Shown here: positions 1 to 64,000 of the stretch, in pieces
Numbering within the stretch: the first letter of the stretch is position 1
Layout of the letters: each line of letters opens with the position of its first letter
From: Haliotis cracherodii
Lineage: Eukaryota
Reading direction: 5' to 3'
Length of the DNA stretch: 64,000 bases
Assembly: GCF_022045235.1 (NCBI RefSeq)
Contig: NW_027266264.1
Location: forward strand, 86,676,001 to 86,740,000
The notes under the pieces: model-generated
The model's database searches: none
The model's input: the letters and a program-made list of their open reading frames with translations, nothing else
What the model was told of the DNA's origin: nothing
Program-made: the position numbers and the translations under genes

Positions 1-1652
1 GACGGGCAATATAGTGTCTGGTACAACATGGTGTGTTTCCTACATTTTGGCAATATACCGTCTTTTACATCGTAGTTTGTTTCGTGAAGATGGGCAATGT
101 AGTGTCTGGTACTTCGTGGTTTGTTTCCTACAGATGGGCAATAAAGTGTCTGTTACAAAGTGGTGTATTTCCTACAGATTGGCAATAAAGTGTCTGTTAC
201 ATCATACTTTGTTTCATGCAGATTGGCAATATAGTGTCTGGTACAACGTGGTTTGTTTTCTTCAGATGGGGAATATAGTGTTTGTAATATTGTGTCGTGT
301 TTCCTTCAGATGGGCAATATAGTGTCTGGTAAAACGTGGTTTGTTTTCTTGAGATGGGCAATATAGTGTTTGTAATAACGTGGTGTGCTTCCTACAGATG
401 GGCAATTTTGGTGTGTGTAATAACGTGGTGTGTTTCCTACAGATGGGCAATATAGTGTTTGTAATAACGTGGTTTGTTTCCTACAGATGGGCAATAGAGT
501 ATCTATTACAACGCGGTTTGTTTCATGCAGACGGGCAATATTTTGTTTGTAATAACGTGGTTTGTTTCCTACAGATGGGCAATATAGTGTTTGTAATAAC
601 GTAATTTGTTTCCTACAGGTGGACAATATAGTATCTGTTACAACGTGGTTTGTTTCCTACAGATGGGCAATAAAGTGTCTGTTACAAAGTGGTGTATTTC
701 CTACAGTTTGGCAATATAGTGTCTGTTACATCATACTTTGTTTCCTTCAGATTGGCAATATAGTGTCTGGTACAACGTGGTTTGTTTTCTTGGGATGGGC
801 AAGATAGTGTTTGTAATAATGTGGTGTGTTTCCTTCAGATGGGCAATATAGTATCTGTTACAACGTGGTTTGTTTCATGCATATGGGCAATATAGCGTTT
901 GTAATAGCGTGGTGTTTCCTACAGATGGGAAATATAGTGTCTGTTACAACGTGGTTTGCTTCCTACAGATGGGCAATTTGGTGTGTGTAATAACGTGGTG
1001 TGTTTTCTTCAGATGGGCAATATAGAGTTTGTAACAACGTGGTTTGTTTCCTATAGATGGACAATAGAGTATCTGTTACAACGTGGTTTGTTTCCTTCAG
1101 ATGGGCAATATAGTGTTTGTAATAACGTGATGTGTTTCCTACAGATGGGCAATATAGTGTTTGTAATTACGTGGTTTGTTTCATGCAGATGGGCAATATA
1201 GTGTTTGTTACAACGTGGTGTGTTTTCTACAGATGGGCAATATAGTGTCTGTTACGACGTGGTTTGTTTCCTTCAGATGGGCAATATAGTGTTTGTAATA
1301 ACGTGATTTTGTTCCTACAGGTGGACAACATAGTATCTGTTACAACGTGGTTTGTTTTATGTAGATGGGAAATATAGTGCCTGTTAGAAAGTGGTTTGTT
1401 TCCTTCAGATGGGCAATATAGTGTTTGTAATAACGTGGTTTGTTTCCTACAGATGGGCAAATAGTGTTTGTAATAACGTGGTTTGTTTCCTACAGATGGG
1501 CAATATGGTGTTTGTTACAACGTGGTGTGTTTCCTACAGATGGGCAATATAGTGTTTGTAATAACGTGGTGTGTTTCCTACAGATGGGCAATATAGTGTC
1601 TGTTACGACGTGGTTTGTTTCATACAGGTGGACAATATAGTGTCTGTTACAA
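1..1652. repeat. 44-bp minisatellite array (truncated at window start)
   Basis: Repeating unit CAGATGGGCAATATAGTGTTTGTAATAACGTGGTTTGTTTCCTA with variants; the ORFs called here are periodic artefacts. Confidence 0.95.
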
Positions 1653-2671
1653 CGCCAGTGTCTGTCGAGCCGTGGTTGGGACTATTCGGATGGGAAACGC
1701 ACCATTTGCACTCTAGAAGGAATGCGCGAACGAATTACAAGGTAATGAATCATTCTGGGCCTTTTACACCCAGTGGAATCCGTTTTGGCGTATAAGAGAG
1801 ACTGGTTACTCTCTGTCTTTGACGGTTTATACTAATAGAATAATCGAAATATTTAATGCAAATTACGTGGAATGAGTGTAGTTATATTCAATAGCAAACA
1901 TTTTGTGACAATTCTTCAAAGTATGGCCTCTCGGACTTCATATATGCCATTGAGATGATAACATGACAAATATGACGTCCGAAGAATGTTCCCAGCATGA
2001 CAAACTACTGCCATGACAGCGATGACAAGGGCTTTGTGTTGAAGCACAAACTACACATCTTTACCGACCGATTCAAAATTATAGATAGCAAGCGTGCGCT
2101 AAAGTGTTACAGTCGTACCGGCTGCGTCAGCATTGGTGCGCCCTCCACGTCATCACGTGACATGCACCCAATCAGCGGGCGGATGTCTGGGAGAGAAAGA
2201 AGGATGCCTCAAGGGCGGATGTCCAGGAGAGAAAGAAAGATGCCTCGAGGGCGTCTCAAGTATTCGTACTCCATAGTTAGACTATAAATGTCATGGAACT
2301 ATACAGTGTCATCAGCAATTCGTTTGTGTGAAGAGTACAGCATCATTAGTTATCAGCTGGGTGTATCAACTCTCCATCACTTACTCCTATTGCAACTGAG
2401 TCTACCACCTTCTCCATATCTCACTGCTTTAAGATTTGGTATTTAAATGTCGACAATAATCAATGGCATCGATGGCAGCTGTTCCATTCTCGACAACCGG
2501 TGGACATCTACATCACTTATGATTGACATTCAGTGTGGTGATAAACTAGGTAATTTACTGGGGTAGACCTTCGATCTGTGGCTATGTTATAAAGGGATAT
2601 TAATCAAGCCATACGCTTCACGCCAGTGTACATTCCCCATCACATGAAAACCCCACATTCCCAGTGTTACA
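1645..2671 (+). mobile_element. Possible solo LTR-like element
   Basis: Begins TGTTACA and ends TGTTACA; ~36-bp tandem duplication (2177-2252) and CACGTCA/CACGTG motifs upstream of TATAAA (~2283); no TSD or canonical AATAAA found. Confidence 0.3.
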
Positions 2672-2859
2672 CTGGAACAAAGGATAAGAAAATAGACAAG
2701 AAAGGGAGGTTTACAGAAACGAACTCGTCTGATAAATTTTTGATTCACGTCCTAATTAAACCTGCTCAGAAGCTATATGATGATTCGTAGTTCAAAGCAA
2801 GAATTCTGTTATAACCCCCATGAATAATAGAAGATGGAGATTTTAAAAGAAGACGCATC

Positions 2860-3645
2860 GCTACTGTGGATGACGAACTGATCAGGGCATCCATACCCAC
2901 AGGGCGCTCCACGTGTCTGTGTGTGTGTCTGTCCGTTTGTCCATCTGCCGGTGTGTCTGTGTGCGTGTCTGTGTTCTGTGTATTGCTAATGTGGGTGACA
3001 ACTGATCGGGACATTCATACCCCGCAGGGCGCTCCTCGTGTCTGTGTGTGTGTCTGTCCGTTTGTCTATCTGCCTGTGTGTCTGTGTGCGTGTCTGTGTT
3101 CTGTGCATTGCTACTGTGGATGACGGACTGGTCAGACATTCAACCCCGCAGGGCGCTCCTCGTGTCTGTGTGTGTCTGTCCGTTTGTCTATCTGCCTGTG
3201 TGTCTGTGTGCGTGTCTGTGTTCTGTGCATTGCTACTGTGGATGACGGACTGGTCAGACATTCAACCCCGCAGGCCGCTCCTCGTGTCTGTGTGTGTCTG
3301 TCCGTTTGTCTATCTACCTGTGTGTCTGTGTGCGTGTCTGTGTGCTGTGCATCGCTACCGTGGATGACGAACTGATCAGGGCATCCATACCCAGCAGACC
3401 GCTCTAAGTGTCTTCTCTGTGTGTGTCTGTTTGTCTATCTGCCTGTGTGTCTGTGTTCTGTGCATCGCTACTGTGGATGACGAACTCATCAGGACATCCA
3501 TACCCCGCAGGGCGCTCCACATGTCTGTGTGTGTCTGTTTGTCTATCTGCCTGTGTGTCTGTGTGCGTGTCTGTGTGCTGTGCATCGCCACCGTGGATGA
3601 CGGACTGGTCAGACATTCATACCCTGCAGGGCGCTCCATGTGAAG
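2860..3645. repeat. ~122-bp minisatellite with TG/TCTG-rich half
   Basis: CTACTGTGGATGACG(A/G)ACTG...CCCCGCAGGGCGCTCC head recurs at ~2861, 3111, 3233, 3355, 3468, 3588. Confidence 0.92.
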
Positions 3646-4452
3646 CATCTGTGTGTGTGTCTGTCTGTCGAGTGTCTGCATATGTTTAAGTTTGTATGTG
3701 GGTATCAGCCTGTCTGTCTGTGTGCCCGTGTGTCTGTCTGTCTATATACCTGTGTCTGTCTGTCTGTGTGTCTATCTCTGTGTTTGTCTGTCTGTCTACA
3801 TGTGTGTCTGTGTCTGTTTGTCTATCCGCTTGCATGTCTATCGGCCTGTTTTTCCGTATGTGTTTATCTGTCTGTGCGTCTGTCTATCTGCATGTGTGTC
3901 TGCCTGTCTGTCTGTGATTTTATGTGTCTATTTGCCTGTGTCTATTTGTCAATCCGCCTGTGTGTCCATCTGTCTGTGTATCGGTCTATCTGTCCGTGTG
4001 TCTGCCTGTCTGTCTGGCTGTCTATCTGCCTGTATCTGTTTGTCTATCCGCCTGTGTGTCCAGCTGTCTGTGTATCGGTCTATCTGCCCGTGTGTCTGTC
4101 TGTCTGTGTGACTGTGTGTCTGTTTGTCTGTGTATCTGTCTATCTGCCTGTGTGTCTGTCTGTGTTTCTGTCTGTCTATCTGTCTGTGTGACTGTGTCTG
4201 TTTGTCGATCCGCCTGTTTGTGTATTTGTGTGTCTGTTTGCATGTGTGTCTGTGTGTCTGCCTGTCAGCCTGTCTGAGTATGTGTCTGCCTATCTGCCTG
4301 TGTCTGTGTGTCTGTTTGTCTATCTGCCTGTGTGTCTATCTGTCTGTGTGTCTGTTTGTCTATCCGCCCGTGTGTCTATCCGTCTGTGTATCTGTTTGTG
4401 TTTCTGTCTGGCTGGCTGTGTGACTGTGTATCTGTTTGTCTATCCGCCTGTG
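3646..4452. repeat. Degenerate (TCTG)/(TG) compound microsatellite
   Basis: Low-complexity TGTCTGTC/TGTG tract continuous with the preceding array. Confidence 0.92.
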
Positions 4453-5086
4453 ACATACGACAGTTTCTGACACCGACATCTAATCTAACGGGCAATGAGG
4501 TTTCTCGGTACAGATTGTCTACAGTAGCAGCTGGTAGCCAGGGTTTATTGGTGCAACAGAAACACTCTCTGACTTACAACTCTCCCTCCCATACCTGAAT
4601 CTGCTCGCAGTGGTGTGGAAATAGTTGTGTTTATTATTTTCTACAGATTTTGATGAATATTGAAATATATATTTGTCGATGAGATGGTGTGACGTAAAAT
4701 TCTTGACCGTATCTGAATGCATAATATTGTCAATCTGCAGAGTGCCCTCACATAACACCACTCTGACGTCAGATTGCATACAAGGACGTCATATATCTCC
4801 GTGAGGAACATGCCGGTAGATCGGGGGATGGAGTCTGCTTGTATAGGAAATGGGGTCTTCACACTCGCGTTCAGCTGATCTCAGTGAATGTAAAGCGCCA
4901 TGGTGAAGTAGGGCGTTGGCTGAAATCGTGACAAAACACCTATCTATGATCTGGGTCTGTAGAGCCGGCGTCTAGGGGCATCATCAACGTCGGTGATAGG
5001 ACGCTGTTTGACAACCCTCACGGTACACTGAGTGGGGCTAAGAGGAAGCCCAAAGACACGCAGACTTTTGACGTTGGGGGCTTGTA

Positions 5087-5248
5087 CAGGGGGATCCAGA
5101 CGGGGTGTGGGGGTGGGGTGGGGATGGGGTGGGTGCTGTTGGGTGGTGGGGGGACCAAATGTAGTATGTTGTAGAAAGTGACATTATCTGAGAGAAGAGT
5201 TTGATATTTTGGACCCCACCCTTTAAAAAGATGCTGGATATGCCCTTG
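5087..5248. mobile_element. MITE (non-autonomous DNA transposon), copy 1
   Basis: TIR-like ends CAGGGGGATCCAG / CTGGATATGCCCTTG; core ACCAAATGTAGTA..GTTGTAG..ATCTGAGAG shared with 42377-42532; imperfect 8-bp flanks GGCTTGTA/GGCTGGTT (hAT-like). Confidence 0.7.
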
Positions 5249-5432
5249 GGCTGGTTGGAATCCATACGCCCGGGTTTGGTGCTGAAAAAACCTAGAATCT
5301 TGTAAAGGGCGAAACTGGTTCGAAAGGTTTTGGGCACACCACTTTTACCTCCTATGACAATGTATCCGAAGAATCCCGCTAGCGTCCTATATGATATGCT
5401 TAAAGCGTTGATCATGTGCCTGTGTTTTACAA

Positions 5433-5639
5433 CATTGAATCTCCAGCTTTAAAACCGCCACTTCTGGAAGACAGCAGCAATTCTATGTGAACGCAGCCTC
5501 TCTTGACTAGGACTAACAGGATATGCCCTCCGGTGATGTGCGGTTCGGTGTATGGAGCAATGCTTTTAGTTGTCACAGATACTTGGGATTCATCGGGAGT
5601 GATAATCCGGGCAGCTTGGTATATAGTTGACATCAAAGC
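5433..5639. repeat. ~205-bp dispersed repeat, copy 1
   Basis: Closely matches 31794-32001 in the same orientation. Confidence 0.9.
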
Positions 5640-6254
5640 GTATCTAGGATTCGAAGACATTATCGTAGTTTTAAGGCACTCCAAGGGGGAGGCAACTCTG
5701 CACAACGACGAGTCTGGGAGCGTGTCTGCGTTCTTATAGGAGCACGTTCTTTTTTCTGAACTAAATTGTGTTTGCTTGATGTTTTAATCCATTCCATTAA
5801 GCGGAGGATCCTGCCACTTCATCCCAGTAATCCTGTAGAATGTCATATATTTTTAATACATGGTAAATTAATAACCCCCCCCCCCCCCCCTCCCCGCCCA
5901 CACACACACACACACACACACGAGCTTAAATACAGGAAATGAACGTATATGCCTTTACGCGCCAGTTCACAAGATAGATTTAAAATGGTATATTTTTGTA
6001 TTTTTGTCAGATGAGTGGTCTGTTTATCCAAGTCTATGTAGCGCTATTGGAGTGGAGTATCTGTTTTCAGGGTGGTCATGTGACAAACAGGTACACGTGT
6101 GACGAAGATAATCAATATGGGTTTGAATGAACACCATCTGTCACTCCTGGCCTTCATCTGAATTCAAAAGCTTTGTTGGATGTGTTACATCACCCAGATG
6201 AACTGATTACGTTACGTCTCGTGGTGCTTGTTATAAATATGTGGAGTTTTATGC

Positions 6255-6580
6255 CGTTGTCTGTAGCAAGCTGTACCACGGCAAGCGGATGTGTGGGGTC
6301 GGGCGCTTGGCGGGTAAACCAGTGGGCGATGGCATGAAGCATTGGTCCATGTTGTAGGGAGATCTTATCCCTCTTCGAAGACCTGTATAGACCACGTAGA
6401 AGCTGTGCTCCGTGTAGGATGTAAATACAGTATTAAACACTTTTGGAGAAATATATACCCTGAATGTGTTTATGCAGACACAAAATGCAGGCTGCGATTT
6501 CACTCAAGTTTGGAATATTGCAGAGTGCGGCGTTAAACTACAAACACTCAAACAAACAAACAAAATAACAAACAAACAAC
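6255..6580 (+). mobile_element. Retroposed repeat carrying the shared SINE/LINE 3' tail
   Basis: Ends TGGAATATTGCAGAGTGCGGCGTTAAAC plus (CAAA)n like family A, but the body differs; 5' boundary approximate. Confidence 0.55.
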
Positions 6581-8286
6581 AGCTCGGTTCATGACAACGA
6601 GATCGATCTATGTGATGCTTGAAGAAACAAAGCAGTAAAGCAGAAGAATATTTTCCAGTCAACTACCCCTTTAGAACAGTAGATGTTATGTGCCATTACA
6701 AACCCTTTGGTGAGTTTAAAATGGTGAACCGACAATAGACGAAAATGAGACTATCATCATATTGTGAATCGATGCCACGTGAAATTTGGTTGTACGTGTA
6801 TTCATTAAATTAAGGTGAAAAAAGATCCATGTTACGTTACATTTATTTACAATATGTAATACAATACTGCGTTCCTGCGTGAAGCAGTTTTAATTTGAAT
6901 ACATAAGGACAATCCATACAATAGCACCATCTTGTCACATAACATGCACAATTCACTTGAGCTCTATGCATCATTATAATCAAGGGCACTCTGGTTTTTT
7001 TCTCCGATTATACTCTGGTTCAAGGCAATGAGTCGACAGTACTACCTTTTCAGTAGTGGTAGGCGTCGTTTACAGAACTAGATGAATTTCGGTTCTGTTC
7101 TGAAGAATGACAACACATGTGATGATGCTTCACTGTGGTTTATGCAGACCTGTAGTTAGCATCGACAGGCATCCATGAGGTCCACTCATCTGCTTTCCTC
7201 GTGTTAGCTTTGAACTTGTATCCTTAACACGGAGGTATCTTCCTCCACGGGAACTTTGAACTTATATCCTTAACACAGAGGTATCCTCCATCCTTTGGGC
7301 GATGGTGGTTAGGATGTATGGGTATGTGGGTGGGTAGGCTTGGTACTCTTCAGACTAAGTAGCGTCCAGTCTGCACCTTGTCTGGAGGAGCACCTGGGCC
7401 CTGTCGCTTGCTGTCACGGATCCCTTGGCTTCCTCCGAATCCATCCGAGAGGATACGTCACACTAGGACTCGTGGGGGATAATATCTCATTCGTTCATAG
7501 ACTCTCCTGGAATCAATGAAAATGTGCAACAGAATAATTGAAAGGGTTACCGTGGTAACTGTATAAAATGTAGTTAATCCATGCAATTGTGGAATTCCAT
7601 CCCTCCATAGCGGCGTGTAAACGCATTAACAACTAAAACCTAGAAGTATATCTCGCCGTGGGAATAGCAGTGCTGCAGCCCAGCAAGTAACGGTATTTAC
7701 AAGTTAAGAATTCCTGCATTAGTGTCATATTTGTCGGGTCAGTTCCACTTAATAAACGGGAGAGACTAAACTGTTGTGTAGAAGTGTTTTTGAAGCCTCG
7801 GCTTGGGTGCTGGTATATGATGAAATGTACATGAATGCCATTCTTCTCCGGTGAGTAACATGTTCCCTGCGTGTGCTGCTTCTCTAAATGTCAGTTTTTT
7901 AAATGTACGTCAAATACTGATTGTCGTGTTTTGCCCACGATAGAAATGCAAACCCGGGCGTATAATCGTCAGCATCTTGTCAGTATCTGTTACTGACTCG
8001 TAGCATCATAGTCCTTCCACTGACACAGTGTCACGCGAGGAATAAGATTAACATCCAAACGGCTGATATAACTTTCTCCACAATGGTCATTGTCAGTTAG
8101 TGAAGACCCATTACTGCCTCGTGTCATTCAGTATCCAGCATATCCAATAAGACAAATGTCATGAAAGTATGTATTTCATGTCCTTGCTGAACATCAGTTG
8201 ACTTAATGCATCATAGATTGAGTGTTTTTTCTCAAAGGAACAACGAAAATAGTTCATGTTGCCCTATAATAATCTTCCACATGTCA

Positions 8287-8559
8287 GGGTCGGTGGTGTA
8301 GCCTTGTCGTAGAAGCGTTCGCTTGTCACGCCGAAAGTTGGATTCGATTACCCACAATCTTAGAATATACATGTATATGAAATCCATTTGTCGTCATACG
8401 TCGTGATATTGTTGGAATATCGTAAAGCTATGGAATCCTCAGAGGGACATTGTCGCATTGTGGCGCTTTTTGCTTGTTTTTGTAAGGGCAACAACGCGAC
8501 AATGTCCCTTCTAGGATTCCATACATAAAGCGTTAAATCAAACTCACTCACTCACTCAC
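8287..8559 (+). mobile_element. tRNA-derived SINE family B, interrupted by a palindromic insert
   Basis: Degenerate A/B boxes (GTAGCCTTGTCGT / GATTCGATT), GTCACGCCGAA arm, (ACTC)n tail. Confidence 0.75.
8429..8525. mobile_element. Short hairpin MITE-like insert
   Basis: Inverted arms TATGGAATCCTCAGAGGGACATTGTCGC / GCGACAATGTCCCTTCTAGGATTCCATA; flanked by a TAAAGC duplication (8423-8428, 8526-8531). Confidence 0.75.
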
Positions 8560-10036
8560 GCACCCCCCCCCCCCCCCCTCCCTCCCTCCCTAATTTCAGT
8601 TACTCATTTGGTGTTTAATAATGTTGCAACACACGAGAAGTGTCATCACACTGACATACTTGTATCGCTGTGTTGTCTGTCCCTTCTTGTATATCGATAA
8701 TGAGAGGATGCTTTGAAACCACACATAGTAGGTTAATGGTGAAGTACATGTATTATAGTCATGTTGTGTTCAGCGTCGAAGGCCGCAGCGAAAAGCCGAT
8801 GATATGAATAACGGTCGTGTTAAACAGACGTCAGGGATTAAAAACGATTTGCGTCAAACAGTTAAGGCGCAATTCCTTGTCTGTGCCCGTTATGTCGAGA
8901 ACACGATTAGGTGTACTTTTATTCATATCTCTTTCGAAAAAAAACAAGCAAAAATTAAACGACATTTTTAAGAATGTACGTCAAGCAATTACCGTAAATA
9001 TACGACCCCTGGTGTTAGAGAAAAAGTCTTTGAATGGCATTTAGAAGTGATACACATAAGGAAGAGAATGTCAACTTCTTTTTTATGAGAAATACAAGGT
9101 GGTATTCCTCATAATGAAGACGTTCACGTCCATAAATTCTTTTCCTAATGAGATATTTGTTTTTATTTACAGGTTTAGTTTTTAACAGTAAGGATTCTTG
9201 GATTCAGGCAATTCTTTTCAATATAAGATCACATATGAATTTAAATTTGTGTTGTATATTTTATTAATGCAAGTTAATTGATGGGAAGTACTTCAGACCC
9301 TCTCTGCAGATAATTCTGCCACCCCAAGCTATGGAATATGGACCCGAATGATGCCATTGCAGGTGCTCATTTCATCTTGGATCCTCTCAATGTTTTCCAC
9401 GGTTCTCACATACATGCACCTAAATACTGGCAGTTTATTGGGTCCAATATTCTGGAAGTGTGACCAGGGATTTGTATCTAAATTTAGAATTCCAAACTAA
9501 TTAAGTGACCTTGGTAAACAGATTTCGAAAAAAACCTTATAATTTATAATTTCCTTAAATTCTGAGTTATTTTAGGATGGCATAGATTTGTTAAAACTAT
9601 TGGAGAGGGAAAGTTTACTGACATCTGATGCAGGTTTGGGGCTGAATATCAGCCTCTGAGGAGATCTAGATTTATCCCTGGTGACATGCCCAACCCTATG
9701 TCCCAGACGCCTAAATAAAATGTATGTTATGATTCATTTATTATATAATAAAAACCAATGTAGCAGCGAGGGGTAATAATAAACTGCTTTGATTTTATCA
9801 ACTGTTCTTTTATTTATTTGTATTCATTTGAAAGACCCACAAACATGCCATTCAGGTTATATTGCTTTTACTTAGAGCACGTGATCATAAACGTGGGCAA
9901 GGTAACTGTTTAAAATGTATTTACAGATATCCACATGATTTGCAACTTGTGCTTGTGTTTACGGTTTCCAATACTTTCGATAGAAAATTACGATGGAAAC
10001 AGAATTTGGTTACCCGGCCTTTGGATGAATAATATA

Positions 10037-11641
10037 AACTAAGCGTCAAAAGAAAGCATAGGATGACAATTTGTAATTTTCCTAAAAACAGCGATAACTA
10101 GTGGAAAGTGGGTATTGGGGATATGACTGCCCAGGGACAGGTACCAAAAAACACCTCACCCGAACGCGCCACCTTTGACGGCGCTCATGCGGTGACAAAA
10201 AATGGTGAAACAAGTTTCCCGCCTATGGCATGAACTGCACGTGCATGTTAGCTGCATAAATGCGTTCGTCTGCAGGGTATAACCACACGTGATGAAAGCA
10301 AACGAAAAGAATGCCACGAGGCGGCGTATCACAGCATGCATTGAGGCAGGTGGATGTCATACACGCTATTGAAGGCAACTGTGTCGACAATGAACTTGTA
10401 GTGTGCCGCCTTATCGATGACGTCAGTCTTCTGATGACGTGGACTGGAATCCTTTGCCACTCGTCTCTCAGGGCCTGCTGCAATTCTTGTCTGTTGACGG
10501 GAGGCTGATGGCGTGCTCTAATTTGTCTGTCAAGATGGTCCTACAGATGTTCAATAGGATTCATATCGGGTGAGTGGGCAGGCCAGGGCGAAACGTCAAC
10601 GTTCTGCTGGTTTAGAAAGTTCCGAGTCAGTCTTGCAGTATGGGGCCTGGCATTGTCGTGTTGAAACAATGTTCCCTGCTGTTGGTTTTGTAAGAACGGA
10701 AGCACAACTGGCAGCAACACTTGGTCTCTGTACCACACAGCATTCAGGTTTCCCTGTATAATCACAAAATCAGTCTTCTGATCTCCACAAATACCGCCCC
10801 AAACCATGACACCTCCCCCGCCGAATGGATGGACCTCTCGAATACACGTCGGAGCCAAACGTTCCCCTCTGCGTCGATAAACTCGTTCTCTGCCGTCATT
10901 TCGAAACAAGTTAAACCGACTTTCATCGGTAAACAGCACTCGACGCCAATTTCTCACTTGCAAGCGTCGAACCTGCCTCGCCCATCGCAGTCTCAGGCGT
11001 CGATGTTGAGCAGTCAGTACCATTCCTCGGAAAGGACGATAAGCTCGGATTCCAGCAGCACGAAGTCGTCGTAGTACTGTACGTTGGATAATCGGATGTC
11101 CAAACGCTGTTGCTGCCGTCGCCGTCGCCGTTATGAATCTGTTTCGCAGGTGAAAGAGTCGTATGTGACCGTCTTCCAGTGGTGTTTTCACTCGGGGTCG
11201 TCCGGTTCTAGGCCTGTCGTGTGTCCTCCCTGTCTGTCTGTACCGTTGAATCAGCCTGGCTACCGTCAATGGTGTACAACCAAACCTTCTGGCAATTTGG
11301 ACCTGTGTTGCCCCCATTTCGGCCATACCGCTGACTCTCTCTCTGCTCCTGTGACAGTCGTGACATTTCTTTTGTGTGCTTTCATCACGTATGGTTATAC
11401 CCTGCAGACGAACACATTTATACAGCTAACATGCACGTGCAGTTCATGCCATAGGCGGGAAACTTGTTTCACCATTTTTTTGTCACTGCACGAGCGCCGT
11501 CAAAGGTGGCGCGTTCTGGTGAGGTGTTTTTTGGCACATGTCCCTGGGCAGTCATATTCCCAATGCCCACTTTCCACTAGTTATCGCTGTTTTTAGGAAA
11601 ATTACAAATCTCCAACCTATGCTTTCTTTTGACGCTTAGTA
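10037..11641 (-). mobile_element. Full-length Tc1 (DD34E) DNA transposon with ~283-bp TIRs
   Basis: TIRs 10037-~10319 and ~11358-11641 (ACTAAGCGTCAAAAGAAAGCATAGG...), TA dinucleotide on both flanks, internal transposase. Confidence 0.96.
10326..11366 (-). pseudogene. Tc1 transposase pseudogene
   Basis: ATG at 11366 (MSRLSQEQRE), frameshift before 11326; HTH/GRPR, FTDESRF, VMVWGGI and HDNARPH..SPDMNPIE motifs (34 residues between D and E); TAG in place of the expected Trp at 10541-10543; the C-terminus RRITACIEAGGCHTRY* lies inverted on the + strand at 10322-10372. Confidence 0.93.
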
Positions 11642-25716: not shown

Positions 25717-25948
25717 GTTTGTTTGTTTTATTCTTGCTTTATGACGGTGGTCTGTAAATAATCAAGTATGGACCAGACAGTCCAGTGATTGACATCAAGA
25801 GCATCAATCTAGGCAGTTGGGATGCGATGATATGCATCAACCAAGTCAGCGAGTCTGACCGCCCAGTCCCTTTAGTCACCCCTTATGACGCCTTTTACGG
25901 CAAGCATGGTTTGCTGAAGAACTATTTTGACCCAGAACTTTACAGGTC
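25717..25948 (-). mobile_element. SINE-like family A (decayed)
   Basis: Body matches family A on the reverse strand. Confidence 0.8.
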
Positions 25949-26447
25949 GATCAACAAACAACAAACATATAACAAGATGATCAAGGTAAATGATATGCTA
26001 ATAGCATAGATAAATAATTTGAATGAAGTATGAACACCCAGTTTTGAAAGCACTGACAAAGACACATAGGAAAAAGTCATATACCAAAAAGAACAAATTA
26101 GGAGAAAAATATACTATTTGCAATGGTGAGATGGGTACCTCATCGATGTAGCTGAATGTAGACCCGAGCAGGCATTAATCACTTACGTGGTGATGCGGTC
26201 GTTAAAACAGTACAAAGGTGGTTATTGTGGTTTGAAACCCCTGACCAATCAGAATAGAATATTTCTAAATTTCATTAAAGAATATAGGGTGAATGATGTA
26301 CTTCGTGCAATGCAATTATTGAAAATGCATTCCTATTGAACCGACACCAAGCTTCGTGAGGTTTTGTTGTTTTCACGTCGAAGAATTACTAGTTTTCAAT
26401 ACCCCCAGGTATTGACGTCTTAAATCACGCCAGGTCAGTTGCAGAGT

Positions 26448-27107
26448 ACCATCTTCCCATTTCAGTCATTCACATATGCCACAACATACCACAACACGGA
26501 GTGTGCAAGAATCTTCCCATTTCAGTCATTCACATATGCCACAACATACCACAACACGGAGAGTGCAATAATCTTCCTATTGCAGTCATTCACATATGCC
26601 ACATCATACCACAACACGGAGTGTGCAATAATCTTCCCATTTCAGTCATTCACATATGCCACATCATACCACAACACGGAGAGTGCAATAATCTTCCCAT
26701 TGCAGTCATTCACATATGCCACAACATACCACAACACGGAGAGTGCAATAATCTTCCTATTGCAGTCATTCACATATGCCACATCATACCACAACACGGA
26801 GTGTGCAATAATCTTCCCATTGCAGTCATTCACATATGCCACATCATACCACAACACGGAGAGTGCAATAATCTTCCCATTGCAGTCATTCACTTATGCC
26901 ACAACATATCACAACACGGAGTGTGCAATAATCTTCCCATTGCAGTCATTCACTTATGCCACATCATACCACAACACGGAGAGTGCAATAATCTTCCCAT
27001 TGCAGTCATTCACTTATGCCACATCATACCACAACACGGAGTGTGCAATAATCTTCCCATTGCAGTCATTCACTTATGCCACAACATACCACAACACGGA
27101 GAGTGCA
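26448..27107. repeat. 60-bp minisatellite, ~11 near-identical copies
   Basis: Unit ATCTTCCCATTGCAGTCATTCACATATGCCACATCATACCACAACACGGAGTGTGCAATA. Confidence 0.97.
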
Positions 27108-27596
27108 CTACTTGGCAGCAGGTCAGTCTACCCAGGACCCCCCAACTTCATGAAACTGTGTATGTGATTTCATGACACTCTTGTAAATGAGATTGTTCCG
27201 TTTTCTTTTGATATAGAGCAGATCGATATGGCAAAATGTGGTGAATATATAAAAAATGATTTAATTCTGATAAGAAATTCTATGTCAGAAATCGTCTGCA
27301 GATGTGCAAGAAGCTCCAGTTTTCAATTAAAACCACTGCACAAGCATATTTGAATAATTACCATTGCCAGTGTTCGCAACTTAGGGGCCATTTGGTTCTA
27401 AAGCTCAAACCATATGGCTGGTGAAAACACATGCTGCTGTATAAAATTAAGATATGAATATGTATACAGTGTCCAGAGGAGCTTGTGTGGGTATACGCAC
27501 TCCACACACGGGGCGCTGAGACGCCATGATCTCATCATATTGGTAGGGGTGCGTGGGTGGGTAGTGAAAGAGGTTTGGTGGGTGAGTAGGAGACTA

Positions 27597-27802
27597 GTGA
27601 GCGAGTTAGTGAGTGAGTGAGTAAGAGAGTGGGTAAACGAGTGATTGAGCGAGTTAGCGAGTGAGTATGGTTTTACTTTATGCACCACCCCAGCAATATC
27701 ACTAAGGGATTTACCGGAAATGGGACACCCATGTGTGCCCATGCAAGGAATCGAACGCGGGTCTACGGTGAGAACGCTTTTACCACTAGGCTACCCCACT
27801 GC
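27597..27802 (-). mobile_element. tRNA-derived SINE family B with extended (GAGT)n tail
   Basis: Reverse complement has GTGGGGTAGCCTAGTGGTTAAAGCGTTC and CGTTCGATTCC. Confidence 0.8.
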
Positions 27803-28573
27803 TCCAATTTAAGTTAGTGACACTCTTCAAAATAAACTTCAAGAAGAAAGTGATATGCGGAACATTTGTCGCCCGATGTGCTCGCGCACCTGTCAAGCAG
27901 CAGTTGGGCAGTATCTGAAAATATGTTGGTTGTAATCTGATTAGAAACAGCCGGATGTGCGCAGTATCACACGTTTCTGGTGCAACTATTCTACTCTGTC
28001 TGTGGTGAAACATGTGCTCCTGTTGTGTTTATGTGGTGATTTATCTAACTTCAAAGTCACTTTTTCATTACAACAGAAACATAAAGCCAGAATATACGAA
28101 AACAAGCCTACCAATGAACGTTCAGCATGATGTTGTGATTGTCGACGCTGTTTGAGTAACAACTTTTCTGGTTGCTTATTAAACACATAAACGTAAACTA
28201 CCTTCCAGTTGCTTGTTACACTGAATGTTTCAGATGTATGTCATGTGATGATACATCAAGCCCAGACGAAAGTTTGATCTTTGCACAGCAGACTGAGACA
28301 CAAACATTTACAAATAGTTGATCTGGGAGCTCAAGACTGTGACGACAACACGTACAAAGAAAACTGATCAAGACATGGTGGATTCATACAGCTTCGATTA
28401 TTTATAGTTGCAGTAGCATGTCCTAGATGGTCGCAGAGGTCCGGATTCCTCAGGCCCAGGGATTCAGGGGACAGCTATCCGCTATGCGAGGGTGTGCATA
28501 TGAAGGGTCATAGTCCTTGTCCTTTGGCGGGATGCACTGGTGGCTCACAACATGCGATTTGGTACACTTGTTG

Positions 28574-28820
28574 GACCCGTGGAGATCTTCAACATTCCAT
28601 GCTTGCCGTAAAAGGTGACTATACTTGTCGTAAGAGGCGCCTAACGGGATCGGGTAGTCAGGCTCGCTGACTTGGTTGATGCATGCCATCGTATTCAATT
28701 TGCGTGGATCGATGCTCATAATGTCAGTCACTGGATTAACTGGTCCAGCCTCAATTATTTACAGACCGCCGTCATATTGCTGGTATATTGCTGAGTGCGG
28801 CGTTAGTTAAACAACAAACA
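28574..28820 (+). mobile_element. SINE-like family A
   Basis: GACCCGTGGAGATC.. head (loop region deleted), full body and tail. Confidence 0.88.
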
Positions 28821-29024
28821 GACAGAAAAGATAGCAATAAGTGGCAGCTAAGAAGCTGTTGTATCAATGAAGACAGAGGAGACTGTTCTGTGTATGTAAC
28901 GTTCAGTACAGAGGCTGGTGCATTTGTCAAGCTAGTGTACCTATATTAAGCTCTTGCTTGATTTGTATACAAGTGCCGCCTGTATCGAAACGTACAGAAA
29001 CAGCTGCATTATCATCAGTTCATT

Positions 29025-29687
29025 CTGTCCTTGGTATCAGACCTGATGAGTGGCCCCTCTTTCTTCATCTTATCCGTGTAATCAAAACTGATGAGTGACC
29101 TCCCTTTCTTCATCTTGTCCTTGGCATCAGAACTGATGAATGGCCTCCCTTCATTCATCTTCTCCGTGTAATCAGAACTAATGAGTGGCCTCCCTTCCTT
29201 CATCTTGTCCTTGGTATCAGAACAGATGAGTCGCCTCCCTTTCTTCATCTTGTTCCGGGTATCAGAACTGATGAGTGGCCTCCCTTTCTTCATCTTGTTC
29301 TTGGTATCAAAACTGATGAGTGACCTCCCTTCCTTCATCTTATACGTGGTATCAAAAACTGATGAGTGACTCAGTTTCTTCATCTTGGTCTTGGTAATAG
29401 AGATGATGAGTGACCTCCCTTTCTTCAGCTTGTTCTTGGTATCAAAACTGATGAGTGGCCTCCCTTTCTTCATCTTGTCCGAGGTATCAGAACTGATGTG
29501 TCGCCTCTATTTCTTCATCTTGTCCAGGGTATCAGAACTGATGAGTGGCTCAGTTTCTTCATCTTGTTCTTGGTAATAGAACTGATGAGTCGCCTCCCTC
29601 TCTTCATCTTGTTTTTGGTATAAAAAATGATGAGTGGCCTCCCTTCCTTCATCTTATCCGTGCTATCAGACCTGTTGAGTGGCCTCT
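29025..29687. repeat. 45-bp minisatellite
   Basis: Unit TTGGTATCAGAACTGATGAGTGGCCTCCCTTTCTTCATCTTGTCC, ~14 copies. Confidence 0.93.
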
Positions 29688-30177
29688 CAGGCTTGTGATA
29701 TGTATTATTCAGTGTTTTGTTTGCAGCTGAAGAGTGTGCACTACAGAACGACGTCCTGGCGCTGCCCGTTCACCACTTGTCAGTTCAGTAAACAGATCAA
29801 AGGTTACATCGCCCTACAGTTTCTTCGAGGGCTTTTTCAGATTAATTACTTGCACTGACAACGAATACCATAAAATAAGCAGTTTAGAGACGAGAGGCAT
29901 TGACATGAAAGGCAGCATACATCTAGTTTGTCTCTTCAGCAGACAGTTTGAGGAGGTTCTCCACTTGGTAACATGCTTTCACGGTTGTCGTAATTACGAA
30001 TCTGTAGATAACACTTGGACAAACATGCAAATAATTGCCTTCATTTTGAGAGACTTGCAGGTGACTCATAGGATGAGTACTGGTGAAGGCAGTGTTCTTA
30101 TATAAGATACAGTAAAAATATACATATTAGATGTGTATGTGTACCGTTGTGCGTGTTACAGGACATTCTTTGTTATC

Positions 30178-30752
30178 ATAAGTTGATGGATGGCTGCACT
30201 AGGGTACATGTATGACCATGTGTGTGTGTGTCCTGAGAGTTATTACAAGTTGATGGTTGGCTGCACTAGGGTACATGTATGACCATATGTCTGTGTCCTG
30301 AGAGTTATTACAAGTTGATGGATGTCTGCACTAGGGTACATGTATGACCATGTGTATGTATGAGAGAGTTATTACAAGTTGATGGTTGGCTGCACTAGGG
30401 TACATGTATGACCATATGTCTGTGTCCTGAGAGTGTTTACAAGTTGATGTATGTCTGCACTAGGGTACATGTATGACCACGTGTATGTATGAGAGAGTTA
30501 TTACAAGTTGATGGTTGGCTGCACTAGGGTACATGTATGACCATATGTCTGTGTCCTGAGAGTGTTTACAAGTTGATGGTTGGAGCACTAGGGTACATGT
30601 ATGACCACGTGTATGTATGAGAGAGTTATTACAAGTTGATGGTTGGCTGCACTAGGGTACATGTATGACCATGTGTCTGTGTCCTGAGAGTTATTACAAG
30701 TTGATGGTTGGAGCACTAGGGTACATGTATGACCATGTGTCTGTGCCCTGAG
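30178..30752. repeat. 65-bp minisatellite with two interleaved variants
   Basis: ACAAGTTGATGGTTGGCTGCACTAGGGTACATGTATGACC.. recurs every 65 bp. Confidence 0.94.
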
Positions 30753-31172
30753 AGGCAGCAGTTCTTCGTCTTTAGTTGTTGAATTATAGTATGTTAAGGC
30801 CATAGATGTTTAAAACGTAAGTGTTGATGGAAACAATTGTAGTCTTTCATTGGCTTTCAGCAGGAAGACATGAAACCGCCCATTGCTAACAACTTCTATA
30901 TTGTCCAACTGGGACGCTTCTCCCGTCGTCAAACCGAGGGACGGTACGGTAGCCTAATGGTCGTTTCTCTGAAGGCCCAGGTTCCGATAATCCGGTATGT
31001 TGGTATTTAATTGCTGACTGCATCCAAGAAGGTTATAAAATGTGTGAACTCAGGGAGCACCCACGAGCACGGGTATGGTACTGACAAACCTACAAGACGA
31101 AACTGGAATTCGAACCGATGACCACAGGTTTCTGGTATACTACGGGACGCGTCAGCATCGCGGAATGCGGCA

Positions 31173-31680
31173 ACTTGAGCGCCTTAAGCACCTCGAGCAC
31201 CTTGAGCGACTTGAGCGATTTGAGCACCTTCAGCGACATTTAGCACCTGGAGCACCTTGCGCGACCTTTAGCTCTTTAGCACCTTAAGCGACTTGAGCAA
31301 CTTGAGAACCTTTACCACCTTGGGCGACTTGAACACCTTGTGCGACTTGAGCACCTTTGATCACCTTGAGCGACTTGAGCGACTTGAGCGACTTGAGCGA
31401 CTTGAGCAACTAGGGCGACATGAGCACCTTGGGGGACTTGAGCACCTTGAGCACCTTATCACTTTGAGCGACTTGAGCGACTTGAGCACCTTGAGCACCT
31501 TGAGCGACTTGAGCACCTTGAGCGACTTGAGCACCTTGGGCGACTAGAGCACCTTGAGTGTCTTGAGCACCTTGAACATCTTGAGCACCTTAAGGATTTT
31601 GAGCAATTTGAACACCTTGAGCACCTTGAGCGATTTGAACACCTTGAGCGACTTCAGCGACTCGAGCACCTTGAGTGACG
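31173..31680. repeat. 9-bp compound repeat (CTTGAGCGA / CTTGAGCAC)
   Basis: Two interleaved nonamer variants. Confidence 0.9.
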
Positions 31681-31793
31681 TGGTCACCCTGGTCCCTTCC
31701 AATGAAATGTCTCAGTACAGTCCCATCAGTGTCTCCTACAGTCCTGACACCATAGTAGGTTTTTATGAAGATGCTCATACAGCACCATATGTC

Positions 31794-32001
31794 CATTGAA
31801 TCTCCGGCTTTAAAACCGCCACTTCTGGAAGATAGTGCGTATTTCTATGGGAACGCAGCCTCTCTTGACTAGGACTAACAGCATATGCCCTCCGGTGATG
31901 TGTGGTCCAGTGTATGGAGCAATGCTTTTAGTTGTCACAGATACTTGGGATTCATCGGGAGTGATAATCCGGGCAGTTTGGTATATAGTTGACATCAAAG
32001 C
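31794..32001. repeat. ~205-bp dispersed repeat, copy 2
   Basis: Closely matches 5433-5639. Confidence 0.9.
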
Positions 32002-32677
32002 AGGACGTAATGGCGAAAGTGGCACGGTCGTCTTGTGTCACCACTTGCCATGTAATTTGTGTTTTACTCGCTTAACAATATTTCTCGGCCCCAGATGGGT
32101 TTTTTTGTTTTACGTCGTCGTGTATTTTTGTCGTGTATTACAACTTGCAGACAGCTGCCAGTGTTTGTAGTGCATGTAAAAACTGCCATTTGTGTCGAGC
32201 GCTCCTATAAACCCAGTGTGTACACAGGTGACACGTGACGCACCCTTGCCAAGGGCCCCGGATGTTCATCTGAATAAAATATACAGTAGATGAGGATATT
32301 AAAAGATGGATATTATGTGGTGAATTCAATGTAGAAGCAATGACCGCTTAGAGGGGATTATAAAATGACTGGTAAATAATAAAATTTATTAGGAGTACGT
32401 ACAGCTGCTGTTGGACAGATTGGAAAGCATGTGTTTGCAGACACACGTCGGGTGCTCCCCGTTCATTGTGTCTCTAGACGCATCTGTGGTGTGTGAGAGT
32501 GTGAAGCCCCTGGCGATGTTTTGCAGTCGTTTACCACTTCGCTGAAACTGTCAAGCACCTCATACAGGACGATTTGTACCCACAGCATAGGATTCTGACA
32601 TGCCTAAGGCACGCAACTCTACACAGCGATTAGCAGCGACTAAACCACCCGTGTCCAGATCATATGTACATGAATTA

Positions 32678-32883
32678 GGTGTGGATGTGGATGTGGATAG
32701 GGTATGGGTGTGGGTGTGGGTGTGGATGTGTGTGTGGGTGTGGGTGTGGGTGTGGGTGTGGGTGTGGGTGTGGATTTGGGTATGGGTGTGTGTGTGAGTA
32801 TGGTGTTGTGTGCGGTGTGGTGTGTGTTTGTGGTGATGTTGATGTAGGAGTTGCATGGGTGTGTGTGCTGTCTGGTGTGTGTT
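32678..32883. repeat. (TGGGTG)n/(TG)n microsatellite abutting gap
   Basis: Read directly. Confidence 0.9.
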
Positions 32884-33091
32884 NNNNNNNNNNNNNNNNN
32901 NNNNNNNNNNNNNNNNNNNNNNNNNNNNNNNNNNNNNNNNNNNNNNNNNNNNNNNNNNNNNNNNNNNNNNNNNNNNNNNNNNNNNNNNNNNNNNNNNNNN
33001 NNNNNNNNNNNNNNNNNNNNNNNNNNNNNNNNNNNNNNNNNNNNNNNNNNNNNNNNNNNNNNNNNNNNNNNNNNNNNNNNNNNNNNNNNNN
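32884..33091. other. Assembly gap
   Basis: N run. Confidence 1.
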
Positions 33092-33797
33092 ACCTACAGA
33101 AGTAAACGTTCTACCTCAGTACCTTACTCTACTTCCTGTAACCGTGACCTCTGTGTACTGACAGAGTCTGACCAGTGTCCTCTGGGTTCACGCCCAAACG
33201 TAAGAATTGCGTTAAAGACCAGTGATCCAATCCTGTTATTGATCTGCGACACTACACGCCCCCATCAGCCCGTGGACATGTGCCCTGGCTCATCCGCTGT
33301 GTAACATACTTACCTGTTTGTAAACATCTCATCATGTGATCGGTCGACACCACCAGACGAGAAATGTGGCAACACTATTCTGTTTCTGTTACGCTGTGAA
33401 GAACTCGAATCAAACGATATGCCGTATACTCCATCAACCTTCGGAACAGCAAGATCGTCCAAATATTGACCAAGTGATTGTTGTATTTGCCAGGTCCTTC
33501 AACAATAGTTGCCTTGAAGTATTCCTGAATATCAATCTCAGCTGTTAGGTTAATTGTTACAATTTATCACCCATCATTTATTGTTTTGAACAACGACATT
33601 TCCTAAAGATCCGTTCTGCCATTTGTATTTGTCTTCATCACCCACGTACAGGACAATCTTCACGGCAGCTAAGTAATCCCTTCTGAAGTTGTTTAATGTT
33701 ATTCTCCTTTCGAGTCAATCTTAAAGGGGCTGCTGGGGACTTGGTACTGCAGTTCACAAGATGGAATGATGACGGTTACTTTGATAATCAGATATTG

Positions 33798-34310
33798 TTG
33801 GTTTGTTTGTTGTTTAACGCCGCACTCAGCATTAGTCCAGCTATGTGACGGCGTAACAAATGTTATATTTGGGATAACACTTTTTTATAGTAAACTACAG
33901 ATTCTCGTACTTTTTTAGGTTGAATCCCATTCGGGATTCGAACCCACACTGACAGAATATAGCACCTATTCTCCAGCACACAAAGTCAGCGATCTAACCC
34001 ACTCAGACACCGAAGCTTCAACAAAAATGAAAGTTCGACAACTGGTAGCCTAGTTCACGTACCCTTTCTAAATGGCATTGTGTGTTCATATATGACGGCG
34101 GTCTGTAAATAATCGAGTCTGGACCAGACAATCCATGTGTTTGAGATCATGCGCATATATCTACGCATTTGGAATACGATAGCATGCATCAACCAAGTCA
34201 GAGAGCCTGACCACCTGATCCCGTTAGTCGCCTCTTACGACAAGCATAGTCATCTTTTAAGGCAAGCATGGGTTGCTGAAGACCTACTCTTCCCCGAATC
34301 TTCACGGTTC
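33798..34310 (-). mobile_element. SINE-like family A split by a nested insertion
   Basis: Tail at 33798-33853; remainder at 34089-34310. Confidence 0.85.
33854..34088 (-). mobile_element. Insertion containing a tRNA-like sequence (~33925-34015)
   Basis: Reverse complement has GGTGTCTGAGTGGGTTAGATCGCTGACT...GTGGGTTCGAATCCC; 12-bp duplication TATGTGACGGCG/TATATGACGGCG at the borders. Confidence 0.7.
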
Positions 34311-35632
34311 GATAATCAGATATAAAGTGAGGTATACATCTATCAAGAACCAATTAAATAATGTATGTAATCGATTTTCATATAAACCTAGTCTGTCGCA
34401 GTACAGATTGACGTATATTCTTCAAGGAGTCATCGGCAAACACAATTGAGTATACTCTCAATAAACAGTGCGTTCATGCTGAGTGATCGGGATGTGTATA
34501 CACGATTTAGGCCTGCTTCTACACTGAAGTCACACAGAGAATTGTCTACCCGTTCCATGTAGGGGCAGAGTTCCTGGAGTTCCATGTAGTATTTAGTGTT
34601 GAGTCACCAGAGTGAACATATATTATTCATACTAGCTCAAAGCGTTCCTCACTGACCATGCATGGGGTAGATGCCGACGCGCGTCGACACACATATCTCC
34701 AGCCGGTGTTGTGATTCCTCCTGCGTTTGGCGTAAACATCGAACTCTGAGCTGATTGAAAGGCTAACGTTCCGTTTGCTTTGATTAACCAGTGTTCTGCT
34801 AGGACCATACCATTCACGCGGTGCAACCTATAGCATACACGAGGGGCAGCGAGTATGACGCGCTGGGCCGATCAGCACAGATAAACTGCACAGCAAAAGA
34901 AGGTTAACACTTTAAAATCTGATTTAACAAAACCAATACAAATGTAATCCAAAAGTTATAAGGTTGAAAATAGTCGCCGAAAACACTGCATATTTACGGT
35001 CTCGTATCAAATCACCATCCAATAACCGTTTCTTGTTGTTTCACGTTAACCACCATCAAACGTGGGTGTATTCTTTCGTCTGTCAGGGAGTTTAGCTCAG
35101 CTGAAGAGACTGGGTACCAGGATTTCGTGGAATCTTATTTAACCACAGTCTTCAGCTGGAACATGCATATGACCATCATCACGCTAAGTTGCAACCTTGA
35201 AAGGTGTATGTCAGACCCTGTGTCGGCCAGGTTGCATGTGAACATGTCGTTATTGACCAGTCCATATCTATAGTAGTATCTATCTCGTCTTGGATGAGAG
35301 CCTACAGCAAATAGTCTCTGGTAGGACAGGACAGCGTGCCAGTTGGTCTGTGTAGAGGGTACTTAACGTTGTATTTCCACAATCTTGGTACCTGCAGCGC
35401 CACATTCACACTTTACTCTGGGGAATACTGGCATATAGTTAAATCATGCACTCATTCACTGTGTTCGTTGTTTAGCACCAAAATGTTAAACTTTTAGAAT
35501 ATTTTAACAACATGTGGAAACATCCTTCGTTGTGTAGAACTTGATGTCCTCCTCGTCTCAAACTGTGAGATTGACCCTCGTCGCAGGTTCGTATTTGGCT
35601 TGGAAGTAATGTAGATTTGTTCTGACTTCCTA

Positions 35633-36163
35633 TATGGTCTGGCCAGTTCTTTTAAGGCTGTGCAGAGCTACATCCCGTGGGCGTCCCAGGATCCTGTGAT
35701 CATGAGTTCGAATCCCAGATTCTCCCTGATTGTGTGTCTAGGTTTCTCTACACCAATCCCTTGCTGCTGAGATTCATCAAAGTGACAAACACTAAGTTGT
35801 TTGTTTGTTGTAAACGCCGCCCTCCGCAATATTCCAGTTATATGACAGCGGTCTGTATGTAAATAATCGAGTCTGGGCCAGACAATCCAGTGATTGACAT
35901 CCTGAGCATCGATCTACACAACTGGGATACTATGACATGCATCAACCATGTCCGCGAGCCTGACCACCCGATCCCGTTAGTCGCCTCTTACAACAAGCAT
36001 AGACGCCTTTTACGGCAAGCATGGGTTGCTGAAGAGTGAAGACCATTTCTAACCCAGAAATCTTCACGAGACGATAAACACAAAGACCAGCATCACTTTC
36101 GACTGTCCACCTACAAGCTGACACGCCGTGACATAACTGAAATACTGTGAAACCCAACTCACA
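35633..36163 (+). mobile_element. tRNA-derived SINE family C, interrupted by a family A copy
   Basis: GCTGTGCAGAG..GAGTTCGAATCCC..CTAGGTTT..CACCA before the insert and GCATCACTT..AAGCTGACACGCCGTGA..AACTCAC after it, as in 62610-62890. Confidence 0.75.
35796..36069 (-). mobile_element. SINE-like family A
   Basis: Near full-length match on the reverse strand. Confidence 0.9.
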
Positions 36164-36340
36164 CATACGTGTTTCTCGCTGCCTTCTTCGCCGTTGACCT
36201 CTAGGCCATCGCCAGGTACCGCCCCAGTATGAGATTCTCTCGGTCGGCCAATTAATCTCGCCCCTAAGAGGTCAGAAACATTGGTTCCTTTCATCCAAGC
36301 AATCCATATTTTATATCTGTTTCTAATCTCCAACCGCGAT

Positions 36341-36500
36341 GGCGGCGGTATAGCCTAGTGGTTAAAGCGTTCGTTCATTACGCAGAAGACCTGGGTTCGA
36401 GTCTCCACAGGAGTACAATGTTTGAAGCTCTTGTATGGTGCCCCCCGCCGTAATATTACTGGAATCTTTGTAAAAGCTGCGTCAAACAATACTCACTCAC
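36341..36500 (+). mobile_element. tRNA-derived SINE family B
   Basis: TAGCCTAGTGGTTAAAGCGTTCG..GGGTTCGAGTC..ACTCACTCAC. Confidence 0.85.
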
Positions 36501-36663
36501 TTTTGGTTTTTCACATCGGGGGATAAATCTAGAAAACAACAACCCTAAAATTGAGGTAAGTAAACTTATTTATTATTTCAGGTCGGAATAAAAATTTAGG
36601 GTGTGCGGGATATGGGACACACAGAAAACAATATGTTCTACTCGTTCTACTAAAACAATGGCA

Positions 36664-36907
36664 CCCGTGAAGAGAAGGGGTAGAAAAGGTCTTCAGCAAC
36701 CCATGCTTGCTGTGAAAGGCGACTATACTCGTCGTAAGAGGCGACTAACGGGATCGCTGACTTGGTTGATGCATGTCATCGTATTCCAAATGCGTAGATC
36801 TATGCGCACGATGTCAAGCACTGGAATGTCTGGTCCAGCCTCGATTATTTACAGACCGCCGTCATATAGCTGCAAAATAGTGCGGCGTTAAAAACAAACA
36901 ACAAACA
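36664..36907 (+). mobile_element. SINE-like family A
   Basis: ACCCGTGAAGA.. head, body and (CAAA) tail. Confidence 0.88.
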
Positions 36908-37436
36908 CTAAAACAATGGTGCCACACACGCATGTCGCTGTGTTACTGTGCAACAAGTGACGATGATGCTTCAGAGGGAATTATTCTTACAATGAGACAT
37001 ATGGTATGGTGGTAATGATATTTATTGTTATTGTTGCTACGAATATTTCATAATTGGTGCTATGGAACTGATGAGACGAACGTCACAGACTGTATAGTTA
37101 TAGTAATAGAAAGAATTCTCTGTGTACAGAATATTATCTTTGAATAGCTACTCAAAAAGACATTTTTGAAAACGGAAAATGTAAATAAAGTTCAATGTAA
37201 ATACATTTATGCTGAAATTAAATAATGCAACTTTTAGTTCATATTCATATATTTTGTCAACTGTAAGGTCGTGATTCACAATTTGCACGTTCATGCATGG
37301 CGCACAATTTGGATGTTTGCGTGTTTTTTGGTAGCATGAGACATTTCAAATGTGAACAGCATGTGAACACGATTATTCTTTAGCTATCAGGTGCTCATAA
37401 AAACAGTTTTGTTTATCCGTAAATAACGCTAACGCA

Positions 37437-38097
37437 ATGTCACGGCTTGCTGAACATCAACGTCTACGCGCCGTGGGTATCGAAACACAATGTCATCTCT
37501 TTGGAGACATTATCTACATCCGGGCAACACTCCTGACTTGCCATGGACCGCTCATCCACGGTTGACGTCACGTCAACAAGCCAACCATATTCGGTTGGTG
37601 CATATACGGAATCGACTCAAAACTACCACATTAATAGCTCGGATAATGGAAACCACCCTGACCAGACGTCCAGCGATACGCCCAATTCTGCTTCCACGTC
37701 ACCGTCAAGCATGCCCTGCTTGGCCGAGACAGCATCCGAGGTTCAGAAGACAAGACGGGCAATATACAGTTCACTGATGAGTCCAGGTTTCGTGCAAGGG
37801 TCAATATGCGGCCCGGGCCGGAGAACGTTTAGCGCCGCTTGCGTTACACCACGTCGTCAATATGGGGTGGAAGTGTAATGGTATGGGTGGCATCACTTCT
37901 CATGGAGAGCACAACACATCATAGTTAATGGCAATTTGAACGGCGTAAGCATCGTTCGAGATCATGTTCTCCCGTTTGTGCCATGCAGGGACGTCACGTC
38001 ACGTTGCAGCACGATCATGCCAGCCCACGAGTTGTACGAGCATTAATTGCTGAACTCACCTGTAATAAAGCAAATGGCTGTCACACCAGATATGGGC
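37437..38097 (+). pseudogene. Highly decayed Tc1-family transposase remnant
   Basis: Fragments MSRLAEHQRLRAVG, HPRLTSRQQANHIRLVHIRNR, FTDESRF (37770-37790), VMVW-GGIT, NGNLNG, LQHDHA, ANGCHTRY, with many deletions and frameshifts. Confidence 0.85.
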
Positions 38098-39746
38098 ATG
38101 GTTAATTGAATTGTCACACCATCCCTCTTTTAAGGCGTGTATAACTGACTCCTGTTACCAGGCATTGGTTTTGTCAATGAATATGTTATGATAAATCAGT
38201 GATCAGTCTAATGACTTAATATCGTGTTGTTCTTTTTGATATCATAACATTTTCACCACTTTATATGAAGCACAGTATTTCTTTCCCGCTCGTATATTAA
38301 TAACATCATTGTATTTTACCATGACATTTGGAAACTCCTGATGTTGACTGCTCGCCGTAATAACATCTCTCTGATTAAAATATTATTTTTTACGACATCC
38401 TCATTTTTAATCGAAAGTACTCCCATCATAAAGGCATGTAATGATAAGTTATATATATTATCAAAGGTAGGGTATTAAAATGTCAACTTCATGTGATTAG
38501 ATTATTCAAGTAAAAGACGAAACATCTTTGAAAGATCATATAAGAAAGTGAATTTCAAATGTCAACGACACCTGAGAGCATGAAACATGGGGCTTCTTTA
38601 GATTGGATCCGTTGTTGGTTCGTGCAGCAGCTTAGAGATTTTATCCACCAGGCGGCGGCACAATACTGTGATTAAAATGTTTGCCATATCTGGCCTAGAG
38701 TCCATAGTACGAATGTAAATAAACGTGGAGGCATGTCGACGCTCGAAAGTTTGTTTTGCTTGATAATATCTATATCTATATCTATATATCTTTTCATTCG
38801 ATGTCGAGGACCTATGAATGCTATCTTTAGTGTTGTCCAATCACAGTCAACGTGACATCGGGCCAGCCATGTTTACTATTTTAGATCAAGTTGTCTTGTC
38901 AAGTAGTTTCACAATAAAAGTCATGTAAGAAGAACAATTTTGCCTCAAAATTAATACATTGCAAATGATTCCGTGTTTTGTCATTGGTTACCAAAGCAAA
39001 AATGCTCCTTTTATGTTTCCATAAAACGAAAAAATAGTCCAAGCCAACTAATGAACTACTGTATCCTGATTGGCTGATAACACAATGGGCGTGGCTTGTG
39101 TTGCATTATTGAGAGGAACTATGTTACTGATTTCGTACTGTTTTCTGCAGGTTTTTTGTGTTAATAAAAAATATAAAGAGTCTGTTCATTTAATTTTGTT
39201 TCATTTATTTAAAATAATTCCCTTCCATATGCCTTTTGCGTCCATGAGGTTATAAACGTAAACTGGTGTGCACATTTTGCGTAAATCCGCCGTGTTTCTG
39301 CTACGTTTATCCCTTCGTTAACGCTAAAACCTATGAATGTCCATAATGAAATAGTTTCGTGAGATTTTAGACTAAACCTTGCAAGCTTCGTTAAAACTTT
39401 TTGTTTGCATGCAGAAAGATACTTTATTTAATACGTTTCGTTATTCAAGAAAACCCGTCCATATTGCCTCTAGAACAAATTCTTAAGACAAACATAATAT
39501 GGTTTGTCGGTGATTCTTTAATTAAGATCGGGTACTCGCTGACATTAGCTTCCTCCGGGGTGCTTCAGTATCCGTGGGCTGTCGTGGTGGGAAGGATATT
39601 AACATGCTATGTTTAATTGTGAGCTGTGTTACCTGTAGTTTTGAAGCTGATATTTATTATGATGAAGTAAGTGCCCTGTCCCGATGATCGGATTTATGTT
39701 CTTCTCGAGCTATTAAAACAATGGCACCTGCAGATTTGAAGCGCTA

Positions 39747-39963
39747 GACCCGTGAAGACCCGGGTTAGAATAAGTCTTCACTAACCCATGTTTGTCGTAA
39801 AAGACGCATGTGCTTGTCGTAAGAGGCGGCTAACGGGATCGGGTGGTCAGGTTCGCTGACTTGATTGTTGCATGTCATCGCATCCCAATGGCGTGGATCG
39901 ATGCTCATGATGTCAATCACTGGATTGTCTGGACCAGATTCGAGTATTACAGACCGCCGTCAT
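39747..39963 (+). mobile_element. SINE-like family A (3'-truncated at CCGCCGTCAT)
   Basis: Complete head and body; tail absent. Confidence 0.88.
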
Positions 39964-40325
39964 CAGGATTACAAAATAAAAATGTTCGACAATAAACTGG
40001 AAAATTAAGTTGTCGATAAAAATACATGTTTGGTTCCCCTTTTACTGACAAAACACTTTTTTGAAGTAAAGACCGAAAAACTTCTCTAATTAACCAACAC
40101 AACACAACAAAATCTTATTTTACTTGAATTACTGTCGTTGCTTTGTGCTCCAGTGTCTCAACCTGCTGTCAGCGACCATGTCCGCCTGTCGGTATCGGTA
40201 GCCACGCCTTCAGGTCATAGACGTATGAATCAAACTTACAGACCCTGCTGACGTGAAGATAAGGTCGTAACACCACTGTCACAGATCAGATCGATTTACG
40301 TCAAAATAATTGAAACCATCATTAT

Positions 40326-40735
40326 ATGATTGTTATGTTGTTTCATTCACAGATTATGTTGTTTCATTGAAGGAGATTGTTTCATTGTTTCATTTGAGAG
40401 ATGGTTATGCTGTTGCATTCGAGAGATTGTTATGTATTTCAGTGGAGGGATTGTTATGTTGTTTCATCAGAGAGATTTTTATGTTGTTTTTGTGGAGAAC
40501 TTATGTTGTTGCATTGGATAGGTTATGTTGTTTCATTGGATAGATTGTATGTTGTTTTTAGTGGAGAGATTATTATGTTGTTTTATTGGAGAGATTGTGT
40601 TGTTTCTGTTCAGAGATTCTTATTTTGTATCATAGGATAGGTCGCTATATAAGTGCAATAATCTTGGACGCGACGTTAAACCCCATTTCACCTCACCTAT
40701 CAAAGGATAGATTGTTATTTTGTTTCATTAGAAAG
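40326..40735. repeat. Degenerate ~26-bp tandem repeat
   Basis: GAGAGATTGTTATGTTGTTTCATTGG-like units. Confidence 0.75.
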
Positions 40736-41809
40736 AAACAAAACAACAAATTGTTACTGGGTCGGAAGTCATGTTGTTCCAGTGAAGTTGTTGTTCTAGA
40801 CACGTGCCTGTCAAGTCGTTAAAATAATCTGAAATGTTCAAATTTAACAAACTGTATGGAGAGAATTCCGAACAGAAAAATACGAGACGAAATGGAATTA
40901 AAATGACATCAGGCAGTTTTATCTGACAATATTGAGAAACATCATCTCGGATAACTTCTCTCCGGCTATGCGTTGTCATACTTGTTCTCAGATTTATGGT
41001 TCTAGAAACATGTTAACCGCAATGTTGTTGATTTACCAGTGGCTTTGGTCGTCAGTGGCTCCAGCTTTCTGCTCCAGGCAGCGACGTGTTCGACTGAAAC
41101 TCCCCCGCTGCGCCGTAGTGGGATGTACCATGCGCTTTAATAGAGCAATAACCTCTCTCAAAGCGGAAAGACTGTGTCAAACTGTGCATTGATTTCTCGC
41201 CATCATACAGTGGTCCGTATGTATGTAAAGCAACGGAAGAGGATTCGCCAACATTGTCTTCAAATGAATATCTACATTTTAACCATAGAAACCAGGGTCC
41301 AAGGTCCCAACACAAACACTACTTCGTACTACTGAACTGTCCAAGTTTCTTTCCACTTTCAGGAATAAAATGTTTTCAATTGCACAAATCCTGATATATA
41401 CGCCAAGAAAAGCAATTACACCCGTTCACACGGTCAGCAGTAGTGGCTGTCACTGGTGCTACTCTACACAAAGAATTGCATCGATCGTTTCAGTTGAATG
41501 CAATATAAAAAGTAACCCTGTTAACAATCACTACATACATGAGTCTCGTCTTTCTGTGGCTAATCTGTTTCAACATGCTCCCAAGGCTCGCTATACGACC
41601 ATCCTACTCAATAGTATGTACCATACTCCCACAAGCCGTCTTGCTGTGAACATTCCAGACAGGATGTGAGAGTTTTCTCGCTGTGATGTAACAAACTATA
41701 TTCGCGACCCTTTTCTATCACTTCAATAATAACTGTCAGATATTTCATCTGAGAGAAAACCCTATTTCACGATAGTGTTCCAGCCTCAGCTCTTTCAGTG
41801 GGAGAACGG

Positions 41810-42064
41810 GTGTCCGGTCATGTGAGGCGCCCTAATGTGTTGTGTCGGGCGGCGTCACATAGGCATGTCCGAAACATATGATCGAGGGTTCGAATCCCAT
41901 GTTCCGATTCTTTTTGTTTGTTTGTCAGCACCATACCCTTGCTTGTGGGTTTCACCAAAGTGGTAGACATGTGAGACCTGCATCACTTCAGGCTTTCCTC
42001 CCACATCAAGCTGACACGCCGTGATATAATGCAATACTGTGTTGAACTCACTCACTCATCACTC
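41810..42064 (+). mobile_element. tRNA-derived SINE family C
   Basis: GGGTTCGAATCCC, GTTTGTCAGCACCATACCC..GTGGGTTTCACC..GAGACCTGCATCACTTC, (ACTC)n tail. Confidence 0.85.
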
Positions 42065-42376
42065 AGTAGTCCCATGTCGGTACAAGCCACAGTCATGTAT
42101 AGAGTGTCGACGGCGAAATGAGCGGAAACAATACCGTCTCTGAGGTTGTACGGCAACCACGCCATTTCAGTTGATTGTGCATCTAGGGAGGAGACTGGCG
42201 TATCTTATACTAGGTAGGCGATTATCCCACAGAACAAGCAGTGATATACTGCTGAAAGTCCGGAGACTCTTTTATATAGAAGAATGGTTACCATGCCCTG
42301 AGACGACATACAATAAAGGTGCGGGCTGATTTGACTCCGATCTAAACGCCCGACCCGCTCATGGCTAGCGTCCGTT

Positions 42377-42532
42377 CATAGGCGGATCCAGAGGGGGTGG
42401 GGATTGGGGGGTGGTGTCTAGGGGTTCTGGACCCCCCTCCCCAATCCCCTTTTGAAAACCAAATGTAGTAGGTTGTAGGCAGGAATATGATCTGAGAGAG
42501 GATTTTACATATTTCGGCTGGATCCGCCCTTG
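42377..42532. mobile_element. MITE, copy 2
   Basis: TIRs CATAGGCGGATCCAG / CTGGATCCGCCCTTG; CCGTT on both flanks; core shared with 5087-5248. Confidence 0.75.
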
Positions 42533-42562
42533 CCGTTTATGCTTAATCTTTCTATTTGGAGA

Positions 42563-42714
42563 ACGCGCGAGTGTTGTGCGCCGTTTTTTGGCAATATTTC
42601 AGCAATAACACAGCCCAGGAACCCAAGAATGTGCTTTAAACAGTCTTCTCATGAAGGGAATTGAACCCTAGACTAAGGCATGACGAGTCAACGCGTTAAC
42701 TACTGAGCTACCCC
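42563..42714 (-). mobile_element. Decayed SINE family B
   Basis: Reverse complement has GGGGTAGCTCAGTAGTTAACGCGTTGACTCGTCATG..GGGTTCAATTCCC. Confidence 0.65.
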
Positions 42715-42875
42715 GTGCTTCATTCAATCATGTGAGCAATTACATAATACTAAAACAGCATATGGGGCATGAATTTGTGGTTGCTATGAACCCGACACAG
42801 AGACGTCGGCGATAGATGGAATGATCCCATGACCATGACCCAATGACGTACATGGGAGATTGCTGTTGATAAGAT

Positions 42876-43028
42876 GGTCGGTGGGGTAGACTAATGGTTA
42901 AAGCCGTCGCGCCGTAGATCCGGGTTCGACATCCCACATTGGCAAAGTTTGTGAAGCCCCTTTCTGGTGCCCCCCGCCGTGATATTGCTGGAATATAGCC
43001 CAAACGGCGTAAAACCATACTCACTCAC
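42876..43028 (+). mobile_element. tRNA-derived SINE family B
   Basis: GTGGGGTAGACTAATGGTTAAAGC..CCGGGTTCGACATCCC..CGGCGTAAAACCATACTCACTCA. Confidence 0.85.
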
Positions 43029-43959
43029 CCTCTGGTGACAGTATAACTCACCCCTTGGATGTTCACTCGGCTGGACTGGGTTCATCTTGTAGATCTCGGC
43101 CAGAATTGGCGGGAATCCATACCCGAACTAGCTTCTTGCGCGTGACATTCACATGACACAACACACCACGATATCTATCGTGAACCTAGAAATTAAAATG
43201 TATGCACAATTTTCATTATGCAGAGAATAACCTGTCTTACAGAAACGTTCTATACGAACTACATGCGGCGGGATCTTGCATAACACGGTTGACGGTGAAC
43301 TCGTGCAATATCACTACGCCACTGCTGCCTGAGATATCCTGTCGGAAGCGAAATAAGCCGAGCGCACCGGATATTATTTTCATTTTGACAGAAAGGTCCA
43401 GAGTCGCCATCGGGAGGAATGGGTGGACAACATGTCCTTGGAAATAAGAGATGTTAAATTGACAAACACGACAAACCGTTCGATGTGTAGAAGATAATGA
43501 CACTTAATAATAAAACCTGGCCACACAATTCCCGAAGCTGGCCTTCATCGTGGAAGGGATGCTTATTTTCCCTGGTACTTTTTTCTGTTATTCCTGAAAA
43601 TTGCATATCTAAAGACGACGCCAGGCAGTACAGTGTAGCTGCAAACTGCACCTTATCGTATTTTTCATATGTCACCATGGCAGATATATTTATCAAAAGA
43701 AGAATGTAGACGTTTTTCATCCAGCACTTGGGGCGCCTCATATATCGCTGTCGTTGTGTCTGTTTTTAACCGGGTTACTTCAATTGTACTTCTTGTTGTA
43801 AGTTTACATGGCGATACCTCGTAAATAATTAACCCTTTCCCCTCCGCTCATCGCTTCATATCACCATCCTAGTAAGCTACAGGCTTTGCTCAGTGGACGG
43901 CCACATTGTATCCCTGTTGTATTGTAGGCGCTTGATACAAAGGCGTTGATGGGAGCTCG

Positions 43960-44290
43960 AGACATTGGTCAACATTCATGTGTTTAACATACCTAACTGC
44001 TGTACGCTGAACGTCAGTCAATACCCAAAGTCTGGTAACATAAACAGATTAAAGTGAAATGGCACACGTCTTCGCCATGATCGTGCTTATAAAATGTACA
44101 AAATCTTTCTTCTGCAGGAATCTTGAAGTGGTGAGAACCACATCTAAAGCGGCCCATGGTGCTTCCAGATATATTGCATGATATCATTGTGATGTGAAAG
44201 GCTTGCTGATACAAGGGTGATACTGACATCCAATACTGCCAGTCCTGTTCATACGATAATTTTAGTCTCATGACAGATTTTTCGCTTAAC
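43960..44290 (-). mobile_element. Non-LTR retrotransposon ORF2 C-terminal remnant
   Basis: GRFRCGSHHFKI..EERFCTFY..EDVCHFTLICLCYQTL resembles the decayed C-terminal cysteine/histidine knuckle region (RFRxxxHxL..R.C..C..EDExHFLLxC) of LINE ORF2 proteins. Confidence 0.75.
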
Positions 44291-44384
44291 TTTGGGATAC
44301 TTTGAATATACGGCGCGGCCCTGATTGAAAGGCCGAACCTTTTCTTACGATAGTGCTACACATGCTTAGCGTATTAGATTAGAT

Positions 44385-44711
44385 ATGCGTGCATGCGTCT
44401 GTGTGCATGCGTTCGTGCGTGCATGTGCANNNNNNNNNNNNNNNNNNNNNNNNNNNNNNNNNNNNNNNNNNNNNNNNNNNNNNNNNNNNNNNNNNNNNNN
44501 NNNNNNNNNNNNNNNNNNNNNNNNNNNNNNNNNNNNNNNNNNNNNNNNNNNNNNNNNNNNNNNNNNNNNNNNNNNNNNNNGAGTTGAATGTATGTATGCA
44601 TGTGCGTATGTGTTTTGTGTGTATGTGTGTTTTGTGTGTGTGTGCGTGCGTGTGCGTGCTTTGAATGTGTGTGTATGTGTGTGTGTGTGCGCGCGGGTGT
44701 GTGTGCGTGTG
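44385..44711. repeat. (TG)/(TGCG) microsatellite spanning assembly gap 44430-44580
   Basis: Read directly; N run inside. Confidence 0.9.
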
Positions 44712-45699
44712 AGTTCCGACTTCATTATGTACTAAGTGTACATCCACGCTTGTCAGTCTGTTGTTGTTATATAATATCAAAGTACACGTCGACAGCTGTA
44801 AGTGACGTTGAGGACACAGTTCATGGTGGCGTATTGCATGTCCAGGCCCCGCTCTACAAAGCCATATCAATGCCAAGTGAAGTGCGACCTGCCTAGTGAC
44901 TCGTACTGTGTGACGGGCTCAGGACTGGACCTATAAGGTCGAGACAGACGGAGGAGGAACATCACACTTGTCTTTCTCACAGGACGTGAGCGCTGTCCAT
45001 GCTGAACCGGACGTTGGTAGGTAGCAACTACAATTTGCTCACTGAACCGTGAAAAAATGTAATTTCACCTTAGCACATGAAGCGTGTTTAGGCAAGTGTT
45101 AAGTCCTTTGAATAAAATATTGAACTACATCTGACATATAGCATACACCATGGATCGTCCGGACGAGAGTCATAATGGTATGTATATATAACACTCAATA
45201 ATCAGTTTCTTATGTTTAATTTACTTTTCATATCATTTGGTGCGATAGCGACGAGTCGAAATTTAGGTGTTTTCAGCGTGATTACGACATTATCAATTCA
45301 TACTCGCGTACTCAGGTAGTGTTAAGTATAGCTGTATTGGGCTATTATTTCATTTATATCAATGAAAAACTATGATAAATATATCCTGAGATAGTTGACC
45401 AAAACGATTGTATTATGTCTTGTTTCTGTCTTTCAAATTACCGATAAGCCAAAAAACCGAGGTCATAGCCTTCTAGGAATGATTAGAGCCATTATACATT
45501 GCTATATCTGATAGCAGTGAATGCCCTTCACATACAGAGACAGGCCAGGGTTTTAGATTTGTACGTCTTCAGACGTGATTCCCATATTAAACCATGTTTC
45601 CTTTTGGCGTAAGGAACTGGCGTAAATTAATACACATGACTAATTATTTGCCTCCATATTCTGAAAAAAACGAACAACCTCACATTGGTGTTGAAGACG

Positions 45700-47560
45700 C
45701 ATAAAAGAACTAGGTATGTGCGACCTATGAAATACCACATACTAGTGAAAAGCCAGTATGTTAAGTGGGGAAGAAATCTGCCCAAACCATGCATCGGTAC
45801 TACCAACTACTACTACTGGATTCCAAAGTTCCACAAAAATTCGTACAAGGAGAGGTTAATTGCTGGATCCAGAACATGTAGCACCAAATCTCTGTCTCAA
45901 AGATTAATGTTACGTGTCGATTCACAAATCGAAACAATAATGTTTACCCAGAAATCTGTACGTAAAAGAACTTAGAGTGAAACCAACCCATGGTATATAA
46001 TCAACTAATGTAAGACAAAAGCTTCCGAGATGTGCTAGGCAGGGATTCCGGTGTGATCTCCACACGAAAGCTGGTCTTGATGTCTTCTCAAATGAAAATA
46101 TGTGAGACATACGTAAACACGCTCTTGTTCCCTTATAAACAGCCTTACTAGCCACCGGAAAATTTCTACAGAGTACCCTCACCAGTCTACCGGCACTAGA
46201 ACATTACAGAATATTCTGTAAGCTTACATGCCCCACTAGCATCGAAATATAGTAACTTCCTGACGACTGCCTTAATTAAACAGTACCACATTCCCGACGA
46301 CTAATCACTGCGCAAACACAATGCAATAAGCGTCCACCAAATCTCAACAGAAACACTACACCACAACCATTGTAAAACAACACTGCACAGCTACAACCAT
46401 TGTAAAACAACACTGCACAGCCACAACCATTGTAAAAATACATTGCACAGCCACAACCATAATAAAACGACACTGCACAGCCACAACCATTGTAAAACAA
46501 CAAAATACATCGCCATATAACAACAATCAAGGAAGAACCATCTTTAAATTCACAGAAGGTATTTGATACAAGTGGAATTAATATCATGTGGATTCTCATA
46601 ACGTCAGGGATGTGCTTGATTTGTACCCTCTCAGAAAAGAACCAAGTTCTTGTTTGTCAAAACATTTTATGTTCAACTTTGTACAACCCCTTTTCCCAGA
46701 CGACAAACTTAAGGAAAACTTCACTCCTTGATCCATTTGGGGCATTTGTTACTAAACTTGGTGCTCATTGTTACATGTCCTATCTTCCAAGGTTCGGGAC
46801 AAAAACAAATTGTCCAAAATAAAAGCAGTTGTCATCTGAAGTTAACTGAGAAAACAATATGTGAAATACTGGACTTCCTTATTAATAACATCTTTGTGAA
46901 ATTCATAAGTAGGGCACGAAGTGGGCATCACCAATTGTGCTCCCGTTCTGATTGAACTGTTCCGTTATGCGTATGAATACTATTTCGAATTTTTGCTCGG
47001 ATTGGTAAAATCAAAACAAGGTAAAATGGCTAAGTAGTTTAACTTTGTCGATTTGATATCGTTCAACAATGGTCAAATAGCGATTGATTTAGCCACCAGA
47101 ACTAGAAATAAAGGGGGCCATTAACACTGACTCATCTTCTATTTGGATATGCATACAATTTCAGCGTGACAACACACTACACGTGACACAAGACAAGAAG
47201 GGTGACTTAACTGTCCAGCAGTCAACTCCCCCCCCCCCCTCCCCCCCCTTATGTCGCCTCCAGCCTTAGGTGTCTACATTACACCACGTTTGAGGTATAA
47301 TCGAGCATGCTCTTCCTGCAAAGGTTGAATGGAGCGTCTCACGACTCTTGCTGAAACTTTGTTTCATCAAGTTTAAGACACGTGGAGGGCATTTCATAAT
47401 TTGACGCATCACTAACAAAAATTATGTCTGATGCAATTCCCCATTTTTACTTGTACCATGTTCCCGTGTTTGTTTTCATGTTTGCCTTTGCATGTGTTTG
47501 TGACGGGTGTCACCGGTGGGGCAGGATACGCTCACCTTTCCGCGAACACCAGGTATCATA
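45700..47560 (+). mobile_element. Decayed Penelope-like retroelement reverse transcriptase, interrupted
   Basis: YWIPKFHKNSYKERLIAGSRTCSTKSLS; after an insert, SGINIMWIL, STLY, ICEILDFLINNIFVKF, TNCAPVL..LFRYAYE, PELEIK, YLD, PALGVYI..LRYNRACS; GC-rich 3' block GTGACGGGTGTCACCGGT..ACGCTCACC; many frameshifts. Confidence 0.85.
46350..46503. repeat. 30-bp minisatellite inside the Penelope-like remnant
   Basis: CACTGCACAGCCACAACCATTGTAAAACAA x5. Confidence 0.9.
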
Positions 47561-48269
47561 GTGATTCGAAATACTTGCTTACAATATTGTCGGAATCGCA
47601 CAATGGATCCTGCCTTTATAAGAGATTTGATGGTGATGGAAATGGGTATTCAACAAGTGAGTTAAAACCGTATTTCGCAACGCCACGTGAGTAAGTTTGC
47701 AGCTATTTGCGTCCAAAACATGGTAGTTGAAATAACGTTCTAAAATGTCTTCAACAAGAAAAGTTTTAATCAATATCACTGCTGTGTAATCTGTTCAAAT
47801 AAGTATGACATTCTTATACCAACTACCCAGACAGTATTATTCCAACGAAAGGGGTACATTTGTTCATACAGCTGACTACCACCAACTCTTACAGATATAT
47901 ATCCATCACACAAAGGTTACAGATTGATACAAAAGCTAAAATAGCCTTATAAAGCTAAAAGTGACACGAAAGTTGGCTGGTATGAATTAATGATGCTTTC
48001 ACGCGGCCAAGCACTTAGTTTTCGATTCGTCGCTCTCGTGCCAAATGACATTATTTTTTTATTGAGTGTTGTTTATAAATACTATAACGATTATGGTCGT
48101 CCGCCCCTTGGTGCTGGATACATGCTAGATTTAGTTTAACAGTTTAATTAAAAGGGCGAAAAACTTGTCAAAATCATGCTTCATGTGCTCGAGTGAAATC
48201 AGATTATTTACTGTCAAGCGAGGAAATGGTAGTAGCTACGTATCGACTCCCGGTTTGGTACTATTGTGT

Positions 48270-49095
48270 ATTGTCTATACCGGTGTGTTACTCTACAAGT
48301 CTATACTCGTGTGTTACTCTACACAGTCTATACTCGTGTGTTACTCTACAAGTCTATACTCGTGTTTTACTCTACACAGTCTATACTCGCGTGTTACTCA
48401 ACATAGTCTATACTTGCGTGTGTTACTCTACATGGTCTATACTCGCGTGTTACTCTACACGGTCTATACCCGCGTGTTACTCTAAACAGTCTATACTGGC
48501 GTGTAACTCTACAAAAGACAACGCATGTGTTATTCTGCACGGTCTGTACTCATGTATTACTCTTCACAGTCTATACTCGCGTGTTACTCTACACAGTCTA
48601 TACTCGCGTGTAACTCTACATAGACTATAGGCATGTGTTATTCTACAGTTTATGACCTCGCGTGTTACTCTACATAGTCTATACTCGCGTGTGTTGCTTT
48701 ACATAGTTTATACTCGCGTGTCTTAATCTTTACACCCGTGCGTGACTCCACATAGTCTTTACGCTCGCGTGTAACTCCTCACCCGTGAAGAATAGGTCTT
48801 CAGCAACCTATGCTTGTCGGAAAAGGCGACTAACGGGATCGTGTGGTCAGGCTCGCTAACTTGGCTAGTGCATGTCATCGTATTCAAATTGCTGTTGATC
48901 GATGTTCATGATATCAATCACTGGCTTGTCTATGTGCGCCATCTAGCGGGATATTGCCGAGTGCGGCGTTAAACAACAAACAAAGCGTGTCTATGCCCTC
49001 GCGTGTTTGTCAACATGGCCTATATACTCGCGTGCTACTCCACATAGTGTATTCCCTTCGTGTGTTACACTACATAGTCAATTCCCTCGCGTGGC
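48270..49095. repeat. 27-bp degenerate minisatellite
   Basis: GTCTATACTCGCGTGTTACTCTACACA units, split by a family A copy. Confidence 0.88.
48781..48984 (+). mobile_element. SINE-like family A (single-hairpin variant)
   Basis: ACCCGTGAAGAATAGGTCTTCAGCAACC..GGCGACTAACGGGATC..GCGGCGTTAAACAACAAAC. Confidence 0.85.
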
Positions 49096-50549
49096 TACAA
49101 TTGTCAAATAGTCATATTCATGTCTTTACTTTCTTTATTAGTTGGTTAGTTATGGCACATTGATGGAAGACAAGGGGAGATGGGCCTGTATAGCACCCCA
49201 AGGGCGATAATCCTCCGTCGACAAACGCAAACGAGAATGCGTGACATAGTTACTGCCAGGTTGCTGTCAATGTAACTCGACTGGGCACTTACTGACACAG
49301 ATATACAGCTGTGTGTGTCATACTGTACATGTAGCTGTAACACAAGGTATCACACGACTTGAACTGTTGCCGTGTTATGTCTCTGCCTATCATAGCCGAC
49401 CGTTTGCTTGGTTATACATGTACTTGTCCGAAAAAATAATTAATACATCGGTCATAATTAATTTTCAAAAATGTGAAATAATGACCTACAATTTCCTTTT
49501 GATGCATAACATATTCAGAAACAATGTATAACTAACTGTATCATTAGTAGAGTTCAGTGTTTATCCGAAAAATATTTTACACAACTTTATCCGATAAGTA
49601 CATGAGCACTTGTCATCTTGTTGAGTCATGTTGTAAATATACCTTGAAGAATTGTATTGCGCATGTAGCAGAGCTGCTGGCCACCTAGGGTGAGTAAAAG
49701 CTTCTTGTTGATAACGCTGCCATTAATATTTCCGTTATCGGAAGCTTTTTATTTCTTCTGATGAATATATTCATCATGTACAAAAAAACAAACCCATAAA
49801 TATACATAAAATGTTACTGTTCTAGTGAGGTTGGCTTTAAATGCAATATTGTAGACTTGATCATTCCTGTAAATATAAGTATTCCGTGAATAAGATATGT
49901 ATGTGAAACACCAGTTGTAAAATAGACAAATGTTGTGGATCATAATTACACAGTCCACGGTACGTAGGCCGAGTCCCATTGTATTAATTATATAGTAATG
50001 TGAATAATTTATTATGCGATGAATCATCGACACATATGGAACATATTTCTTGTTTCATATTTACTAATACCATATCGATATTCTTTTCAGTAATTGTCAT
50101 TTATCTATGATAATTGATTATATCGAATGGCATAAGGATTTATCTGGATCTAGATACGGGACTGCCTTTGTTAGAGCGTCACAGGGAGATCGCATTGCCG
50201 CCTTAGTCATAATGAGTGAACGACAAGAAGCCAAACAAAGACTCGCGAAATGTACTGCCAGTGATAGTTTTGAGGTACTTTTGACAACTATCACCATCTG
50301 ACCGTGGCTTTCATTTCATCCAGTACTAATTACATATTTCAGCTGAGCACGTGGGTCAGAAAATGTTATTGACAGATGTTAATTTCAAAATGATGTTGTT
50401 CCTTCAAACAATGCACTAGGTTTATTGACCGGGTGCGTATAATGAAGCTACGCTCGCGCATTGTTAGCTCAAAAGTGATCAACTCCATTTTAGGGCATTG
50501 GACTAAATTGATTCATTTATGAAAATTAAGTAACTTTAAAAGTTTCGGG

Positions 50550-50850
50550 ATCTCTCGGCGTGGAGCGTGGAGTGGTTGTTTCCCATTCATCTTGCGGGAC
50601 AATGACAGCGAATTGCGAATGTTGGTTTCTGATTGGTCAGAGGCGTGTCAATTTCATCTGACTCATCAATAACAGAGCCACGTGCTCGCGCTCGGCAGAA
50701 CAGCTCAGAGAGAGTGTATTCGCGACGGGCGAAGTTCTGCGCTACTGCAGGGGTCGTGAGCGAAAGCTGGGATTTGAGCTATGCGCCGGATTAGGGTACC
50801 CGCATTCTGTCAACGCAGATCCATTGACCAATCCAGCTCGGACTAAACTT
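50550..50850 (+). promoter_or_regulatory. Putative CpG-rich promoter
   Basis: Non-repetitive CpG-rich patch with inverted CCAAT (ATTGG 50632-50636), AP-1-like TGACTCA (50659-50665), E-box CACGTG (50679-50684) and CCAAT (50828-50832), upstream of a signal-peptide exon. Confidence 0.55.
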
Positions 50851-51406
50851 ACAAGAGGCGATTAATACTCTGTTTGAGTTGTCGACAACACTATGCACCT
50901 GTCTCGCTGAAACGAAAAGCATTGCCCCGACACCCCCTTCTCAGGAGTAGACTCGCCTGCCCGACAGTTCGAGCGATTATACATCGCCGCATGTGGTACA
51001 ATCCCATTTGAGTTTTTCGCCGATGCGAGGAATACTGTTTTAGCGAGCGTGGAACCATACGGCAGTATCGCACCGTTAACGGACTGGGCCGACGGCTAGG
51101 AACACAGATTCAAAGGGAAAAAAGTGGAATATTTCATTTTATCAGTTTGACGAGATTTCGGTCTGTGTTGAGCTTGGATGTGCTCCAGCAGTGGCCGATA
51201 TGTAACCGACGCTGTGTCATTCCATGGAGCACCAGGGAAGCGACGTTTTAACCAAAATGTTGGAACTAAGCTGGAAGAGATTCCTGGCTTATTGAGAAGG
51301 CAATAAGCTCTACAGGAGCAATCAATAGTCCTCGCTGTCCCTACCATCGGATTAACATAGTCGTAGTAATTGGAAGTTTTAATATACCAGTGCCATTTCT
51401 GTGAAA

Positions 51407-51461
51407 ATGTTGGAAGAACTAAGGCTGTTGTTTCACCTCTTCTTCGTCGTGGTCGTCACAG
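51407..51461 (+). CDS. Putative first coding exon of a secreted or membrane protein (signal peptide)
   Basis: AAAATG start context; MLEELRLLFHLFFVVVVT(G) with a hydrophobic core; ends at a strong phase-1 donor ACAG|GTAGGT. Confidence 0.6.
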
Positions 51462-51883
51462 GTAGGTACTGCATGTTTAATTGGGACTGTCATGGGTACA
51501 TGTGTAACGAGCTGGTGGTTAGAAACACTTTATCCTGGTATGGTCAGGTACACAACGCTTGTGGCTCAACATGCATATATGTATATAGACACAGCAGTTG
51601 CTAACTTGTGCATACTTACTTGTCGTTGGTGGGGATATCAGATTATTTTCCGCATCGTGTGATGCACTCATTCTGTGTTGCGTGAAATAAACAGCCGCTT
51701 ACTCTGAATGTTAGCACATGTTATTTAGCAACGTAGGAATTTCATATCAACTAAGTGGCTGTGACTTACTTGTGGAAGTCCTGTCGGTAGAAAAAACCAG
51801 CTGTCAGTACCTAATTCGAGTTGTGACGACTAGAGACCAGATGATAGTACCTGACATTGGGAGCATCTGTAATCTGATTAACC

Positions 51884-51914
<31 letters not shown>

Positions 51915-52149
51915 CGGGCCAACGCCTTCCACCACCTCCCTACCCAGTGTGTAACCCCCCCCCACCCCTCGTTCCCGTTGGTTTCGTGTGTACCCTCTGT
52001 GTATTTTTGTAGTCAAGTAGGATATATTTCATCGGACATAAGGGGTGGAGTGATTATGGAGAATACTATCTGACATAACGGGTGGATAGGGTGCGTTTTG
52101 TTATACTGTGCATGACGAACAAAGGTGGATTAGGTTTGAAGTCGAACTC

Positions 52150-52425
52150 TGTGGAGAACGGGTAGATTGGTTAGGTAGTTAGCCCTTTGAAGGTATATTG
52201 GTTATGTTGGATAGCACTGTCGAGAACGGGTAGATTGGTTATGTAGTTCAGCACTTTGAAGGTAGATTGGTTATATTGGATAGCACTGTCGAGAACGGGT
52301 AGATTGGTTAGGTAGTTAGCCCTTTGAAGGTATATTGGTTATGTTGGACTGCTCTGTCGAGAAGGGGTAGATTGGTTATGTAATTATAACTTTGAAGGTA
52401 GATTGGTTATGTGGGGTAGCACTGT
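52150..52425. repeat. ~68-bp tandem repeat (4 copies, two related halves)
   Basis: GAGAACGGGTAGATTGGTTA..CTTTGAAGGTA(G/T)ATTGGTTAT.. Confidence 0.85.
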
Positions 52426-55212
52426 GCAGGACGGGTGGAATGCGGGTGTGTAGACGTAACCAGGGATTACGCCGACCGAGAACTGCCATGTTCTCTAGAC
52501 ACAGAGGATCGGTGGCTTTTTTCTCTTAAATTATCAGCAAGGTTATTTTTTAGCCTTCATAATAATCCTCACTTTTAGTATACCCAACAGTGAGAACATT
52601 GACTGTTTGTTGTAACATACACGCATGCAGATGTGCTCAAAACCAGACATGCCTGGGTATTCGTTGTATTATAAGAAAACAATTCGCCCACTTTAAACAT
52701 TTACTGTTTTTCTTCAGTATTTTATGGGCGGCTCCGTCCATGCCCACTAGTTTTTACAAGGTGGATAATTTCAGAAATGATTTTAGAATGAAAATTACGA
52801 GACAAAAATATAGTATAATTTAATTGTTAATTTTATTTTTAACCGGCAGTATCTGTTTTATCTTTCGCTCTTATGTAAAAAGATGTTGGTTCTTGTCTGT
52901 AGGTCGCTACTAAACGTAAGTTCCCCGCGAACGCCGTGTACGGATTGTGTACAGTGTGTGTACGGTGTGTGTACGTCGTGTGTACGGCGTGTTACATCAC
53001 GCTGGGGTTTCGGTATTATATACTCCCCACACTCTACAGTAAATCTCGTAAGATGCGTGGCAGCTTATTGTCTGAATCTGGGGATGACAAATAAATTGAT
53101 TTGACCCGAACCCACGACGGGAGGGATTACAGGACCCAGTACCAAGGCAATAAGCATCACTTGTGTTACAAGACATATTGGTGTGATGGTTTCTATATAA
53201 TATACATGAGGGGGTTGTATTGAACAACCGACAGAAAAATGGAGTCCCAAATAGAAGCACAATTGTATTATTTACCGATCAATTGTGAAGCAATGCCCCA
53301 TGCTTCAGAAGTCAGGGCATGAAATATACATTTATACACAATGTAGATTTCGGTAATTGACAGACTTATTACCAATCGATAACAGATAAAAGGTTTTCTA
53401 CGCAGAGAAATTGTGACATTTGACAGTCCGTTAGACATTTCTAGCCGTCCGCAATAAAACCTTTAAAACGAAAGATAAAAAGACAAGGATTGTGTTTATT
53501 ATGTTTAATCTCTTGCTGGGTTTACGACCTGTGAAGGTTGTCTGCCAACAATCTTATAAATTGTTAAATTCTCGAGGTGTTGATATCCAGATTCGGCGAT
53601 CAAATATCTTGAGTAATGACGGGAGTAAGTGTCTATCTCTGAGTACCGTCTAACAATAGGCGGCGACAGATGATCCCCACCTCCTCCTTGCCCATCCCTA
53701 CTGTCTGTTTCCAGTAATCATACCTACCTATCCCAACCTCGGAGATTGGTCCCAAACTTAACACTCAGGCCGGTGCTATATATTACGCTTTTCCCCCTTA
53801 ATCAAAGTTTGGTCACCTATGGTGATTCTATTAGACTGTCGCCGCTGTTTAATCAGATGTCTCGAGTTGGCAGGGAGCGTCCACCGTGTAGGGCTGGTGA
53901 GAAGCGTTAACCCCCGGTCACAAACTTACTTAGCCAGCAGTCGGAATCACACCTTACCATGTCATAACAATTAGACGACTCTTCGTTGGATTATTCGACA
54001 TATATATCTAAATTTTATTAGCAAATAGAGCTTCATGTCTTCCACAGCTCGAAATAACATTGGTTGATTACTGTTTGTATAACAGTGTGGACCAGTTTGT
54101 ACTCTGGGATGTGGTTATTTGATGTGAGGGTCGGGCGACGGACCCCCTCCCCCCCCCCCCCCCCCCCCCCGATTCGGTTGCTTACAATCAAATACTTACA
54201 AAAGTCTGTGCTTGAAGAAATGGCCCCTATGTGAATGTCTAATTAACGCTGCTCATTACTGGTGAAAATGTCGCAGGATCATTAGACGTGTGATTGATGT
54301 ACTGTTTACTACATTCATTTGGACTTTATCGTTGTTTAAGCTTTGTTAGTTGTGTTTTCATATGCGTTATTAAAACGTGGATATATACGATCGATAGATA
54401 TTCCAACTTTCAACGAGGTTCTTAAAGAGCAAACTTATGGATTACGTGTAAGGTAATTGGTGTTTGGGGATGATTTAGCCAGCACAATCGCCTGTTTTAA
54501 ATCAAATTGATTAGTTTTTAATTAAGTTGGGGTCTGCTATGTATTGATTGTAGCTAGAATGTCACTCAGTTTAGGGAATCTATTTGTACGCAGTAAAGAG
54601 CAAATACTGGACTAACACGATCACCAAGGCACGGTTTACGATAGAAAACACATATATCACGCAATATTTGAATCAACGCGAAATTTATTTGCCATAAAAA
54701 TATTTTGAATCAGCAGTAAATTTAGTAATCTTTTAACTCTCTGGTTTATAGTATTGCTACTTTAAGAAAAATAAGGTTATGTTATTAGTGTATGGTTTCA
54801 ACAAAAAATTTTTTTTTACTCGTGTGAATTTTGACAGGGTGACTCGACTGCTATCTGTTCCGAACCGCATGTAGGACGGCGGGTATTCTCATGCACGACA
54901 GCTGTCCTGAGGATACGGCCCTCTGTGAAGTTAACCCGAAATATAGTTACTGTTCCGGAAAATGTATGTGATAGTTTAAGGACGCCAGGTTATTAGCAGC
55001 GAGTAGTGAACATTCCCCCGCCACCACGCATCGCGGTATCCATGTTGAGAGTGCACGGGATCTTGGGTGTTGGAAAATCACTGACAGCGTCAGATTAACC
55101 AACGTAGCAGAACAGAACGTCATATTTTGTTATTTTCCGATCACAATGTGTTGCATTTGTATTTCAATGCAACTTTACAGAGCATGACATGAAACGACAC
55201 AATCTAGTTGAT

Positions 55213-55432
55213 ATATATTTTGTTAATAGTACAAGTCATATTATCATATATTTTGTTAATAGTACAAGTCATATTATTAGATATTTTGTTAAGAGAACAA
55301 GTAATATTAGTACATATTTTGTTAATAGTACAAGTCATATTATTATAAATTTTGTTAATAGTACAAGTCATATTATTATATATTTTGTTAATAGAACAAG
55401 TCATATTAATATATAATTTGTTAATAGTACAA
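55213..55432. repeat. 33-bp AT-rich minisatellite
   Basis: ATATTTTGTTAATAGTACAAGTCATATTAT.. x6-7. Confidence 0.9.
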
Positions 55433-56258
55433 ATGACACTTACATACAGGGCCTGTATGTTTTTTTCTATTATTAATAATTGAGCGTAATATACTAAATT
55501 CTCACAGATCACTTTCATTATTGAACAAGCCAAATTGATATATTTGGCTTATTGTCTTTACAGGACTTCGGTAACAGTTATTTCCTGTACCACATGTTCA
55601 GATTTAATATTCCCATTTCGAGAAGTGTTGACTTTCATATCTGTTCCCATATAGTCTACCCGCCACTACTAACTCATGCGAAGGGCGACTTTTTGCGACA
55701 ATCTGCTGATAGTGCTATCCCCTGCCGTCGAGGAATTTAACCGTCTCACCTGCCATGCAGTCAAAGTTTATTGCCACAATCGTAGCATATGTTTGACATG
55801 TTTTATGTGAATAAACCTTTTCGGCAAATTCAATTTCGTTAAAAAAGAATTCAAACAGCTAGGCTGTTTACACCTGATTAATTGTGTCTACTGTCTACTC
55901 ACCAGAGGCCTGATTAATTGCATCTACTGTCTACTCACCAAGCCAACGGCTGAAGGATTTTGGGGAGAGAGAAAGAGAGAAAGAAAGAAAGAGAGAAATA
56001 TTTTATTCAGATGTCTAGCGTGTTTAACAAAGTAACATCATAAAAACATATCACATTGTACCCCCGGTTAGTTAGGGCCTATTAGACACCAGTTACCGTA
56101 AAACGGTCAATAATAATAAAAGCAGTAATAATGCTAAACTAATACAAATACCCTATGTTTATAGCTTTATAGTTAATAACAGAGCGAGGGGAAACAACTA
56201 TGATCTGTTGTTTTGTCGACGCCGTCAACGTTCTGTAGCTGAGTGGGGAATCGGACTT

Positions 56259-56460
56259 GTTTGTTTATTTGCTTGTTTAACGCCGCACGCAGGAATTTTC
56301 CAGCTATACGACGGCGGTCTGTAAATTATCGAGTCTGGACCAGACAATCTGGTGATTGATATTATGAGCATCGATCCACGCAACTGGGATACGATGACAT
56401 GTATCAACCAAGTCAGCGAACCTGACCACCCGACCCCGTTAGTCGCCGAATCTTTACGGG
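56259..56460 (-). mobile_element. SINE-like family A
   Basis: Tail and body match; head partly deleted. Confidence 0.85.
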
Positions 56461-56569
56461 TCGGATACCGATTTAGTGTCATTCTTGCCGTCATGTATAC
56501 ATGATATTGTTCTTGACCACCAAGCCGGATGATTGTTTCTACAAGTAACGGAGCAACTGTAGATTATGA

Positions 56570-56743
<174 letters not shown>

Positions 56744-57769
56744 TAAATTTATGGTACGTGATAATGCCGTTGTGACGTTAAACCTTTGACTCAACACTGT
56801 GATGCTGAATATTTAAGTTGTGATATTGATCTATCGATTTTCCATTTCGTTGTACACGTGTATTGTCTTGACTTACCGTTGACTCTCTGACCTGGTAACA
56901 TAAAAGGATAACATAGTATAAAAATATACGCCGAACCTTCTACCGTCAACAAATAAAATCGAATATAAATTGTTAACTGCTTGTGGTAATGTTGATGTAA
57001 AGCGAACAGCCTGTAGCAGATAATTTCATGCATGGAGAACCGCAGGTTTGTCAGAACGACCTTGGATGTAACAGCAGGACGCCCTTGTCATCACCTCCCG
57101 ATCGCCTTCATTGACCGTTGCCTCCACCTCATCAATTAAATAGTAGAGAAAATACTAATTTAACGTTAACGCTATGCCTTTAACATTGCCTCGCGTGGCC
57201 TCGCGCCTTCCCTTGCACTCTCGTGTTACTGACCTGGCGATGTAAACCCTTTGTGTGGACACAGGCTTTAGATTCCACGAGAATATCACATTTGTCCTTA
57301 CGTTGAGGTTTAATTGAGCTATTTCACCCATAAATCAGACACTTTGGGTTTTATTGATTTCTTGGCTGGGTTTAAGTAGTTCAGTTTTGTATAAAAACTA
57401 TTTCCGACTGTACCTCAAATCCGACTTTCTATGCTAAATGACAACGCGCTTTAGGTTTATCACCACCCCACCCACAAAACATGGGCCACTGGCATAGTTT
57501 CTGTGTTGCATGCAGGCGAAATAGTGTTTTGAGAGAGCTGTGTTGAAATCTGTTTGGTAGCGGCATCTCAGGAAAGCACTCAAACAGGTTTCCTTGCCTG
57601 CAAATGTGTGAAAGTACATTGAATATAACTGCTTGAGAGCATAGGTAATCTTACTAACTCGGGGTTGGGATGGCGCACCCCTCGAGGTAGTAGAAGGGCT
57701 CGTCTCTCAACGTCAACATAACGTCTACACAAAACGTTACCTCTACGCGTGACGTCTACACGTTACTAT

Positions 57770-58032
57770 GTGGTCTGTGTCTAGGACGTACATATTGGGT
57801 AGATGGTCTGTGTCTGGAAAATGCATAATGGGTAGGTGGTCTGTCTAGAACGTACATATTGGGTAGATGGTCTGTGTCTGGAAAATGCATAATGGGTAGG
57901 TGGTCTGTCTAGAACGTACATATTGGGTAGATGGTCTGTGTCTGGAAAATGCATAATGGGTAGGTGGTCTGTCTAGAACGTACATCACGGGAAGGTGGTC
58001 TGTGTCCAGGAATTACATTTGGGTAGGTGGTC
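57770..58032. repeat. ~64-bp dimeric tandem repeat
   Basis: GGTCTGTGTCTGGAAAATGCATAATGGGTAGGTGGTCTGTCTAGAACGTACATATTGGGTAGAT, three or more copies. Confidence 0.9.
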
Positions 58033-58371
58033 ATATACACACGGATTCAGATAGGGTACCCTCAAAAGCGTATTTCTCGTAATTGTGGATTTACAGATGT
58101 ATACTTTAAGCCCAAATTGGATGATTAAATGAAAAGGAATGTTAAGTTGCTTGTTCGTAACCATTGCCATGAACCGCTAGTGAGCGTATCAACCATAGTG
58201 AATAGTCGCTTGATCGCCTTATCGCTTATCTGTAAGTACGTTATGTTCCCACGACAAAGTCGCTTATGATGTAATCGCTTGGCATATTACGCATTCAAAC
58301 TGATATTATCCTATTTACGTGTCCTTATTTACACGTTCACTTATCTGCGCACACAGTGACAGACATAAGAA

Positions 58372-58688
58372 CGCCGTGGGGTTTCCCGGTGAGAAATAAT
58401 TAGTCCCTCTGCTGGTCGTAAGAAGCGAATTCCTGATACGGGTGGTGGTCAGCTGCGGTCATTGGGTTGATTGTGTCAACGCACCCTGACTGCGATTCTT
58501 TGACTTGATTATTTACAAGCCGCCGTCTAGACTAAAACTATGAAAACATTTCTTTATAATAAATGTATTTTTCTTTTCACAACACCCTTTACTCTTCTGC
58601 TGAATATACATTATATATATTCAGCATACTTGGCGCAGGACTAGCCGCCGTCATATAGCTGGAATGTTGCTAAAAATCACTCACTCAA
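58372..58688 (+). mobile_element. Old family A-related copy with a 115-bp nested insert
   Basis: GGTCGTAAGAAGCGA..GGGTGGT..GATTATTTACAAGCCGCCGTC[insert]AGCCGCCGTCATATAGCTGGAAT.. Confidence 0.65.
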
Positions 58689-59557
58689 AATGGCACACTC
58701 ACACATTATAACACATTCAAGGTATTACTGGGTATTCTTTAATGGCATGGTCACTTGATACCCATCGCAGGACGAGTGACAGTCACATGCGCGGCTCAGT
58801 AACTTTTCGTCACAACAGCTGTGAACATCTCTATGCATATCAATGACGAAATGCGAGACCCTAATGAATATCTGGTTTTGTTACGAAGCTGTTACATTGC
58901 TATGAATATGTCCATATTGTGTCTCTCTCTGAGTATTGATAATTTGTTTAGAGGAATTCAAATGTCATTAAAACATTCTTAAAATTGTTGGTATTTCTGT
59001 ACGCATGGAGTATCAGCGTGAATCATTTATTTACATCGCATCATTGCAGTGAATATTAATATTGTATTATTATGGTATAATGTTACAATAATGAACTTGT
59101 CGAGTCCAGGCACGTGTTGTTTGTGCGTGAACGGGATAGACGATAAGCTCCGTTCAGCGACGAGGAAGATAAACTCCGTACATCGCGGAGGGTGCACGAC
59201 TTTAGCGTTATCTGTGAGTCGGAAGCAAGAATCTGCCATCGTGGCATCACACAGGCACGGACTGTAGGTTGAATCCCTTTTAATATAGCACCCCTCCACT
59301 GGGGTACATGTAGATGTGAAGCTTGCTAAGTGTCAGCGGAGACTTATACGAAGCTAATCGTAATGGGTTGATAGTATACGTGAGTTACTGTTGCCATGGT
59401 GACGTTAAGTCTGACCTGACACTGTGATGGGGCCGAGAAGGGGGTGGGGGATGTGATTTTGATACGACATGGTTGGTATGTAATTGTTACAGCGAAACCG
59501 ATTAGAATGACCGTTGGGTCACAGATTTTTAAATTATTCCAAATGACTGGTCTATCG

Positions 59558-59820
59558 GTTGGTTGGTTGGTTGGTTTGTTGTTTAACGCCGCAATATTCC
59601 AGCTATATGACGGCGGTCTGTGAATAATCGAGTCTGTACCAGGCAATCCAGTGATTGACATCATGAGCATCGATCCATCCAATGACATACATCAACCAAG
59701 TCAGCGAGCCTGACCACCCGATCCCGTTAGTCGCCTTTTACGACAAGCATAGTCGCCTTTTACGGCAAGCATGGGTTGGACTAGGTCAAGACCTATTCTA
59801 CCCCAGAATCTTCACGGGCC
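59558..59820 (-). mobile_element. SINE-like family A
   Basis: Near full-length match on the reverse strand. Confidence 0.9.
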
Positions 59821-59970
59821 ACTGGTCTATCGGTCCTCCATCTTAATACAACATTATATTAGTAATGAGTATAATTCGCGGCCCAGCATTATACTCTGTT
59901 TGGACAGATTCATTACAGTTGATTTAGCAGCGTAAGTTTGGCTTTTTTATTCATTGATTTATCTCTAAAG

Positions 59971-59991
59971 GTTTTGTACCTGGAAATACAG
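59971..59991 (+). CDS. Candidate 21-nt phase-1 micro-exon of the 51407 gene
   Basis: T-rich tract..TAAAG|GTTTTGTACCTGGAAATACAG|GTAAGA; would continue in frame as G-F-V-P-G-N-T; the AAG acceptor is weak. Confidence 0.25.
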
Positions 59992-61954
59992 GTAAGAAGT
60001 GGTTATTCGTCATCAACATCAAAAATATATTTACTTTTATAATTACAAAATCTTTACGCACTTTTCATTCTGTCTTAAAGACTTGTTTCAATACGTTTTG
60101 ACTCTTCATTCTATTCACATGAAAACTTAAGTAAACAGTTCCATGTGTTTAAAGGTTTGAACCAGTAACGTATTACATTTCTAGAAATGAACAACGGATG
60201 TCGACCAAGTTCACCATAAACTGCAGCAGTATAGGACTTATATACAACCTATTTACAACCTGTTAAATGTACACGTTCAAGTGCTAACACGTGAACCGCT
60301 CCTACGTTTCGCAACTACAGTGCTTATTGGGTGTAACAAAAGAATGAAATAACTGGCAACACTGTCTAGTGTAAAATCACATTTCTGTAAATTATGTAAG
60401 AGGTTGTTCATAGCTTTCAATGCCTTTTCTGCCAATGTGCTACCTTACATTTTCCAAAACAAGAAATTATTGTAGATCAGTAATTAAGTGCGTCAACTGT
60501 CTGCAACACCAGCGGCAGCGAACAGTGCTGCGGGACAAGGTAACCATTGATGATCATGAAGAGAGACTGACAAAGACCTCATTAGGCAAGGAGAAGACTG
60601 TAGCCCAGTCCCGTTCTGTGTTGCTCTTTATACCGCCACACCACGACAAGAAGGCCGACTGAGGCCTATCAAAGGGTATGCAGTCATCTGGCACGACTGT
60701 GGTGCAATACGCAGTCTTTTGTCCATTTCCACACCGTAATTGGGCAGCCAAAAGGAAAGTCTGAATAATATTTTTGGACAGTTCATCGGTTTTTGTGGTG
60801 GCAATATCCTCGCATGTGTATTTCCTTCGTCATCCCGGCTACTTGCAAAGACAGGGTATTAATATCTCGTGGCAGGTATTAACGGGATATGAGATTGATA
60901 CACGAATTATTCACACATCGTCAGTCCTATTGACCAGACTCAACATCAATATCGTCAGTTTACGGTCAGATGTCAACAGGGACTTGACAAAGGCATTTAT
61001 CGTCTCTTACAACACGAGAGAACATCCACTGTCGGAACTAGACTTTTACAAGTCTCAAAGCCAATAATTATTAGTTAAAATCACAATTTCTAGATTATGT
61101 AAATAATAAGAACCAATTATCGCTATGAAAGACTATGAGTCCTAAGACTGCCCACATATCTAGACTTGCCTATTAGGAGGATAGAATTATTACACATCTA
61201 TGGACATTTCCTCAGGACAGCCTTGGAGCAAGGCTAGTGGTAGGACTGCGCTGTCTGATAAGGGTACACATTATTCCTTGTTAGCCACTAGACCTTGAGC
61301 ACGGACTGTTGGTTCCGACTAATATCTTACCATAACACCCAGCCGGCCTGAACAGACAGTTTCATCACCAATGTTCACTGTCACGTGATCTGAGGGAGAA
61401 GACTCCGGAAAAGAACAAATTGCTTGAGAGTTCTGACCATATCCGACAACGATACACTGAACATCAGCGAAGGATGAGGTTTTGGGGGAATAGCGAGAGC
61501 TAAGGACTTGGATTACGGAACCATCGTCGAAATATTTTTAAAGCGTGAAATAAAGTTACATTATACTATAAATCGATTTATGAAGGAAGTAGCTCTTTGA
61601 TGTATTTCCAGCGATCCATGCAAATTATTTCACTCTTACGATCATAATTGTGAGGCATCATTTCTATAAGGACACTCGGTATTATTTTTTAGAAAGAAAA
61701 ACTTCCGTACATAAAGACATAACGGCACTCTAGGTAGGTTGCAAGCACGCGCTGAGGAGCAGTGTCAGAGACATGTAGCTGTTAAATGCTTGGCAATAAG
61801 TGCCAGGCGGGTCATGCCCCGGACATGCCGGCTAGATTAAGGTTCTATTCCAATATTGCAACAGATTCCCACAAACTGTGTTTGTGTGTCCCTCTCGTGA
61901 TGTGGATTCACAGCTGCTGTGTAGGGCTAAGGCAACATCCATCGACCATCAAAT

Positions 61955-63085
61955 CCCCTCAATATGAAGGACACCCTTTCACACCAAGGCACAATTAGAC
62001 ACCCCCTTCTATCCCCGTCAATCGGAGGGACACCCTTTTACATCCTTCTGTCCCCGTCAATATGAAGGACACCCTTTCACACCAAGGCACAACCAGACAC
62101 ACCCTTCTATCCCCGTCAATCGGAGGGACACCCTTTTACATCCTTCTGTCTCCGTCAATCGGAGGGATACCCTTTCACACCAAGGCACAACCAGACACCC
62201 CCTTCTATCCCCGTCAATCGGAGGGACACCCTTTCACATCCTTCTGTCTCCGTCAATCGGAGGGATACCCTTTCACACCAAGGCACAACCAGACACCCCC
62301 TTCTATCCCCGTCAATCGGAGGGACACCCTTTTACATCCTTCTGTCTCCGTCAATCGGAGGGATACCCTTTCACACCAAGGCACAACCAGACACCCCCTT
62401 CTATCCCCGTCAATCGGAGGGACACCCTTTTACATCCTTCTGTCTCCGTCAATCGGAGGGATACCCTTTCACACCAAGGCACAACCAGACACCCCCTTCT
62501 ATCCCCGTCAATCGGAGGGACATCCTTTCACATCCTCCTGTCTCCGTCAATCGGAGGGACACCTATTTACACCGAGGTACAATTAGACATCCCCTTAAAT
62601 CCCCGTCAAGGGGGCACGGGTGGCCAAGTGGTCTAAGGCGCCGCGATTCGCTGTGCAGAGTTGCGTCCCTTGGTCACACCATAAACCTATGATTGTGGGA
62701 TCGAATCCCGGTTCGCCCTGATTATGTTTCTAGGTTTGTCAGCACCATACCCGTGCTCGTGGGTTTCACCGAAGTGGTAAACGTCTGAGACCTGCATCAC
62801 TTCGGGCTTTCCTCCCACATTAAGCTGACACGCCGCGATATAACTGGAAAACTGTTAAAAGCGGCGTTAAATCCAACTCACTCACTCACTATCCTCGTCA
62901 ATCGGAGGGACACTCCTTCACACCAAGGCACAATCAAACACCCCGTACAAACCCCGTCAATCGGACTGACACCCTTTCATAGTCACACCCTTCTATCCCC
63001 GTCAATCGGACTGACGCCCTTTCACACCCTTCTGGCCCCATCAAACCGAGTGACACCCATTCACATCAAAGCACAACCAGACACC
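61955..63085. repeat. 98-bp dimeric minisatellite
   Basis: Two subunits, each starting CCGTCAATCGGAGGGA; decays after the SINE insertion. Confidence 0.93.
62610..62890 (+). mobile_element. Near-intact tRNA-derived SINE family C
   Basis: A box GTGGCCAAGTGG, B box GGATCGAATCCC, shared tail plus (ACTC)n; flanks ATCCCCGTCAA / ATCCTCGTCAA. Confidence 0.9.
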
Positions 63086-63799
63086 ACCCCTAGGAACACA
63101 CGTAGACGCACATCAACACCCCGGACACGCCCTACGTAACCCCGGGCGCCTATGCAATCAGCCCATTAATGGTCACCAGAAAGATAAAGTCCCTCTGACC
63201 TGAGCTTTTATTGTGAACCCTCTAGCCAATGCCTTCAGTGAGGTATTAACCGCCGACCTCAGTTTCATGTCTTATTCATCAGCTGGTTGTTGCAATTATC
63301 GGCAAGTGTTACAACGGCGGTGACGAGCTGAGAATTTCCTAGTTCACCATGTTCAGTGTCTAAACCAGTAACACACATCAGTATGCCGACATCTGTTCAC
63401 CTATACATCCTATGCAAATTGCTCCTTTGTTAATTTCGTATAGAATGATGAGGCAATTACATACAATGAAGCAGACATCAAATAAGAAGTGTGATGCGAT
63501 ATGCACTTGTTGCTGTATGTTGTCCACACGCCTTCAGGCAATGCATTACTTATAGGTAAATTGTAGTAATTGGAAAGACTTGATAAGGTTACGGAACACT
63601 TAGTGAGCTCCGTGGTCTACAAGCCACTTCACAATCTTTATTGTACTTGTACTTTTAGTTTTGGCGCAAGGCTGAATCCGCTTGCCGTTGACAACGTACT
63701 CGCGAAGATGTTGACGCAGTCGAATACTAGTATGTCGCGTCAATTTGTCTAAACATTAGACTTTTATGTTAACGTTTTCAACAACGATGGGAGGACATT

Positions 63800-63927
63800 T
63801 TTTTTGGAAAGGAGTGGGTTGGTGAGTGCACAACTTTTTGGATAGGAATGAGTCGATTGGAGCACAGCTTTTTGGAAAGGAGTTGGTCGGTGGGTGCACA
63901 GTTTTTTGGAAAGGAGTGGGTCGGTGG
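63800..63927. repeat. ~35-bp tandem repeat
   Basis: TTTTTGGAAAGGAGTGGG..GTGCACA x4. Confidence 0.8.
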
Positions 63928-64000
63928 TAGTCCTGCACCATGACCGTGGAATATATTTATTTCATGAAAAAATAATAATCTAAAAATGCATACAAAAGCA

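Follow-up and report, generated by a model that had tools for sequence, protein, structure and literature searches.

The window analysed here, a 64-kb stretch of the Haliotis cracherodii genome, contains a dispersed repeat of ~260 bp (Table 1). A 15-mer from the head of this repeat matched the window 16 times at up to three mismatches, compared with 1.08 matches expected (0 of 100 shuffles). A natural copy close to the majority sequence, used as a BLAST query, recovered 13 loci that include head or body and a further fragment of the tail only, which agrees with the ~14 family copies counted in the preliminary description and confirms the copy at 39747-39963 as real. A covariance model found 11 heads in the window. 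Across the 1.18 Gb of the genome scanned for copies (80 contigs), exact 29-mer matches numbered 7,733 for a double-hairpin and 2,815 for a single-hairpin form, together more than 10,500, a lower bound on the SINE copy number. In the majority form, a 22-nt stretch with the hairpin unit is duplicated in tandem; the consensus quoted earlier had collapsed this duplication. The mean divergence from the majority was 8% among 44 aligned copies, a figure biased to the best hits.

The SINE starts with GA followed by CCCG and ends in (AAAC)n. In 51 full-length genomic copies, the base at -1 before CCCG was A in 41 and that at -2 was G in 36, and position -3 was mixed. TSDs of 7-25 bp were detected in 20 of the 51 copies; in 17 of these, the gap to the start was 0-3 nt, which bears out the defined 5' end proposed from the window alone. 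The head also proved free of tRNA boxes, as had been claimed. ARAGORN predicted no tRNA gene in five SINE loci, loose A-box matches were scattered, and the one B-box-like match lay at +150, outside the head, so that the A and B boxes expected in the first 70 nt of a tRNA-derived SINE were absent. Rfam gave no match for the head, either in the window at the gathering cut-off or in 7 kb at E ≤ 10, and none for seven better-preserved copies.

Judged from its sequence, the family is very likely of the LP-SINE type described in PMC4758252 (Matetovici 2016). According to the sections of that paper on LP-SINEs, these elements are 255 bp long, occur in Haliotis, Ostrea, Saccostrea, and Littorina, and have a 70-bp head matching the 5' ends of Nimb-17_LMi, I-3_DR, and RTE-9_CPB. 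Like the described members (Hdi_LP, Hmi_LP, Oco/Oed_LP, Sgl_LP, and Lsa_2), the present family has a non-tRNA head of ~70 bp shared with LINEs, a length of ~255 bp, TSDs, and a tandem-repeat tail. Homology of its head to the Nimb-17/I-3_DR/RTE-9 5' domain follows from a hairpin and layout as in the 'Nimb-17 homology' head of supplementary figure S2 in PMC4758252, and from the presence of the module in a LINE 5' UTR of this genome. In that figure, the head of the scallop MESC SINEs agrees with the present one in its hairpin and, judged by eye, in the arrangement of the pseudoknot. The hexamer AATATA, named in the same sections, is missing from the majority tail of the present SINE. These sections propose a promoter for the head, cite the L1Tc promoter/ribozyme merely as an analogy, identify no partner LINE, and give neither a secondary structure nor a viral occurrence of the head; the last two are added here.

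Table 1 SINE copies in the window and parts of the head module in the copy at 39747-39963
Feature	Position	Strand	Basis
Tail-only SINE fragment	6511-6555	+	BLAST
Head-only copy, single-hairpin form	16323-16391	-	Covariance model, BLAST
Near full-length SINE copy	18821-19072	+	BLAST
SINE copy truncated at 5' end	24141-24319	-	BLAST
SINE copy with internal deletion	24905-25078	-	BLAST
SINE copy, diverged	25729-25948	-	BLAST
SINE copy with deletion in head	28575-28827	+	Covariance model, BLAST
SINE copy split by insertion (body 34089-34310, tail 33798-33853)	33798-34310	-	BLAST
Full-length SINE copy	35797-36071	-	Covariance model, BLAST
Full-length SINE copy	36663-36916	+	BLAST
SINE copy with head and body of LP type, no 3' tail	39747-39963	+	88.5% to near-majority natural copy over 218 nt
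SINE copy with deletions, single-hairpin form	48781-48984	+	Covariance model, BLAST
SINE copy without most of head	56255-56447	-	BLAST
Full-length SINE copy with TSD	59563-59818	-	BLAST
5' terminal GA, first two bases of the element	39747-39748	+	G in 36/51, A in 41/51 full-length copies; TSDs abut
Pseudoknot stem S1, 5' strand	39749-39752	+	Alignment, descriptor
Loop L1, single conserved U	39753	+	Cross-family comparison
Stem S2, 5' strand, 7 bp (6/7 paired in this copy)	39754-39760	+	Two-sided changes at 7/7 pairs
Stem S1, 3' strand, inside S2 loop	39761-39764	+	88.9% of cells paired
Loop L3, ending in conserved AGAAUA (60-150 nt insertions tolerated in other families)	39765-39772	+	
Stem S2, 3' strand	39773-39779	+	Alignment test
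Degenerate first copy of duplicated hairpin unit	39794-39808	+	
Conserved hairpin domain: GCNU, 5-bp stem, AARAG loop, UAA, 3' strand of variable closing stem P3	39812-39837	+	

Minisatellite arrays occupy positions 1-1654, 2855-4452, 21236-22367, 26451-27110, and 29019-31692 of the window. At 18740-20005, a 79-bp direct repeat (92%) surrounds a SINE copy and a 50-bp satellite (19073-19925); it is either a long TSD or a local duplication.

Predicted fold of the head module

The SINE head is predicted to form a ~70-nt module consisting of a 5' H-type pseudoknot and a near-invariant hairpin. In the cross-family comparison, a stem S1 of 3-5 bp is followed by one U, a stem S2 of 7 bp, and a loop ending in AGAAUA. 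A variable linker of 11 to 21 nt joins the pseudoknot to GCNU, after which come a 5-bp hairpin, whose loop is AARAG, and UAA. On 15 sequences, this fold paired 88.0% of 225 cells, compared with 33-57% for slid registers, and none of 500 shuffles reached its covariation score of 0.390 (versus 0.149). Two-sided changes were seen at all seven S2 pairs and at two of three S1 pairs, the latter in one sequence each, and S1 is supported by conservation more than by covariation. The hairpin was 98.7% paired and four of its five pairs never varied; the closing stem P3 is variable, yet only 9 of 5,000 permuted partners were as good. These counts include two misregistered rows of alignment A2 (L287, L375) and one shifted by a single base (L288).

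The preliminary description had recognised a conserved, structured RNA with a pseudoknot and linked it to a defined 5' end, but chose the wrong pseudoknot. On the same 15 sequences, its outer helix CCCGT/ACGGG and pseudoknot GGGTTAG/CTAACCC paired 46.6% of cells, and 385-456 of 500 shuffles scored as high, so that the test of covariation across families fails the earlier helices and passes a different fold. The perfect 7-bp GGGTTAG/CTAACCC pairing is private to the copy at 39747, both halves being found in 1 of 44 copies. The stem TGAAGA/TCTTCA and the hairpin GTCGT/GCGAC were retained.

A fixed-geometry descriptor of the fold was matched by 13 of 17 representatives, including all six independent viral ones, compared with 87 of 8,500 shuffles and 33 of 272 swaps. 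The four misses (L310, L069, L285, and L288) are all single genomic copies, 4 of 11 of which fail through decay. A covariance model built from the 10 non-viral rows only scored six viral loci at 37-67 bits and did not exceed 22 bits on 64 control loci lacking the pseudoknot (58 searched loci out of the 109 that the 15-mer scan gave, and six others). When the pseudoknot pattern was searched without the hairpin anchor, 111 viral matches were obtained, of which four had six of the seven S2 pairs and none had all seven; the hairpin was absent from all 111. G-U pairs favour the sense strand which, together with the five RNA viruses that carry the module, indicates that it acts at the RNA level. Single-strand folding z values ranged from +0.41 to -2.44 over seven heads (-1.60 for the 39747 copy), weak evidence from a method that cannot model pseudoknots.

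Searching the genome for hairpin variants returned mostly mutants of the SINE. Three older head variants in the same genome (L373, L374, L375) have S2 sequences that differ and are still complementary. At three other loci (L407, L408, and L411, at 86.56 Mb of contig C1 and at 4.16 and 4.87 Mb of C2, genome G000), the pseudoknot half of a head variant forms ~53-bp tandem arrays. We also take the 5' strand of the hairpin (39816-39822) to resemble the decoding-site strand atop helix 44 of small-subunit rRNA, a resemblance that may be due to chance.

The fold is unlike known ribozymes, in line with the earlier expectation. Compared with the nested double pseudoknot of HDV ribozymes, with its P3/L3 YCCUCG and P1.1, the SINE head has the L3 motif on neither strand and no Rfam match at E ≤ 10. 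Hammerhead ribozymes have the cores CUGANGA and GAAA; both were not found together on one strand of the head, and the antisense strand has the first only. The Rfam covariance models of twister, twister-sister, pistol, hatchet, and hairpin ribozymes gave no match.

The module in a LINE, other animals and viruses

A search of the same genome for heads with other S2 sequences gave 847 matches and revealed an autonomous LINE of ~6.2 kb, with loci including C1:38617250-38627200 (L413) and C2:20917000-20926900 (L415). Zinc knuckles in its ORF1 and APE, RT, and RNase H domains in its ORF2 of 1,231 aa place it in the I/Nimb group, for which we take Nimb to be the clade name. The module (62-69 bits in the covariance model) lies ~59 nt in from the LINE 5' end. 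By sequence, the initial 58 nt constitute a minimal HDV-like ribozyme, with a 7-bp P1 starting from a 5' G-U, P2, P3, L3, GG, and the catalytic C of J4/2, and LINE copies begin at the G of P1. The Rfam model HDV-F-prausnitzii matched this end at E = 0.0025 with 27.5 bits, below its gathering score of 44; the element is a candidate with the architecture of an HDV-like ribozyme and predicted cleavage. A passage in PMC5786205 cites such ribozymes at the 5' ends of LINEs of the R1, R2, R4, and RTE clades and of the Ingi and LOA clades; the present LINE likewise starts with one, and I/Nimb is not among the six.

The HDV-like element was kept upstream of an intact pseudoknot in 57 of 57 sampled LINE heads, and none of the 57 copies started at the pseudoknot. 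This speaks against cleavage by the module at its own 5' edge and against a role in setting the transcription start. The pseudoknot was 96% identical among eight LINE copies that averaged 69% identity in ORF1. The hairpin flanks in the LINE are altered, with U changed to G before the stem in 55 of 57 heads and UAA kept in 22, so the LINE module may have lost a function. Within 720 nt of the module, the LINE leader contains 11-17 ATGs. Among L413-L420, ORF1 is 63-99% identical and the 5' ends are ~96% identical, which reflects either strong selection or exchange of 5' ends. LINE heads occur about once per 10 kb in both orientations at 20.88-21.58 Mb of C2 and 38.55-38.64 Mb of C1, suggesting clusters of nested insertions.

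The LINE 3' end and the SINE tail are identical at 29 of 40 positions, a similarity reached in 0 of 5,000 shuffles, but with a score of 32 compared with 28 elsewhere in the LINE. This sequence comparison gives moderate evidence for the LINE group as a candidate partner of the SINE; a search for a LINE with exactly the tail of the SINE gave 22 matches. In having a head from a LINE 5' UTR and a tail resembling the LINE 3' end, the SINE is similar to the bipartite non-autonomous LINE derivatives treated in part of PMC5786205. It differs from them in that its head starts behind the LINE ribozyme rather than at the LINE 5' end and its body is unrelated to the LINE. In three small-RNA runs of a related organism, 37 reads mapped to one SINE copy and 46 to the LINE head, in both cases on both strands and with no pile-up at the 5' end.

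Outside this genome, a pattern scan of metagenome contigs found at least 123 loci, mostly several related animal SINE families along with singletons. The boundary was constant at 2 nt before CCCG in 74 heads while L3 spanned from under 12 to 150 nt, and the first base was a purine in 63 of the 74. The SINE 5' end thus tracks the pseudoknot and not the invariant sequences. Composite families with an apparently broken pseudoknot turned out to be heads carrying long L3 insertions. None of 60 intact short-loop heads shared abutting upstream sequence. Of 102 metagenome copies, 54 had a T5+ run no more than 100 nt from the hairpin, which speaks against Pol III in the families concerned. In L069 and L287, the module is followed by what we take to be RTE 5' UTR-like sequence. 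This agrees with the match to RTE-9_CPB given among the LP-SINE data of PMC4758252.

Among 185,579 prokaryote species, the genomes gave eight matches. These do not point to a bacterial family. By eye, five of the eight (L282, L283, L285, L287, and L288) resemble repeats of animal origin on contigs of symbionts or MAGs, and the four of them that were scored reached 35-56 bits; the other three are chance matches.

Viral contigs gave nine matches to a 19-mer, of which seven contained the full module and represent six independent viruses, and two contained the hairpin only. As the viral instances were found by exact patterns, the invariance of the hairpin in them is partly by construction. Rfam gave no match on eight viral loci. 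In five RNA-virus contigs, the module lies on the coding strand, with S1 7-102 nt after the last stop codon and the module 88-182 nt from the contig end. The RNA-virus carriers encode the Pfam domains Peptidase_A21, RdRP_4, Capsid-VNN, and RdRP_3; L031 has an RdRp-like ORF by eye that has no Pfam match, and also a second, cut-off tandem copy of the module with compensatory S2 changes. A 212-kb DNA virus has the module between two co-oriented ORFs. Neither body nor tail of the SINE follows the viral modules. Relatives were searched for two viral carriers, and only the same or identical sequences were returned. The 3' UTR of L034 contains a second hairpin like the conserved one near the contig end.

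Possible functions of the module

[quoted passage not shown] By analogy with viral xrRNAs, we tentatively propose, at a little below even probability, that it is a roadblock to 5'-to-3' exonucleases that would fix the SINE 5' end. The SINE would have no promoter of its own and would depend on Pol II transcripts that read through from promoters of the host. A nuclease would then digest the RNA upstream of the module and stop ~2 nt before S1. The protected remainder would serve as the template for a genomic copy made by a LINE of the I/Nimb type, the presumed partner, that recognises the SINE tail. A short 3' fragment would be protected in RNA viruses, and the hairpin would probably bind a host factor or dock on the pseudoknot.

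A roadblock would match the position and the tandem habit of viral xrRNAs (PMC8374639, PMC10520033). In the parts of these papers and of PMC10321173 that deal with coremin and flavivirus xrRNAs, these are compact pseudoknot modules that start viral 3' UTRs, sometimes in tandem, and have a two-part layout as here; coremin is a small pseudoknot with a downstream hairpin, comparable to the present pseudoknot and hairpin. For coremin motifs, a position at the start of the 3' UTR is treated as an indication of Xrn1 resistance in PMC10520033. Like xrRNAs, the module has a pseudoknot close to its putatively protected 5' end, and it is predicted to halt the nuclease. It falls outside the consensus of the known classes (flaviviral, luteo/tombus, and coremin; three-way junction, YGAD or YGNNAD first loop, the coremin first loop taken from PMC10520033), having no three-way junction and no YGAD loop but a 7-bp covarying S2 and an AGAAUA loop. 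It also lies at the 5' ends of retroelements, whereas up to the 2021 review (PMC8374639) viruses were the only source of characterised xrRNAs; the part concerned of that review calls their existence in cellular genomes an open question.

Several observations weigh against the roadblock. According to the section of PMC10321173 on frameshift pseudoknots, Xrn1 is not stalled by these, whether or not a hairpin follows, so that more than an H-type pseudoknot is required. The SINE 5' end lies 2-3 nt before S1, with flush pairing possible in some families, whereas the dengue xrRNA halts the nuclease 5 nt before the first conserved base according to PMC3968743. Some trimmed LINE templates might be expected, yet no LINE copy started at the pseudoknot. 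The purine as first base also fits transcription initiation or ribozyme cleavage.

The wider reading, that the module represents a new xrRNA class exchanged among animal retroelements, RNA viruses, and DNA viruses, which would give promoterless SINEs and some LINEs a protected 5' end, is a slightly more doubtful proposition. If true, it would mean a cellular xrRNA with tens of thousands of copies per genome, a third route to retroelement RNA besides internal promoters and ribozymes, and the cellular use of a trick so far described in viruses. The SINE type and the shared head sequence were already known from the LP-SINE sections of PMC4758252. This 70-bp domain, swapped among SINEs and distant LINEs, had been on record since 2016 without a function, and its RNA fold now emerges from covariation. 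In open-access literature text, we found no match to the motif string and no description of the fold of the module, its viral occurrence, the order of HDV-like element and module, or the candidate partner. Whichever mechanism applies, the module is a widespread structured RNA missing from Rfam, and the analysis further yields a candidate partner LINE group and a candidate HDV-like ribozyme on an I/Nimb-type LINE.

Mobile modules of viral 3' UTRs are known in s2m and the 3'CITEs. They are similar to the present module in that a near-invariant core is scattered among unrelated RNA viruses, and differ from it in that there is no sequence or Rfam similarity and the present module is mainly a retroelement head. 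A 3'CITE-like element for cap-independent translation, or for binding a ribosome or factor, is the main rival to the roadblock; it is unlikely as the sole explanation, but may coexist with it as a second function. Such an element would help uncapped LINE and viral RNAs to be translated and bring the SINE to LINE ORF2 on ribosomes, with the 5' end set by something else. It would suit the location of the module immediately after an HDV-like ribozyme that would leave the LINE RNA uncapped, the many ATGs of the LINE leader, and the hairpin, which, as might be expected of a binding site, is invariant in sequence, has a loose tether, and occurs twice in the majority SINE form. The viral groups that carry the module often lack poly(A) tails. 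Support for translation by ribozyme-cut viral 5' UTRs is reported in part of PMC13725137. However, SINEs encode nothing, and this explanation does not account for the many SINE families that start 2 nt before S1.

Self-cleavage and promoter activity are both improbable, the promoter slightly the more so. A self-cleaving ribozyme of a new class, with the corrected fold and cutting just 5' of S1, would explain the sharp purine 5' end almost flush with S1, the invariant unpaired bases, and the unrelated sequences that abut intact metagenome heads; linear RNA viruses can carry ribozymes in their UTRs, sometimes as tandem pairs, as stated in a passage of PMC13725137. A DNA-level internal promoter (the 'LINE promoter' of the passages in PMC4758252), possibly with an RNA role like that of the L1Tc 77-nt element, would fit the purine at +1, the terminal 5' position in SINEs and in three Repbase LINEs, and a head that replaces or precedes tRNA heads in the same passages. 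Either activity at the module edge would strip the ribozyme from the LINE or give copies starting at the module, and thus needs the extra assumption that the LINE module, with its altered hairpin flanks, is a disabled form; a roadblock needs none. Cleavage there would moreover cost five RNA viruses, which nevertheless have the canonical form, the final 88-182 nt of their coding strand, and a linker of 11 to 21 nt and a hairpin duplicated in most SINE copies are also at odds with a ribozyme. A promoter is countered by the conservation of S2 as pairing rather than sequence, by invariant blocks whose distance from the 5' end varies by up to 150 nt, and by RNA viruses, which have no DNA stage and in whose 3' UTRs the module evidently works as RNA. 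Of the ribozyme, promoter, and structured retroposition signal considered in the preliminary description, the first two are disfavoured by the 57 LINE heads and the RNA-virus positions, and the third is still a fair description.

Less probable still is a recognition or termination signal for the LINE RT or ORF1 protein, or a host endonuclease substrate at the base of stacked S1-S2. Strong conservation within LINE 5' ends and a 5' end near the helix start would fit these, but a LINE-protein signal leaves the viral 3' UTRs unexplained and an endonuclease site would again strip the HDV-like element from the LINE. The least probable reading takes the viral instances as neutral recent captures from host retroelements, which would be silent on function. 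It draws on there being just six independent viral instances in the collection scanned, with relatives not found. It is opposed by the intact pseudoknot in all six, with differing S2 sequences, against the decay among single genomic copies, by the lack of SINE body or tail 3' of the viral modules, and by the compensatory changes in the tandem copy of L031.
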